IMG/VR virus record: IMGVR_UViG_2739367553_000005
Coordinates: 21,071-85,070 of that record
DNA length: 64,000 nucleotides
Direction: 5' to 3' (one strand)
DNA from: a virus
Taxonomy: Duplodnaviria; Caudoviricetes
Shown: positions 1 through 64,000 of the stretch, one piece after another
Numbering within the stretch: the first letter of the stretch is position 1
Layout of the letters: each line of letters opens with the position of its first letter
The notes under the pieces: generated by a model
What the model saw: the letters and a program-made list of their open reading frames with translations, nothing else
Databases searched by the model: none
What the model was told of the DNA's origin: nothing
Program-made: the position numbers and the translations under genes

Positions 1-43
1 CTACGATAAGTTCCGGTTTTACATAATTCATAATCTGTTCCAT
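1..43 (-). CDS. Phage holin, N-terminus only (runs off the window)
   Basis: Manual translation MEQIMNYVKPELIV with an AAAAGGAG RBS; typical start of Clostridia phage holins; lysis-cassette position. Confidence 0.7.
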   Translation of the reverse strand, partial: MEQIMNYVKPELIV

Positions 44-47
44 AATA

Positions 48-269
48 TTAATCTCCTTTTTCCTCTAAGTCCGCTATGCGGTGATTTGCAACTTTCATCT
101 GCTCTTCCAGTCTGAAAGTGCGCTCAATTACAGTATTATGCTTGTCAACTTTCTTTTCCAACTGCCCTATACGATAATTTGTCAGTTTGGAAGAAGCCAC
201 TATTCCTGCAAAAGTACCTATTCCACTTCCTGCCAATCCTATAAGAGCCACCATGATTTCCATAGGCAT
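48..269 (-). CDS. Small membrane-anchored coiled-coil protein of the lysis cassette
   Basis: Hydrophobic N-terminus (IMVALIGLAGSGIGTFAGIVAS) followed by a charged helix; directly upstream of the holin. Confidence 0.7.
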   Translation of the reverse strand: MPMEIMVALIGLAGSGIGTFAGIVASSKLTNYRIGQLEKKVDKHNTVIERTFRLEEQMKVANHRIADLEEKGD

Positions 270-288
270 ATATCCACCTCACGCTTTC

Positions 289-420
289 CTAAATTTTAGT
301 TGCCAGGATCAGCTGCTTTTCTGCATCAGTGATCCACCCCTTTATAACCGCATTTGCCAGCATGGTAACCGTAAGCTTACCCATACCACCGTCGTATAAC
401 CACATTAACATTTCAAACAT
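289..420 (-). CDS. XkdX-like small phage protein, 43 aa (not in ORF track)
   Basis: Manual translation MFEMLMWLYDGGMGKLTVTMLANAVIKGWITDAEKQLILATKI; GGAGG RBS; AVxKGWIT motif typical of XkdX. Confidence 0.7.
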   Translation of the reverse strand: MFEMLMWLYDGGMGKLTVTMLANAVIKGWITDAEKQLILATKI

Positions 421-422
421 AC

Positions 423-848
423 TTACACCTCCAGACTTGATAAAACTAAAGTACCAACGGTTGTTTTTAAAGATTCATTATCCTTTTTAATTTCTGCATT
501 CTCTGCTTCCAAAGCTGCAACTCGTTCCTGTAAATCTGGTGTCTTAAAATAGGCAATTATTACATCCGCCTTTCTATCCGTTACTCCGTCCTCATCCTTA
601 CCGATTACATAATCAGACTCTTCTGTTAATCTTTTCGCATATACTAAATCTTCACGAGCCCAATCAGTGTCTCCGGACAAGCCGATCTGAGCGATTTCAC
701 CATTAGCTTTCAAGAGAGCCTTGACGCTATCAAAGGAAGCCGATCCTTTCTGAAAGGTAACTGTACCCCCGGTTTCTCCCAATTTTATCCCGTCAGGTAC
801 CAGATCAAAAGCCTGATCCCCAAACTTAATTTTTTCGATATTATTCAT
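423..848 (-). CDS. Hypothetical phage protein following the tail fibre region
   Basis: 141-aa ORF with C-terminal coiled coil; position before the XkdX-like gene. Confidence 0.75.
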   Translation of the reverse strand: MNNIEKIKFGDQAFDLVPDGIKLGETGGTVTFQKGSASFDSVKALLKANGEIAQIGLSGDTDWAREDLVYAKRLTEESDYVIGKDEDGVTDRKADVIIAYFKTPDLQERVAALEAENAEIKKDNESLKTTVGTLVLSSLEV

Positions 849-917
849 TATTCAATCCTTTCCGCCTCTTAGGCATAAAAATAAGCCCCTACAGGAGCCA
901 TTGGTTTACATTAAACT

Positions 918-1184
918 TTACAATGCATCGAACCGATCAGCCTTCTCCTTGATCTGATCGAATTCTTCTTTTCCCATGAAATAGATCGACTGGCTTTCAA
1001 TACGTTCCTCCACCTCCTGGGCAGTGCCAGTCATGTCTATTCCTTCGATCTTCAGCTTACTAATAACACTCAGTTCTTTTCGGCAGAGGTTAATCAGCAG
1101 CACCTCTTTATTAGTTGGATCCGTCTTTTCTGTTAGCTGATTGATTATTGCTTCCAGTAGTTTTTCACAAACAAATTGTATCAT
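918..1184 (-). CDS. Hypothetical protein
   Basis: ORF 918-1226; likely ATG at 1184 after a GAAAGG RBS. Confidence 0.55.
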   Translation of the reverse strand: MIQFVCEKLLEAIINQLTEKTDPTNKEVLLINLCRKELSVISKLKIEGIDMTGTAQEVEERIESQSIYFMGKEEFDQIKEKADRFDAL

Positions 1185-1401
1185 GGTGACCTTTCTCCCG
1201 GCTTGGGGTAATAAAATAAGCCCCAATAAGGGACTGTTTTACAAGTTTAATAAGATAGTAATACTGGTATTATTTTATCTCATTCATATCAAGTGTACTA
1301 ATTTTATTATATTATCCTAGAAGATTTACATTTAATTACAGCAAGGTTGGTATAAATTTTAGTTCTTACAAACATACTATTAGTTAAAAAGGAGTCTAAT
1401 T

Positions 1402-2268
1402 ATGCTTACTATAGAATTAATCATGCAAACAATCGGTAATGATATAAAAACAAAAACCGCACAAATAATACTAAGCAATTTATTTAAATCTGATGATACT
1501 GAAAAATTAATAACGAAAGCAATAAATGAAATATGCAACCAAGTACAAAAAATCATTGATGATGCATTTATGAGAGAATACATTGCAAAAACTGACAGCA
1601 TTTCATCTAGAATTTCATCTTATATACTAACTAACGATACAGAAATGTTGGATGAATTATATTCTGATGCTTCTGATATGGTACATCAGTTAAAACGTTT
1701 TAATTCATTAGAAGGTATTATAGCATTTAATTCGATTTGCAGTCTCCATTTAATCGTTGTGAAAGCATTAGCTGAAAAAAAGAGCAAATATTACAAAGAT
1801 CTTACAAGACTTGGCAAAGAATATGCTCAAATGCTGATTAGTAAGACACCTATAATAAATGAAATTTTTAGTGAAAGCGTAAGTCATTCACGACCTTGCG
1901 ATATATCTAAACCGCATCAATCTTTCAATGGTTATTCGATCAAACAGGATGGTTTTAAGGAAAAATATATCTTAAAACTATACACCTATTTCAATGATTA
2001 TTGGAAAGATAATGCTATGATATATTCTGAATCAGAAATGGAGATTCCTCAATTTGATGATCAAAGACGTTTAAATTTTCTTATTCATAGTAACGGAGGA
2101 GCCTTTTTGGAGGAGGCAACTAAATACCCTCAAAACAAAAAAATATTTGATGATTTTAATGTCAAAGCAAGATCTGAGCGCGATTCATATCTTAATATGC
2201 GATTAGACATTTCGAACAAATTAATTAATACAATCACACAAGCATGTGAACAGTATAAAAACTTATAA
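1402..2268 (+). CDS. AT-rich moron protein, 288 aa, helical N-terminus, function unknown
   Basis: AAAAGGAG RBS; opposite strand to the late operon. Confidence 0.8.
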   Translation: MLTIELIMQTIGNDIKTKTAQIILSNLFKSDDTEKLITKAINEICNQVQKIIDDAFMREYIAKTDSISSRISSYILTNDTEMLDELYSDASDMVHQLKRFNSLEGIIAFNSICSLHLIVVKALAEKKSKYYKDLTRLGKEYAQMLISKTPIINEIFSESVSHSRPCDISKPHQSFNGYSIKQDGFKEKYILKLYTYFNDYWKDNAMIYSESEMEIPQFDDQRRLNFLIHSNGGAFLEEATKYPQNKKIFDDFNVKARSERDSYLNMRLDISNKLINTITQACEQYKNL

Positions 2269-2460
2269 AAGTGTAAGTTGTTCTAAATCCTGATACTGAC
2301 ACTAATCATTAAGAAAGTCGGCTCTGGCTGAAGCTTATCGGTCAGAGCATTCGTTAAGAAAAGAATTTCCTCACAATTATTTGTATCTTTATTACATTTC
2401 TTTTTAATCTAAACCATAAGGTCTTCAATTGTCTGATCTAATTTTACTTTAATCATTTTT

Positions 2461-2510
2461 CCTCTTTCTACTGTTTTACGGACAGTTCCGGTTTTACGTT
2501 AAATAGCAAT
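2461..2510 (+). repeat. Repeat site A (~50 bp, ends in core TAAATAGCAAT)
   Basis: cctctttctactgttttacggacagttccggttttacgttaaatagcaat; aligns with sites B and C. Confidence 0.9.
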
Positions 2511-2610
2511 ATTCAACTCCTTTTGATTTTCTTTTAATTGTATGCTGCTTTGCTTGTACCGTTTGTCTCTATAATAAATGCCTTTTCCACCTGCTTTCTA
2601 TGTTTAAAAA

Positions 2611-2649
2611 CAACAAAGAACCTGATTATCAAAAGACTTTCAGGTTCTT
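2611..2649 (-). terminator. Intrinsic terminator downstream of the 186-aa gene
   Basis: AAGAACCTGA / TCAGGTTCTT inverted repeat with a T-rich tail on the minus strand. Confidence 0.6.
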
Positions 2650-2691
2650 AAATCAACAATAAAGTATTGCAGTTAAATGTTATTTATAATA

Positions 2692-3252
2692 TTAAACTAA
2701 AGTTACCGCCAAATTTTCAATAATTAATCCAGTAAATTCTTCTGCAGCATTCATTACTTGTTCTCTAAATAGTGGTATAACTCTGTCTCGTACAAAATGT
2801 CCAGGATTATCATTATGATCAGGATCGACTTGTATTTCTAATTTGACCTGTAAATTCTTACTTGGTTCTGCCACGAACCTTGCCTTCATAATTCCTTTAG
2901 GATGTACACTGCCCCATTCATTATTAAGAAAAGTACATTTCCCAAGTGCACACGCCCAATATTCTCCATGAGTTGTAGATGTATATTGATAAGAAATATC
3001 TAAATCAAAATACCAAAGATAGTATTTGTTTTCAATTAATATCTTTTTAACGTAGCCATTGTTGGCTACGAATTTCTCTATATGGCCTTCTCCTTTTGCC
3101 ATTATTTTATTTCCATTTCCAAACCTATCAAGATTTTCCTTATACGTTGTAAGGTCTTTTTTCACTGAAGCATTCAATATTTTACTATTCATAAAATCTA
3201 CAAATTCTTTAGTAACTACCTTTTCTTCTGTTCTTTCAAGAACTTCATTCAT
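2692..3252 (-). CDS. Hypothetical cassette-borne protein, 186 aa
   Basis: GGAGG RBS, own terminator, lies between repeat sites A and B. Confidence 0.8.
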   Translation of the reverse strand: MNEVLERTEEKVVTKEFVDFMNSKILNASVKKDLTTYKENLDRFGNGNKIMAKGEGHIEKFVANNGYVKKILIENKYYLWYFDLDISYQYTSTTHGEYWACALGKCTFLNNEWGSVHPKGIMKARFVAEPSKNLQVKLEIQVDPDHNDNPGHFVRDRVIPLFREQVMNAAEEFTGLIIENLAVTLV

Positions 3253-3354
3253 TTCAATACCTCCATTTATTATGATTACTTTTCTTTATTATTTGTTTTT
3301 TTTCGAAATTAATTCATAAAATCCATTTTGATTATTTTTTCCATAATATTTTTT

Positions 3355-3403
3355 CCTCTTTCTGCTGTTTTCGGACAGCTCCGGCTCTCAACTAAATAGC
3401 AAT
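3355..3403 (+). repeat. Repeat site B
   Basis: cctctttctgctgttttcggacagctccggctctcaactaaatagcaat. Confidence 0.9.
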
Positions 3404-3614
3404 TCTTTTTCTTTCGAAATTCTTTCGGCGATTGCCTTGCAGATAACCACCACAATTGTTAATAGGATTGTGGTTCCACCTACCATATGTACTTTTGCTT
3501 TCTGTTTTACTTTTGAACAATAAATAAAATTTATTGGATCTCCTCCCAAATAATATTTGTTATTTTCCTACAATCTGATAAAATATTATTATCAAATTGA
3601 AAGGTCGTGATTTT

Positions 3615-4442
3615 ATGTTAGATGGATTCGACAAATTAGCAGAAGGAGCCGGAAAAGCTCTGAAAAACATTCCAGAACTTTATGATGACGCTCTAAAACC
3701 TTCCGCGCAAGAATCAGGAAAACTTTTGGCTCGAATACCTCGTGCAATCAATGCTGTCTTTGCTGATCTTGATAAATGGATACTAAACAAAGAATACAGC
3801 ATTGAAGAAACAAAAAAATTATTAAGTTATAAGCTTGAAAACATCTCACCCGAAAAAATCGTAACACCAGAACCATATGTTGCAATTCCAGCAATACAAG
3901 CAATTTCTTATTCAATGGATAGTAAAGAATTAAGAAACTTATATGCTAATCTTCTTGCTAAATCAATGAATATTGATACAAAAGCTTATGTTCATCCGTC
4001 ATTTGTTGAGATAATTAAACAGATGTCTCCTATTGATGCCCGAATCTTAAACGAAATGCCTTCCAATAAAACTCTTCCATATGTAAATTTGAGTTCGACA
4101 GAGTACGACTCTGAGGTGAAAACAATTAATTTAAATTTTATAAGTCGTAGATCATTTCCTTATGTTACATACATTGATTTTACAGATTATGAAACAGTAA
4201 ATTTATCTTTAGGCAATCTGTCTCGTCTCGGATTAACTGAAACACGATTTGCACAACAAGAACCAGTTCCACAAAAAATCAAAAAATCTCCTCATTATAA
4301 TCTATGTAAAACAGAATTAGAAACATTTTTGACTAATTCAAAATGGCGTTACGAAGAGCAACTCCTTTTTCTTTGTTTAACCAGCTTTGGAATGGGTTTT
4401 TATAATGTATGCATTGAATCATTTAATCCAAATATGTTATGA
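3615..4442 (+). CDS. DUF4393 / Abi-alpha family protein (candidate abortive infection)
   Basis: Motifs P..YVAIPAIQAISYSMDSKELRNLYANLLAKSM and VHPSFVEIIKQMSPIDA typical of DUF4393; C-terminal LTSFGMGFYNVC. Confidence 0.75.
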   Translation: MLDGFDKLAEGAGKALKNIPELYDDALKPSAQESGKLLARIPRAINAVFADLDKWILNKEYSIEETKKLLSYKLENISPEKIVTPEPYVAIPAIQAISYSMDSKELRNLYANLLAKSMNIDTKAYVHPSFVEIIKQMSPIDARILNEMPSNKTLPYVNLSSTEYDSEVKTINLNFISRRSFPYVTYIDFTDYETVNLSLGNLSRLGLTETRFAQQEPVPQKIKKSPHYNLCKTELETFLTNSKWRYEEQLLFLCLTSFGMGFYNVCIESFNPNML

Positions 4443-4582
4443 TCGCTATTAAAGTATTTGATAATTGATGATTTATAATTACTCAAATAGCAAAACTGTA
4501 TTCTTGCTTTCCTCTCTCTATTTCCATATTATGGAATCACAGGTGGCTGAGCACCAAGTACAAAAGAAAGGAGGATTTAAAA

Positions 4583-5082
4583 ATGTCTTTAGCCTTAGCT
4601 TTTTATAATCATCACGGTATAATTATGTGCGCCGACAAACTAATAACCGCTACGTACAATAGATCAGGTATTAATTATGAGATACATCAATCATCTACCG
4701 AAGATAAATTATTTCTGATTGAAAATCAATATGGACTATCATATGCTGGTACGGCTTCTATAGACAATGGTCCCATATCCGCAGTAATAGAAAAATAAAT
4801 TGAACTTAATCCCTTAGGTGATGAAAATCCTTTGACACAGCGGGGATTACTTTTTCTGTGGAAAACGATTATGTTTCTCACTTAATAAGTTCCGATCTTG
4901 TTCATTTTGATTATACTAAATTCACCATGCAAGATTCTATTGATTTTTTGCGTTTCTTAGTTAGTACAGTTTCTGGATTAATGCGTTTCGGACAATGCCT
5001 ACAAACTGTAGGCGATGAATGTAACATTTTAGCAATATATCCTAACGAAGCGTACTGGGTGCAGCATTCAATTTTGCATTAA
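4583..5082 (+). pseudogene. Disrupted Ntn-hydrolase/proteasome-like gene (two fragments in different frames)
   Basis: MSLALAFYNHHGIIMCADKLIT...GLSYAGTASI stops at 4798; C-terminal part (QDSIDFLRFLVST...TVGDECNILAI) resumes at 4858 in another frame. Confidence 0.5.
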
Positions 5083-5236
5083 CTGCTTTGTCTTTCATTG
5101 GTTCAGTTAGATTTTCTGTGTTGCAATTAACATCATTAAATATTTTTTCATAACCTAATGGCCGCCCTTGAGTACTTTTTTTGAGGACGGCTGATCTTCT
5201 TTTTAATTCAGCGTACATTCTTTTTTTAATCCACAT
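5042..5236 (-). CDS. Small basic ORF starting immediately after repeat site C
   Basis: 64-aa ORF whose ATG lies just beyond the site C arm; overlaps the convergent pseudogene end. Confidence 0.3.
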   Translation of the reverse strand: MWIKKRMYAELKRRSAVLKKSTQGRPLGYEKIFNDVNCNTENLTEPMKDKAVNAKLNAAPSTLR

Positions 5237-5242
5237 ATTTAT

Positions 5243-5295
5243 TTTCTTTCTGCTGTTTCACGGACAGCTCCGTTTCTACGCTAAATAGCAATTTA
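5243..5295 (+). repeat. Repeat site C, including the 15-bp CTAAATAGCAATTTA (5281-5295)
   Basis: tttctttctgctgtttcacggacagctccgtttctacgctaaatagcaattta. Confidence 0.9.
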
Positions 5296-5571
5296 GATAA
5301 CAAGTTTAATTCGGCGGATATGATATTAAGATCTTATACTATACCGTCTGCTACATATGCATCTGGTAAAGGTGCTATACAAATTAACGGATTCACAGCT
5401 GTGCCAAGCGGATACGCTGTTTATGGCAGCAGTGTTGATACTGGTCAGTCTGCTACGATGATAGCCGATCTTAACACAGTATCAGGGAGCAATGCGTATC
5501 TATCTTATTATTCTTCCGCGCAAGTAACTACTGCAATTATAGTAAGACTGATATTGATAAAAATACCTTAA
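5281..5571 (+). other. Silent alternative C-terminal cassette for the tail fibre (96 codons, LNSNLDNKFNSADMILRSY...LILIKIP)
   Basis: Open frame begins inside the repeat with the same LNSNL peptide found in the fibre; no RBS; converges on the expressed C-terminus with 9 bp between stop codons. Confidence 0.8.
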
Positions 5572-5580
5572 ATGATCATT

Positions 5581-6528
5581 TTAGAAATAAACATCCTGTA
5601 GTGTGACCTTATCTCCTGCGTTCAAAGCTGTTGCCAATAACAAATACATTGCATTATCATGTATGCTTACATAGCCATACTTTCCAGTATCATATTGCAT
5701 ATATTTATAAAACCCACCACCACTGGGGATAACGTCTGCCGGAAGATCACAAAGCTTAATTTCAGTGGTGGAAGCAGCGTACCATTCATTTAACCCCCAC
5801 ATGGAAAATCGTTTTATTTGACCATATTTTGTAAAAATCACTTTAGCCGAAGCATCTGAATTAATTGTGAACTTCGTCTCATAAGTTTTATAACTTAAAT
5901 TGCTATTTAGTACTTTAACTACCGCGGTCAAATTTTCGCCAATTTCTAGATCTTCACCCATGCCGATCCGCTCCCAGAGGTTATGCACAAATGCTGACGT
6001 TGGGATTTTATTCTGATCATTTGCATCCATGTTGGTAAGCATATTCTTCAGCAGAGCATTCTGATCCAGGTTCATTGTAACTGCTATGGACTTTGATATC
6101 TTCCCAAGTGCAGAAGCAATAGCCTCCCCAGCTATGATGTTGGCCAGTTCCGTGGCCTGCTCAAAGAGGGTGTTTATATCAACACTCCCATCAGTCCCCA
6201 CCTTAATCCCATTGCTTCCCTTTACCAATCCCAAGGTGTTCTGTGTAGCTGTCTTTGCACTTAAACTACCGTCAGCACTTACCTCCATTGTTGTGCCGTC
6301 TGGCTTTACCGTTCCGACACTGTTTGCCGTGGCTTTGCTTGTTCCCAAAGCCGAAACCTGCCAATAATCTAAATTGGTAGGCAATGTCCCAATAGGAGGC
6401 TTAGTGTGAACCACATAACTACTCCCATCATAGGATACTAAATTTAATATTTCATACTGCTTATTAGGATTGTATTCTTCCGAAGGTAGCATTCCTATCG
6501 TGCCATATACAACTTCTGTCTCATCCAT
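5581..6528 (-). CDS. Tail fibre / receptor-binding protein with switchable C-terminus
   Basis: Fibre-type repeats (KATANSVGTVKPDG, ATQNTLGLVKGSNG); LNSNL junction at 5896-5910; tail-module position. Confidence 0.8.
   Translation of the reverse strand: MDETEVVYGTIGMLPSEEYNPNKQYEILNLVSYDGSSYVVHTKPPIGTLPTNLDYWQVSALGTSKATANSVGTVKPDGTTMEVSADGSLSAKTATQNTLGLVKGSNGIKVGTDGSVDINTLFEQATELANIIAGEAIASALGKISKSIAVTMNLDQNALLKNMLTNMDANDQNKIPTSAFVHNLWERIGMGEDLEIGENLTAVVKVLNSNLSYKTYETKFTINSDASAKVIFTKYGQIKRFSMWGLNEWYAASTTEIKLCDLPADVIPSGGGFYKYMQYDTGKYGYVSIHDNAMYLLLATALNAGDKVTLQDVYF
5896..5910 (-). repeat. Repeat site D, inverted relative to A-C
   Basis: Minus strand reads CTAAATAGCAATTTA, identical to 5281-5295 on the plus strand. 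Confidence 0.9.
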
Positions 6529-7643
6529 TATTGCAGAATCTCCTTTCCTATAAACTTACCGGCTTCCAGCCTGAAACTGATTCCTTTAGCCGCTGTCCTG
6601 CTCTTAAGTTGCATTTTACTCATATCAACATAAAATTGTGGGATTGATATCTTAGCCGCTTGATCAACCTGCGCTTTTAAAATTTGTACCTGTTGCCAGT
6701 ACCACTTTGCATTGTCCTCAGTATCTTCCGGTACCACTCCACCTTCTACATATCGTTTTGCCATTAATGCACTGTTCTGTGCTGCAGCTGCGCTTTGACC
6801 GGCCGCTGTCTGGCTTACTCCTGCCTGTGCCGCTTTATCTCTTGCCACCTGCTCACTGGCACCTGCTGCTGTTGCTTTCTGAGTTGTGGTTAAAACATCT
6901 GCCGCTGTCTGATTCGCTGCTGCAGTTGCCGCGGCAGCCTTTGTGGTAGCTATTCCCGCCTGGGTGGTTGATACTACCGCACTATCGGCAGCCTGCTGAG
7001 CATTCTGGCCAGAAGTCGTGGCATCATCTTTGGTTTGTTCATAATAAAACTTTGCACAATCGTTCTCGCTTCCTGGAAAATCTTGATCCCCGAAGACATA
7101 GCGCTTTGTAAACTTCTGATAATTGAGTGCGGCATCACGAGCCGACTGTGCATCAAGCATATACTGGCGAAATTCAGTCTGTATGGCAGCGTCAAGTTTC
7201 TCCATTGTAACGGATCCGTTCACAATCATGGCAGTTATGGTACGGTCATTGATCTGCATTGATACAGTAGCCGTGCTGTCCACGGAATAGACAAACCGGG
7301 TAAGGTCAATTATCTTTTGGGTGCCGTCTGCTAATGTAAGTACGAGTTGATTTTGATCGTTAATATCAAAGTTTAACACAACCTTTTCAATGTCCAGGTC
7401 ATAAGTCTTTACTGATCCATTTTGATAGGTTATTGTAAATATCCCATTATCATCAACTGACACATCTCTTACCAGGGCATTGATCTGCGATTTATCGGCT
7501 TTATTTGCGTCCAGCTGTACGGTTCTGTTATCCAGTTCCTTTACTCCGTTTTCTGTATGTATTAAATTAGTACGATTCAGCGCTGTTTTTTGCGATGGTA
7601 GATTCTGCCAATCTGTAACTGTATAAAATGGTTGCAAAGCCAT
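6528..7643 (-). CDS. Tail fibre / baseplate-associated protein with Ala-rich helical repeats
   Basis: 371 aa; duplicated NAKWY/CAKFY motifs and an Ala/Gln-rich stalk; coupled to the fibre gene (TAATG overlap). Confidence 0.7.
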   Translation of the reverse strand: MALQPFYTVTDWQNLPSQKTALNRTNLIHTENGVKELDNRTVQLDANKADKSQINALVRDVSVDDNGIFTITYQNGSVKTYDLDIEKVVLNFDINDQNQLVLTLADGTQKIIDLTRFVYSVDSTATVSMQINDRTITAMIVNGSVTMEKLDAAIQTEFRQYMLDAQSARDAALNYQKFTKRYVFGDQDFPGSENDCAKFYYEQTKDDATTSGQNAQQAADSAVVSTTQAGIATTKAAAATAAANQTAADVLTTTQKATAAGASEQVARDKAAQAGVSQTAAGQSAAAAQNSALMAKRYVEGGVVPEDTEDNAKWYWQQVQILKAQVDQAAKISIPQFYVDMSKMQLKSRTAAKGISFRLEAGKFIGKEILQ

Positions 7644-7906
7644 TAGCCTTCACCCTCTTTCTTTTCAGGCTTATTACTGATTTTAGTTTTCTGTTCAGGC
7701 GGGTTTACCCAATCAGCCGCCGAGTAAAGTCCCTTCAATTTTTCCGGTTTCTCCGGTTCTATAATCTCTCCCGGCATTCCGGAATCTATCACCTGCGCAA
7801 TGGTAGCTACCTGCTTCGCATTTTGGATTCCGGTTGTAGTGACGGCATTCAGCATGTACTTCATCTGCAACACCTGTTCTTCCGTGTATGTGATTATCTT
7901 TTTCAT
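7643..7906 (-). CDS. Small hypothetical tail-region protein
   Basis: ATG at 7906 after an AAAGGAGG RBS. Confidence 0.65.
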   Translation of the reverse strand: MKKIITYTEEQVLQMKYMLNAVTTTGIQNAKQVATIAQVIDSGMPGEIIEPEKPEKLKGLYSAADWVNPPEQKTKISNKPEKKEGEG

Positions 7907-7972
7907 AGCTCCTCCTTTCGGACATAGAAAAAACGCCCGAAATCGGACGCTCATTCTAAATTCACCACATTA

Positions 7973-8608
7973 TTAAATTTCGTATTCAGGATATACCGCT
8001 TCCCAAACTTCACGATGATAGGTGTTGACTTCACCATAATTTGCATCGAAAATCTTCTTCACTTCATATCCCATATCCATTCCAGTACGCTTTAATTTTC
8101 GCCAATCAAAAGTTTTCCAGTCAACTCCATTTAGAGCGGCAACCCGTTTAATGGAATACCAGTCCTTGCTACGATCTAATTCCAATCGAAGCTGTTCCTT
8201 TTGCTTTTCTGACTGTATAAGTTCTTCCAATGCCTCAATATATGTTTGAGGTCGTTTCGGCTTAATAGCTTCCTCCAACTCGTAGAAACGTTTTACATAT
8301 TTTGCGGTAAATATAATTCCCTTTTCTCCAGTTGACTTATTTGCCAGAAAATCGCACCCTAGTCTGGTTGTTTCGTAGCAAGGCCGTTCTTCTCCCTTTG
8401 CGTCAATGTAGGTGGATTTCTTAAAATAATCAACCACGGACATTTGTCCTTCGTTCAATATCTGGATATAACCTTTCCTATCTTTGCGGCCTTCTAATTT
8501 CTTTAAAAGATCTGCATGAGGAACGTCCATCATCTCTGCAATTTCCAAAGTGGTAATTGTCTGTGTTTTCTTAATTTCTTCTGTAGTAAAAATTTCGGCT
8601 CTGCCCAT
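7973..8608 (-). CDS. Rha-family phage regulatory protein
   Basis: TITTLEIAEMM...H..LL, YF.KSTY.DAKGEERPCY..TRLGCDFLANK.TGEKG..FTAKYVKRF. Confidence 0.85.
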   Translation of the reverse strand: MGRAEIFTTEEIKKTQTITTLEIAEMMDVPHADLLKKLEGRKDRKGYIQILNEGQMSVVDYFKKSTYIDAKGEERPCYETTRLGCDFLANKSTGEKGIIFTAKYVKRFYELEEAIKPKRPQTYIEALEELIQSEKQKEQLRLELDRSKDWYSIKRVAALNGVDWKTFDWRKLKRTGMDMGYEVKKIFDANYGEVNTYHREVWEAVYPEYEI

Positions 8609-8844
8609 CTAAGCGTACCCTCCTAAATTTTCACTTCCGACTCTACATTCCGCAGAGCCAGTAAAATTATTTCGGGGCGTTTCCGGAGCATACCCGGAAA
8701 GGAGTTCCACCCCTTCATATTATTATATTAAGCTTTGCTGAAATAAGTTGTCGAATTCATAAAAAATTTTATATCAAATACTATCATAAAATTTTAAGAT
8801 AAAGAAAAGAACGTCCAGGTTTGGGCGCTCTTTTCTTTGATTAA

Positions 8845-9963
8845 TTAATCTTCAATCAATTTAAAATTAGTAATATTCTTTAAATGCCAAGTTTTTTTAC
8901 TCATATCTAGAGTACCTTTCATCTCAATCTTTATACCATCTCTATGTGCATCGCAAGCATGCTTATAATCTTCTTCCCCCAACTCAACTTTAATTGTCCT
9001 AAATTTATTGTCTAGACAAGTCAATATGGATATTTCCCTCTTATATCTCTCTTTGTCAATTCCTTCTTTCTTTAAAGTTTTTATATAACCGTCAACTAAA
9101 ATGTCTTTTGTTTCATCAACCATTTTATATCTTTTTGATATTTCGTTTAAAACAAAAAAATGGTTTCTTTTGATATTTACTTGTTCAATAATACCTGCTT
9201 TTTTTGTTATCGCAGATGCATATCTTATTTTCGTATCTATTTCAACATCAGAATCCTCTGGATTTAACTTTAATAAAGCATCGCACATATTCGCAGTAAT
9301 TCCAGTCATATATGCATTATTTATTAACCCATCAATATCAATTTTATTTTCAACAATATCATTAACCTGGTTTATTGCATTGCCTATCCTTCTTACTATT
9401 TTATGCTCTATTGAAGAATCTAGGTTACACTCATTTAAAGACATCTGCTCATTCTCTTCATCAACTACTTTAATATCAATATTAATAACAAAACTACCTT
9501 TTTCAGTTTGCCCTAATTTAAAACTATCAAGGAATTCCTTAGAATTATTAGTAGTTCTTAAACAAACTGGTGATTTATTTTGTTCTGCGCAAGCTGAATA
9601 TAAAATAAGTTCTTTTATTCCATCCAAACAGGAACTTGCATAACCAAGTGGCAATTCACCTTCTTCTGAAAACTTAGATATTATTCTAAATTCTAGAGTA
9701 TCATAAAAAGAAGTAATTATTTCTTTTATAATCTCATCAATATCCTTTTTATATAAAAATGATAAGCGCTCTAAAGTATTAGGAAGAACTTTATAAAAAT
9801 CCAAAAATTTCTCATTTGCTGGTATTGCAATAGTCTGATCTCCTTCATGAAAGACCATCATTTTCTTATTAGGAAAATTATAATCTCTAATCCAGTTACA
9901 CAGTAATAAATACTTCTCAAAAGAGTTTGCTGTAATTTTATATAGTTTTTCATGTTTATCCAT
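8845..9963 (-). CDS. 372-aa partner of the DUF4365 protein, function unknown
   Basis: AT-rich; start overlaps the upstream stop; hairpin terminator at ~8800-8840. Confidence 0.8.
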   Translation of the reverse strand: MDKHEKLYKITANSFEKYLLLCNWIRDYNFPNKKMMVFHEGDQTIAIPANEKFLDFYKVLPNTLERLSFLYKKDIDEIIKEIITSFYDTLEFRIISKFSEEGELPLGYASSCLDGIKELILYSACAEQNKSPVCLRTTNNSKEFLDSFKLGQTEKGSFVINIDIKVVDEENEQMSLNECNLDSSIEHKIVRRIGNAINQVNDIVENKIDIDGLINNAYMTGITANMCDALLKLNPEDSDVEIDTKIRYASAITKKAGIIEQVNIKRNHFFVLNEISKRYKMVDETKDILVDGYIKTLKKEGIDKERYKREISILTCLDNKFRTIKVELGEEDYKHACDAHRDGIKIEMKGTLDMSKKTWHLKNITNFKLIED

Positions 9964-10469
9964 TACAACACCCCCCTTTTCACCATATCCATTAATCTAA
10001 TTAATTCTACAGCTGTTAGCATTTGAGTTTCTGGAATTTTTATTCTAACCTTTTGACCATTTTTAGTATCAGGTAATCCTTTTAAAGAACACCAGTAAGC
10101 ACACTTTTCTAACTTCATTTCATTACATGACACTTGAACCCAATCATTTCGATTTTTAGGCAGAACAAATAAAATAAGTATTCTTGGAGTACCAATATTT
10201 AGCTGTATTAGATCTTTGTAATTCTTAACTTCTAAATCATATATTATAATCCCTGATTTAATTTTAGCATTAACTGTAGACTTCAGTTGAATATCAATAC
10301 CAAAGCCTGTTTGCCAATGCCTCTTTCTATCTGTACTATATTCAATATCATTAATTCTAGCATCTAAACCATAATCTGATTTGTACTCTTGAAATGATAA
10401 TCCTGCATATGCTGAAATTGCCTGCGCATACGCAACACTCAATTGTTCCTTTGTATGCTCCTCAGTCAC
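9963..10469 (-). CDS. DUF4365 family PD-(D/E)XK nuclease-like protein
   Basis: KEQLSVAY...DYGLDARI...IDIQLKST...YDLEVKNYKDL...PRILILFVLP...CAYWCSLKG. Confidence 0.8.
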   Translation of the reverse strand: MTEEHTKEQLSVAYAQAISAYAGLSFQEYKSDYGLDARINDIEYSTDRKRHWQTGFGIDIQLKSTVNAKIKSGIIIYDLEVKNYKDLIQLNIGTPRILILFVLPKNRNDWVQVSCNEMKLEKCAYWCSLKGLPDTKNGQKVRIKIPETQMLTAVELIRLMDMVKRGVL

Positions 10470-10688
10470 TTTTCCACCCCCGAATATTATACAATTTATA
10501 ATATATTAAAATAATGAGTATTTCAATAAGTTAAATTATAAATTATGGGGTTTTTTATCATATTAGAACATATGTTCTTAAATGTCAATATATGTAAACA
10601 AAAAATGAGTATTTAATAGAAATTCATTATATCTAATTTATTCGTAAAAAGGAGCAGGCGTTTTTCCTGCTCCTTTAAATGGATCTAT

Positions 10689-11105
10689 TTAATTATTAGC
10701 CACCGTCTCCACAACAACCTGACCATCTTTTACCCAGGCACCATCAGAACCAACTGTGTAACCGTCTGGGGTTGTGGTGTCGTGGAGCATAGCCCAATCA
10801 TCGCCAAAATAATAATACTTACCATCTGCCGGATCATGAAACCAAGTGCTTTTCAGTAAGAATCCATCTTCGCTACAATAATACCAGTCATATTTGTGAT
10901 TTTGAACCCATTGACTCTGGGCAAGGCTTCCATCTTGCTTATAGTATACCCATCTCTCCTGTCCACTGCTATCAGTCCTTGAACTGAATGGCATATCGCG
11001 AATACTGTCTGTCCATGGAATAGATGCTGCATTTTGTGCAAACACACCACTTGACATAATTAACATTATTGAAAGAGTTAGTAAAATGGTTACAATCTTT
11101 TTCAT
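10689..11105 (-). CDS. Secreted protein with cell-wall/choline-binding repeats
   Basis: Signal peptide; WVYYKQDG, WYYCSEDG, YYYFGDDWAM, TTPDGYTVGSDGAWV repeats. Confidence 0.85.
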   Translation of the reverse strand: MKKIVTILLTLSIMLIMSSGVFAQNAASIPWTDSIRDMPFSSRTDSSGQERWVYYKQDGSLAQSQWVQNHKYDWYYCSEDGFLLKSTWFHDPADGKYYYFGDDWAMLHDTTTPDGYTVGSDGAWVKDGQVVVETVANN

Positions 11106-11178
11106 TCCGCACCTCCAAATAATTATATGTAAATAGTACCATTATTTGTGTACGCTGTAAATAGCTTGTACCACTATA

Positions 11179-13155
11179 CTAATCCCAGTCAACATTTCCT
11201 CCCATATTTTGAATTGAATACCTTATTGCATCTAATCTGTTATATACCTGTTTTAACATTCTCAAAACTCCCCACGATCCAGCCCAATCATCGCCTTCAA
11301 AATAATAATCCTGCCGACAATAAACTCTTGCTGTTTTAATATCACCAGTCCCTTTAAGTTCTATAGCTTCACGCATTAGGTCACTTCCAATTGTCATTCG
11401 TGCCAGCTCTCCAGACGGTCCACTTGTAACAATGTCTGTAATATTAACATACCCGTTAGCAGACATGAGAGTTCCGGTTCCATTAGCACTTACCTGATAG
11501 TCTCCTAATCGCACAACCGAATTATTTGCCACGAACAAATTTGCTCCTATGTTTATAGATCCACCAACCACTCTACCGCTGAACGTAGCATTTCCATCAC
11601 CGTCCAGCTGAAAATTATTACTGTTAACAATAAGCCGGTTTCCGGATATCGTTACCTTATCGCTTTCGACTGATAACTGTGCTGATACATCACCTTTACT
11701 TACTTTCAATGATATCTGCTGCGCTGTCTGTTCAAATCGAGAATTCGTATCATTTTTAAGATTTGTCACCGAAGCAACAATCCCATCCGCTCTGATATTC
11801 AGTGACGCTTCTGCATCTTTCGCCCTGGTCACTTCCGCGAGAATCTGATCCGCTGTCACCTTAAACTGTGCTTCCGTGTATTCTTTCAAATCTGTTACCC
11901 GGACAGAAACTTCCTCCACGGATTTTTTAATAACAGCTGTCTTTCCCTCTAACTGAATTATCTGATCTCCAAGTCCAAAACTTTGTTCCTGCTCAATATT
12001 ACCTTTCGCAACATAAGTATCCGTCATTCCCTGTATGCCTTTCAAGGTTCGCTGAAGGCAAAAGGTTTCAATCACATCGTCCGTAGTATAGCATATGATC
12101 CCGTCACCAACCTCTACCCACGGCAGAGCCGGTCCAACGATTTGACAGGGTCTGTACAATCTTCCTGAAATATAATCATAAACTATAGCAGCAATCGAAA
12201 GGAGTTCTTGTTCCGATTTTCCATAGACCAGGTAATTTCCCTGAATTACATAACAGTTACTTCCCGGGCCATAGGACGCGCCTACGTCTCCCTCTTCCTG
12301 CCGGATCTGTACCTTATCAATCGGATATACCACATAATCTTCATAATGTGTCTCTGTTTGTTTGTAGTAGGATAATGTTTCCGCATTGGTCATCTCTGAT
12401 GGAAATAATTCGTCATCAGGGTATAAGTTTTCAGACGGGAACAGACCGGAAGTACCCAAATACTTATATGTAAGCCGGCCAGTCTTATCGAAATTCCCAA
12501 AGCAACCGTTTAACTCACAGATAGCCATTAAAACCTTACGGCCGTCTAGCTGCTCCGGTTCAATAGTCTTTGTTATCTGCATATCGTCCAGGGGTAATTC
12601 CGCTATGATCTGTGTAACACCCACATGATTACAAAGCGAATCCCTGAACAATTTCAATGTCAGGGGAAAGGTTAATCCCTGGTACCAGTCTGCCACATCA
12701 ATATCAAATTTCATCATGCGATCATAGGCTACAATCTTTTTTCGTCGTCTGTCAACCTGCTCCCGGACAAAGCTATCTACTCTATAGATCCCCAAGGCCA
12801 TTTCATAGCCACCAATCTCAACAGTTGCCATAAATTCTTTCCCAGTTAGATCCATTAATACATCCGCCACCGTTACTTCAAACATGGAAGCACAGCACTC
12901 GCCAAAAGTTAAATTCTGGCTTGAGCATAGACTCTCTGTTATTGTCACGGATTCGGATATTATCTGGCTATTATCAATGACATACACTGGCTCCTGATCA
13001 ACAGGAAATAAATCGTCGGAGGGAAACAGGTTATCTTCCGGATAAATCATCTTTATCTCTTCATCAAAGAAACGTAGTTTTATATGCCGTCGTGTGGCAG
13101 AACCCATATTATCTGCCCGAAACAATTCTTTTATTTCATCTGGGATATTCAGCAC
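11179..13155 (-). CDS. Phage minor tail / tail-tip (Tal-like) structural protein
   Basis: 658 aa; siphovirus-type N-terminus, coiled-coil FEQTAQQISLKVSKG region, beta-rich C-terminus. Confidence 0.75.
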   Translation of the reverse strand: MLNIPDEIKELFRADNMGSATRRHIKLRFFDEEIKMIYPEDNLFPSDDLFPVDQEPVYVIDNSQIISESVTITESLCSSQNLTFGECCASMFEVTVADVLMDLTGKEFMATVEIGGYEMALGIYRVDSFVREQVDRRRKKIVAYDRMMKFDIDVADWYQGLTFPLTLKLFRDSLCNHVGVTQIIAELPLDDMQITKTIEPEQLDGRKVLMAICELNGCFGNFDKTGRLTYKYLGTSGLFPSENLYPDDELFPSEMTNAETLSYYKQTETHYEDYVVYPIDKVQIRQEEGDVGASYGPGSNCYVIQGNYLVYGKSEQELLSIAAIVYDYISGRLYRPCQIVGPALPWVEVGDGIICYTTDDVIETFCLQRTLKGIQGMTDTYVAKGNIEQEQSFGLGDQIIQLEGKTAVIKKSVEEVSVRVTDLKEYTEAQFKVTADQILAEVTRAKDAEASLNIRADGIVASVTNLKNDTNSRFEQTAQQISLKVSKGDVSAQLSVESDKVTISGNRLIVNSNNFQLDGDGNATFSGRVVGGSINIGANLFVANNSVVRLGDYQVSANGTGTLMSANGYVNITDIVTSGPSGELARMTIGSDLMREAIELKGTGDIKTARVYCRQDYYFEGDDWAGSWGVLRMLKQVYNRLDAIRYSIQNMGGNVDWD

Positions 13156-13167
13156 TTCACAACCTCC

Positions 13168-13566
13168 TTAATACTCAGTTATCGTTATCTTAATCGGCTT
13201 GTAGAGTATATCTTTTTTCTTCTCATTAACATTCACAATCTCATAGGGAATATCTGAAATATAAAACGCCCCCGATTTATACGAGGACGTGTTTGGATTC
13301 CAATATTCAATTTGACATTTTACCCTGTTTCCATGTGGTACAAAGGCATTCAGCTTATCAACATCTTTTAGCCATAAGTGTGTGGTGGAAAATTCCATAG
13401 AGGTGGCAGTATGAGGTAAGGCATTACGATGAAGTTCTCCGTTTCCATCTCGGTAGGGATCCAGATCCATTATCTGATCCGGCGTGCACTTATATGATTC
13501 CAGTGCAATTAATTCATTTGGAAACACTGTTCCATTTATTTTTAATAGCCAGCCTTCAAACGCCAT
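13168..13566 (-). CDS. Distal tail-like phage protein
   Basis: MAFEGWLLKING...DPYRDGNGELHRNALPH; GGAGG RBS; precedes the tail-tip gene. Confidence 0.65.
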   Translation of the reverse strand: MAFEGWLLKINGTVFPNELIALESYKCTPDQIMDLDPYRDGNGELHRNALPHTATSMEFSTTHLWLKDVDKLNAFVPHGNRVKCQIEYWNPNTSSYKSGAFYISDIPYEIVNVNEKKKDILYKPIKITITEY

Positions 13567-13655
13567 TCGCCCACCTCCAGACATACAAAAAAGCGCCATC
13601 TCTACGACAACGCTTTCTTTTCATTCTATACCACAATATCATTTTAACATATTAG

Positions 13656-13673
13656 ATGTGGGAAATGTGGGAA
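13656..13673 (-). promoter_or_regulatory. Tandem 9-bp repeat (TTCCCACAT x2), putative late-promoter activator site
   Basis: Perfect tandem repeat followed on the minus strand by -10-like TGTTAAAAT / TATAGAAT and the tail genes. Confidence 0.5.
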
Positions 13674-13679
13674 TGTTAT

Positions 13680-14612
13680 TTAGTCATAAGTATACCGCAC
13701 AATCGAATTTTTTCCATCATTAAATAAATCATCTCTTTGTAACAAAATTCTATATGCATTGTCATAAAATGGAGAGGGAAAAAGATTATTGAATTTTACA
13801 AGTTCTCCATCTCCCAACCAAGAAAAGACTATATCATTACGAACCTTCAATATGCCTACGATATTTCTAGAGATATCATAATCACATGAATCATTATGTA
13901 ATTTTTTCTTTAGTATAATTGCATGTTGTGCATGTGGTCTTAAAAAAGTTGAAGGTAATGCAATTCTTAAGTCAATTGTTATTATATCATTTCCGTTTTC
14001 TACACCATTAATTGCTTCATTACTATCTGCTGCAATTAACATAACATATTGATATCTTAACGGATCATCACCTTTTAATATTCTCGTTACCATTTCAGAA
14101 TTATAATTATTTTTAATTCTATTAATATATGTTGCATAGGTAATTTTCCCTATACTTTGACAGTAATATTTATTTAAGCCAAACCATAATGCAATCCAAT
14201 GATTATCAACCGCATCAATGCAGCAAGTATTAATTCCATAGTGCTGCAACATACCTTCAATAATATCATATGAGTTTTTGTTATCCTTGTTTAAATGTAT
14301 TTCTTTTGAAAATTTTTTATCATTTAAAGATGCATTGATAATTTTTTTTAGTCTAGAAATTTTCAATCCACTTTTATTTGTTTTTTCGTGTAATAAACTG
14401 GGCAGCATAGATTCATATAAATTACACTGTCCTCTGTAATAAACTTTTCCATATTCCTGATTTAAAAGTTTGGCGTAACCAATAATTTTATTTAATCCAT
14501 GACAGTCAAATACTTCGTAAATTGGTACGCTATGGCCATTACTAAATTTAAAATCTTCAACGTACAATGTTCCTCTAATATTATTTTTACCCAATACTTT
14601 TGGATTTTTCAT
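13680..14612 (-). CDS. FRG domain protein
   Basis: YYRGQ...MLPSL...GMLQHYGINTCCIDAVDNHWIALWFG...LRPHAQHA. Confidence 0.85.
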   Translation of the reverse strand: MKNPKVLGKNNIRGTLYVEDFKFSNGHSVPIYEVFDCHGLNKIIGYAKLLNQEYGKVYYRGQCNLYESMLPSLLHEKTNKSGLKISRLKKIINASLNDKKFSKEIHLNKDNKNSYDIIEGMLQHYGINTCCIDAVDNHWIALWFGLNKYYCQSIGKITYATYINRIKNNYNSEMVTRILKGDDPLRYQYVMLIAADSNEAINGVENGNDIITIDLRIALPSTFLRPHAQHAIILKKKLHNDSCDYDISRNIVGILKVRNDIVFSWLGDGELVKFNNLFPSPFYDNAYRILLQRDDLFNDGKNSIVRYTYD

Positions 14613-14695
14613 TTTAGTACTCCAATATTATTTTAAATGCTAAATATTAAGATCAAACAACATGATTAAACAATAAAACACCTTTATTTTTTTGA

Positions 14696-15865
14696 TTACA
14701 CATCTAATTCGATCTTTCCTTCATCGGTAGTAGAAATAATATTTTTAATAAATAAATTAATTACATCTGTAATTTTTATATTTTGTTCCAGAATGTAAGA
14801 TTTTATATGAGAATAGAGAATATCTAAATTAATAAAATCAGAACAATAATTCATACCCATTTCTTCTAAAGATTTTTTTAATAACATATTATCATCAAAT
14901 CCAATTAAAATCGAACGTAAGTATTGATTCTTAATGTAATCATTGCTTAGTCTTGATTCATTAACATCGTATCCTGCTTTAATTATAGTACACTCATAAT
15001 CTCTTCCATCTTTAATTGCAGTACCTATATTATTTTCAAGAATATATTTTAATCCCGATAATGATTCCTGAGACGATAATCCAGGATCCGGACAAAAAAT
15101 TGGACATTTTTGTTCTTTAGCGAATTCTATAGAATGCATGGATCCGCTTTTTTCTTCGCATTCCATTGCAACTATTGCCTTAGACAATCCAACTATTAAT
15201 CGATTTCTATTTATAAATCTATATTTTTCTGCTCTCGTTTTAACAGGATATTCTGATAATAAAGTACCTCCATTTTTTAATATAGCGTCGGCTAATATTA
15301 CATTTTCCTTTGGATATACTCTATCTAACCCATGTGCAAGAACAGCAATAGTTTTACCTTTTGAGGTCAAGCAAGCAATATGGGATAATCTATCAATACC
15401 GTAAGCAAGACCGGAAATAATGGCAAACCCTTCATTAACCCATTGAGGAATTAAATAATTAATTGCATTAAATCCGAACTGTGTTGGTCTTCTAGTACCT
15501 ATAGAAGCTATCGCCTTGTCAAAGCCAATATTTGGATTTGCTCCTTTATAATAAATGATTGCTGGAGGATTATTTATTCTCATTAAATTGCATGGATAAT
15601 TGTCACTTGAGTAAATAGCTGTATAAACCCCCAGTTCCTGATTGATTTTCAATATTTCATCAGCCTTATTAAGAGCTTCGCTAAGTTTGCTATAATCAGA
15701 TAAAACATCCTTATAAGTCAACAACTCCATATTTGTGAGAAAGATATTGGAATTATTCTGGTCAAACAAACTGACAAGGACATCAGGATTGTAATCTAAT
15801 ATTATTTTTAATAATACATCATTTCTTAACCCCAGTTCATTTAGGGCAATTATATATCTTTCCAC
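14696..15865 (-). CDS. DprA/Smf (DNA_processg_A) domain protein, ShosA-like antitoxin
   Basis: AIASIGTRRPT, IISGLAYGIDRLSH, TIAVLAHGLDRVYP, FINRNRLIVGLS, SGSMHS. Confidence 0.85.
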   Translation of the reverse strand: MERYIIALNELGLRNDVLLKIILDYNPDVLVSLFDQNNSNIFLTNMELLTYKDVLSDYSKLSEALNKADEILKINQELGVYTAIYSSDNYPCNLMRINNPPAIIYYKGANPNIGFDKAIASIGTRRPTQFGFNAINYLIPQWVNEGFAIISGLAYGIDRLSHIACLTSKGKTIAVLAHGLDRVYPKENVILADAILKNGGTLLSEYPVKTRAEKYRFINRNRLIVGLSKAIVAMECEEKSGSMHSIEFAKEQKCPIFCPDPGLSSQESLSGLKYILENNIGTAIKDGRDYECTIIKAGYDVNESRLSNDYIKNQYLRSILIGFDDNMLLKKSLEEMGMNYCSDFINLDILYSHIKSYILEQNIKITDVINLFIKNIISTTDEGKIELDV

Positions 15866-15889
15866 TTTTATACTTCCTTAAATAAGATT

Positions 15890-17094
15890 TTACGAATTAA
15901 AAATTTTATACAATTCTGTAATCTCATCTTTTGCGCTGTCTTCATAATCCAAATACCGTACTTCTGAATTTACATTTTTATATTCGTATCCAATATTATA
16001 TACATCTCCTGAAATATTGTAATCTACTTTTTGAAAAGGCTTTCCAAAGTTACCTAAGGAAACAAACACTATTTTATTAACTCCAAGTTTTTTTAATAAA
16101 TTTCTAATAGCATTAAATGTATTTCCATGAGTCATATAATCATCAAAGATACAAACATTAAATCTATTCTCTTTTTTTAACCGGTCAATTTTAGATCTAT
16201 ATTCAGGGTTGATCCTAATCGTTTCAAATTCCTTATTTGCTCCCATTGAAGTTCTGGCAGTCTGATTTGCAAGCATATGCGCCTGGGTTTTAGGTTTAAC
16301 CCGCTCTAATATATTGGGATTATTCATTTGATTTTTTGGTAAACGCTTTCCTTTTATGTAGCGAACCTGAGTCATAAAACTAAAAATATATTCATTCAAA
16401 TGGCAGTCTGATGATGGAATCATACCAAAAAGTTCTATATCATCAAATAACTGAGTGTTAGTCATACCTGCTAAAAAGTGGTAAAGTAAAATAGTGTAAT
16501 AATTTCTACTTGTACCCTTTTTAACAGACTTTCAAAATGCTCCACCATTTCACGCTCACTATCCGTTTTAGCTTTGTATTTATATCTTCCGTCCATTAAA
16601 GATAGAGCTTTCACATTTGGTTCAATTTCTAATTCAGCATACCAACTTTCTTGATTATTTAAAGTTTTAATAAACTTAAATAATTGCTTAGGAGTATCAA
16701 CATGGACACCATAGAACTCTGCTTTATCTTCTACAGGTATCCACGTTGGAACTATAAAGAGTGAGTGGCTTAAAACCGCTAAATGAAAATCCACTTCTTT
16801 ACCACTGACAAAAACAAAGAAGTGATTTTTTGTCTTATGTTGACTGATAAAGTCACGAACTTTACTTCTCACACAAAATTTTAAATTAATAAATCCCCTT
16901 TTATTAAAAAAATTTTTAGCAGCATTTAATTGTGACAAATCCCGACTAACAAAAAAAATTTTATTTTCGTCAGCAGTACATAATTCATTTGCATATTCCA
17001 AAAAGTTATAAACCTTTTTCTCATGTTCGATTTTATCATAATTAGTAAATGATAACCTAAGTAAATCAAGATTACAAAATAGTATCTTCTCCAT
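15890..17094 (-). pseudogene. HAD-like plus phosphoribosyltransferase fusion (ShosT-like toxin) split by a -1 frameshift near 16520
   Basis: ORFs 16471-17094 and 15890-16465 join if the A5 run (plus-strand T 16518-16522) is A6, reading ESLLKKGTSRNYY...AGMTNTQ; PRTase motif VCIFDDYMTHGNTF. Confidence 0.75.
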
Positions 17095-17194
17095 ATTTTA
17101 TCCCCCGTATATGATATAAGATTATTTTATCATATTTTGATAGTTTTGCAAACCAGAAAAATACAAACAATTAATTGATCTCAAGTTGATTTAA

Positions 17195-17644
17195 CTAATA
17201 ATTAACACAACACAAGAATTTATCAATTTTCTTCTGAACAGTTGTCCTATCATAATTCAGTTCCTTTGCAATTTCTTCATAAGGTCTACGCTCAATATAC
17301 CGATAATACAAGATCTGCTTAATCTCCACCTGCTCCGGTCCCAATTTTTCCAACAAGTACTCAATCTCCAGTTTCATATCCTCAAACAGCTGCTCGTTTC
17401 CTTTCAAATCAATCAGGAGCTGCCGGACCATCTTTTCCCTTTCCTCATTCGATTTCACGCTTGCACCGGAAACCACAAAATGGCATTCTGTAAACGGGAA
17501 CTGCTTCAGGGATCCTTTTACAATTCCATATTCAGAAGTCAGTGGATTATTCTCATAGTATTTTATCCTGCGCCTGAGACGCTTAATTTCAGATTCCAGG
17601 TATGTATAAGTTGCTAAATATTCCCTCGTCAATTTCATAATCAA
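17195..17644 (-). CDS. Phage late transcriptional regulator (ArpU/RinA-like, sigma region 4-type HTH)
   Basis: C-terminal YRYIERRPYEEIAKELNYDRTTVQKKI; directly downstream of terL. Confidence 0.7.
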   Translation of the reverse strand: MIMKLTREYLATYTYLESEIKRLRRRIKYYENNPLTSEYGIVKGSLKQFPFTECHFVVSGASVKSNEEREKMVRQLLIDLKGNEQLFEDMKLEIEYLLEKLGPEQVEIKQILYYRYIERRPYEEIAKELNYDRTTVQKKIDKFLCCVNY

Positions 17645-17651
17645 ATCCTCC

Positions 17652-19367
17652 TTAAAATGGTCGCTTCATGGCCTTTGCTTCTGCGGTAAAACCACCCTCA
17701 ATAAATCTTTCTAATTGGCTTAGGCTATCGGGGCTGTCATCATGCGGATTGTCACCGATTTGAACAAATGTAGTGAGCTCGTCCATAGCATCATTATATT
17801 CCTGAGTTCGCATGTATCTATGAATTCCCGGAGGGTCATTCTTTGCAGCCTCTTTAATAAGTTGATTTGGTGCCAAGAAAATAAACCTCCGCTTAATATC
17901 GCCAGAATACTGAATGATTTTCGCCATCTTCGCCATCTTATTTGGTGCCTTTGTGGAAGTAATTGAACATTTATACCCCTGACGAATTAAATCATCATTC
18001 ACATACTTAGCGTACATTTCACCACCGTTGTTCGCTTCAAAGTTTATCTGCTGAATTTTGTTTCCAACAATCTTCCCTTCAACAACGGGTATAGTAACCT
18101 CTTTAATGCCCTTATTAAAAACCCAGTCTGGTAGATACACATCTCCATTTTCATATTCAAATCCAATTGGCATGGAAAGAGCGTCACCACCACCCCAAGC
18201 CACATCACACGCTGTAACTACACGAACAAAACCACTCTCGGGCAATATTCCAAAAAAGAATCTAAGCTCGTCTTCTGGAAATAACAATCCCTCTCGAATA
18301 AATGGATTTTGCTGATACTTTGCCATCCATTCATTTTTATCCAGCCTATCTTTCATATCAAGATAATACTTTGTTGAAAATCCCTTTATCTCGTATTGGA
18401 AATTTGATTCTTCCTTTTCATTTAATGCTGGTATTTTTCGAAATCGGAATCTTGTATTGTAGGCATTTTCTTTTTCAATTTTACCCAAGGGATCTATTGT
18501 ATTCCACCTAGTCCCCACCATTAGTTCCCTTGCCCCGTCATTTTTACGGTCGACCATCTTATTCAAATATTCCTGATAGGTATTCTCCATACGAATCGGA
18601 TTTAATGAATGCTCACGATCTCGGATAAGGTCATCTACGTAAAGGTAACCATCTGCAGATATATCAACAGCACCGGTCCATGTGCCATCAATACCACGGC
18701 ATGTGAGACTGGCAAAGCGATCTGGTTCTCCCAGGTTGATTTCCAAATCTTCTGCACTTGTCTTCTGCAGCTTAGAATCCGGGAATATCTCAGCAAAAGT
18801 GTATTCCTTTGTATTTATAAGGTTTATAGCTTCACCATAGAAACCTTTTGCCAGCTTTCCGGAATGGCCGCCCATGGCATTATGACTGTTAGGACGCTTT
18901 CCAATAATCCAAGCCATGAAGAAAATGCATATAGTACTCTTTCCAACACGAGAGGGCATTGAAAGGCCGTAAAAGTCAAGTTTTTTATCTTCCAGATCCT
19001 GAAGATCATCGGCAACCACCTTCAGCGTATTTCGCCGTGGAAGATAAAAACGCTTATCTGGCTTCCGGTCCTTCTCCATGTAAATCAAAAACGATTCAAA
19101 CAGGAACGGAGCTTCAAAGAGCAAAGTTTTCCAGTACAGGTCATCCCATCGGGTATCCATGGTTTGGACAAACCTTGTGACCGCCCATTTCTTTATAAAC
19201 CCGGAATAAGCCATGATAAAATCCCGGTTATCAACCGGCAAATCCGGATTATCTTGCATTGTATATTGAAGTTCTGATAACAGAATGTTTAGAATGTCGT
19301 AAGAAGGCGGCGTTTCAATTTGCCGCTTTAATTTTTTGATTATTTCCCGGTGCTCATGGAAATCCAT
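17652..19367 (-). CDS. terL: Terminase large subunit
   Basis: Walker A MPSRVGKS, Walker B YLYVDD, MVGTRW, nuclease DVAWGGGD and HDDSPDSLS. Confidence 0.92.
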   Translation of the reverse strand: MDFHEHREIIKKLKRQIETPPSYDILNILLSELQYTMQDNPDLPVDNRDFIMAYSGFIKKWAVTRFVQTMDTRWDDLYWKTLLFEAPFLFESFLIYMEKDRKPDKRFYLPRRNTLKVVADDLQDLEDKKLDFYGLSMPSRVGKSTICIFFMAWIIGKRPNSHNAMGGHSGKLAKGFYGEAINLINTKEYTFAEIFPDSKLQKTSAEDLEINLGEPDRFASLTCRGIDGTWTGAVDISADGYLYVDDLIRDREHSLNPIRMENTYQEYLNKMVDRKNDGARELMVGTRWNTIDPLGKIEKENAYNTRFRFRKIPALNEKEESNFQYEIKGFSTKYYLDMKDRLDKNEWMAKYQQNPFIREGLLFPEDELRFFFGILPESGFVRVVTACDVAWGGGDALSMPIGFEYENGDVYLPDWVFNKGIKEVTIPVVEGKIVGNKIQQINFEANNGGEMYAKYVNDDLIRQGYKCSITSTKAPNKMAKMAKIIQYSGDIKRRFIFLAPNQLIKEAAKNDPPGIHRYMRTQEYNDAMDELTTFVQIGDNPHDDSPDSLSQLERFIEGGFTAEAKAMKRPF

Positions 19368-19459
19368 AGAAAAAGAGCCTCCTTTCCCTTGTGTTTAACA
19401 AAGGTCCGAAGGCTCACTAGGCTCTGGTTTAAATCAGACATATTACTAATTATTTAAAC

Positions 19460-19786
19460 TTGATTATTGATGATTTTTTAGCCGTATCACAGACTATGCT
19501 AATGGCGTTAAATATAAATCTATATACAAGAAATATAAATAAAAGCAATGTTATAGAATACATACGTAAAGTGACAGCTATAACAAAGCTTAAGCTCAAA
19601 TTTATTATGCATATAGACCTGCATAAAGAAATAAAATCCACATCAATAGATTTATCCAAAAAGCTGTCAGTTTTAATGGCTAACTCAAAAGAGCTGCAAT
19701 ACTGCAAATTGCTTTTTAATGAAACCTTTAAATCATTAAATATACTATATCCACTACAAGGGACCAATATCCGTTTGTTTTCTTGA
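19460..19786 (+). CDS. Hypothetical AT-rich moron protein
   Basis: 108-aa ORF on the counter strand; weak support. Confidence 0.4.
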   Translation: MIIDDFLAVSQTMLMALNINLYTRNINKSNVIEYIRKVTAITKLKLKFIMHIDLHKEIKSTSIDLSKKLSVLMANSKELQYCKLLFNETFKSLNILYPLQGTNIRLFS

Positions 19787-19800
19787 TCGACTTTACATAT

Positions 19801-20247
19801 TTATGTATTATTATTTATAGTAAGTTCAGTACTTCCCTTGGTCTTAACCAAATCAATTACACCAGTTGACTTAGAATGTACGTCATAAACAATTTCAATT
19901 TTATCTTTTGTTAATATCAGCTCTTTTAATCCAACGCTTCCCTTATCTGAATCATAAGTTATATTATTTAATTGTATAGTCTTAGTATCAATCCAGAATG
20001 CATTTTTTTCGGACATAGGAATAAACACTTTTCCTATTACCATTTTTAAATAATTAAAATCAATATTATGCGTTCCGTTATAATTAAATTTCAAAATAAT
20101 TTCTATTGCTTTCCAGCTTTTACACAAAGCCTCTTTATTAGTATATTTCTTTTTGATTTTGTAATAGTAAAATATCAATATCATGACTGAAATTAAAAGC
20201 GCTAACAGTATTAAAACATTTATCTTTAGTATAGATAACCACTTCAT
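19801..20247 (-). CDS. Hypothetical protein with N-terminal TM helix
   Basis: GGAAGG RBS; hydrophobic residues 5-28. Confidence 0.65.
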   Translation of the reverse strand: MKWLSILKINVLILLALLISVMILIFYYYKIKKKYTNKEALCKSWKAIEIILKFNYNGTHNIDFNYLKMVIGKVFIPMSEKNAFWIDTKTIQLNNITYDSDKGSVGLKELILTKDKIEIVYDVHSKSTGVIDLVKTKGSTELTINNNT

Positions 20248-20259
20248 TTGTGCACCTTC

Positions 20260-20544
20260 CTATTTTTTATTAAGTATAGCATAACTCCAAAAGAAATGGC
20301 AATTACTCACTTCCACAACAAACTCTTTATTGCACTTATTATTTTTGCACTTGAAAGGTAGATTGTGTATTCTAGTTTCAGGCAAAATTTTAAGTGCCTT
20401 CTTGTCACACCATGGACAAACTGCCCAACGGCTCCCATCTGGCAGTACTCTTATATCTGCCTGCCCTCCATCTTCTGGAGGATTCATGACACTGCCAAAT
20501 GCATCATGTTCTATTGATTCAATTACTTTACTTATGTTAATCAC
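20260..20544 (-). CDS. Small Zn-ribbon protein
   Basis: CPWC...CKNNKC motifs; GAGGTG RBS. Confidence 0.7.
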   Translation of the reverse strand: MINISKVIESIEHDAFGSVMNPPEDGGQADIRVLPDGSRWAVCPWCDKKALKILPETRIHNLPFKCKNNKCNKEFVVEVSNCHFFWSYAILNKK

Positions 20545-20597
20545 CTCGCTTTTTCAATAAAAAACCAACCACCGAGTATTGATGGTTGGATATCACA

Positions 20598-21131
20598 TTA
20601 TTTAAGCCTTTTTTTCTTGCAATACATATTATCTACGAACAGTTGAATAAACACTGCAACTACCATAGAAAAAAAGACAGGTATACCTATATGAATTAAC
20701 AATACTGCAATTAAAGGTATTGCTGCTTGTGTACAATAAGCAATTGATCCACACAATTTAACAGAGCCTTGGACAAACCATTTCAATATTATTATTAATA
20801 CTATGAAGTGAATTATAATCGTAATTGGCTCATATATATCTACCTGCTTTTCTCCGCTGATCAAAAACCAAAACGAAATTGTTAATATAGATTTAACAAG
20901 ATCTTTTAGTGTATCAAAAAGAAAATCTTTTATTTTTGCATTATTATCTTTAAATTTTAATACCCCAGTAGCCCAAAATAATGCCGCTACAATTTGGTAA
21001 CTACCAAGTAAAGAACTATTTTGCTCTAATTTATATTTACCAAGTAAGGTTAGTGAAATAAAAAAAATAATATCAATCAAAATATCAGTCAAAGCTACAA
21101 CTTTCTTTTTCATTCGTAATACTCCATTCAT
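20598..21131 (-). CDS. Multi-pass membrane protein (moron)
   Basis: About six hydrophobic segments; AT-rich. Confidence 0.7.
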   Translation of the reverse strand: MNGVLRMKKKVVALTDILIDIIFFISLTLLGKYKLEQNSSLLGSYQIVAALFWATGVLKFKDNNAKIKDFLFDTLKDLVKSILTISFWFLISGEKQVDIYEPITIIIHFIVLIIILKWFVQGSVKLCGSIAYCTQAAIPLIAVLLIHIGIPVFFSMVVAVFIQLFVDNMYCKKKRLK

Positions 21132-21188
21132 TCATGATACAATGACTATATCATACCAACCACCAATATTCAATTTCCAATGTTCAAA

Positions 21189-21259
21189 TTGGGCTGCCCG
21201 GATTCGAACCAGGAAATGCAGGAATCAAATCCTGTGCTTTACCATTTGGCAATAGCCCA
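21189..21259 (-). tRNA. tRNA-Gln(TTG)-like gene, degenerate (6-nt anticodon loop)
   Basis: TGGGCTATTGCCAAATGGTAAAGCACAGGATTTGATTCCTGCATTTCCTGGTTCGAATCCGGGCAGCCCA: TGGTAA D-loop, GGTTCGAATCC T-arm, CAGGA/TCCTG anticodon stem. Confidence 0.8.
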
Positions 21260-21275
21260 TAAGTAGATCAGCTTC

Positions 21276-21596
21276 CTAACAATTATTGCGACAGTGATAT
21301 GATCCCCCTACCATCAAGTTAATTTCTTTTTCACTGAATCCGCACTTGTCCAGCCTGCGGACCGCCTTATATTTTTCTTTTGGATGCAAATTTTTATATA
21401 CCTGGCGAATCACCTGTAGGCTTTTGGAGATTCCGTCAACAAGTTTCAGCAACATATCTCTTACAATCTCAATTACCTCTTTCGCGGTTTGGCTGGCCTT
21501 TACGATTGACCTCTTGAACTCAATTACCTGTATTCCTGTATGTACTATTTCCTCTTTCTGCTGTTCTGAGAAACACATCATATCTGCTACCTCCAT
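21276..21596 (-). CDS. Hypothetical phage protein
   Basis: 106-aa ORF in the operon direction. Confidence 0.6.
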   Translation of the reverse strand: MEVADMMCFSEQQKEEIVHTGIQVIEFKRSIVKASQTAKEVIEIVRDMLLKLVDGISKSLQVIRQVYKNLHPKEKYKAVRRLDKCGFSEKEINLMVGGSYHCRNNC

Positions 21597-21757
21597 ATCG
21601 GCGCCAAAGCCAGAATATACATGATTGCCATAACACCAAATCCGACCGTTGCTGCCTTATTTCTTTTCCAGATCAGCCCTCTAGAGAACCAAAGAATGAA
21701 AATCACCATGAATACATTCCAGGCTGTTACAATCCATTTCAATGCTTCCATATCCAT
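21587..21757 (-). CDS. Small two-TM membrane protein, 56 aa (not in ORF track)
   Basis: Manual translation MDMEALKWIVTAWNVFMVIFILWFSRG...ILALAPIWR; AGGGGGT RBS. Confidence 0.55.
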   Translation of the reverse strand: MDMEALKWIVTAWNVFMVIFILWFSRGLIWKRNKAATVGFGVMAIMYILALAPIWR

Positions 21758-22155
21758 CACCCCTCTTTTACATCTGCCAAATCAAATACGATACCTCTGC
21801 AGTACGGTTCTTCATTTTCATAAATCATAAATGTTTCATGGGGGATATCCGTTTTATATGTCCATGTAATCATATTTCCATTTTCATCTAATGCAGCTTT
21901 ATCGCACCACAAGGCTTCAATATAGTTTGCAAGCTCTAAACCATCTTGAGATACACCGGTCCTATCAAAAAATACCTTTCCACCATCAAAGCAGCCGCCC
22001 TCATCATAAATTGCTCCATCAAACTCGATCAAGTCATCAGAAGCACCACTGACGATTACGAGACCGGCATCTATGGCAGCACGCCTCACGTCTCTGAAGA
22101 TCTCATAGCCGTATTCTCGACCATTTATTAATTGTGCCAATTCTTTCTTGTCCAT
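21757..22155 (-). CDS. Conserved hypothetical phage protein
   Basis: GLVIVSGASDDLIEFDGAIYDEGGC...TDIPHETF...CRGIVF pattern; AAAGGAG RBS. Confidence 0.75.
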   Translation of the reverse strand: MDKKELAQLINGREYGYEIFRDVRRAAIDAGLVIVSGASDDLIEFDGAIYDEGGCFDGGKVFFDRTGVSQDGLELANYIEALWCDKAALDENGNMITWTYKTDIPHETFMIYENEEPYCRGIVFDLADVKEG

Positions 22156-22167
22156 GGATATCTCCTT

Positions 22168-22539
22168 TCAAAATTCATAGTCCTTAGGGCCACATTCCGG
22201 ATCTTCTACGGGATCTGGTTCTTTACCAACTATCCTGTTTGCTAATTCCAGCGCCATCTGGTCATAAGGGATTGAACCATCTGTTTCTTGTAAATATCCA
22301 TAGATAGAAGCAACTAAAGCATTATACCAGTCGCCTTTCTGCAAAAACTCAGCCCTGACCACCTCTGCAGCTTCTTGGAGACAGCCGTCACTTTCAATGC
22401 TTTCGCTGTTCATCCATTCCACAAACTGCATGAAAAAAGTATTTGAATTAGTTTTCATAATTTCTTCATTCGCTGCGATTACCTTATAATTTTTCACTTT
22501 TCTTACCTCCCACAATAAGTTCAACGAGTTGCTTTGCAT
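22168..22539 (-). CDS. Hypothetical phage protein
   Basis: 123-aa ORF in the operon direction. Confidence 0.6.
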   Translation of the reverse strand: MQSNSLNLLWEVRKVKNYKVIAANEEIMKTNSNTFFMQFVEWMNSESIESDGCLQEAAEVVRAEFLQKGDWYNALVASIYGYLQETDGSIPYDQMALELANRIVGKEPDPVEDPECGPKDYEF

Positions 22540-22681
22540 CCAGGTGCTGGAACTTGATTTAACTAATATAATTCTATTACTTTCGTGTTGCTTAATTGAC
22601 AGAATTTGGCAATAGTAGTAAAATAATACGCAAAGAAATAATACTTTAATCGAAACAAAAACTTTAAAAGGGAGGACGCTT

Positions 22682-23077
22682 ATGGGCTTTCTTGATGGTT
22701 TTATGCAAGGCTTTAAAAATAATCAAAGCAATAAAGAAATTGTAGATATGTACCATGAAATAAACGAACTTGATACTAACTACAGGGATAAAGCTTTTAA
22801 CAATGCTACATCTAAAAATGGCTGGTATAAATGTCCGAAATGCGGTAAAAATTTTAGAAAATCTGAAATTGACATTGACCATATTGTACCTAAAAGCCAA
22901 GGCGGCGATAATTCACGTTACAATTTACAATTGCTTTGTTATCACTGCAACCGTTCGAAGCAAGCAGATACATCAGACACATCTTCGGATTTAAAAAAAC
23001 GCCGCAACGAGCTTAATCAACAGGATAAAGAAGATCTAAATTTTTTAAATAATATATCCAAAAATTCAAGGAGGTAA
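22682..23077 (+). CDS. HNH endonuclease (moron)
   Basis: CPKC...IDIDHIVPKSQGGDNSRYNLQLLCYHCNRSK; GGGAGG RBS. Confidence 0.9.
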   Translation: MGFLDGFMQGFKNNQSNKEIVDMYHEINELDTNYRDKAFNNATSKNGWYKCPKCGKNFRKSEIDIDHIVPKSQGGDNSRYNLQLLCYHCNRSKQADTSDTSSDLKKRRNELNQQDKEDLNFLNNISKNSRR

Positions 23078-23081
23078 CATT

Positions 23082-23300
23082 ATGTCATTTTTTGAAAGCT
23101 TAGGTAAGGTAGTTGGTAGCGTTGCTGGAGCTGCTTGTGATGAACTTCAGGCCAAAAACGAACGTATTCAAAATTATAAAGATAGGCATGATAGGTTAGA
23201 TGATGAAAGTCTTATTAATAAAACTAAAAGTAGTCATGGAGATGAGAAAATTGCCTGTATGATGCTTTTAAAAGAACGAGGATATGGTAATAATAATTAA
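23082..23300 (+). CDS. Small protein co-transcribed with the HNH gene
   Basis: GGAGG RBS; followed by a terminator (AACAGCACC...GGTGCTGTT). Confidence 0.7.
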   Translation: MSFFESLGKVVGSVAGAACDELQAKNERIQNYKDRHDRLDDESLINKTKSSHGDEKIACMMLLKERGYGNNN

Positions 23301-23388
23301 TCAACAGCACCTCTCTGTGGGGTGCTGTTCTTATATTATGCCCCATCGGATTCATATTAATATAGTTCATACTATACCTCCATCAATC

Positions 23389-23592
23389 CTAGTTCTCCCA
23401 TTCAACATTAACTCTCAGAAACTTAATTCCTGCTTTCTTTCCGGAGTAACAATGTGATATAGTAATTAACACATATCCAATACTTAATCCAGACCAGTCA
23501 GCCAGTTCTCTTGACGTATCTGCCACATAAAGCGGCAACTCATATTCATCGGTTTCTACTGCCATGTACAGTTTTTTCTTCATAGCAAACAA
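23389..23592 (-). CDS. Hypothetical phage protein
   Basis: MAVETDEYELPLYVADTSRELA pattern common in Firmicutes phages. Confidence 0.65.
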   Translation of the reverse strand: MFAMKKKLYMAVETDEYELPLYVADTSRELADWSGLSIGYVLITISHCYSGKKAGIKFLRVNVEWEN

Positions 23593-23599
23593 CCCTTAT

Positions 23600-24049
23600 T
23601 CATTTTTTAAGAAAAATTGAAATCCATCTTCTGGACTGGACACGATTCACAACTGTCACCGTATCCCCATCTTTTTCAATCTCTACATTGCAGTTATACT
23701 GGAGAATAGTTCGTCTGAACTTTCTGGCCAGATCATCATCTAGCAGGTTATAAATCATATACAGATTCCCGGCTTTATCTATAATAGGCTTCTTGCCTTC
23801 GGGAATCTCACTTTCCAGGCACTGAATAATTGCTCCTCGGGTATGTCTGCCAAAATAGAAAAACAACCAACCGGCTAATGGCCACTTTCCGTCATTCAGA
23901 AAGTATGGGTCATATCTGGGAATCCACCAAGGTTTATTTAAAGAGAACTGAACGTACCATTCATAGCATTCCTGAGTTTTGAAATTCGCAAAAGCAAACA
24001 GGAAAGTTCCTCTATGTCTTTTGGCGAACAATAGTTTTCGATTAAACAT
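23600..24049 (-). CDS. Hypothetical protein
   Basis: 149-aa ORF; GAGG RBS. Confidence 0.6.
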   Translation of the reverse strand: MFNRKLLFAKRHRGTFLFAFANFKTQECYEWYVQFSLNKPWWIPRYDPYFLNDGKWPLAGWLFFYFGRHTRGAIIQCLESEIPEGKKPIIDKAGNLYMIYNLLDDDLARKFRRTILQYNCNVEIEKDGDTVTVVNRVQSRRWISIFLKK

Positions 24050-24115
24050 TAATGTATCCTCCTGAGGTAAGGCCTTTTTAGTTTTTTGAATTTTTTTAAA
24101 TCACTTTAGGAATCA

Positions 24116-24550
24116 TCATATCAGATAGAGATTATTTTCTATAGCCCGACATTTCAGCTCATACATTTCTTTTTCCTGTTCTTCTTTTCGTTTAACATAA
24201 GCTGGATTATATTGTCTTTCAAATCTTTGAGTATAATATGTAAAAACCTTTGCAGTGTTTAAAGCTGGTTTCCAAAGGTTTATATACCACGTTTCATAAA
24301 TGTCTCGATCCACAGCATCTTCTAGAATTGCAAAACGGTATTTCTTGAAATTATGTTTAACGTCGCCAGTATGCTCATTACCAGTTATATGTCCCCTAAC
24401 CCTTGACAGCAAATGCTCACTATTCCCAACATACATTAATTCATTATCATCATTGTAAAAGAAATATAAGCCAGAAGAATACTTGTCTAAATCATGGTAA
24501 TCACCAACATTATAAAACTCGCTTAAAGATAACTCCTGAAGCATTATCAT
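24116..24550 (-). CDS. GIY-YIG nuclease domain protein (UvrC-N-like)
   Basis: SGLYFFY...LMYVGNSEHLLSRVRGH...YETWYINLWKPALN. Confidence 0.8.
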   Translation of the reverse strand: MIMLQELSLSEFYNVGDYHDLDKYSSGLYFFYNDDNELMYVGNSEHLLSRVRGHITGNEHTGDVKHNFKKYRFAILEDAVDRDIYETWYINLWKPALNTAKVFTYYTQRFERQYNPAYVKRKEEQEKEMYELKCRAIENNLYLI

Positions 24551-24970
24551 TTTATAGTTCCTCCCCTATTTATCTAATTCTTGATTAGTTACAGCAAATC
24601 TATCAGATGCAAAACTCATTACTTCAATTCATAAAAGGCCTTTTTATCTTTGAGAAAACTCAGGCAGCTAACTACGCCCAGAAAGCCATTTCTGTATACC
24701 CCCTCTAGCCCCATATCTTCACCAAATCACTACCTAGACTCTATCTTTAAATATTGCATAAATCCAATGCATTTTTTTAAGCACATTATACAAAGCAAAA
24801 GGATTGTATTTGATTACTCATCTCAACTATTCGTTAAATTACCGTTTAACGCAGTCTTGACCTTAAAATATGCACAAAATTATTGGTGATTAATATGCAC
24901 ATTGTATAAGTCCTATTGAATTTTATCTTTTGTATGAGTAAATTTAGATATTGTCAGAATATTCGATATG

Positions 24971-25603
24971 TTAATCCGGTAATTCGTCAGCCGATTCCGG
25001 CAGCAGGTCAACTGTGTGAGCCCTGGCTTCTATCTCCTCGCGGCTTACTGTTATGCGTGCCGTTCCGTCTGCTCCTCTTGGTTGCCCCATGTTCCACCCA
25101 TAATGTCGGTTGAGCGCCGGGAGTATTTTCATGGGGTTTGAGCCACCAGAAATCAATTTGTTGCTCAAACTTTCTTCTCTTTCGGAGTTGAGTTTTTTGT
25201 ATATCTCGGAGGCACCAGAAGCGACTTGTGTCTCATTATTGCCCCAAGAATAGAAAGTATCTTGATTAATACCAGTAAGCTTAGAGAAACCAATAATACT
25301 AATCTCCTTGTCATATTCATAACAGAGAGTTATATAAACATCACATATATTACTAATAAGGTCTATATTATAAGCATTACTTACTCTGCTATCTATAATT
25401 AACTTATCTTTATTAACACCAAATAAAGCTTTATTTATATATATAAGGGCAGCATTCCAACGACTCTGGGGTTCCTTACGCATATCAGAGATACCACGTC
25501 CCTCTATGTATTCTTGGAGATATAGAGATATCTCATTTTCAAAGACATCAACTGTATTCCCATCAGTATCAGCTACAGTAGTGTAATTAATATTATCTGA
25601 CAT
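24971..25603 (-). CDS. Putative terminase small subunit
   Basis: HTH ISIIGFSKLTGINQDTFYSWG and NPMKILPALNRHYGWN, typical of gp3-like TerS; upstream of terL in the same direction. Confidence 0.55.
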   Translation of the reverse strand: MSDNINYTTVADTDGNTVDVFENEISLYLQEYIEGRGISDMRKEPQSRWNAALIYINKALFGVNKDKLIIDSRVSNAYNIDLISNICDVYITLCYEYDKEISIIGFSKLTGINQDTFYSWGNNETQVASGASEIYKKLNSEREESLSNKLISGGSNPMKILPALNRHYGWNMGQPRGADGTARITVSREEIEARAHTVDLLPESADELPD

Positions 25604-26547
25604 AATGTTTTATATCTCCTTTCTGGCTCTTATACAGGTATATATAAAAGCTTTATATATTTATTATCTGGGTAGATACCACAGATTTATTAATCTTTAA
25701 TTACCTGATCTGATAATGCCAGGGTTATCCGGTCAACAGGATCAGGAATTACTTGGTTCAAAAGTTCCAAACATTCATTCCGTTGCTCTGGATTGGTGCA
25801 TTTCCCAGTGTCATTAAACCTGCAGCTTTCCCGGCTACACTTATCACTTATTCCCTGCATATCATCAACTCCTTGATTTTTAGATTCACTCTGATTCTGC
25901 TCTAACTGTGCTATGACAAATAGATTTAAAATCCATTCTGACGTTCAAATTCGCCCCGTTCGCCGTTCTAAATGTCTTCCGTGGATATTTTCTCACCTGC
26001 CAATTTAAAATCGATTTACGGTCAAATAAAAAAGCCGCCACCTATTGCAAGATACGTTTGCAACGGGTCACGGCTCCGAGAGCTACCAAGCACCGGGGTG
26101 GACAAGTCAACACTCCCTGTATATGTATATATTAACGTGGCTATATACTGCCTTCTTTTAGTTGTCATTGACTATACCTTACCAGACAATTAAATAACTG
26201 TCAATATCTGGTATAAAGTTTTTTTATGTACCCCTATATAGTTATTATACTTACCTCAGGGGATACAGAAAGCCTAAGAGTATATTATTAATAACACAAT
26301 ATGTCTATATATATTTTATAATATATAGGGCTAAAAAATGCATATTTTTGAATATAAAAAGCAGGCTTCAAAGCTTTTTACTGCTCTTCTGCCTGCCTAA
26401 TAAAATCACCATGATAAATTCTCAATGTCCGGAAGATATACCCTTGAGTATTTCTTGTAGAGCCCCCTCGGCTTTTTTAGATTAGCATAAAATGAATTTC
26501 AAATCAACCCTTGACAAGAAATTATGTTTGTGCTATTTGTATTATAA

Positions 26548-26623
26548 CAGCCACCGGCATGGCTGCCCCCAAACGGTATGCCGGAGAGGTTCGGCCTTGC
26601 AGATGATGCAGGGCTTTTCTTTT
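26548..26623 (+). ncRNA. Putative small RNA (promoter, hairpin, terminator)
   Basis: TTGACA at 26511; CCGGCAT/ATGCCGG stem; GCCTTGCA/TGCAGGGC hairpin plus T tract; no ORF. Confidence 0.35.
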
Positions 26624-26667
26624 GTCTGAAAATAACTCAAAAATCACAATGAGAATTATATGAATCT

Positions 26668-27075
26668 TTATAATAAAAATTTATCGGAAATATCATCATA
26701 TGGATATATTATTGTCACGTCGCCTTTTTCATCAATTAAAAGTATATGTAATTTTATTAACTGCCGGAAATAATCAGGAATTAATTTACATTGTCTTTTA
26801 TATTTAATGTGCTTAGGCACTGCTATCGAATAAATTGACAAATCGTTTTTCATGCTTTTAATTAGCTGTCCCAGGCAGGTATTGAAATCCAATCCAACTG
26901 AACTTGTAATTCCTTTAGCTTCGACTATCCAGCACTCATCATTCTTTCTTGCAATTAAATCAACTTGGTTTAAAGTATCAATTTCATAGCCTAAGTCATT
27001 AAAATATTTTTCAATAGAAAACTGTATAAAAGCTTCGTTTGGATATGAATTATCTTTTTTAAAATATTTATTCAT
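26668..27075 (-). CDS. Stand-alone PD-(D/E)XK restriction-endonuclease-like protein
   Basis: NEA...VDLIARK...WIVEAKG...GQL motif. Confidence 0.75.
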   Translation of the reverse strand: MNKYFKKDNSYPNEAFIQFSIEKYFNDLGYEIDTLNQVDLIARKNDECWIVEAKGITSSVGLDFNTCLGQLIKSMKNDLSIYSIAVPKHIKYKRQCKLIPDYFRQLIKLHILLIDEKGDVTIIYPYDDISDKFLL

Positions 27076-27156
27076 AAATTTGACCTTGAATTAATAATCA
27101 CGAGTTTATAGTTACAATTCAAACATTTAAAGAGCCAGCAACCGCCGACCCTTAAA

Positions 27157-27414
27157 TTATATTCGTTCTATCCCGTATTCATAAATCGTATCACTTGGCA
27201 AATCAATTTCATCGGTCCAAAATACGCAAGTCCGACTTTCGTCAACCTGGACCTGCTGGAACAATCCATAAATATTTTTCAGATCTGCAAACTGTGCTAT
27301 GTTGCCGATGTCTTCTTTAACGTCATATAACACTTCTTTGCCATCGTCAAAAATCACTTGTAATAAATAATCATCTAATGGCTTTAATTCTTTTATTCTT
27401 GGTATCATTCCCAC
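27157..27414 (-). CDS. DUF2442 family protein (putative antitoxin)
   Basis: IKELKPLDDYLLQVIFDDG...YDVK...F.QV.VD....V.W..EIDLPSDTIYE. Confidence 0.8.
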   Translation of the reverse strand: MGMIPRIKELKPLDDYLLQVIFDDGKEVLYDVKEDIGNIAQFADLKNIYGLFQQVQVDESRTCVFWTDEIDLPSDTIYEYGIERI

Positions 27415-27439
27415 ACCTCCAGACGGGCGAAAAAGCCGC

Positions 27440-27691
27440 TTATAATGGCGGTAATTTCTTTAGATTCTGGCTATCCCACATATCTAATAATTCATTGTGA
27501 TTCTGGGACATCCACTCTTTAACAAGTTCCTGTGCTCTCCGGGGTAAATCTCCTTCTGTCATTTCCATAGTCCGCAAATCAAAGATTCCGATATGCTCAC
27601 CATACAAAGCATGTAAATGACTTGGTTCATGTTCCTTTGGTTTGAAGAACATTTTAATTACTATCCCATAGAACCTTGCTATCTCTGGCAC
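27440..27691 (-). CDS. DUF4160 family protein (putative toxin)
   Basis: GTG start, MPEIARFYGIVIKMFF..EHEPSHLHALYGE...W...N.EL...W. Confidence 0.85.
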   Translation of the reverse strand: MPEIARFYGIVIKMFFKPKEHEPSHLHALYGEHIGIFDLRTMEMTEGDLPRRAQELVKEWMSQNHNELLDMWDSQNLKKLPPL

Positions 27692-27736
27692 CTTATCAAC
27701 TCCTTTTATCATTACTTCTTGTATGGTTATATTATA

Positions 27737-28188
27737 TTCTATTATCATGTAATAGTCAATTCTATTATTGCGTAATTTTTAATTTTCTTTATATTCCATA
27801 ATCTGTCCTGGTTGACACCTGAGAAGTTTACACAAATTACATATGACTTCACAAGTAACATTCTCATTTTTTACCAACTTATAAACAGTAGCCCGATGAA
27901 TCCCATTATCTATAAGCCACTGCTTTTTTAGGCCTTTTTTATCCATCAAAATCCAAAACTTTTCAAAGTCAATAATTCCATTCTCTCCATAGTTTGCCAC
28001 TGTCTCACCGCTTTCTATTATCGTGTATCATTCTATATACAATAATATTCTAAAATCGTGTAATTGTCAACATTCTATTGTCATGTACTTTTCCAACAAG
28101 CCCAACATTTTTATTCTATTTTTGTGTAATATGTAGATATTCTATTTTCGTGTAATTTTCTATTGAAATTAATTCTATTATCGTGTAA
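27737..28188 (+). promoter_or_regulatory. Array of eight 16-bp direct repeats, consensus TTCTATTATCGTGTAA (putative operators)
   Basis: Copies at 27737, 27760, 28013, 28048, 28073, 28114, 28140 and 28173; the last sits between TTGAAA (28163) and TATAAT (28189). Confidence 0.75.
27779..28000 (-). CDS. Cro/C1-type HTH transcriptional regulator
   Basis: GIHRATVYKLVKNENVTCEVICNLCKLLRCQPGQIMEY. Confidence 0.85.
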   Translation of the reverse strand: MANYGENGIIDFEKFWILMDKKGLKKQWLIDNGIHRATVYKLVKNENVTCEVICNLCKLLRCQPGQIMEYKEN

Positions 28189-28242
28189 TATAATGATATA
28201 GCAAGCAACACAAAACAATTCAATCGAAAGGTGGTAATCACT

Positions 28243-28527
28243 ATGACAAAGACGGCTAGGAAAGAAGTAGTTAAGGCAATCGCAAAAGTATTCGAAGTTT
28301 CACCAAATAAGGTAACTCTATTAGAATCCAGCGGAAACATTGAGAGTTTCAAGAATAACGGTATGTTTGATGAGTCCGAAGAGAATTTTTCTATAAACAT
28401 CAGATACAACAATTTCTTATCAAAAGGCTATAGTGTATTGGTCAGTTGTGTTAAATCAGGAAGTAACAAAGATTACATTGCACATAGTCATACGGTTATC
28501 GAAAGTGAAGCATATGACACCATTTAA
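28243..28527 (+). CDS. Hypothetical protein, first gene of the plus-strand small-gene operon
   Basis: AAAGGTGG RBS; 94 aa. Confidence 0.7.
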   Translation: MTKTARKEVVKAIAKVFEVSPNKVTLLESSGNIESFKNNGMFDESEENFSINIRYNNFLSKGYSVLVSCVKSGSNKDYIAHSHTVIESEAYDTI

Positions 28528-28530
28528 TAA

Positions 28531-28585
28531 ATCCCCTGAAGAGTCTTTGAAGATTAAGACGAAACCGCCTGCCGGCGGTCGGGAT
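28531..28585 (+). ncRNA. Type I hammerhead ribozyme
   Basis: ATCCC-CTGAAGA-GTCTT(tgaagatt)AAGAC-GAAA-CCGCC(tgcc)GGCGG-TC-GGGAT: complete core and three perfect stems; cleavage after C28580. Confidence 0.93.
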
Positions 28586-28620
28586 ACACGCACATTACAA
28601 CCAAATAAGGAGGTTTTACA

Positions 28621-28827
28621 ATGGCAAATTTAGCACACTTATTCCACGTAGGACAGAAATTAAAAATCAGAAATGATGACTTTGATTCACTTCATAAATT
28701 CAATGATGGGATTGTAAAGGAAGCGCACGAACATCATATCATAGTAACAGAAACAAAAACAAATACAGACGGTTGGTATGAAGAAGGTCTTAACATTGAT
28801 ATGCTTTACCCTGAATACAATTTTTAG
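28621..28827 (+). CDS. Hypothetical small protein
   Basis: AAGGAGG RBS 3' of the hammerhead. Confidence 0.7.
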   Translation: MANLAHLFHVGQKLKIRNDDFDSLHKFNDGIVKEAHEHHIIVTETKTNTDGWYEEGLNIDMLYPEYNF

Positions 28828-28857
28828 TCTTAACTTATAAAATGAAAGGAGCTCCAC

Positions 28858-29034
28858 ATGAAAACAGAACACAGGGTAGACAATTGGAATCAAAATAAAA
28901 TCTGGATCTGCAAAATCTCAAAATGCAATCACTACTACATAGGCCAGCAAGTGGGTTGCCTGAACTTACGACCGGTAAGAGTTTCAAAATCTTATTACAA
29001 GTCAATCATCTTTAATCCCAAATTTGCATATTAG
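28858..29034 (+). CDS. Hypothetical 58-aa protein (not in ORF track)
   Basis: Manual translation MKTEHRVDNWNQNKIWICKISKCNHYYIGQQ...; AAAGGAG RBS. Confidence 0.6.
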   Translation: MKTEHRVDNWNQNKIWICKISKCNHYYIGQQVGCLNLRPVRVSKSYYKSIIFNPKFAY

Positions 29035-29048
29035 GCGACGTTGTCGCC

Positions 29049-29100
29049 TCTCTAATGCGGGTATCCGGTCTCAACCCCGGAGGAAGTCGCAGAGCGGAGA
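29049..29100 (+). ncRNA. Twister ribozyme (P1 type, minimal, variant pseudoknot)
   Basis: TCTC-TAA-TGCG-GG-TAT-CCGG-TCTCAACC-CCGG...CGCA-GAGCG-GAGA: P1, P2 and P4 stems pair; GG/CC replaces the usual GC/GC pseudoknot. Confidence 0.75.
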
Positions 29101-29136
29101 AATCACAGATGAGACCACATGAAAGGCGGTACTTAT

Positions 29137-29547
29137 ATGAAAAAGACTACTAATAAAATTCAAGAGAATTACATGTTATCTAAAGCGCACCTCGAAACCC
29201 TGGAGGACAAAGAAAACAAACTGGAGCACCAGTATATCATTGACAATGGAATCATTAATCCGGACGGCTCCATACCTGAACACATCTATTGCATAGAAGA
29301 CGAGGAAACATTTAACAAGGCAAATGAAGAACAGGCAGCAACTGCTGAAGCTTCAGGTTTATGGCAGGAAATATTAGCAGCCAGGGAGATACTTTCCATA
29401 GCAGAATCAAAACTTATCGAGTATGGATTATCTATAGTTCCGGACAAGCAACGGGAAATCTTGAAAAAGGCAGTTAAAGAAAATTATACCACACGTTTGA
29501 AGGTCATTGACATGGTTCTGAAGCTTGATGTTTCTACAGTAAAATGA
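29137..29547 (+). CDS. Hypothetical protein
   Basis: AAAGGCGG RBS; 136 aa. Confidence 0.7.
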   Translation: MKKTTNKIQENYMLSKAHLETLEDKENKLEHQYIIDNGIINPDGSIPEHIYCIEDEETFNKANEEQAATAEASGLWQEILAAREILSIAESKLIEYGLSIVPDKQREILKKAVKENYTTRLKVIDMVLKLDVSTVK

Positions 29548-29560
29548 CTGAATGAAAGCA

Positions 29561-29591
29561 CCCACCCCTGAGGTCACGAGGGTAGAAAGGA
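29561..29591 (+). repeat. 31-bp leader repeat fused to an RBS, copy 1
   Basis: cccacccctgaggtcacgagggtagaaagga. Confidence 0.8.
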
Positions 29592-29598
29592 AGATAAG

Positions 29599-29808
29599 TT
29601 GAAGGAATACAGAGTGGATTTTATAAACCAGGAAAAAGGAAAAAGAAATCACAGGGATTATGCTACTTTAAAAAATGCGGCAAAGTTTGCAAATTCTCTA
29701 GGATGTGATAATTATGCAATTAAGAAATATAGCTATAAAACATCCTGTTTTGAATATATGGATGAAGAGGAAGTAAGAGATGTTATGAAAATTGTTGATC
29801 AGGGATAA
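29599..29808 (+). CDS. Hypothetical small protein
   Basis: TTG start after the repeat-borne RBS. Confidence 0.55.
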   Translation: MKEYRVDFINQEKGKRNHRDYATLKNAAKFANSLGCDNYAIKKYSYKTSCFEYMDEEEVRDVMKIVDQG

Positions 29809-29818
29809 AAAACAAAAA

Positions 29819-29849
29819 CCCACCCCAGAGGTTACGAGGGCAGAAAGGA
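29819..29849 (+). repeat. 31-bp leader repeat fused to an RBS, copy 2
   Basis: cccaccccagaggttacgagggcagaaagga; 3 mismatches to copy 1. Confidence 0.8.
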
Positions 29850-29854
29850 TTATC

Positions 29855-30040
29855 ATGAAAAGAATCGTACCGACTATAGGCAAGATTTACACCAATCGTG
29901 GCGGCGGTGATTACCTATGCAAAAATGTACTTATTAATGGATAAGCAATAATGGTTCGAGTCAGCGACGGTTGGCGGCTTAGGGCTCACGGCATCTGCCA
30001 GTACGAAGATGGAACCATCGAATGGGATTATTCCGCATAA
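29855..30040 (+). pseudogene. Small phage gene with an in-frame TAA at codon 30
   Basis: MKRIVPTIGKIYTNRGGGDYLCKNVLING*AIMVRVSDGWRLRAHGICQYEDGTIEWDYSA. Confidence 0.6.
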
Positions 30041-30062
30041 CATTGAGGCGGCTACTGCCGCC

Positions 30063-30122
30063 CCTTTAATGCAGCCGGAAAAGCTCCGCAGGTCACAAGC
30101 CCTGGTAAATGCAGAGTGGAGG
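30063..30122 (+). ncRNA. Twister ribozyme (P1 type, canonical)
   Basis: CCTT-TAA-TGCA-GC-CGGA(aaagc)TCCG-CAGG-TCACAAGC-CCTG-gtaaa-TGCA-GAGTG-GAGG matches the clostridial twister pattern UAAUGCAGC...GGUYACAAGCCC...GCAGAGU. Confidence 0.88.
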
Positions 30123-30133
30123 AAAACAATAAT

Positions 30134-30856
30134 TTAAGTCATATGATTTATTTGATAATTTTTAAGTTCATGCATTTTTATTAAATCCATTATTTCTTCA
30201 TTCATTGAGGAAAACTTTTCATCATCCATAGTAGAACATAACATTATTTTAAATCCATTTTCAAATCTTTTTAATCCATATATGTCGTCTCCATAAGATT
30301 CTAATATTGTAAATAACCTTGAATCAAATCTTCTTCTAATATTACGAGGTATAGGTTCAAAGGTAACCTCTAATTCCGAATAATTTATCCTTTCTCTGAA
30401 CTTTGACCCCTTTTCTATTGATTCGAAAGAATCATTTACCATACTTTTCATTTCTTCTTTTGCCTCTTCCGTCACATTGGGCAGCTCATCTATTCTTCTT
30501 TCCAACGCTTGGCTTAGATCGCATCGCATCTTTTCCATAGTCTGATTTATTATATCTGTTTCACCTTTAACCCTGTCAAGCTTTTCATTTATTTTAACAT
30601 AAATTTTATTAGTCTCAGAATTATTTACTTGTCCCCACCAGATCGCTATAAAAGCAAGCGCAATAGACACTCCACTGGCGATAAATGAAATTATATTTAC
30701 AATATCAGTATTATCACTTAACCTAATTGCACAAATAAAAACAATTATACCTATCAAAATTCCTATTAACCAAAAATAATCTTGCTTTCTCCAATTTGAA
30801 CTATTATTCTCCATCTGGTGCCCCCTAAAACATTTCATTTTATTCTTTAAAAGCAC
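30134..30856 (-). CDS. Two-TM membrane protein with coiled coil (moron)
   Basis: Two N-terminal hydrophobic helices; likely ATG at 30814; AT-rich. Confidence 0.7.
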   Translation of the reverse strand: MLLKNKMKCFRGHQMENNSSNWRKQDYFWLIGILIGIIVFICAIRLSDNTDIVNIISFIASGVSIALAFIAIWWGQVNNSETNKIYVKINEKLDRVKGETDIINQTMEKMRCDLSQALERRIDELPNVTEEAKEEMKSMVNDSFESIEKGSKFRERINYSELEVTFEPIPRNIRRRFDSRLFTILESYGDDIYGLKRFENGFKIMLCSTMDDEKFSSMNEEIMDLIKMHELKNYQINHMT

Positions 30857-30901
30857 TTATAAATTAAATCTGCAGGCTTTTTATTGAAAAAAGTTATAGT
30901 A

Positions 30902-31642
30902 TTAATAATCTTGTTTTAAATTTGTTTTGACAAATTGTTTAACCATCTTTCTTAAATTCATTACATCATTTAATATAGCCAAATTTTCATTTTCAAACCA
31001 CTTAATAAAATCTTTTTCTTTTAATTTTTTTAAAGTATCAATATCAATCATAATAGTTTTAAAAACATCATATCTCTTATTAATTATCTGTAGATCTTTA
31101 ATTAATTTATCTATTTCAGCGTATTGAGAATTAACTTGCAATTGTAATACTAATTCTATATAAACGCTTTCACAAGCTATAAATGAATTAACCATGAAAT
31201 GGTATTCACTTACCCCCGATGTGTTAATATATGACACCGCAGAATTAAATGCCTTAGTCATATTGGAGTTATATATTGCATATTCTTTTATAATGTACCC
31301 ACAAAATTCTCTTTTTATATTTTTTATTTCCTTTTCCTTTTCTGCCAATAAAGTCTTATCAAGTTGCTTATTGCTATTATTAATGGAAATATACATTACT
31401 ATCAATGTTATGATTGCACCAATAATGGCCCCTAAGTATCCCCCTAAAAATGACATCCAGACCTCATTATTAACATTACTTGGATAGTTACTTCCTAAAA
31501 CTAATTTATCAATACATATTGGAAATATAGCAGAAATAGCAATTACTATTAATATAGGCAATAAATGTTTCTTCAACCCAGTTTCCTCCATATAGTTTTT
31601 TTCATCATACACCAAAATCAAATAAAAGAAAATACCCGTCAA
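30902..31642 (-). CDS. Two-TM membrane protein (moron)
   Basis: WMSFLGGYLGAIIGAIITLIVMYISI motif; AT-rich. Confidence 0.7.
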   Translation of the reverse strand: MTGIFFYLILVYDEKNYMEETGLKKHLLPILIVIAISAIFPICIDKLVLGSNYPSNVNNEVWMSFLGGYLGAIIGAIITLIVMYISINNSNKQLDKTLLAEKEKEIKNIKREFCGYIIKEYAIYNSNMTKAFNSAVSYINTSGVSEYHFMVNSFIACESVYIELVLQLQVNSQYAEIDKLIKDLQIINKRYDVFKTIMIDIDTLKKLKEKDFIKWFENENLAILNDVMNLRKMVKQFVKTNLKQDY

Positions 31643-31683
31643 TTAAAAATCGACAGGCATTTCAACTTGATTCATTTCAGAAT

Positions 31684-32439
31684 CTATTCATAATTCTTAA
31701 TAATCAATTCTTTATATCTCCTACTCTTATCCTTATTCACCAGATTATCCATTCTGTCAACTTCTATGATGGTATATCCCTCAAACAAATCCCTGATCTG
31801 CTGGCAGTCATTATAGGACAATACAAATTTCCCTTTAATATTGCCCAGGCATCTTTGTAATCTTTCATGGTCCTCTGGGTTGAACCGATCCGGGTAATAC
31901 TTCTCCGCTTCGTAATAGGGCGGATCCAGATAAAATAATGCATCCGGCCTGTCATATGTTTTTATCAGCCGTTCAAAGTCCTGGTTCTCTATTACCACTC
32001 GATTTAACCGTCCTGACACCTCTTTCAGATAATCAACAGCTTTCTGCATGTCTCTTGGACAAACTCTAAAAGATTTACAGTCTGTCCCAAAACTCTCCCT
32101 GATCAGGCAGAAGAATCGGGCGGCCCGTTGTATGTCAGTCATTCCTCTGGTATTCCTGCTTAACTCGTCAAAGAACTGCTCTCTGGACATAAGCAGCCAT
32201 TCCAGTTCCTTCTGCAGTGTTTCCGGGTGATATTTAACCACCCGGTATAAATTAATCAATTCTCCATTCACATCGTTAAAGACTTCCAATGGTGCATGTT
32301 TATCCTTTGAAAATAAGACCCAACCGGCTCCGCCGAATACCTCAATATACCGGCTGTATGAACCCAGATCCGGGAACTGCTCAAGTATTTGCTTCCGTAA
32401 TAACTTCTTTCCACCAATCCAACTAATAAAACTATTCAT
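31684..32439 (-). CDS. DNA adenine methyltransferase (Dam/D12 class)
   Basis: WIGGK, YIEVFGGAGWV, NDVNGELINLY, YLDPPYY. Confidence 0.92.
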   Translation of the reverse strand: MNSFISWIGGKKLLRKQILEQFPDLGSYSRYIEVFGGAGWVLFSKDKHAPLEVFNDVNGELINLYRVVKYHPETLQKELEWLLMSREQFFDELSRNTRGMTDIQRAARFFCLIRESFGTDCKSFRVCPRDMQKAVDYLKEVSGRLNRVVIENQDFERLIKTYDRPDALFYLDPPYYEAEKYYPDRFNPEDHERLQRCLGNIKGKFVLSYNDCQQIRDLFEGYTIIEVDRMDNLVNKDKSRRYKELIIKNYE

Positions 32440-32479
32440 TACAAAACCTCCTTTTTGGAGAATCTCAATAGAACAATTT

Positions 32480-33631
32480 TTAAGAATCTAATAGATGAAA
32501 TTTACATGCTATTTCCTGTATTACATTTACAGTTACTCCATTACCCGCCTGCTTATAGAGCTGATTATCGCTATTGACCATAGCTGCCTGCTCAAAATAT
32601 TTATCTTTCCAGCCCTGCAAACGAAAGCATTCTCGTGGGGTAAGCTTGCGAATTTTAGGAACCTTATCCCTCACGCAAACAACTGCTTGACTACATGAAG
32701 TTGTTAATGTATGAACTTTCCCCTTGCCAACCCGCCCCCGCTTAGTAGTACTATTGGGATAATCAAGTTTAATGCTATCTCCTACCTCAGCGCGAGTGTA
32801 ACCTTTTTCATTTGCATCTCGGATTAAAAAACCTTCTCTATGCTTCTTGATTTTTAATGAAAGATTATTTTGGCTGCCTGTTCCTCTGATAGGTAATACT
32901 TTTCTTCCGGTTCTTCTTCTAAGAAATCCAACAATAAACACTCTTTCTCTACTTTGCGGGATTCCGAAATCTTTGGTATTGAGAACTTGCCATTCTGCAT
33001 CATAGCCGACTTCGTCCAATTCAATGAGAAGTTTGGTAAAATCGAGCCCTCGATTAACACTAAGTAAGTTTTTAACGTTCTCAATAAATAGGATTGAGGG
33101 TTTATTTTCTTCCGGCAGGTCTCTAATAAGTCCTGTAACTGTGAAAAACAAACTTGAACGTTTCCCAGCAAATCCAAGTCTTTTCCCGGCAATGGAAATG
33201 TCTTGGCACGGAAATCCGAAACACCACACATCTGCTCTGGGCAATTCTCTGGCTGCAATATTTCTGATATCATTTGCGTACCATTCCCCATTTCTGTACT
33301 TCTCCTTTAAAATCTCTATTTGCCTTTCTCTAAATGGAAGCTGAAAAAGGTATTGATTTTGCTCTTCGGATATTAAATGCATAGATGTATAACTCATTAC
33401 TGCATATTTATCCCATTCACAAAAGCCAACACATCTATGACCAGCAAGTTCCATTCCTTTTCTAAATCCACCAATGCCAGAAAAAAAATCCAAAAATGTA
33501 AGACTCATTTTGTCAAGAAGCTGCTGCAGCATTAGTCCGGATGGCTTCGCTCCTTTTAAATTGATATCAAAATTGAGCATAGCACATAGTATTACTGCAA
33601 TTCTATGTAAAATTGTTTCTTCTTTACACAT
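32480..33631 (-). CDS. C5-cytosine DNA methyltransferase (motif I begins near 33508)
   Basis: FSGIGG, GFPCQDIS, ENVKNLL, PQSRERVFIVG, RKLTPRECFRLQG, YKQAGNGV. Confidence 0.92.
   Translation of the reverse strand: MCKEETILHRIAVILCAMLNFDINLKGAKPSGLMLQQLLDKMSLTFLDFFSGIGGFRKGMELAGHRCVGFCEWDKYAVMSYTSMHLISEEQNQYLFQLPFRERQIEILKEKYRNGEWYANDIRNIAARELPRADVWCFGFPCQDISIAGKRLGFAGKRSSLFFTVTGLIRDLPEENKPSILFIENVKNLLSVNRGLDFTKLLIELDEVGYDAEWQVLNTKDFGIPQSRERVFIVGFLRRRTGRKVLPIRGTGSQNNLSLKIKKHREGFLIRDANEKGYTRAEVGDSIKLDYPNSTTKRGRVGKGKVHTLTTSCSQAVVCVRDKVPKIRKLTPRECFRLQGWKDKYFEQAAMVNSDNQLYKQAGNGVTVNVIQEIACKFHLLDS
32854..33291 (-). CDS. Overlapping alternative-frame ORF inside the C5-MTase, EcoHK31I-beta-like
   Basis: Same strand, shifted frame; FSLNWTKSAMMQNGKF...ECLLLDFLEEEPEEKYYLSEEQ. 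Confidence 0.5.
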   Translation of the reverse strand: MGNGTQMISEILQPENCPEQMCGVSDFRAKTFPLPGKDLDLLGNVQVCFSQLQDLLETCRKKINPQSYLLRTLKTYLVLIEGSILPNFSLNWTKSAMMQNGKFSIPKISESRKVEKECLLLDFLEEEPEEKYYLSEEQAAKIIFH

Positions 33632-33694
33632 CTAATTACATATCGTATAATTTTCTAAGAACACAAATCCAACATGATCTAGAGGATAAAACTC

Positions 33695-34945
33695 ATGAAT
33701 AAAATCACTCAAATCACGAAACGCGATATAATAGATATTATAAATAATGGTATAGTAGTAGATACAGACAATATTATAAATTCAGAAATTTATGAAAATA
33801 TTTACGAAGATAAAAATTATAAAATTTGCTATCATGGCCGCTTAGATGAGATTGATTTTCTTAAGAGAATATATGATCTACAAAATATCCCATCAATGGA
33901 TTCAAGATTTTCAGATGCTGAAGGCGATATATGGCAACATACGGTTAATAATTATGATTGGGACGATGATTGGATATTTTCAGATAGTAGATTTGAATTA
34001 TTATATGGCGATGATGAAGTATTCTTAAAATTTATATGTGAAATATTCCATCCCATAGTAAGAAACGAAAGTCAACCTTGGAAAAAAATATTAAAAATAA
34101 TTAATGATCTTCTAAGAATAGATGGGTATGAACTATATGAACATAGCCATATATCTGGTAGGGCAATTTATTTTTGGAGAGAGACAGGTGAAAATTTTGT
34201 TGAGATACCGGATAATACACATTCTAAATTCTATGAACTAAAATTAATTGGAGAAGGTTCTTATGCAAAGGTTTTTAAATACAGAAATGATACTTATCAA
34301 AAGATGTTTGTTATAAAAAGAGCAAAATCAGACTTAGATGATAAAGAATTGGAAAGATTTAAGCGAGAATATGAGCAGATGAAATCTCTGAATTCACCAT
34401 ACATAGTTGAAGTCTATGGATATGACGATAGTAAGCATGAATATTCAATGGAATACATGGATTTTACATTAGATAAATATATTTCAACCAATAATGGTAA
34501 CCTTACTTTTAAACAACGAAAAGGAATTTCTATGCAGATATTAAGAGCATTTAAATATATACATTCTAAAGAATTACTTCATCGTGATATTTGTCCCAAA
34601 AACATTTTAGTAAAAAAATATGATGATGTTGATGTATTTAAAGTATCTGATTTTGGTTTAGTTAAGATTCCAAATAGTAACCTAACATCACTAAATACAG
34701 AATATAAAGGATATTTTAATGATCCTGAATTAAGATTAGAAGGCTTTGCCTCATATGGAATAGTACATGAAATATACGCCTTAACTAGAGTAATATATTT
34801 TGTAATGACAGGTAAAACCAATACAGATAAAATTCTCAATGAATCCCTTAAAAGTTTTGTATTAAAAGGATTGAATCCAGATAAAAGATTACGATTTCAA
34901 AACATCGAACAACTTACTAAGGCATTTTCAGATATAACAGAATAA
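33695..34945 (+). CDS. AbiJ-N-terminal-domain / Ser-Thr protein kinase fusion
   Basis: N-terminal GRLDEIDFLKRIYDL...DSRF.DAEGDIWQH..NN.DW; kinase motifs IGEGSYAKV, VIKR, HRDICPKNILV, DFG. Confidence 0.85.
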   Translation: MNKITQITKRDIIDIINNGIVVDTDNIINSEIYENIYEDKNYKICYHGRLDEIDFLKRIYDLQNIPSMDSRFSDAEGDIWQHTVNNYDWDDDWIFSDSRFELLYGDDEVFLKFICEIFHPIVRNESQPWKKILKIINDLLRIDGYELYEHSHISGRAIYFWRETGENFVEIPDNTHSKFYELKLIGEGSYAKVFKYRNDTYQKMFVIKRAKSDLDDKELERFKREYEQMKSLNSPYIVEVYGYDDSKHEYSMEYMDFTLDKYISTNNGNLTFKQRKGISMQILRAFKYIHSKELLHRDICPKNILVKKYDDVDVFKVSDFGLVKIPNSNLTSLNTEYKGYFNDPELRLEGFASYGIVHEIYALTRVIYFVMTGKTNTDKILNESLKSFVLKGLNPDKRLRFQNIEQLTKAFSDITE

Positions 34946-35020
34946 TATGTACGTTTGTAAAAATCTATTTACCGCTACAACTCTATAAAATCCGAGCTGT
35001 AGCGGTTTTATATTATATAA

Positions 35021-35404
35021 CTATATTTTAAAATGATTAACGCTACTAAGTGATTTATTATGAATATTAAAAATCTGCCTTACACTATACCCCATTTTGT
35101 CTGCAATAACGTCCCATGTATAACCTCTTATGTACCGATATTTCATCAATCGCTTTTCCTGTTCATCTTCCATATTCTCAATTTTATCATATAGTTCCAG
35201 GCAAATTTTCACCTTCTGGTATCGGTAGCAAATAACTTTCTGTTTCAGATCATTAAGAGCATCTACATATTTATCGTCGTAACCATAAGAAGCCATCTCT
35301 TTCTGTATTATCTGGATATCTTCATCCGCATCAGAAATAGCAGCATTGAATGCAACCAGATTTTTTAATTGATCCATTGTCTTATTTTTCATTAGGCTAT
35401 ACAC
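35021..35404 (-). CDS. DUF1492/ArpU-like transcriptional regulator
   Basis: KYRYIRGYTWDVIADKMGYSVRQIFNIHNKSL. Confidence 0.75.
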   Translation of the reverse strand: MYSLMKNKTMDQLKNLVAFNAAISDADEDIQIIQKEMASYGYDDKYVDALNDLKQKVICYRYQKVKICLELYDKIENMEDEQEKRLMKYRYIRGYTWDVIADKMGYSVRQIFNIHNKSLSSVNHFKI

Positions 35405-36438
35405 CTCTCTCTTATGTTTCTTAATGTGTCAGGAGTTGATTGAGCATAATAAGCTGCCGTTACCGAAGGGCTTCCATGACCCATAATCTCCTGAATTGTT
35501 CCAATGTCCACACCTTTGTTTTTGAGTGTCATTCCGAGCGTCTTCCGGATCTTATGTGGGTATACCCTACTCTTTACCATGGCGCGCTTTCCGATAGTTT
35601 TAAGAATGCTCCTAATTCCGGAAGTAGTCATTTGATCATGCGGCGCCTTACACTGAGGAAACATAAAAGGGCTATCGTCATTCCGGGAGTCCATATATTT
35701 GCGGTAATAATATCTTGCATCATCATCTAAAAATATCGGCCGGTATTTGTCGCTCTTCTCACCCAAGATCATGATATCACCGGTATTCCAATCTATCTGG
35801 TCAAGAGTTATCTCTACCAGCTCCCCTACTCTGGCACCGGTGCTGCGAAGCACTTCTATTAAAGCACGTTCCCGGTAACTCTTACAGGCGTCTTTCATTT
35901 TTGTCATCTCTTCAGGCTTAAAATAATCAATCGGCTTTTTGATAGCTTTGAGTGGATCCGTTGCCTCGACCGGATTTTCTCCAATCAATTTTTCCTTTCG
36001 CATCCAAGTGAAGAAAGCAGAGAGGAAACGTCTTTCATTATTTACGGTTATGGCCTGATTCTTCTTGCCACTGGCATTTATATTCCGCTTCTCATACCAG
36101 GACAGGTAATAGCTGATATCGGATTCCTCTATCCTATCCAGCGGCTTGTCAATCAAGGTAATCAGGCGTTTAACTGAACTAAGATATGCTTGCTTAGTAT
36201 TATCTTTTATTTTTTTCTTCACTATAAAAAGCTGAACGATGTACTTATTCTTCTGATCCGTGTCATTCTGATATTCTACCGGAAGAGTGGTTATTTCTTC
36301 CATGTTGACATTGACAAATTCCTTTATGATTACCTGATGAAGAATGTCTAAAACATCTTTAGTCACATGCTCTGCCATGGCAACAATAATGTTGTTAATT
36401 ACCTGCGCTTTTATGGTTTGTCCATTCATAATATGCAA
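35392..36438 (-). CDS. Second tyrosine recombinase (XerD-like)
   Basis: STGARVGEL, VYPHKIRKT, IQEIMGHGSPSVTAAYY (R-H-R-H-Y catalytic set). Confidence 0.92.
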   Translation of the reverse strand: MHIMNGQTIKAQVINNIIVAMAEHVTKDVLDILHQVIIKEFVNVNMEEITTLPVEYQNDTDQKNKYIVQLFIVKKKIKDNTKQAYLSSVKRLITLIDKPLDRIEESDISYYLSWYEKRNINASGKKNQAITVNNERRFLSAFFTWMRKEKLIGENPVEATDPLKAIKKPIDYFKPEEMTKMKDACKSYRERALIEVLRSTGARVGELVEITLDQIDWNTGDIMILGEKSDKYRPIFLDDDARYYYRKYMDSRNDDSPFMFPQCKAPHDQMTTSGIRSILKTIGKRAMVKSRVYPHKIRKTLGMTLKNKGVDIGTIQEIMGHGSPSVTAAYYAQSTPDTLRNIRERCIA

Positions 36439-36617
36439 TCTCCTTTTCTTAAAATTTCAGTTGCTTAAGGAGACATTTTCTTTTATAATATCCTTAAGCG
36501 TGAAGCGGTAGACGAACTTTGGTCGGGGACTCTGCCGCTTGTTTATTGTTTGAAAATCGAATGTATGTTCTTTTGATGTTATTTTTTTACCGGGGTCTAT
36601 GCCCCGGTAGTAAAACT

Positions 36618-37337
36618 TTAAATTTTTTCTTCTATCCTATTTAGAAATCTTACAAAGTAGTTTGATACATAATATACTTTTAAAGTTGATTCTCCTACAC
36701 TAACATCTTCTTGATTGCAAAACCCAGTTTTAGTTGTTCTTATAATAAGGCTTTCTATATCTTCATATGTTAAAGAAAAATCCTTACTTGCCTTTTTTAA
36801 AAAAATAAACCAAACATCAACGATCTTTTGATATTCTCTTATATTTTTTTTGGGATCATAAAATTCTCCATAATAACTTTTCTCACACTTATATAATTCA
36901 ATTAATAGTTGCATCTCTCGATAAGATAATTCTTCAATACAATGTAGCCATTCTTCATATTCATCTATTTTATATTTGTTTTTGTTTATAAAAGTATTTT
37001 TAAATAATGCGGCTAAAAATAAAATTTTATCATTTTGTGCAAGCCTGTTTATGACATCAAGAGTCTTAACAAACTCCATAATAAAATTAATATCAGTGAC
37101 TTTTTCCTTTGTAATTAATTCTGGTTCATTTAGTATAAATTCACAAAATTCCTTTCTCTTTTTAACTTGGTAATCCTCTATGTTCTTCTCTGCTACAGAA
37201 TCCAAATAATCACCTATAATGGGTAAATATTGAATTAGTTGAGAACGTACAGTATGCAATATTGGATTGGAGTATTTGTCACTAACAGTTTCTGCAATTT
37301 TCAATTCTTTCTTCACTTCATTAAATTTATCCGACAT
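36618..37337 (-). CDS. Hypothetical moron protein, weak resemblance to Abi-alpha-type proteins
   Basis: AT-rich, 239 aa; helical N-terminus and wHTH-like C-terminus. Confidence 0.7.
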   Translation of the reverse strand: MSDKFNEVKKELKIAETVSDKYSNPILHTVRSQLIQYLPIIGDYLDSVAEKNIEDYQVKKRKEFCEFILNEPELITKEKVTDINFIMEFVKTLDVINRLAQNDKILFLAALFKNTFINKNKYKIDEYEEWLHCIEELSYREMQLLIELYKCEKSYYGEFYDPKKNIREYQKIVDVWFIFLKKASKDFSLTYEDIESLIIRTTKTGFCNQEDVSVGESTLKVYYVSNYFVRFLNRIEEKI

Positions 37338-37415
37338 TATTTAGTCCCCCTTTATATACCTAATAACAAAATACTATTACTTTTTCAATATAAAAGCAAG
37401 TATAACCCTTCCATT

Positions 37416-39041
37416 TCAGGCAAATCTAAGCTGCGCCTGACTATCATCAATCCTCATGTTAGGCATTCGCTTTCCAATTTTCAAATATGGACAATTCGCT
37501 GTAACCAATGCTTCAGCAACAATAGGAACAACACTGTTTCCAATACGGGCTACCTGTTCAGAAACCGGATATTTTTTACTCTCATAATCGTGATCTATGA
37601 TGTAATCCTCTGGGAATCCCTGACCCAGTTTTAATTCCGGTTCGGCTTTTAGCATTCGAAGGAAGATATCCAGAATTACATATTCATTACCAAGGACCGT
37701 AACCAAGGCAAACCGATCTTTTGTCACAATAGTATGAAGCGGTTCTTTCAGGCTTACTCCGGTTACATCACCACCATAGTATTTAATGATAAACTGGCTC
37801 ACCCAAGTACATTTCTGCGCTGTTTCTTCATCAACACCCTTCTTTAGCAGTTCTTCCTTACTAATTGCAAGAATACTGACATGTCCAAAATGCCCCGGAC
37901 TGGTTGTTATTGTATGTATCGGCTCCCATAAAGGCTGTCCCACTCCCGTCTTATAAAACTTCGTGAGAAAAGCCGCCACCAGTCCATATCGGTTACTGGT
38001 GTCAATCGTCATTACAGGTTCATCTACCGATTGACCTCTTACCTCGGACATAGAGGTTTCTGAATGATACTGAATCATAATAGGACTAATATAGCAATGT
38101 TCATTCTTGGTGACTATTGTGCTCATAGGGTCTTCAACGGAGCGATTCCGATCTGTACAAAATCCAGTTTGCCCCGACTGCATGATATATGACGTCACAG
38201 TGCCAAATCCATGCTTCTGCGTAATTGTAGGCATAGGCTTATGAATGCTCTGTCCTCGGAAGTGATCACCCCCATGGTTGACCTGAACTATAAACGGTTC
38301 CGGACAATTAAAAACATATTTATCCAGTCCCCTAGCGATCCGGTTCATCGTCTTGTCTGCCAGTGGCTTCTTTCTCCCAAAGATAGACTTTCCTAAATCT
38401 GTTAGATCCAGGTGCTTCCAGATAGGCTCCCACTTTTCAAGCCCATTTGTTCCGTTTTTGTTATGTGTGGGCTCCGGCCAGACAATTGGCCTTCCGTCCC
38501 TCCGGAAGATTGCATACCACCGTTTTCTTGTAGTGGGTGCTCCATAATCAGCAGCTACCAGTTCCCGGCTATCAAAGACATATCCCAGGGACTTCATCGC
38601 CGTAATAAATTTCAGGTAGTCTTCCCCTTTGCGTTCCTTTATGGGATACCCCTCTTTATCTAGCGGTCCCCACTGCTGAATCTCTTCAACATTCTCCATC
38701 AGGATAACATCAGGTAGAATGGCTTTCGCATGTTTATACACAGCCCATGGAAGAATCCTCAGACCTTTTTCTCTTGGTTTACCGCCCTTTGCCTTACTAT
38801 GGCTGGTACAATCCGGGCTTGCCCACATCAAGGCTACATGTCGACCTTTTACATACTTTTGCAGGTCAACCTTGAAGATGTCCTCTGTCAGATGCAGTGT
38901 GTCTGGGTGATTCGTTTTATGCATCCTGATTGCTTGGGGATTGTGATTAATCGCAATATCTACATGCCTTCCCAACGCCATTTCGATTCCAACGCTTGCT
39001 CCACCACCACCGGCAAAGCAATCTATTATTAAATCTCTCAT
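37416..39041 (-). CDS. C5-cytosine DNA methyltransferase (long TRD)
   Basis: FAGGGG, WASPDC, MENVEE, PTTRKRWY, IGNSV. Confidence 0.9.
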   Translation of the reverse strand: MRDLIIDCFAGGGGASVGIEMALGRHVDIAINHNPQAIRMHKTNHPDTLHLTEDIFKVDLQKYVKGRHVALMWASPDCTSHSKAKGGKPREKGLRILPWAVYKHAKAILPDVILMENVEEIQQWGPLDKEGYPIKERKGEDYLKFITAMKSLGYVFDSRELVAADYGAPTTRKRWYAIFRRDGRPIVWPEPTHNKNGTNGLEKWEPIWKHLDLTDLGKSIFGRKKPLADKTMNRIARGLDKYVFNCPEPFIVQVNHGGDHFRGQSIHKPMPTITQKHGFGTVTSYIMQSGQTGFCTDRNRSVEDPMSTIVTKNEHCYISPIMIQYHSETSMSEVRGQSVDEPVMTIDTSNRYGLVAAFLTKFYKTGVGQPLWEPIHTITTSPGHFGHVSILAISKEELLKKGVDEETAQKCTWVSQFIIKYYGGDVTGVSLKEPLHTIVTKDRFALVTVLGNEYVILDIFLRMLKAEPELKLGQGFPEDYIIDHDYESKKYPVSEQVARIGNSVVPIVAEALVTANCPYLKIGKRMPNMRIDDSQAQLRFA

Positions 39042-39094
39042 TTTTTAAAGAAGCCCGGTATACCCTTACCCCTGCAGGAGGCTGGCTCCTTTCC

Positions 39095-39505
39095 TTATAT
39101 TTTCTTTCTTGTTCTCCAAATCCGTTCCAGTTCTTCCAGAGTTACATGGATAAGGAGATTGCTTATAAAGCTGCAATTACCATATTCTTTGGACATGGCC
39201 CCAATCATATCAACAAGACCATTCCAGTATTCTTCTGTATCATTTGGAGCGCTGTATTTTTTAAACAGCTTCCATGCTCCGGTTAAACATTCTTCATATT
39301 GTTTATCCTGAAGAGGAACGCCGCCGGATTTAATTCTTTTTATTTCTTGCCAAACAACCAAACAAAACAACCTGCGCATTACAGGGTTCACATGCTTTTT
39401 TATCATTTGCGCAACATGCTCCGGATTAACCATCTGGCGATTTTTCATTAGTTTCCATGCGTCCGTATAAGCGGACCAATATTTTCTAAGTTCATTCTCT
39501 TCCAT
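39095..39505 (-). CDS. Hypothetical phage protein with internal duplication
   Basis: YWSAYTDAWKLMK / CLTGAWKLFKKY repeats. Confidence 0.65.
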   Translation of the reverse strand: MEENELRKYWSAYTDAWKLMKNRQMVNPEHVAQMIKKHVNPVMRRLFCLVVWQEIKRIKSGGVPLQDKQYEECLTGAWKLFKKYSAPNDTEEYWNGLVDMIGAMSKEYGNCSFISNLLIHVTLEELERIWRTRKKI

Positions 39506-39508
39506 CGT

Positions 39509-39859
39509 TTACACCGCCTTGAAAGGAATACAATATCGAGCCTTAATTTTTGCCTTATCGTCTATATAAACATCAGCAAATATTTTCCGTGAATCGTTTC
39601 CATAAAACTCTACCATTTCAGGTAAGTTCTCATTCACAGCGTCAAATTCCAGGTCGAATCCTCGACACCATGAAACAGCCTCTTCCAAGCGGTTCCCACA
39701 TCTGCAAGTCCAAAGAACTATTTTATTTCCCTCATTACGTCTTATAATCAAATGATTAATCAGTGCCGTGTTCGGACTACCAATTCCGGGCCAGACACTT
39801 TCACATAAGGTCCCATCAAAATCAACAGCATAAATTGTGTATCTTCTATTTTCGCTCAT
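39509..39859 (-). CDS. HAD-superfamily phosphatase-like phage protein
   Basis: IYAVDFDGTL, LWTCR, ADVYIDDK. Confidence 0.85.
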   Translation of the reverse strand: MSENRRYTIYAVDFDGTLCESVWPGIGSPNTALINHLIIRRNEGNKIVLWTCRCGNRLEEAVSWCRGFDLEFDAVNENLPEMVEFYGNDSRKIFADVYIDDKAKIKARYCIPFKAV

Positions 39860-40134
39860 ATTCCACCTCCTTTATACTCCGATCACAAGGAAAGCAACTC
39901 TCATCACCAAATCTTCCGTCATAATGTTTACAGGTCCCGCAGTTCTTCCCGATCCACCACATTATTTTCTTTCGCAATAGCCTATGTAAGTTATATTTCA
40001 TCAGCAATATACCTCCATTAATCGCAAAAGATCAGAATAAAGAATGCCCATAAGCAATTAGGATTCTTTGTAATACAAATTCCTACAGCTACGGCAATGG
40101 CCACACTTACCCATTTAACCCAATTCTTCAAAGT

Positions 40135-41064
40135 TCAATCTCCTTTCATTTCTATGCAAAAAGATGCTGCTTGGAAAACTATTGCTAATTTTGCTATTAA
40201 ATCTTTGGTCTGCCGGCGCTCGCTTTCGTCCATCTGCAGATAATGTTTAATTTTTCGCTCAGGACGACCAGCTCCCCAAGGTCCAGATTCAATCATGCTA
40301 CGCACTTTATCCAGGTTCTCGGTTAAATACATTTGGTATACCCGTCCACGAATGGCTTTTGCTGACTTACCAATAACTGTTGCCATCTGCTCATATTTCT
40401 TTCCTGCAATGATCAATTCACCTAAAAGCGTAAATTCGTCAGCTGTCCACTTAACGGTATTATCTGCTTTTACTGGACGATCCTTGACTTTAAGATCTAT
40501 AAGGCGGCGTTGTATTGCCCCTTCAGTACGCCCCATGAGTTTTGATAACGCCTGTACCCCGTACTGCTGTTTCTTAACCAGTCTGATTAATTTATTATCC
40601 TCTGCAGCAGACCATGGTATAGTTTTAATCCGTCTCCGGTTTTCACAATCATGTCTGCGTTTTCCTTGTACCCACGCAGGTTCTTCCCCCAACGCCAAAG
40701 GCTCGAATCGGGAGAAATCAAGAAACGTCTGATTCTTTTCCGCCCACACCCAGAACTCATTCAAAAAGACTATCTTAAAAGAATTGCTTCTGATCCGCTT
40801 CGTATGTATAGGGAAGTCTCTGTTCTTTACCCACGAAATCATTTTGTATCCACTACTTGATTTTCCGAGCCCCAATGCCGTCTGTAACTGGTTCCAAGTA
40901 ACATAATCTCCTGCATCAAGAAAGGCTCCTAAGCCCATTCGCTGACTCTTTAGAACAACAGCTGTTTCCGTTCTGTTCAGCTTTTTGGCAATACCTTTTA
41001 CTGATATGGTACCCCACTTTTCTTCAAGGTAAGATTCATCTTCATGAGACCAATTTCGTTTCAT
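40135..41064 (-). CDS. Phage protein with repeated Myb/HTH-like modules
   Basis: WSHEDESYL, WSAAEDNKL and WTADEFTLL repeats. Confidence 0.7.
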   Translation of the reverse strand: MKRNWSHEDESYLEEKWGTISVKGIAKKLNRTETAVVLKSQRMGLGAFLDAGDYVTWNQLQTALGLGKSSSGYKMISWVKNRDFPIHTKRIRSNSFKIVFLNEFWVWAEKNQTFLDFSRFEPLALGEEPAWVQGKRRHDCENRRRIKTIPWSAAEDNKLIRLVKKQQYGVQALSKLMGRTEGAIQRRLIDLKVKDRPVKADNTVKWTADEFTLLGELIIAGKKYEQMATVIGKSAKAIRGRVYQMYLTENLDKVRSMIESGPWGAGRPERKIKHYLQMDESERRQTKDLIAKLAIVFQAASFCIEMKGD

Positions 41065-41876
41065 CCTGGCGCCTCTTGAAAATCTGAGATGCGCATTTGT
41101 CCTGCAGGTTCAAAATTCATCCATAAGACTTCTCTCTTTTTACTTGATATTTGTGAATAGCAGATAGTTTCTTCTTTATGCCATCCACATAACCGATCAT
41201 TATATAGTTTGCTATCATATCCACTTAGTAATACCGGTCCTTTATGAGCCTGCAATACGTCTATCAAGTTATTCTGCTGTTTATCCTCCATTTCATAGCG
41301 ATACTGTTTTCCATGCCTTGTACTCAGCACATACGGAGGATCCGCATAGATTAAAACTTTCGAGTTGTTAAACCGTTCAATTACCTCTGCAGCTGGGCGG
41401 TTCTCAATCTGCACTCCCCGGATCCGTTCGGCTGCCTGCATTATCTTTTCTGGTAACACACACCAGTCTTTTGCAGCATAAGCTTTTTCTCTTCCCTGCA
41501 CATCGTTTTTCCAGCCCACCTTGCTATTGTTAGTGCGGAATCCATATCCCATGTTCAGCCTTATGTAAAAATTAACTGCCTTGTCAAAACTATCATCTGG
41601 TACCGTTCTAAAGGCGTCATCATAAATTTGTCTGGCGTAAGGAGTTAAATAAATTTCTCTGGCTAGTCTTTCTGGATCCTTGCGAATCCATTCAAAAAGG
41701 TTTACCACATTACCGTCCAGATCGTTTACTGTTTCAATGTTGGATCGTGGTTTATTAAATAGCACAGCTCCGCTGCCGAAGAATGCTTCTAAATAACTGT
41801 GATGTTCCGGGAAGAAACTTATGATCCAATCTGCTATACTCCATTTACTTCCCGGATATTTCATAACTGCTTTCAT
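41061..41876 (-). CDS. Second DNA adenine methyltransferase (Dam/D12 class)
   Basis: YPGSK, YLEAFFGSGAV, NDLDGNVVNLF, YADPPY. Confidence 0.92.
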   Translation of the reverse strand: MKAVMKYPGSKWSIADWIISFFPEHHSYLEAFFGSGAVLFNKPRSNIETVNDLDGNVVNLFEWIRKDPERLAREIYLTPYARQIYDDAFRTVPDDSFDKAVNFYIRLNMGYGFRTNNSKVGWKNDVQGREKAYAAKDWCVLPEKIMQAAERIRGVQIENRPAAEVIERFNNSKVLIYADPPYVLSTRHGKQYRYEMEDKQQNNLIDVLQAHKGPVLLSGYDSKLYNDRLCGWHKEETICYSQISSKKREVLWMNFEPAGQMRISDFQEAPG

Positions 41877-41989
41877 TTTTCTTGAAAGGAACCCAGCGCG
41901 CTTTTCCTAGGAAGGTTCCGGCTCCTTTCTTTATTTTGTTGACCCTTTACTTAAAATATTTTATAATAAATGAAAATAGGAGGTGTAAA

Positions 41990-42277
41990 ATGGTGAACTA
42001 TTCTATAATCCAATATGAAACTGAAAAGGGCATTATTAAAGTTGAAGTGAAAGTACATGATAACGTCATAACTGTTAAAAACTTAGACAATGATTGCTGG
42101 CAAAGCCCCTTCGATGAATCGCTGGAATTTGATATGTGTGAAACCAGCCGTATTAACGATCTAGATTCAAACGAAATGCTTGCTATCCTAGACACCTTAA
42201 GGGGTGATTTCGATTGCTCCATTATTACAGGTTCTGAAACCCAACCCAATACTATAAATTTTCTTGATATTCCTTAA
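41990..42277 (+). CDS. Small acidic moron protein
   Basis: AGGAGG RBS; counter strand. Confidence 0.6.
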   Translation: MVNYSIIQYETEKGIIKVEVKVHDNVITVKNLDNDCWQSPFDESLEFDMCETSRINDLDSNEMLAILDTLRGDFDCSIITGSETQPNTINFLDIP

Positions 42278-42387
42278 AACGGGTCTTATAGACTCGTTTT
42301 TTTATACGTCAAATCCTAATTTACCTGATTAAACTCTATGTTTTTAGTACAAAAAAACTACCAACTGAATGTTGATAGTTGGTAGTT

Positions 42388-42915
42388 TTAAAATTCTAAA
42401 CTTTTTATTTCATAAATTTTTAAAGGAGTACTTACTTTCTTTTTTCCGCTTATACGGTATTCCAGATACACTTTAAAACCGCTCCTAAGTCTTTCTGGGT
42501 TCCAGAATATTTCCCGCTGCCGATATCTTACTTTTACTGTTGTTTTAGATTCTATGTTTAACAAATTCTCTAATTCATTAACATCGTCTTCGCAACTAAA
42601 TAGATTCCCAATTTCTACTTTATTTCCATCCGAATATTCTAAAAGCACTTTACAATCACTCATTCCAGATGTATGTTTTTTAGAATTATATGCAGTTATG
42701 TTAAATTCTATAGTCATATCATCAGGTATCCTACCAATGCATTTGGGTATCACATTATGTTCTGAATCTTCGTACAGTGCTTTATAACCAATATTAAGCA
42801 TAGTAAGTTCACATTCCAATTTGATTCCCCCGAAATTATCAGTAATAAGGTCAACAGAAAATCCTAACATAGATTCCAACAGCGGAAAAACAACACCTGT
42901 AACTATCTGGTCCAC
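42388..42915 (-). CDS. Hypothetical moron protein
   Basis: GGGGGTG RBS; AT-rich. Confidence 0.65.
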   Translation of the reverse strand: MDQIVTGVVFPLLESMLGFSVDLITDNFGGIKLECELTMLNIGYKALYEDSEHNVIPKCIGRIPDDMTIEFNITAYNSKKHTSGMSDCKVLLEYSDGNKVEIGNLFSCEDDVNELENLLNIESKTTVKVRYRQREIFWNPERLRSGFKVYLEYRISGKKKVSTPLKIYEIKSLEF

Positions 42916-43439
42916 ATTATCACCCCCCTATTATCAATAGTATACAATAGGGATAACCAACTATCAATATTCAATTATCAATGAACAATAAATCTTTTAT
43001 ATTTTAATTATTAGTATGTAACAAGGTTATCGATTCGATATGGGATATACCCACCACGATAATACATCTGCTTTATCATGTCTTTATTTGGCTTTCCGAA
43101 AACCAAATTACCCTTTCGATTGTCCGGGAAAAGACCTCTTATTCTTGCCACTAAATATAACAACTCAAATTTCATAATGTACCTCCATCAAATTTTGGTT
43201 TTGTCAAGATCCAGATACTTCCTGTATTATTAATGTTTATTACACACACCATATTTTCGAGGTGATATAGTGGAAAATAATTTATCTAAATTACTCTTTA
43301 AAAGTACCAGTACCAGACATTACTTTATAACACTCCCAATATGGTTACAGGTAATATTGCATGAAGATCATTCGTACATTGATACTGCTGCACAATTACA
43401 CCATGTAGCAGGGATCTTGTTACAGCAAAAAGCAATAGT

Positions 43440-43703
43440 TTAAAAGTGTTTGATTTTCTTTCCGCAATTTAAACAGAATTTCAAATCATACTCTGACAAA
43501 AATTCCGAATTAAATTCATATCCACAATCTGCACATTTTCCGAAAGCGCCGTCATTTGCCAGCTGGGCTGGAATCTGCTTCTCCAAAGCTTTTACACCCA
43601 TCTCAAGAGCCATCTTCTCACTGATCGCATTTAGTCCCGGTCTCGTTATGGACAAACCAAATCTCATATTTGCAAGGGTTCTTTCTGCTAAATATTCCGT
43701 CAT
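43440..43703 (-). CDS. Small phage protein with C-terminal Zn ribbon
   Basis: CADC...CLNCG. Confidence 0.65.
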   Translation of the reverse strand: MTEYLAERTLANMRFGLSITRPGLNAISEKMALEMGVKALEKQIPAQLANDGAFGKCADCGYEFNSEFLSEYDLKFCLNCGKKIKHF

Positions 43704-43742
43704 GTATATACTCCTCTCTGTTCTAATTCCATTAAGTTCCTA

Positions 43743-44168
43743 TTAAAATTCGGCTACGATGTCCCCACTATTATCCAAATAGATCAATTCATAATGTGGG
43801 TGGCAGTTCTCTTTATGGCAGGTTCCTTCAAAGCAGATATCCAAGTTCATGCTGTCATTTGAACCGACAATTGTTCCTTTAATATTTCCTCTGCTTTTGG
43901 ATTTCAGAATCACATTCATTCCCATAAGAGCAAACGGTATATTACGACATTCTTTCATTCGCTCGAACTGTTCAACATCACAAAACAAATCACATGGTCT
44001 GAATTTATGAATCAGCTTTATGCTTTTTACAAATCGCAAAAACTCAGCAAAGCTATCAAATAGATCCCCCATTTCTAAGTAGGTATTATACTTAGCCTTT
44101 CCCGGCGTTTCACCGCAAGCATTTACCGGCCTATTATATCTTGATAAAGTAATCAAATATGTATTCAT
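43743..44168 (-). CDS. Hypothetical phage protein
   Basis: 141-aa ORF with RBS. Confidence 0.65.
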   Translation of the reverse strand: MNTYLITLSRYNRPVNACGETPGKAKYNTYLEMGDLFDSFAEFLRFVKSIKLIHKFRPCDLFCDVEQFERMKECRNIPFALMGMNVILKSKSRGNIKGTIVGSNDSMNLDICFEGTCHKENCHPHYELIYLDNSGDIVAEF

Positions 44169-44191
44169 ATTACCCTTTCTGCCTAAGCAGG

Positions 44192-44509
44192 TTATGTATC
44201 AACCTTTACAACTTCACGCCACGCCAATACCTGATAATAAGGAATCTCCTGAAACCATTGGCTTTTCCATTTTCCGGATACATAAACCATTCGGATATTC
44301 TGTATAACGCCTGGAGAAATACTCTTAAATCCAGGTAAAGCCCTTACTGTAGTTTCATATTCCCCATCATATTTAGGCTGCCTTTCCTTAATCGGAATCC
44401 ACCTTAACGATTCAAGTACATCGTCAAGAAGCCACACTGCTCTAAGCAATTCATCTTTGGTCATAGCCGCACGTTCTTCCCGTGTAGGCTTTTGAGTGCT
44501 TAATGTCAT
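44192..44509 (-). CDS. Hypothetical phage protein (DUF551-like)
   Basis: RWIPIKERQPKYDGEY...VLAWRE. Confidence 0.6.
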   Translation of the reverse strand: MTLSTQKPTREERAAMTKDELLRAVWLLDDVLESLRWIPIKERQPKYDGEYETTVRALPGFKSISPGVIQNIRMVYVSGKWKSQWFQEIPYYQVLAWREVVKVDT

Positions 44510-44525
44510 AATTACACCTTACTCT

Positions 44526-46562
44526 CTAAAATGGAATTTCTCCCTGCTCCACATTGTAAAATCCATCATCTGATTTATTCCAGCCATAGATTTTATTTTC
44601 AGCAGGTGAGTTTTTAAGCCGCTTTGTTTCTGTTTCATAGTATAAAGGTACGAAATAATCCATTGTTCCACCGTCACGATCCTTTGCAATTTCGATCACA
44701 TTGGTGGATTCAAATAAAGGGTTATTATCATTCCAACCAAACATTTGCTTACCAAGCCTTTTAAAGTCATTATTTACCCTGTGTACTATCAAGGCATTGT
44801 CAACGGCATTGCCTAGATCCGCGGTACCGGAAATATCGTCCAGCCGGAGGAATCCCATAGCCTTTCTGGGGTGTGCTACAAATAACACATGGACATTGTG
44901 TTTCTTAGCAATCCGCTGCATATCCAGAATAAACGCTGTCTGCGCCTCGAATTTATTATCCGATAGGCAAAGGATATTGAAAGCCATCAGATTATCCAGA
45001 ATCAGCAAGTCCAGTTTCTTTTCCACGATGGCTTTTTCAAACTGCTCTGCCACCGCGCGGTAATCATTACCATAATCGTTGTTGTACAGGAAGAAATGTT
45101 GCCCTAACCATTCTGCAATTTGCTCTTTATATTTTCGTGTGACATTGTAATATCCCTCGAACTGTGTAGGTTCCGTATATCCTCTACCGGCTGCCTGCAG
45201 ATCCATCCATCTCATAAAATTCTTTGGAGCCAACTCTCCGGAGAATATACCCACATTATTTCCAGACTCTACTGCATCCAAGGTCATCTCTGAAATGACA
45301 CTTGACTTACCCGAAGCTCTTAATCCAGACATAATAGTTACATATCCCTTTTTAAGTCCCCTCAGTTTTTTGTCAATATCGGCAATTCCACTTTTTACAA
45401 AACGCTCCTCCGGCACTTGAAGATCCAGAATGTTTCTCGCGGTGAAGAAAACCGGATTCCCCTGGACAGGAACTATGCTTTGTATTGGTCGCTGTATTAC
45501 CGGTTGTCGAGAGTAGATTTTTCTTTCATACTCCTGCTGCCGCTTTTCATAAGCATCTGGCTCGAATAGTTTTCTTACGTCTTGCCATGTTTTATCGGAA
45601 CAGGAATTGTGAAAACAGTGAAATCCTATGGCTCCTGACCTGGTCTGAAAGATACAGGCATCTTTTCCTTTATGGTTGCTGTCAAAAGGACACTCTTCCA
45701 AAATGAATTTAATTCCATCACTGTAACTGGACTTTCTATACCGGATATAAAACCGCTGCAGCCAATCTTCCAGGTCAAATTCCTTTGGGTTATAGTTATT
45801 ATACTTCTGTGGTTTCTCCTGCTTTTCCGGTATCAAGGACACTAACTTTTCCAGATAAATTCTATCCGTTGGCTCCCGGCTCCCCTCTGAAAGCAAGTGG
45901 CTAAGCCTATGTGGATTCTGTTCCGTGTTGCTACCTTTTCGGGCCATAGTTCCATATAATTTACAGATCCGGGAAGGATTGAAATTGGTGGTATCAATCT
46001 TCAATTCATCATCACTGAAAAACATATCCAAAGCTGCTAAGCAACCTTTGACCAGCTTTTTGTTATCCTCGTTATTAGCGATCTGTATCCGGTATAGCAG
46101 ATGGATGCCGTTACCGCTCAAAGCTGTTACTGGATCATTGAATCCAAGATTCTTCATGAACACATAAATCTGATTACCGCGTTCCTTTGCTTTATGCAGC
46201 TGCTCATCAGAACTGGAGACACCCGCCGGCCTTTGCGGATCCACATCTATGAAAAGCCATTTATACCCCACAATATCATTGTCATTAGTCGTATTCTTTG
46301 CGTTCATAACAAACTTTTCTCGCTGCTCCCGGGAATAACAATCCTCTTTCACTTTGCCCAGGGTTATGTAAATATTGCTATCAGTAGAATTTAATCGGCA
46401 AAGCTGGTCAATCAAGGATTCCGGTGATTTAAAGTATCCGCTGTAAACTTTCTTGCCATTAGCTTCCAGACACCGCACCTCAAACAATTCACCTTCCGGT
46501 TTAATGACATTGATTGTTTTGCGTATTTCATCAGGTTCAAATAATTTATGTCCTATTGCCAT
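44526..46562 (-). CDS. Primase/helicase fusion (N-terminal primase-like domain, C-terminal SF4 helicase)
   Basis: IDVDPQRP, SGNGIHLLY, CPF..CFHNSC Zn motif; Walker A GLRASGKSS, LILDNL, FVAHPRK. Confidence 0.85.
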   Translation of the reverse strand: MAIGHKLFEPDEIRKTINVIKPEGELFEVRCLEANGKKVYSGYFKSPESLIDQLCRLNSTDSNIYITLGKVKEDCYSREQREKFVMNAKNTTNDNDIVGYKWLFIDVDPQRPAGVSSSDEQLHKAKERGNQIYVFMKNLGFNDPVTALSGNGIHLLYRIQIANNEDNKKLVKGCLAALDMFFSDDELKIDTTNFNPSRICKLYGTMARKGSNTEQNPHRLSHLLSEGSREPTDRIYLEKLVSLIPEKQEKPQKYNNYNPKEFDLEDWLQRFYIRYRKSSYSDGIKFILEECPFDSNHKGKDACIFQTRSGAIGFHCFHNSCSDKTWQDVRKLFEPDAYEKRQQEYERKIYSRQPVIQRPIQSIVPVQGNPVFFTARNILDLQVPEERFVKSGIADIDKKLRGLKKGYVTIMSGLRASGKSSVISEMTLDAVESGNNVGIFSGELAPKNFMRWMDLQAAGRGYTEPTQFEGYYNVTRKYKEQIAEWLGQHFFLYNNDYGNDYRAVAEQFEKAIVEKKLDLLILDNLMAFNILCLSDNKFEAQTAFILDMQRIAKKHNVHVLFVAHPRKAMGFLRLDDISGTADLGNAVDNALIVHRVNNDFKRLGKQMFGWNDNNPLFESTNVIEIAKDRDGGTMDYFVPLYYETETKRLKNSPAENKIYGWNKSDDGFYNVEQGEIPF

Positions 46563-47317
46563 GTCTCTCCACCATCATCTGCAGGATCTGGCTCATTTGG
46601 TTTGTTTTCAAGATAATTACCATCAAGCACCTTAGGGAAATTGTTCGGCCTTACAAACCAATCAAACGTGATGGTCCAGCCTCCTTTGCTTTGTCCAAGA
46701 AGAAATGGGCTATAGCGAATATTATCAATGGCCTTTAGAACATCATCAATTCCATAATCCCTTATCCGAACTTTTAGCCATTCATGCCTTTGAGACTCCG
46801 GCACCAATCTTGATATGTGCTTTACTGCCGGTAAAGAGTTCCAAGCATCAACGACACGTTGCACGTCAGTGCTACGAACAGTATCGTTAGATACTGTATT
46901 ATTATCTGGTTCTATATTTGGTTTATTATCTGGTTTTATATCTGGTATAGGTCGAACATTATCGCCCTTTCCATTGGACGATTTTGTCTCTTCCATTGGA
47001 CGTTTTTGCACAATGGATAATCCTTTTTCAGACAATGCATACCACAAAGTACGATCATAGGCATTTTCATTGTAATTTCCGGTAATGATAATCTCTTCTT
47101 CACGTAAATGCTTTAGTGCATTTTTAATCTGTCGCTCAGACACATAGGGGAATAGTTCATTAAATGCTCTTGTACTGTTATATGTCCAGTAATTACCGTC
47201 ATAAAAGTTTTGTTCATTAGCACGATTCTTTTCAATCCAATAATAAATATGATTGAGGAGAACAGCTTCTAAAATCCCATATTCTCCTGCTATTTCTGAA
47301 TCAAAACTATGTGTCAT
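46553..47317 (-). CDS. Replication initiator-like protein (N-terminal wHTH)
   Basis: YWTYNSTRAFNELFPY; C-terminal WTITFDWFVRPNNFPKVLDGNY. Confidence 0.75.
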   Translation of the reverse strand: MTHSFDSEIAGEYGILEAVLLNHIYYWIEKNRANEQNFYDGNYWTYNSTRAFNELFPYVSERQIKNALKHLREEEIIITGNYNENAYDRTLWYALSEKGLSIVQKRPMEETKSSNGKGDNVRPIPDIKPDNKPNIEPDNNTVSNDTVRSTDVQRVVDAWNSLPAVKHISRLVPESQRHEWLKVRIRDYGIDDVLKAIDNIRYSPFLLGQSKGGWTITFDWFVRPNNFPKVLDGNYLENKPNEPDPADDGGETWQ

Positions 47318-47319
47318 AT

Positions 47320-47799
47320 TTACACCCTCCCGTCAATAACTACTTCCTTTTGAGCTTTCTTTTGATGATATTTTAAGCGCGCATATTCCCGTTTCTTTTC
47401 AGCATTTCTCCTGTAATAATTACTTTGATACTGCTTCGCTTGTTCATAATGAGTCGTTACATATTTCCGACATCTTTTCGTATTTTTATTCGTATCATAA
47501 TTAACCTTTATTTTATCCAGAATTTCTTCCCGGCGACGTTTATAATAAGATTGGTTATATTCATGTCGATCAACGTAAGGTCTTACACCACGCTTGGCCG
47601 CCGTTTGACGGCCAATGTGATAATCCTTTCCAGCATTCCTATGTAATTTCTCATCATTCCAGGCTTCGTAATGCTCATAATCTCGGGTATTGGATTCTGA
47701 ATAATCCTCTGCTTCCAATTGGTCATTTCTACAATCGGCATATGGGCAATTGAAGCAATCAGGATAGCAGCATTTAGGAGGTCTTTTCTGCATAATCAT
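47320..47799 (-). CDS. Basic hypothetical protein
   Basis: CCYPDCFNCPYADC; Lys/Arg-rich C-terminus. Confidence 0.65.
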   Translation of the reverse strand: MIMQKRPPKCCYPDCFNCPYADCRNDQLEAEDYSESNTRDYEHYEAWNDEKLHRNAGKDYHIGRQTAAKRGVRPYVDRHEYNQSYYKRRREEILDKIKVNYDTNKNTKRCRKYVTTHYEQAKQYQSNYYRRNAEKKREYARLKYHQKKAQKEVVIDGRV

Positions 47800-48532
47800 T
47801 CACTCCTAACAACTCCAAAATCTTCGCTCCTGATTCTTCCGGTCTACAGAAAAGAAATCTGCATCCGTATTTTTCTTCCATTGTCAGGCAGGCTTTTGCC
47901 AGCCATTCTCCGGTTGCCGCATAGGGATATTTCTGCACCTTTTTATACCGTGGTTTTCCATTCCCCCAGAAGCCGATCATTTCTTTTCCATTCACCAAAA
48001 TGCCAAGCCTGGGATTCTGCCATAAGGACAAATCATCAATAGAAGTAACCTTGTCCTCATTCTCAACCAGTATGTAAAGCCGTATTCCACTATTCTGTGC
48101 CCGCTTAAGTCCTCGGTGAAAGAATCCGTGTCTCTTAACATAAAGAGCCTGGAATTGGTTCATAACGCTTTCAGGAACTCCATATTTGTAGCATACCTCA
48201 TTAATATCCTTTTCAGCGAAACGGTCAGTATCATCATCACAGATTGAATGAAAGACCTCGCATACACAACCTGCAGGAATATTCTCTTTTTCAGAAATCA
48301 CCCTGATTGCTGCCTCAATCTCTCTTTTAGGCATTTGCTTAACCTGGATATCTCCAATAAGCTCATGAATTGAAAACTTGGTATCTACTACTGATGACAT
48401 ATTTGTCAGCAAAGCATAATCGCCACAAGGAAGCTTGGAACGCATTACGTTGATTCCACAAGACTTAAAATATTGTCCCTTTAGTTCATGTTTTGAGGGC
48501 TTATTTCTTGTATCTTCAATTATCGTTACCAT
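47774..48532 (-). CDS. ERCC4-domain nuclease (putative resolvase) with an internal insertion
   Basis: IIEDTR, RSKLPCGDY, VVDTKFSIHEL, LYILVEN. Confidence 0.75.
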   Translation of the reverse strand: MVTIIEDTRNKPSKHELKGQYFKSCGINVMRSKLPCGDYALLTNMSSVVDTKFSIHELIGDIQVKQMPKREIEAAIRVISEKENIPAGCVCEVFHSICDDDTDRFAEKDINEVCYKYGVPESVMNQFQALYVKRHGFFHRGLKRAQNSGIRLYILVENEDKVTSIDDLSLWQNPRLGILVNGKEMIGFWGNGKPRYKKVQKYPYAATGEWLAKACLTMEEKYGCRFLFCRPEESGAKILELLGVNDYAEKTS

Positions 48533-49301
48533 TTTCACCAACCTTTGCATATGTAAAGTCATATAGTTTGCTGTTTCTTTTACCTTTAAGGCAGCACTGG
48601 ACAAAACCATCACTCAAATTGAGTTTTTCTGCCGTTTCTTTGATAGAAGCTCCCACAAAAATTAAACTTCCACTTTTATCATTAACCACCACAGGCTTTC
48701 TAAAGTCCTTTGGAGGATTTTGTATTCGTTTTCTAGCTGCTGTCCTACGCCTTCTTTGATTGTATTCAAACCTGTTTTCTTCTCTGTATTTGCGCATATA
48801 TTCTGTTCGGTGTTCCCGTCTTTTTGGTGTTTTATTGAGCGTATTATGATAAGTTCTACGATAATCCGTACAATCATATTTTTTTCTAAGTGCCTTTATC
48901 CTATTAGGATTTGCATTGTCCCATTTTTTTTGAGCTGCAATTCTTCTCTTTTTTCTTTCATTATCCGAAAGAATCTCATCTTTCAAATCACCACCCAGAG
49001 TTCTGTTATAGCCATACTTTCTATCATTAGCTTTATATTTAGAAATTAGTGCAATTTCCATTTTTTTTGCTTCATCTTTACCTAACTTGTTAGCAACAAT
49101 TAAATGTTGAAAATTCTCCCAGCCATATTTCAAGATTGCATTTTGAAAATATGGATTCCTTTTGTATCTTTGACCTTTGCTTCCCCATCTATCAGTAGGT
49201 TTTATAGATGTTATCCCTATATATCTTTTTCCAGAGGGCGAAATATGTATGTAAACACTAAAATTCTTTTCTATCTTTTTCGTGTTCTCCAGAGTTATCA
49301 A
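48516..49301 (-). CDS. Free-standing GIY-YIG homing endonuclease with NUMOD1-like C-terminus
   Basis: VYIH.SPSGKRYIGIT, E.ALI..Y.AN....GYN.T.GG, ASIKETAEKL. Confidence 0.85.
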   Translation of the reverse strand: MITLENTKKIEKNFSVYIHISPSGKRYIGITSIKPTDRWGSKGQRYKRNPYFQNAILKYGWENFQHLIVANKLGKDEAKKMEIALISKYKANDRKYGYNRTLGGDLKDEILSDNERKKRRIAAQKKWDNANPNRIKALRKKYDCTDYRRTYHNTLNKTPKRREHRTEYMRKYREENRFEYNQRRRRTAARKRIQNPPKDFRKPVVVNDKSGSLIFVGASIKETAEKLNLSDGFVQCCLKGKRNSKLYDFTYAKVGENGNDN

Positions 49302-49693
49302 CCAGAACCACCTCCTCGGGGACGATAAACACGCTCACCCTCAAGCCATTTCTCTTCTTCCTTTTGGTCCTTAACCATGCTACGTAATTTATCAATGAAT
49401 GGTTTATTGGCCTTGTCTGAATAGAATTTTGCAACTCGCTCAAGTTCAAGAGATCTATCCTTTGCAGCTCTGCGCCTGTTCCGGCTTATATGCCAACGAG
49501 TAGTGATTTTGTTACGCTCTTTGCAGTCATTCTCGAATTCAATTGCATGAAGAAAATCTTGTACTTTTTTATCTTCTGCGAACATTTCTGTACATGCTGT
49601 CTGATATTCTTTCTGGCATGTCACCAAATAATCAAGAAAATTTTTTATTACATCGGAAGGCTTCGGCTCATTTTTCTTTTTCACTTGCGGCAC
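49298..49693 (-). CDS. Hypothetical phage protein
   Basis: 131 aa; C-terminal RVYRPR motif. Confidence 0.7.
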   Translation of the reverse strand: MPQVKKKNEPKPSDVIKNFLDYLVTCQKEYQTACTEMFAEDKKVQDFLHAIEFENDCKERNKITTRWHISRNRRRAAKDRSLELERVAKFYSDKANKPFIDKLRSMVKDQKEEEKWLEGERVYRPRGGGSG

Positions 49694-49699
49694 CTCCTG

Positions 49700-50146
49700 T
49701 TAATTAAAGGGCAATCCTTCATCCTCAACTCCATCTGGGATATTAACAAAATCGTTACCAATGGCACCAGAAGTTCCTGGCGCATTTGACGGCTGACTTC
49801 CACCGCCAGAAGAAGCATTTTTACCGTCAGCAAATTCCTGCTCTTCAACAACAACATCTGTGGTGTAGACCTTTACGCCGTCCTTATTTGTATAACTACC
49901 GGTCTGGATCCTGCCAGAAACAAGCACTCTCATACCCTGGCGGAAATACTTCTCTGTAAACTCGCCACCTTTGTCAAAAGCTATACAGTTGATAAAATCT
50001 GCTGTTTGTTCATTATTGTCCTGTCCCCTGCGTTTTTTTCGATCCACCGCAAGAGTATATCTGGCTATTGCCATGGCTCTCTCGCCCTGTGAATATCTTA
50101 CTTCTGGATCACGGGTCAATCTCCCGCATAAAATCACACGATTCAT
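49700..50146 (-). CDS. ssb: Single-stranded DNA-binding protein
   Basis: MNRVILCGRLTRDPEVRY...ADFINCIAF...acidic tail ending LPFN. Confidence 0.93.
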   Translation of the reverse strand: MNRVILCGRLTRDPEVRYSQGERAMAIARYTLAVDRKKRRGQDNNEQTADFINCIAFDKGGEFTEKYFRQGMRVLVSGRIQTGSYTNKDGVKVYTTDVVVEEQEFADGKNASSGGGSQPSNAPGTSGAIGNDFVNIPDGVEDEGLPFN

Positions 50147-50198
50147 ATTTATGTCCTTCTTTCTCCGCCGGCCCATCACTGAACCGGCGGTAATGTTG

Positions 50199-50921
50199 TT
50201 ATGAAATCACTGTAAACTGCGGTAAATCTTCCAGTGCGAAACCAAGATACTTTTTGATATTTCTCATGGCTTCATTCTTCCAAGCGCCGCCATCAGCTTC
50301 AAAAATTGCACACTCAACTCCACGCCCATCGCTCTGCTTCATACGGAATACAAATGCACTTTCAGGCTGCTCTACTTCAATAAAGGTACGGAACGGGCGC
50401 AGATTCACTGGGTTTGGAACGATTGCTTTGTCAACAGAAGTAATTCCTGTCTTAACCGTAGCCGTCTGCGTTACTCCATCATCCCCATACTGAGCCACAG
50501 ATTCATCTTTTACAGTACCGGCAAATCTAAGTAATAAAGCTCTGTCATCATTGCTGATAAATTTTGACTGCAAAGCGATGATAAAACTTTCATGGTCCAT
50601 GTACCTGCCATAGCTGAAATCCGGAATCATAGCTGATACATTTACAAGACATTCACGTTTTCGATCTCCATCAAGGCAAGAAATCAGCCTAACTTCCGTG
50701 GGGGAAACCACCTGCACCAGCATCTGATTTGACATTTCGTCATTAAATGCTTTTGCATAGTCGATAAGGCCGGTAAGTGTATTCATTTCAATGGCTGCCG
50801 CCCGGAGATCATTATCTACTCGATAAATCTGCTTATCGGAATATGTATCTCCATTAATCGTAAGAAGATTTGCTTCACTTAATCCAACTACATACTGTAA
50901 TGCCTCTCTAGTCATATCCAT
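50199..50921 (-). CDS. Conserved hypothetical phage protein
   Basis: PNPVNLRPFRTFIEVEQPESAFVFRM...LFEADGGAWK-like pattern. Confidence 0.75.
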   Translation of the reverse strand: MDMTREALQYVVGLSEANLLTINGDTYSDKQIYRVDNDLRAAAIEMNTLTGLIDYAKAFNDEMSNQMLVQVVSPTEVRLISCLDGDRKRECLVNVSAMIPDFSYGRYMDHESFIIALQSKFISNDDRALLLRFAGTVKDESVAQYGDDGVTQTATVKTGITSVDKAIVPNPVNLRPFRTFIEVEQPESAFVFRMKQSDGRGVECAIFEADGGAWKNEAMRNIKKYLGFALEDLPQFTVIS

Positions 50922-50935
50922 AATTCATATCCTCC

Positions 50936-51370
50936 TTAAGCCTGTTTGGCTGCTCTCAAATCAACTACTTTGCCATCTGATTCTTCTTTGATTTCACCGG
51001 TATCTGGATCAACTGTTTTCCCGTCAACCTTTAAATCTCCCTGCGGTGTCTGATAATCTTTCAAGGACATCTGTCCACGAAGCTGCTTACCATATTCCTG
51101 AGCGAATGTTTCACCAGTTTTCAGATCCTTACCGATTGCCATTCTGGTAGCAATAGGAGCTACCGGAGCCGTTTTGGTTTCAACGGAAACATCGACCTCA
51201 GCATCGTCACGATCCTCATTCTGCTGTAAAGTAACCTTAACAGTGATTGCTCTCTTATTTTTCCAAGGAGTATTTGGATCCTGCATATTCTCTAAAACCT
51301 TACCCATAGCTGCATCGAACTTCTCCTGCAGGGCACCGCCTGCAAATTCTTTTAAATTTACTTCTGCCAT
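50936..51370 (-). CDS. Conserved hypothetical phage protein
   Basis: GGALQEKFDAAMGKVLENMQDPNTPWKNKRAITVK; GGAGG RBS. Confidence 0.75.
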   Translation of the reverse strand: MAEVNLKEFAGGALQEKFDAAMGKVLENMQDPNTPWKNKRAITVKVTLQQNEDRDDAEVDVSVETKTAPVAPIATRMAIGKDLKTGETFAQEYGKQLRGQMSLKDYQTPQGDLKVDGKTVDPDTGEIKEESDGKVVDLRAAKQA

Positions 51371-51465
51371 GATATCTTCCTCCATAGGCACTAATTGACA
51401 AGTTACATCTATTTCAACCCGGGTTAAAATCATCTTATAGTTTAGAGACTTTTCGGTCCTATCTA

Positions 51466-52008
51466 TCAGTAATTTTTCAACATTGTTTTCATCTTTTTAA
51501 GTATTCTTTTTTCTACGCGGCTTACATATGATTGTGATATTCCAAAACGTTCAGCAACCTCATGTTGCTTATAACGCCGCGTCTCACCAATGCCGTATAG
51601 CAAGCAGATTATTTTACATTCCCTATCCGGAAGAGAATGAATGGCATCGATAAGTGCCTTTATTCTTTCTGCTTTTTCAAGTTTATCCATATCCTCGTCC
51701 TCGTAACTTAAAGTATCACCGATAGTTAAAGGAGTTTCATCTGTACCTGGGATTACAGTTTCAAAAGATACAGTATGCGAATATTTTTTGATTTTACGAA
51801 TGTACATCAAAATATCATTGTGAATCACCCTTGTAGCATATGTAGCAAAGTTAATGCCTTTTTCTATATCAAAGGTGTCGGCTGCCTTAATCAATCCAAT
51901 CATTGCTACAGATTCATAGTCTTCTTCATAGCTAAACTTCTGCGCTACTGAAATGGCCAACCTTATGTTATTAGTGATTAAACATTCACGACGCTCAACA
52001 GGACTCAT
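51466..52008 (-). CDS. Sigma-70 family factor resembling sporulation sigmaE/sigmaK
   Basis: IGLIKAADTFD, FATYATRVIHNDILMYIRK, QHEVAERFGISQSYVSRVEKRILKKM. Confidence 0.85.
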   Translation of the reverse strand: MSPVERRECLITNNIRLAISVAQKFSYEEDYESVAMIGLIKAADTFDIEKGINFATYATRVIHNDILMYIRKIKKYSHTVSFETVIPGTDETPLTIGDTLSYEDEDMDKLEKAERIKALIDAIHSLPDRECKIICLLYGIGETRRYKQHEVAERFGISQSYVSRVEKRILKKMKTMLKNY

Positions 52009-52060
52009 AGAACGTAATATTTCAATTGTATTTTCAGCTTTTGAATATTTGGGGATTGTT

Positions 52061-52627
52061 TTATACTCTTTCCAAATCGTAATAGATCAACTCCTCATTA
52101 TCAGGGATCGGGCATTCATCATCTTTCCATTCCAGTGGTTTTATGCTCGACCAATGCTTTGTACCAGTATCATATAAACCAATAATTCTCAGAACCTCTT
52201 CTGTATAACACCGACTGTCAATTAGAAGCCGGTCAGAACGGTCATGCGCCCGATTATCAAGATTCTCCAATAGGTATTTATTTAACTTACATACGTCACT
52301 TAAATCTTTCTGTGATGGCTTGTGATGTAAGGTATATGTAATTCCATTCACTGCTTGCAGAACTGCTCTATCTGCCCATTTAGTTGTTTTAAGGCATGAT
52401 GTATAGAGCCATAACTTCCCGTTGTATCCGTTTGCTTGAAGTCTGTGAATCATCTCCACCACTCTTGGAGCGATCTCCATAGGTTCGCCGCCAGTAATAA
52501 CAAGCTCTTTATATTTTAATAAGTCCTCAAATTTAACCGCCGGTACATCACCGATATGCTCATTACAGCAATTCGGACAATTACGTGGGCAGTCATATGT
52601 AACGATTACTCTTGCTACATCTTTCAT
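52061..52627 (-). CDS. Radical SAM domain protein
   Basis: CPRNCPNC (CxxxCxxC), ITGGEP. Confidence 0.85.
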   Translation of the reverse strand: MKDVARVIVTYDCPRNCPNCCNEHIGDVPAVKFEDLLKYKELVITGGEPMEIAPRVVEMIHRLQANGYNGKLWLYTSCLKTTKWADRAVLQAVNGITYTLHHKPSQKDLSDVCKLNKYLLENLDNRAHDRSDRLLIDSRCYTEEVLRIIGLYDTGTKHWSSIKPLEWKDDECPIPDNEELIYYDLERV

Positions 52628-52640
52628 AAAACTCCTTTCA

Positions 52641-53372
52641 TCAAAATGGACTTTTATCCAGTTCCACTGCAAGTCCTGGTATTGCGCAATTTACATTAAT
52701 ACTTCTGCCAGTCACTTTCTGCATTTCATTGATAAAATACTTACCAGAACTAGAACCGGCTCCTAGATGGCACATTATGATGTTCCTAAGGTTTGGTGAA
52801 TTGTTCGCTTTAATGGCTCCGATACAGGTTTCCAGTGAAGCATGTCCCAGAAGTTTATGCTCATAGTTTGGTAGGTTCTTATCAATGAATTGTTCCTGGT
52901 AATTTGCTTCAATCAAGAAGTGTTGAACCTGCTGTTTCTGGAAATTGTACGGTATGTACTCATAGTCAGTAACGAACAGCAATCTTCCCATTTCTTCATG
53001 TTCAATTAGGTATCCAAAGTTTGGAGTTCCGTTATGGGGAATATGGAAAGTAATAACCTTGAACCCTCCTATATGAACCGCTTTAAACTCAGGCACGCTG
53101 TAAAACTGTGCACCGGAGATTTCTCCCACGGCTTGTTTTGTTTCTTCATTGGTATATACCGGGATTCCGGCTTTTAGATAATCTTTAGTATATTTAGAAT
53201 GATCTGAATGCCCATGTGTAAGCAAACAGCCTTTTATCTTTAGAATTTGCCAGTCAATGGCTTTTTTAATTTCTTTGAACGGGCAGCCACATTCAAGAAG
53301 TAGAATTTCATTATCTGCTATGAGCGCATATCCGTTGCCTTTGCTAGAACTGCCTATTACTTTTAATTTCAT
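52641..53372 (-). CDS. MBL-fold metallo-hydrolase (phage nuclease)
   Basis: GSSSKGN, THGHSDH, TDYEY, EANY, HAS, MCHL. Confidence 0.88.
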   Translation of the reverse strand: MKLKVIGSSSKGNGYALIADNEILLLECGCPFKEIKKAIDWQILKIKGCLLTHGHSDHSKYTKDYLKAGIPVYTNEETKQAVGEISGAQFYSVPEFKAVHIGGFKVITFHIPHNGTPNFGYLIEHEEMGRLLFVTDYEYIPYNFQKQQVQHFLIEANYQEQFIDKNLPNYEHKLLGHASLETCIGAIKANNSPNLRNIIMCHLGAGSSSGKYFINEMQKVTGRSINVNCAIPGLAVELDKSPF

Positions 53373-53391
53373 GCAAGCGTCTTCAGCTCCT

Positions 53392-54315
53392 TTATGCCCA
53401 ATCAGGGTTTTGCGGCTGTGGCGATGACGGTTCAGGTTCAGTCTGTTGCGCTTGAACCTCCAATTCATCTGCAGGTACTTCATCCTGTTCAACCGGATCA
53501 GATTCCTCTTGCATTGGAAATTCCTGTGCATTGGCATAACTCTGAACATCATAGGCTACATTCTCTGCAACAACATCTGCCGAGTCAATATCTTCTGCCT
53601 TATCAGCTGCTTCAATGGCAAATACATCACCATACTGCTGAACAATCTGCTTACAGGCCCTGGAAGTTACTGTTTTCTTGACCATCATGTCAGTAAATTC
53701 AGCATGAGTACCGCTGTTTTCTTTATAGCCATACCCCTTTTTCCATGCGGTCTTAATCTGATTGATGTTCATCACTTCCATGTATGTACTGCCATCAGCG
53801 AGGATAACTATGCAATAGGCACCTTTGATTTTGCTCAAGTCGATATTTTCAAAATCCTGTTTATGCTCGTCAAGAATCTTTCGACCATTTTCAATATGGT
53901 ACTTGAACGTATCTCCTTCATAGATGACCTCGGCATTGATATCTTTCGCCCCGTATCTATGTGCCATGGCCTTATGGCCGTGATAGGAAACCTGACACTG
54001 TAACTTACCGCCATAAGCTATTGGATAACACTGTCGCTTCTGCATTGATAGGCCCATTGTTACCATATCCATAAGAGAATTTGCAATGCTTGCCTGAGAG
54101 CAGGTTGACAGCACTTCTTTACCGTTCCTGTCCTTAGTTTCTTTTAAAATTAGATATGCACCCATTAAAGCATTTGTAGGATTGTAATCTGCCGGGAATG
54201 TAAGCCCATATTCCTGCTTCTGTTTCAACTGTGCATTTAAACCATCGATTAGGGCATTATTTACAATTAATGCTGCCTGCTGATTTGCCGTTGTAGCCAC
54301 TTCCTGTTTTGCCAT
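53392..54315 (-). CDS. recT: RecT-family single-strand annealing protein
   Basis: CSQASIANSLMDMVTMGLS...CYPIAYG...AEVIYEGDTF...MVKKTV. Confidence 0.85.
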   Translation of the reverse strand: MAKQEVATTANQQAALIVNNALIDGLNAQLKQKQEYGLTFPADYNPTNALMGAYLILKETKDRNGKEVLSTCSQASIANSLMDMVTMGLSMQKRQCYPIAYGGKLQCQVSYHGHKAMAHRYGAKDINAEVIYEGDTFKYHIENGRKILDEHKQDFENIDLSKIKGAYCIVILADGSTYMEVMNINQIKTAWKKGYGYKENSGTHAEFTDMMVKKTVTSRACKQIVQQYGDVFAIEAADKAEDIDSADVVAENVAYDVQSYANAQEFPMQEESDPVEQDEVPADELEVQAQQTEPEPSSPQPQNPDWA

Positions 54316-54317
54316 GA

Positions 54318-54566
54318 TTATTTATCCCCTTTCTGTTCAATGGATTTCCCTTTTAACTCTTCAACAACTTTTCCAGCAATCATCTTAACCTTATCCCGGA
54401 AAGATTTGATCTCACTTTCCGCTACATCAACCTCGGTGACAATTCCCTTGGCAGAAGAATTTATCTGGATCAGGTCTCCGATAGAGACCGCCTCCTCCGA
54501 AAAATATGTATAGGATTTACCACTGGGGACTTCTCCCTTTAAAAACTGCGCTTTAATAATTTGCAT
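54318..54566 (-). CDS. Small hypothetical protein
   Basis: KAQFLKGEVPSGKSYTY; RBS present. Confidence 0.65.
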   Translation of the reverse strand: MQIIKAQFLKGEVPSGKSYTYFSEEAVSIGDLIQINSSAKGIVTEVDVAESEIKSFRDKVKMIAGKVVEELKGKSIEQKGDK

Positions 54567-54711
54567 TAATTCCCCTCCATTTTCTTTTCCATCATTTTTA
54601 CTATTTGTTTCAGATATCTCATATCTTCATCTTTTAGTCGTTTAGCCGCTGTAATAAATATTTTCAATGCGTGTATGAATTCCGTAATGCGCACAATACT
54701 ATCATCGTCCA

Positions 54712-56715
54712 TTATGCAACCTCAACCATCAACTCTTTGTTATCTGCCCTGCTCATGACAATCAACTGGCTCTCACATACTGGCAGCCGCCACGGGTCAA
54801 GGCTTTCACCATCATCAAGAATTACCGGGCACTGAATGCCTACAATCTTCTGAATAGTCAGTGCGATAATCATCATAGCTTCTATTTTCCTGCCATGGTT
54901 CGCCGTATTGTCGTGGATTTCAAAGCCATCAATTCTTGGAACGCAGTAATCCTTTTTATAGCCACCATTCTTAGCAAAGGCAAATAAATCCCATGTTACT
55001 CTGCCGCCAAAGTGGCTGTTAATTGAATCGACCAGAAGTTCATTCTTTCTCTGATCCAGCTGATCCAACAAGTCAAGGATTTTCTCACAATCAGCTTTTG
55101 ACTGTTCTTTCTGCAGCTGCTCATTACGAAGAAAAGATAATCGTTCTTCCAGTTCGACATTCTTAGCTGTTCTGGAAATCTTCTCTTTAACAGAATCCAA
55201 TTCAGCCTGTAACTCGGCTTTCTGTAACCGTAGTGTAGCTCGATAATCCGCTCCAGTATTTGCAGATCTTAGAGCTTCTTCCTTTTTAAGAATCTCTTGG
55301 CAAAGGGCTTCATATTCCTGATTATCTGATAAATCAACCTGCCCTGGAAGAGCGTTTAATTCATCCATTGCCTTATTCTTTGCGCCATTAGCTACAACTT
55401 TCTGCTCATTGGAAAACTTAATACGTTTCTCGATCTCTGGGAGTTCTTTTATCTCCAACTGTTCAATTTCCGTTTTAAGTGTACGTCCCTTTTCAGATAT
55501 TGTAGTCAGTAGATCCACTCTCTGCTGTTCCCACTCTTTTTTGTCATTTTCATACTTAGCAAGGTGTTTCTGGCTGTTTACTTCATATTGCTCTTGTTTT
55601 TGAATCTTTATATCTTCTGGTAAATCCTGTCCGCAGGTTGGGCAGACAAATACAGCCGATCCCAACATTGGAAGTGGCACATACTGAGGGAATACTCTTT
55701 TCGATGTGTTAGTGTATTCTTCCAATAAACTGGCTTTATGTTCTTTTTTTCGCTCAATAGATTCCAGCACTCTCTGCTTATCCATTTCAGCCATAGAAGA
55801 ATTATTCATAGCCTGACGAAATTGAATTTCTGCTTCATCAATGCGTTTCTGAATTTCTCTCTTCTGTTCAACCAATGTTGCATTGGCAGCCTGTTCAATG
55901 CCGGAACGTTTAAATTGGAGATCCATAATATCTTTGGACATGGAATCAAACTGTTTTGACTGCGCAAGTGAATCTTCTTCCTGCTTCTCAATGCCTGCAA
56001 TCTGGCGCTGCATCTCGTTTTTCTGTAATTCCAGTTCAGCCGTATCTACATCCTTAACAATCTGACGATTAACCTCGTCTATACGCCCAGGATAACCAGC
56101 AATCTCTTTATTCAGCTTTGTAACGCTCGCTTTATTCATGGAAGAGATCTCTTCGACATCATACTTCTCGAGTAAAGGTACCAGTTCTGCGAATTCCGGA
56201 TATTTTGAAACGATATCATTTATGGTAATATCCTGCGGTAGCTTAAAAAGGAAATCTCTCATATCTTTAGGTTTCTTTGCCAGAAATGCCCCGATGTTCA
56301 TACACATCAGCAAGTCATCAAAATCAAAGTCAAAGTAGGCAATAAAGTCTTTAAGATTCTTCTCCACACCATTGATGGAATATGTATTGTCATCAGAATA
56401 GCTGCTATCCTTTTTAATGGTTCGTTTCTGGACTTTTTTTGCAATGATTTCTTTCCCATCAACCATCATTGTTATTTCACCAACCACCGGAACATCTGCC
56501 ACAGGAACCTTATCAACTTCCCGGCGTACCTTTGGGTTACTGGTCAAATCATTGCCTACTCCATGAAGCACCCACATGAGCAATTCTGCAGTGGTTGATT
56601 TACCCAAACCATTTGCACCTTTAATATGGGTAATCTTGTTCCCAAACTGAACATCAAAGTTTTTAAATCCTTTGAAGTTTTCGCAGTGCGCGCTAACCAA
56701 CTTTACTATATGCAT
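54712..56715 (-). CDS. SMC/Rad50-like AAA ATPase with long coiled coil
   Basis: ENFKGF, GANGLGKST, CPTCGQ hook, PVILDDGES. Confidence 0.88.
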   Translation of the reverse strand: MHIVKLVSAHCENFKGFKNFDVQFGNKITHIKGANGLGKSTTAELLMWVLHGVGNDLTSNPKVRREVDKVPVADVPVVGEITMMVDGKEIIAKKVQKRTIKKDSSYSDDNTYSINGVEKNLKDFIAYFDFDFDDLLMCMNIGAFLAKKPKDMRDFLFKLPQDITINDIVSKYPEFAELVPLLEKYDVEEISSMNKASVTKLNKEIAGYPGRIDEVNRQIVKDVDTAELELQKNEMQRQIAGIEKQEEDSLAQSKQFDSMSKDIMDLQFKRSGIEQAANATLVEQKREIQKRIDEAEIQFRQAMNNSSMAEMDKQRVLESIERKKEHKASLLEEYTNTSKRVFPQYVPLPMLGSAVFVCPTCGQDLPEDIKIQKQEQYEVNSQKHLAKYENDKKEWEQQRVDLLTTISEKGRTLKTEIEQLEIKELPEIEKRIKFSNEQKVVANGAKNKAMDELNALPGQVDLSDNQEYEALCQEILKKEEALRSANTGADYRATLRLQKAELQAELDSVKEKISRTAKNVELEERLSFLRNEQLQKEQSKADCEKILDLLDQLDQRKNELLVDSINSHFGGRVTWDLFAFAKNGGYKKDYCVPRIDGFEIHDNTANHGRKIEAMMIIALTIQKIVGIQCPVILDDGESLDPWRLPVCESQLIVMSRADNKELMVEVA

Positions 56716-57163
56716 CAGAATTTACCTCCCTTAAGTTTTTAATGAATTTTTGTATAGCCTGAAACATATCATTTTCTAAATCTTTATATGGATCCCGTTT
56801 ACTTAAATCAGCTTTAGAATCATTTCCTGACGGCTCAACACAATGTTCCTCTTCCTGTTTCAGACGATAATAAAGTAGGTGTAACAGGTTAGAATTAGTC
56901 ACATTATCAACAGATAAATATTTTTCTACCATTGAACGGTTGCCCTTTGTTACAACTATTCTGAATGCATGACGTATGGCCCTCTCAACACCAGCGTTGG
57001 TTGTGTTGTATTTTTTTGCGATCTTTTCATATAGAGCCATAATTTTAATATCATGAGATCCTGTTTCAAATAATCCCACGATTTCAGCTATGTATTCAAT
57101 ACCGATTACAGAAGCTGGCATACCCATATTAATCAGTACATCTTTTGCCCTGTCTTTAATCAT
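56693..57163 (-). CDS. Spo0A C-terminal DNA-binding domain protein (no receiver domain)
   Basis: LINMGMPASVIGIEYI...LYEKIAKKYNTTNAGVERAIRHAF...TNSNLL. Confidence 0.8.
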   Translation of the reverse strand: MIKDRAKDVLINMGMPASVIGIEYIAEIVGLFETGSHDIKIMALYEKIAKKYNTTNAGVERAIRHAFRIVVTKGNRSMVEKYLSVDNVTNSNLLHLLYYRLKQEEEHCVEPSGNDSKADLSKRDPYKDLENDMFQAIQKFIKNLREVNSDAYSKVG

Positions 57164-57786
57164 TTGTCATATACCTCCAACTTGGAAACAGAAACTTCAT
57201 ATGCTCTGCGATACTCTATCTGCGTTTCGGACATCTTCTTCTCATAATTCCGGCTCTGAATTCTTCCAAATATTTCCATCCTACAACCGACAGAAAGCCC
57301 CATAGCATATCTTGCGTTTCTCCCCCATACAATACAGGGAATATAATCTGATTTTCCATATGGGCGGTTCACAGCAAGAAGCAGATCAGCAATCTCACGT
57401 CCAAGCGGAGTCTTTCTATATACCGGCGGCTTGCACAGATACCCATTCAGCGTAATAGAATTCGTTTTGGTATAGTCTGTAAATTTCTGGTCCATTAAGA
57501 ATATTTCCTTAACGAATACAGAAAGAATAAGCCTTTTTTTATCTCCACCGCACTGGTTAAATGAACGAAACTGTCCAACAACTTCTACCGTGTTGCCCAT
57601 GGAGATCCCGTCCGTATTTATCAGCCGTTCTGAGATGATAAGTGGAATAATGTCCACCTGCTCGCTAAGCCGTGTTACAGCCAAATCTACTGAGTAAAAT
57701 CCCTCGCCAAATACCTCATGGTTAAAAGTAAAACCGGAAACTATTTCTCCGATTAAAGTAACTGTATTGTTCTGCAGTGCATCCAT
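57160..57786 (-). CDS. Tandem-OB single-stranded DNA-binding protein
   Basis: NNTVTLIGEI...FNHEVFGEGFY; RKTPLGREIADLLLAVNRPYGKSDYIPCIVWGRNA. Confidence 0.85.
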   Translation of the reverse strand: MDALQNNTVTLIGEIVSGFTFNHEVFGEGFYSVDLAVTRLSEQVDIIPLIISERLINTDGISMGNTVEVVGQFRSFNQCGGDKKRLILSVFVKEIFLMDQKFTDYTKTNSITLNGYLCKPPVYRKTPLGREIADLLLAVNRPYGKSDYIPCIVWGRNARYAMGLSVGCRMEIFGRIQSRNYEKKMSETQIEYRRAYEVSVSKLEVYDK

Positions 57787-57798
57787 AGTGTTTTCCTC

Positions 57799-58071
57799 CT
57801 ATTTAAGCTGTAATTTTTCAGCAACCATTGTATAAATCATTTCAAGAGTTTCTCTCTGTGCAATCTTACATTTGGGCGATGTTGCTATCACCACTTTGAG
57901 AAGTAAAAAAACACATCCGGCAATAACGCCTGTGACTGTACCGTTAATTTCAGTTGTGATTTCGCCATTCTTCCCTGGCTGTTTCTTAAAAGATAAATTT
58001 ACAGGCTCGATCTTTGCCTGCTCTGTTTCGGGTAAAGATGCTAATAAAATAGCTTTTAATAATTCTTCCAT
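57799..58071 (-). CDS. Hypothetical protein
   Basis: GGAGG RBS; 90 aa. Confidence 0.6.
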   Translation of the reverse strand: MEELLKAILLASLPETEQAKIEPVNLSFKKQPGKNGEITTEINGTVTGVIAGCVFLLLKVVIATSPKCKIAQRETLEMIYTMVAEKLQLK

Positions 58072-58113
58072 CTTGATTTCCTCCTGCGAATCCCTTATAC
58101 TGGGATTGTAAAA

Positions 58114-58305
58114 TTATTTAGTATCAAATTGATTCCCTGGGAGGTGCGACTCCTGGGGTTTCTGTATTTCAGATAAATCAGCCATAGTAAGTCCTCTTAG
58201 AATGGCGTTTATCCAAAATTCTTTCATATTCCAGTCAACCTGAACTGGTCCATGATCATCAATAGCTTGTAAGATAATTTCTGCTGTTTTACGCTTGTCC
58301 ACCAT
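58114..58305 (-). CDS. Hypothetical protein
   Basis: GAGG RBS; 63 aa. Confidence 0.55.
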   Translation of the reverse strand: MVDKRKTAEIILQAIDDHGPVQVDWNMKEFWINAILRGLTMADLSEIQKPQESHLPGNQFDTK

Positions 58306-58465
58306 TGTCTTTACCTCTCACTCCACATCGGCTGTGCCGATGATCAGGCCATCATTGATGCAAACCGGATACCAGTTGCCTAACATAACCTGCCTATCAA
58401 GTTCTAAAATCGGGACAGAGTTAATATCTTTATGTTCTGTTGCAGATAAATTCTTCATCTCTTAT

Positions 58466-58684
58466 TCACCTCCCTTCTATCTCTTCAACCGCTGAATCAA
58501 TTTCTTCTATACTTCTTCCAAGAAATTGTGCCAACTCTACGGCAAGTACTACAACATTAGCCTTACTACCATTTTTTTCATAAGAGCCTGGGAATTTTCC
58601 AGTTCGTACCTTTTCAATGAAAAATCCCCGGTCTACACCAACTATCTTTGCTGCCGTGGCAGTTCTAACACGATTCTTTTTCAA
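58466..58684 (-). CDS. Small HTH protein (excisionase-like)
   Basis: TATAAKIVGVDRGFFIEKVRTGKFPG. Confidence 0.6.
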   Translation of the reverse strand: MKKNRVRTATAAKIVGVDRGFFIEKVRTGKFPGSYEKNGSKANVVVLAVELAQFLGRSIEEIDSAVEEIEGR

Positions 58685-58783
58685 TGCTTTCTACCTCCGT
58701 TTTTATTGAGATTACTTATCTCCCCTTTTTAATTGACACGTTCTTAATACAGTGGTATATTATAGCTATTCGAACGTGTGTTC

Positions 58784-58993
58784 TTATGCAATTTTATCTT
58801 CTCTTTTGAAAAGATCTTCTAATGATAATTCCGGATCAAGTAATTCCCGAATTAATAGAACTTCCGACCAAGAAAAGTCTGTCATACCATTTAGCTTATT
58901 TCTGAGACTTTTTTCAGACATATTGGCTAAAGTTGCAAACCTTCCTATTGTATAGCCTCTTTTATCAATTTCATTTCTTAGCCGATAATACAT
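58784..58993 (-). CDS. Cro-like repressor
   Basis: TIGRFATLANMSEKSLRNKLNGMTDFSWSE; divergent from cI. Confidence 0.8.
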   Translation of the reverse strand: MYYRLRNEIDKRGYTIGRFATLANMSEKSLRNKLNGMTDFSWSEVLLIRELLDPELSLEDLFKREDKIA

Positions 58994-59005
58994 ATCATCG
59001 CCTCC

Positions 59006-59140
59006 TTTACCGTTGACGGTTATTTATGTTGTAAGTATATATCCTTTAACGGTAAAAGTCAACTGATATTTTAGATTATTTTACCGTTAATGGAAAATTG
59101 TTATTGACATTTTATATACTAAGCGGTAAAATATTACCGT
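59006..59140. promoter_or_regulatory. cI/cro intergenic operators (TTACCGTT...ACGGTAA-type half-sites) and divergent promoters
   Basis: tttaccgttgacggtta, tttaacggtaaa, tttaccgttaatggaaa, aagcggtaaa, ttaccgt; TTGACA at ~59104. Confidence 0.65.
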
Positions 59141-59157
59141 AGTAGGAGGTGAGAAAA

Positions 59158-59472
59158 ATGGGATTAGAAAGAATAAATGAATACAAAAAGAAATTAGGCA
59201 TGACTACAGAAGATTTATCGGAGAAGTCAGGTGTTCCTATCGGCACTTTGAATAAAATTTTAAGCGGAGCTACAAAAGATCCTAAATTAGAAACATTAAA
59301 AGCTATAGCTCGCGTATTAGGGTTGTCATTAGATGATTTTGATGATAGCAGTCGTAAAGCTATTTATGAACCTACATATGATGACATTCAAAGTCTCATT
59401 GCCAGAAACGGTAAGAAACTCACGCTCGAACAAAAACAGGACATTATTAGAACTCTTCTGTCCGATGACTAA
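59158..59472 (+). CDS. CI-like immunity repressor (HTH_3)
   Basis: MTTEDLSEKSGVPIGTLNKILSGATKDPKLETLKAIARVLG. Confidence 0.9.
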   Translation: MGLERINEYKKKLGMTTEDLSEKSGVPIGTLNKILSGATKDPKLETLKAIARVLGLSLDDFDDSSRKAIYEPTYDDIQSLIARNGKKLTLEQKQDIIRTLLSDD

Positions 59473-59483
59473 GGAGAAATTTT

Positions 59484-60140
59484 TTGTTGGAGCAAAACGG
59501 AATAATCGAGAAAACATTAGAAGTATTTAAAAAATGTGAGGTAAAAACTTTCCCTATTGACTGTATTAAAATAATCACTGGCCTTGATATACCATTATAT
59601 AAGTACTCGGATCTACCAGAGGCAAAGATCAATAAATGCCTCCAGGTTAGTGACGATGCTTTCACTCTTCAGGGCGTAATTTTTTACAATGATAAATTCC
59701 CTCATACAGAACGCCAACGATTTTCATTGATGCATGAAGTTGGTCATATTATACTTAATCATGAAGGGGAGTCTTCTGATAATGAAAAAGAGGCAGATCT
59801 ATTTGCAAGTAATATATTGGCTCCCAGATCCGTCATTTGGCATTTACATTTTAATTCAGTAAAAGATATTTGTGAGACTTTTGATGTGTCATGCATGGCA
59901 GCAAACCGAATATTAGCAGACTATAAGATATTCCCCTTGTGGGAACATAAAAACTTACATAAAAATATACGCGATTGGTTTTTTCCATACACTCACGCAA
60001 CTACCAAAAATACAACGAAAAAAGAATCAGATTATTATGATAACGACTCTGACTTTCTAAATGTTCACCGTTTCGTTGTAGGGGAAGAATACATTTTTAG
60101 TAATACAGAATATTATCATTTACATGGGTCAGTATTTTAA
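59484..60140 (+). CDS. ImmA/IrrE family metallopeptidase
   Basis: RQRFSLMHEVGHI...EKEADLFASNILAP. Confidence 0.88.
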   Translation: MLEQNGIIEKTLEVFKKCEVKTFPIDCIKIITGLDIPLYKYSDLPEAKINKCLQVSDDAFTLQGVIFYNDKFPHTERQRFSLMHEVGHIILNHEGESSDNEKEADLFASNILAPRSVIWHLHFNSVKDICETFDVSCMAANRILADYKIFPLWEHKNLHKNIRDWFFPYTHATTKNTTKKESDYYDNDSDFLNVHRFVVGEEYIFSNTEYYHLHGSVF

Positions 60141-60368
60141 TATATGGGGTACTAATATGATCTCTACAAAAAAAGCCACTACGATTATCTGTGAAAAGGA
60201 TAAAGATAAACGGAATGAGCTGATAGACAAGCTTTCAGATGAAGATGCAAAATATTTACTAAAACAATATTTAACTGTTATTCATGGGGATCCTTAATTT
60301 GATTTCAAAATAGAATTAAAATAGCCTATAGGCTTTTTAATATAAATCTAAAGAAAAGAGGGAATGGG

Positions 60369-60896
60369 ATGAAAAAGTTTAAATTGTTAATTGCTACTGC
60401 TATGATGTCTATAGTGTTGAGCTTCGCTTCTTTTGCTGGACAATGGCAGTCAGATTCCAACGGATGGTGGTATCAGAACGATGATGGTACATATCCAGTT
60501 AATGCTTGGCAATGGATTGACGGGGATGCAGATGGTGTTTTAGAATGTTACTATTTCAATGAAAAAGGCTACTGCCTTACTAATACGACTACACCTGATG
60601 GTAAAACCGTAAATTCAAACGGTGCACTGATTATTTCCGGCATTGTTCAAACACAGACTATACAGAACACCTCAACCGCAAAAAGCGGGAGCTCTGGTAA
60701 ATCAGGGGCTACCCAACCAACACAAACTGCTTCTAAGGAAACCACTTCTAATAATAAGGAACGAATGGTATGGGTATCAAGAACAGGGACAAAATACCAT
60801 TCTGATTCTAATTGCAGTAATATGAAAAATCCATCTCATATGACACAATCGGAAGCTGAGTCACTCGGTAGAACTCCCTGTTCGAAATGCTATTAA
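60369..60896 (+). CDS. Secreted cell-wall-binding repeat protein with C-terminal Cys/His metal-binding domain
   Basis: Signal peptide; GWWYQNDDG, YYFNEKGY; GTKYHSDSNC...PCSKC. Confidence 0.8.
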   Translation: MKKFKLLIATAMMSIVLSFASFAGQWQSDSNGWWYQNDDGTYPVNAWQWIDGDADGVLECYYFNEKGYCLTNTTTPDGKTVNSNGALIISGIVQTQTIQNTSTAKSGSSGKSGATQPTQTASKETTSNNKERMVWVSRTGTKYHSDSNCSNMKNPSHMTQSEAESLGRTPCSKCY

Positions 60897-61062
60897 TTAA
60901 ATTACAAAACCGCCCGGTGCTACCAACACCGAACGGCTTCACATAGATTATACCGACAGTGCCGATACATACTATTCTTCAAATACATTGTATCACCCTG
61001 GCACTAAACTGTAAACCGGTATAGTGTTATTTTTATACTCTTTTTCAGGAAAGGATGATTTT

Positions 61063-62325
61063 ATGTCGTTAGTAAAATGTCCAGAATGCCAAGGACAAAT
61101 AAGCACACAGGCAACTACATGCCCTCACTGTGGGTACCCAATTCTCCCAGTTGAAAATAATAAAAGCAAACGAGGCAGACCAAAGAAATCAGATCAACAA
61201 TCATTAATGCGTTTACCCAACGGCTATGGTACCATAAAAGCATTACCAGGTAATCGCCGTCGACCCTTTGCAGCAATGGTCAATCCTAAACTTACACTTA
61301 ATGAAGATACTGGGAAAAGCTATTATACATATGATTTTCTAGGATCTTTTCCGGAAAAGATAGATGCTTATAAAGCAATTTTAAGCTATCAGGAGAATCC
61401 ATATGATTTGAAAAATGACCTGACTATCAAAGAATTATACGATGTATGGTTACCCAAATACATAGATGATAATAACTTAGATGATAATAGGCGTAAAGCC
61501 TATGATGCAATTTTCAAATATTGCGAGCCAGTTTATGATATTAAAGTTACAAATTTCATGCCAGCTATGATTGAAGATCTTATAAAGAATGCGTACAAAA
61601 CTGGAGATAGGGGAAATGAAGCAGGTAAAAGAATAGCTGCTACTTCCACAGTAAAAAGCAACATGAAGATATTATTTAATCTTCTTTTTGATTACGCTGT
61701 CTTTCTCCGGATAGTATCCGATAACTACGCACGTACCTTTACAATAAACACCAGTAAGGAATCTAAGCAAACGTCAAGAGTAGGACGGCCATACACCAAT
61801 GAGGAGTTAGCAATTCTATGGGATAATATTGGAGATATTTTTATTGACATGACAATAGTTCAATGCTACTCTGGTTGGCGTCCGGGTGAAGTTATAACTC
61901 TCTCTGTAAATAATATCGATCTGAAAAACAGAACATATACTGGTGGAATTAAAACTGAAAATGGAATTAATAGAATAGTCCCGATCCACCCAAAAGTTTT
62001 ACCTATAATACAGAAGTACTATAATGAAGCCAATGATGTAGGACGTCCTATGCTGTTTGGACGTACAAAACAATTTCATGGTTCTTATAGATATATTGAA
62101 AATTCCTTTAGACATTCGTTGTTGAAAAAAGAAGAAGAACTCGGAATCTCGGGACATGTATTACACGATGGCAGACATACCTTCTCAACAATGGCAAAGA
62201 AATATGGAATTAATGAATTTGCAAGGAAAAAAATTATGGGTCATGCCATTAAAGATTTAACTGATAGGGTTTATACTCACATGGATATTGAATGGTTCCG
62301 AAATGAAATTGAGAAGATTTTATAG
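61063..62325 (+). CDS. int: Prophage tyrosine integrase with N-terminal Zn ribbon
   Basis: CPEC...CPHC; YSGWRPGE, HDGRHTF, IMGH, TDRVYTH. Confidence 0.92.
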   Translation: MSLVKCPECQGQISTQATTCPHCGYPILPVENNKSKRGRPKKSDQQSLMRLPNGYGTIKALPGNRRRPFAAMVNPKLTLNEDTGKSYYTYDFLGSFPEKIDAYKAILSYQENPYDLKNDLTIKELYDVWLPKYIDDNNLDDNRRKAYDAIFKYCEPVYDIKVTNFMPAMIEDLIKNAYKTGDRGNEAGKRIAATSTVKSNMKILFNLLFDYAVFLRIVSDNYARTFTINTSKESKQTSRVGRPYTNEELAILWDNIGDIFIDMTIVQCYSGWRPGEVITLSVNNIDLKNRTYTGGIKTENGINRIVPIHPKVLPIIQKYYNEANDVGRPMLFGRTKQFHGSYRYIENSFRHSLLKKEEELGISGHVLHDGRHTFSTMAKKYGINEFARKKIMGHAIKDLTDRVYTHMDIEWFRNEIEKIL

Positions 62326-62368
62326 TGTTGTATATCTTGTTGTATAGTGTTGTATAGTTTGTTGCATA
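62326..62368 (+). repeat. Four 9-bp direct repeats TGTTG(T/C)ATA, putative integrase arm sites at the prophage right end
   Basis: Copies at 62326, 62338, 62348 and 62360, immediately after the int stop. Confidence 0.6.
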
Positions 62369-62782
62369 GTACGTTACTACCAGTGTAATTATAGGTTGTT
62401 TTTGATTAATATTTATTCATTTATAATCAGCTAATATTCATATATCAGCTATAATCGCTTATAAAATACCATCGTTATTCATTCACAGTTTTTTCACAAG
62501 CCGTACAAAAATTATTTACATCTTCTACAAACTTACTTCACATCTCTCCTATATACTAAGTTATAGAAACAAGAACTACTCCAAACTTGTTTTATAAAAC
62601 TTTTTTTCATAACTCGCCGGTGAAACCCACATTTCACCGGCTCCTCCCTTTTTATCCTCTTTTTTCCATTTCCATTCCTTTCCAATTCCCTTATATCCTT
62701 TAAATTGGGTTGCAAAGATGTAGTTTCTATTATAGAATAGGAAACGTGCACCTGGCATATGCAGATTTGGAGGAAATTATAC

Positions 62783-64000
62783 ATGAAGAAAAATGTAATC
62801 GTAGGACAATCCGGCGGACCAACCGCTGTGATTAATGCAAGCCTTTACGGCGTTATAATAGAAGGAATGGCTCACGAAGAGATCGGCCGGGTTTACGGCA
62901 TGATCAATGGCATAGAAGGCTTCATGTCCGGGAATTATATGGATCTGACCAATGATTTAACACAGGAGGAACTGAAACTGCTGAAACTGACACCAGCGGC
63001 ATACCTTGGCTCCTGCCGTTATAAACTGCCCGATGATTTGTCATCACCATTCTACCCTGCACTGTTTGAAAAATTCCGTGCAATGGAAATCGGTTATTTC
63101 TTTTATATTGGCGGTAATGATTCCATGGATACCGTAAGCAAGCTTTCCCGGTACGCTTCTCATCACAAAAGCAGCATCAAATTTATCGGTATTCCTAAGA
63201 CCATTGATAATGATCTGATTCATACCGATCACACTCCAGGATTTGGAAGTGCTGCAAAATATGTGGCTGACACGGTACGGGAAATTGTTTTGGATTCCTG
63301 TGTTTATCAGCAAAAGTCTGTGACGATTGTTGAACTCATGGGGCGCCATGCAGGCTGGCTCACCGCTGCCAGTTCACTCGCAAGAAAATTTGAAGGAGAT
63401 AATCCTGTCCTGATTTATCTTCCGGAAGCTGCCTTTGAATTTGAACAATTTGCAGCAGATGTAGAAAAGGCTTTGTCTAAAAAAAGTTCCGTGATTGTCT
63501 GCATCTCTGAAGGAATTTCTGATGCAAATGGAAAATTTATTTGTGAGTACGCAGACGAAGTCCGAACCGATACATTTGGCCACAAGATGCTGACCGGAAG
63601 CGGTAAAATGTTAGAGAATTTTGTCCGCAATCGCTTTGGGGTAAAGGTTCGCTCCATTGAGCTTAACGTAAATCAGCGCTGCAGCGGCATGCTTGCATCG
63701 GCTACTGATATCGAAGAGGCGGTCGCAGCCGGCAGGGAAGGAATTAAAGCTTCCCTTAACGGAGCCACAGGTATTATGATCGCTTTCAAGCGTATCTCTG
63801 ATTCCCCTTATCAGATCCAATGCGTTACGGTTGATGTAAATGAAGTATGCAACAAAGAAAAGCTATTCCCTTCCCATTGGATCTGCGATCATGGTACCAA
63901 TGTTACAGAAGATTTTCTTACCTATGCCCTGCCTTTAATTCAGGGTGAGCCAGACAGGGTCATAAAGGATGGAAGACCCCTCTACCTGTACCGGTCTTAA
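62783..64000 (+). CDS. pfkA: Host 6-phosphofructokinase (PfkA family)
   Basis: GQSGGPTAVINAS, IGGNDSMDT, IPKTIDNDL, ELMGRHAGW; GGAGG RBS. Confidence 0.93.
   Translation: MKKNVIVGQSGGPTAVINASLYGVIIEGMAHEEIGRVYGMINGIEGFMSGNYMDLTNDLTQEELKLLKLTPAAYLGSCRYKLPDDLSSPFYPALFEKFRAMEIGYFFYIGGNDSMDTVSKLSRYASHHKSSIKFIGIPKTIDNDLIHTDHTPGFGSAAKYVADTVREIVLDSCVYQQKSVTIVELMGRHAGWLTAASSLARKFEGDNPVLIYLPEAAFEFEQFAADVEKALSKKSSVIVCISEGISDANGKFICEYADEVRTDTFGHKMLTGSGKMLENFVRNRFGVKVRSIELNVNQRCSGMLASATDIEEAVAAGREGIKASLNGATGIMIAFKRISDSPYQIQCVTVDVNEVCNKEKLFPSHWICDHGTNVTEDFLTYALPLIQGEPDRVIKDGRPLYLYRS

Follow-up and report, generated by a model that had tools for sequence, protein, structure and literature searches.

A type I hammerhead ribozyme of a conserved phage subfamily between two small genes of a putatively repressor-controlled prophage operon

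The window, that is, the whole stretch of viral DNA analysed here (64,000 nucleotides; positions 21,071 to 85,070 of IMG/VR record IMGVR_UViG_2739367553_000005), is largely prophage, encoding a terminase, a tail protein, integrases, DNA methyltransferases and a DnaB-like helicase, and most of its prophage genes lie on the - strand. The hammerhead motif described below sits within a short series of small genes on the + strand (ORF1 to ORF4 and others). The genes and features around it are as follows.

27779..28000 (-): divergent Cro/C1-type HTH gene, 73 aa (Pfam HTH_26, E = 5e-12)
28013..28191 (+): region ahead of ORF1, with a promoter-like site (28163-28191) and six operator-like repeats of 16 nt
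28243..28527 (+): ORF1, 94 aa, the upstream cistron, with the Shine-Dalgarno sequence GAAAGGTGG preceding its ATG and the stop codon TAA at 28525-28527
28607-28613 (+): Shine-Dalgarno sequence AAGGAGG, ahead of the ORF2 ATG
28621-28827 (+): ORF2, 68 aa, the downstream cistron
28858..29034 (+): ORF3, 58 aa
29049..29100 (+): divergent twister-P1-like motif after ORF3 (RF03160, 34.4 bits, E = 4e-5)
30063..30122 (+): twister-P1-like candidate ribozyme, where the + strand gene row ends (RF03160, 62.4 bits, E = 4e-13)

No significant Pfam, PHROG or NCBIfam match was found for ORF1 to ORF5 where these were searched. ORF2 has homologues in seven clusters (78-91% identity), all without a functional name, and a related phage contig (L069/L263) has retained it downstream of the same hammerhead; homologues of ORF3 (91-95% identity) are present in L069 and L034, both of which adjoin hammerheads of the family described below. 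The contig L069/L263 keeps the order of HTH gene, hammerhead, ORF2, ORF3 and twister, and its hammerhead differs from that of the window in two loops only. The 16-nt repeats upstream of ORF1 have the consensus TTCTATTATCGTGTAA, which is matched ten times in the window compared with 1.3 expected matches; six copies are located between the HTH gene and ORF1, one of these overlapping the promoter-like site, and two are located beyond the HTH gene at 27737-27775. The repeats look like an operator array, and the divergent Cro/C1-type HTH protein is likely to be the repressor of the operon. Within the hammerhead gene row, no terminator-like site was found on the + strand. Directly downstream of the HTH gene, there is also a DUF2442/DUF4160 gene pair (27157-27748, -), which is toxin-antitoxin-like and has two operator-like repeats in front of it.

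The motif between ORF1 and ORF2 extends from 28531 to 28585 on the + strand, and its elements, together with the two nucleotides preceding it, are as follows.

28529..28530 (+): conserved AA directly 5' of stem I; in the window, part of a second TAA
28531-28535 (+): stem I 5' strand, AUCCC, with 5 of 5 pairs to 28581-28585
28536-28542 (+): core C3 U4 G5 A6 N7(A) G8 A9, CUGAAGA, as read from the sequence
28543-28560 (+): stem II hairpin, GUCUU, 8-nt loop II and AAGAC, 5 bp, with G10.1-C11.1 closing
28561-28564 (+): core G12 A13 A14 A15.1, GAAA, of which A28564 pairs with U28579
28565-28578 (+): stem III hairpin, CCGCC, UGCC and GGCGG, 5 bp and a 4-nt loop
28579-28580 (+): U16.1 and C17, with the predicted scissile bond at 28580/28581 by standard hammerhead numbering
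28581-28585 (+): stem I 3' strand, GGGAU, which would be the 5'-OH end of the downstream RNA

When the sequence is read directly, every invariant nucleotide of the hammerhead core is found in place (28536-28542, 28561-28564, 28579 and C17 at 28580), in agreement with the preliminary description of this DNA, which had claimed a complete core. The same description had listed three paired 5-bp stems, and both the sequence and the minimum free energy (MFE) fold bear this out, with stem III gaining the additional pair A15.1-U16.1 and the helix lengths thus being 5, 5 and 5+1 bp. The cut that it had placed after C28580 is the one predicted from the standard numbering. The topology is that of type I, in which stem I is open, carrying the 5' and 3' ends, and stems II and III are closed by loops. 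Folding of the 55-mer by ViennaRNA gave exactly the three-stem hammerhead junction as the MFE structure (-19.1 kcal/mol, z = -2.3), and all three stems persisted when the motif was folded in a 125-nt context. With a strict type I descriptor, which demands the core, G10.1-C11.1, H17, no fewer than 5 bp in stem I and no fewer than 4 bp in each of stems II and III, 28531-28585 was the sole match on both strands of the window, and there were no matches in 300 dinucleotide-preserving shuffles; a relaxed descriptor likewise gave no matches in 100 shuffles. By sequence and structure, 28531-28585 is a genuine type I hammerhead ribozyme and is very probably catalytically competent.

The comparison with the Rfam models, which had been suggested as a check on the motif, gave a divided result. 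The two hammerhead models concerned align with the motif end to end over 28531-28585, but both remain below their gathering scores: when a 255-nt stretch was searched in E-value mode, the best Rfam model, RAGATH-1-hammerhead (RF03152), scored 29.2 bits compared with a gathering score of 56.3, and Hammerhead_1 (RF00163) scored 19.2 bits compared with 34, a match that is non-significant at genome scale. At gathering thresholds, Rfam reported no hammerhead in the whole window and only a tRNA. The designation as a textbook type I hammerhead is, therefore, sustained with respect to all sequence and structure criteria, but not with respect to the Rfam models, none of which reaches its gathering score. 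It should be considered here that a gathering score is the threshold of the curators and not a structural criterion, and that none of 20 scanned relatives of the family described below (loci among L005-L081) reached the gathering score of any Rfam hammerhead model. Because all 20 relatives fall short as well, the shortfall suggests a gap in the seeds of the models rather than a defect in the sequence. The motif had been described as invisible to annotation based on open reading frames, which is true, and the curated Rfam thresholds miss it too; since they miss the window and all 20 relatives, routine annotation under-reports this subfamily.

The alignments to the two models also indicate where the motif stands among known hammerheads. 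It resembles Hammerhead_1 in topology and core, with model positions 1-45 aligning end to end, and differs from it in the long loops II and III, which the model treats as insertions. With RAGATH-1 it has in common the type I order, an A-rich tract 5' of stem I and a long G+C-rich stem III. RAGATH-1, however, has a one-pair stem II and an extra upstream hairpin, whereas stem II in the window is a regular 5-bp hairpin. Membership in RAGATH-1 was therefore rejected, as both the minimal stem II of about 1 bp and the extra hairpin 5' of stem I are absent. A RAGATH-1-type match found upstream is weak, lies inside the coding sequence of ORF1 and is not conserved among the relatives.

Relatives of the window hammerhead were found both by similarity and by pattern. 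When a 2.1-kb query was compared by blastn with 50,697 phage genomes, the hammerhead itself was the only matching part, and the matches were two Agathobaculum phages and two crAss-like phages that are otherwise unrelated to the window. A 31-nt search pattern, consisting of part of stem I, the core and stem II, was found in 93 IMG/VR stretches, and 100 of the 103 pattern matches complete a hammerhead in the flanking sequence, that is, a hairpin, U-H and a strand complementary to the five upstream nucleotides. All relatives keep the same type I order of elements. In a one-genome-per-species scan, at least 119 stretches had the pattern, and the source taxa among the matches listed include Lachnospiraceae, Oscillospiraceae, other Clostridia, Bacteroidales, Patescibacteria, Elusimicrobia, Melainabacteria and others. 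Among the pooled matches listed, 180 of 240 distinct copies were strictly complete hammerheads (5 of 5 pairs in stem I, a stem III of at least 4 bp and H17), compared with 4 in a control in which the stem I strand was taken 10 nt further upstream. Thus, judging from sequence, the window hammerhead belongs to a conserved subfamily that occurs commonly among the phages and prophages of anaerobic bacteria, those of the gut included. Two matches of the relaxed pattern among genome contigs, L179:6440 and L205, were set aside as false positives, since they lie in a conserved protein-coding gene (Cytophagaceae, Flavobacteriales) and have no stem II pairing. Three other copies (L064:10614-10644, L086 and L016) have an intact core and stem II, but the sequence following stem III does not complement the 5' strand of stem I; these may be decayed or variant hammerheads. 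The copy in L064 comes after a homologue of ORF4 of the window (45% identity).

The helices of the family vary in a manner that preserves pairing. In an alignment of 70 distinct copies (A2), 97.4% of the cells were paired, compared with 26-46% when the partners were slid by 1-3 columns, and the covariation score was 0.484, compared with 0.03-0.06 when slid; pairs in which both nucleotides had changed numbered three in stem I and four in stem III. The outer three pairs of stem I covary among AU, UA, CG and GC types, with 99.4% of the cells paired, and 60 different stem I strand sequences are present in the pooled family among the matches listed. When the four inner positions of stem II were freed in the pattern, all four pairs were formed in 121 of 122 copies, with six sets of pairs. 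The stem III hairpin ranges from 9 to 78 nt in length. As the search patterns fixed the core and loop II and not the helices, the conservation of the core and loop II is partly by construction. N7 is A or U in the relatives, and H17 in the 180 complete members listed is C in 168, U in 10 and A in 2, the absence of G at this position being due to the filter, which excluded it. A covariance model built from A2 gave the window hammerhead 76.9 bits. With this model, no second convincing copy was found in the 5.6-Mb genome, and the pattern search also gave a single copy; three further matches to the model (18-23 bits) were rejected, as they were without stem III or core bases.

These comparative data already refute the reading that the motif is a chance resemblance without a biological role, to which we assign practically no probability. 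The scores of the Rfam models, which are below their thresholds, would be in line with such a resemblance, but the descriptor found nothing in 300 shuffled sequences, the homologues with covarying helices number in the hundreds, and the site clusters with the only twister-like motifs of the genome. The same data bear on the possibility that selection acts on the DNA, with the near-invariant block of about 40 nt derived from the hammerhead serving as a homology anchor at the boundaries of gene cassettes, by which unrelated phages swap single genes, and with RNA cleavage being incidental or lost in the window copy. In favour of this, the block is the only DNA common to the window prophage and the otherwise unrelated phages, the flanking genes vary between loci, both here and in earlier work (PMC3088659), and a few copies, such as L064/L086 and L016, have a non-complementary stem I. 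Pairing at the RNA level, however, would be superfluous for an anchor of DNA, whereas all three stems show compensatory changes and H17 is kept; moreover, the element always has the same orientation with respect to the ORFs on either side, and the window copy is without a core defect. Selection on the DNA is, therefore, an improbable explanation, and we favour a role for the hammerhead in the cleavage of RNA.

The placement of the hammerhead relative to its neighbouring genes is conserved as well. In the window, the TAA of ORF1 at 28525-28527 is separated by 3 nt from the motif beginning at 28531, just as had been noted. The 40 nt that had been given as the distance to the next start codon hold when they are counted from the predicted cut, but it is 35 nt from the end of the motif to the ATG at 28621. 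In the family, upstream ORFs of 50 codons or more have their stop codon at a distance of -3 to +4 nt from stem I in 107 of the 123 cases listed, and in 103 of the 139 cases listed, a start codon with a Shine-Dalgarno sequence ahead of it follows the hammerhead at 20-49 nt; the window fits both rules. From this conserved placement of stops and starts, the element may be regarded as an intercistronic punctuation mark.

Conservation also extends to unpaired nucleotides. Besides the open 5-bp stem I, the subfamily consensus to which the window copy belongs includes an A at position -2 from stem I and a loop II of the sequence KGAARAUU, although the loop II variant of the window itself is rare, being found in 4 of the 180 complete members listed, namely, the window and three others. 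Position -2 (28529 in the window) is A in 173 of the 180 complete members listed, and position -1 is A or G in 165 of them. These preferences hold with or without a stop codon covering the two positions, and A(-2) is far commoner than stop overlap explains. By analogy with extended hammerheads, A(-2) and loop II are possible partners in a tertiary contact between stem I and loop II, a contact of the kind that allows rapid cleavage at physiological Mg2+. Across the family, no covariation was found between loop II variants and the stem I flanks or N7, and no pseudoknot was found. A is also enriched at position +2 after stem I (126 of the 180 complete members listed).

Such features could be taken to mean that the ribozyme is regulated, with terminating ribosomes or a factor binding to loop II tuning the cleavage, so that it acts as a switch for the expression of ORF2 and ORF3. 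Since the stop codon of the ORF abuts stem I, as it abuts or overlaps it in most of the family, a terminating ribosome would cover stem I; furthermore, pairing alone would not call for so strong a conservation of loop II and A(-2). Against this, no alternative conserved structure was found, and the conservation of loop II is in part a product of the search patterns and would equally be expected from a tertiary contact. We therefore consider regulated cleavage to be unlikely. A hairpin that might form at the 5' end after cleavage, by refolding of the stem I 3' strand with downstream sequence, was also considered and rejected; it was present in 76 of the 180 members listed, compared with 62 in a reversed-strand control, and it is absent in the window.

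The two twister-like motifs lie 0.5 and 1.5 kb downstream of the hammerhead, share its strand and gene row, and are the only RF03160 matches in the 5.6-Mb genome, both being below the gathering score of 67.2. Taking the hammerhead, the motifs and the genes together, we consider it quite likely, judging from the sequence features of the locus, that the hammerhead cuts a polycistronic prophage mRNA between ORF1 and ORF2 and that, in an operon under the control of the repressor, the twisters join it in making separate pieces. From the motif and its fold, which were read and computed directly, and from its conservation, covariation and genomic placement, we infer transcription, cleavage in vivo and an effect on expression in the following manner. 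The + strand prophage operon, from ORF1 to about 30122, would be transcribed from the promoter overlapped by the operator array for the Cro/C1-type repressor, and the operon RNA, once de-repressed, would fold into the three-way junction, in which the 2'-OH of C28580 would attack the adjacent phosphate. Because the type I topology leaves the ribozyme body, namely stems II and III, at the 3' end of the ORF1 message, this mRNA would then terminate in that body and carry a 2',3'-cyclic phosphate. The downstream RNA would start with 5'-OH GGGAU, a short and largely unstructured leader of 40 nt before the ORF2 start, the Shine-Dalgarno sequence included. The first twister may end the ORF2-ORF3 message, and the second may trim the 3' end of the gene row, so that the pieces of the transcript would be ORF1, ORF2-ORF3 and ORF4 onwards, which could differ in stability and translation. 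A 5'-OH cleavage product can be degraded in Firmicutes by RNase J1, as for glmS, and the effect on ORF2-ORF3 could, therefore, be either protection or RNase J-dependent decay.

The cleavage ends that would be produced at the locus could also be viewed as the very purpose of the cleavage. Leaving both ribozyme bodies on the adjacent fragments, the hammerhead and the first twister would then release an almost ribozyme-free, bicistronic ORF2-ORF3 RNA of about 473 nt (28581 to about 29053), which the RtcB of the host would join or circularise, the gain being ligatable ends, 5'-OH and 2',3'-cyclic phosphate, and not the separation of messages. A type I hammerhead leaves just 5 nt on its 3' product and the cleavage site of a type P1 twister is close to the 5' end of the twister, and from the two cut positions it follows that the ORF2-ORF3 fragment would carry both of the end chemistries for RtcB. 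The genome encodes one RtcB (379 bits), the presence of which says little because RtcB is a common housekeeping repair enzyme, and the order of hammerhead, ORF2, ORF3 and twister is kept in L263. On the other hand, most members of the family occur singly, no partner ribozyme having been detected in their vicinity, and Perreault et al. sought spliced or circular products of clustered prophage hammerheads and found none (PMC3088659). If true, it would be the natural counterpart of engineered ribozyme-assisted RNA circularisation, by which a phage makes a stable message; we regard it as very improbable and retain the separation of messages as the preferred role.

The preferred role is in accordance with earlier reports. 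Clustered hammerheads flanking prophage genes cleave in vitro and in E. coli, and the processing of polycistronic RNA was proposed as the role of prophage hammerheads (Perreault et al. 2011, PMC3088659); bacterial twister and hammerhead ribozymes have common gene neighbourhoods, and reviews repeat the proposal of RNA processing while calling the biology of bacterial hammerheads elusive (PMC6765202; PMC10085705). The window copy resembles the hammerheads of Perreault et al. in its full core, in its location between co-directional small phage genes of variable identity and in the clustering of ribozymes, and differs in its source from the tested arrays, which were those of Clostridium scindens, Azorhizobium and Agrobacterium (PMC3088659). 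It is also like the neighbourhoods of Roth 2014 and Weinberg 2015/2017, as far as these are presented in PMC6765202 and PMC10085705, in that a hammerhead and twisters occur within 1.6 kb in a phage-derived region. Compared with that account of them, the window operon is the same in kind and adds an identifiable dedicated repressor and an operator array. Since 2011, hammerheads have been known to occur between prophage genes, and the window copy adds no principle beyond that. Its value lies in the putatively repressor-controlled operon, which holds all three small self-cleaving ribozyme candidates detected in its genome, one of cultivable size, and which thus offers a compact test system for the role of intercistronic self-cleavage in phage. 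Furthermore, the subfamily, being abundant and extending across phyla, exposes a gap in the coverage of Rfam.

Several other loci with family hammerheads also contain more than one ribozyme. In L046, a pistol ribozyme above the Rfam threshold (2234-2301, +; 62.6 bits) lies about 300 nt upstream of the family hammerhead (2602-2632). Nine loci (L044, L049, L067, L081, L117, L146, L158, L182 and L221) have two family hammerheads each, on the same strand and 100-1500 nt apart, and in several of these the pair brackets a single small gene. Elsewhere in the window, a tRNA gene (21189-21259, -; 41.5 bits) lies within the region of prophage structural genes, and there are two candidate prophage-borne defence genes, one encoding an AbiJ N-terminal domain fused to a Ser/Thr protein kinase (33695-34945, +) and the other being an Abi_alpha gene (3597-4442, +).
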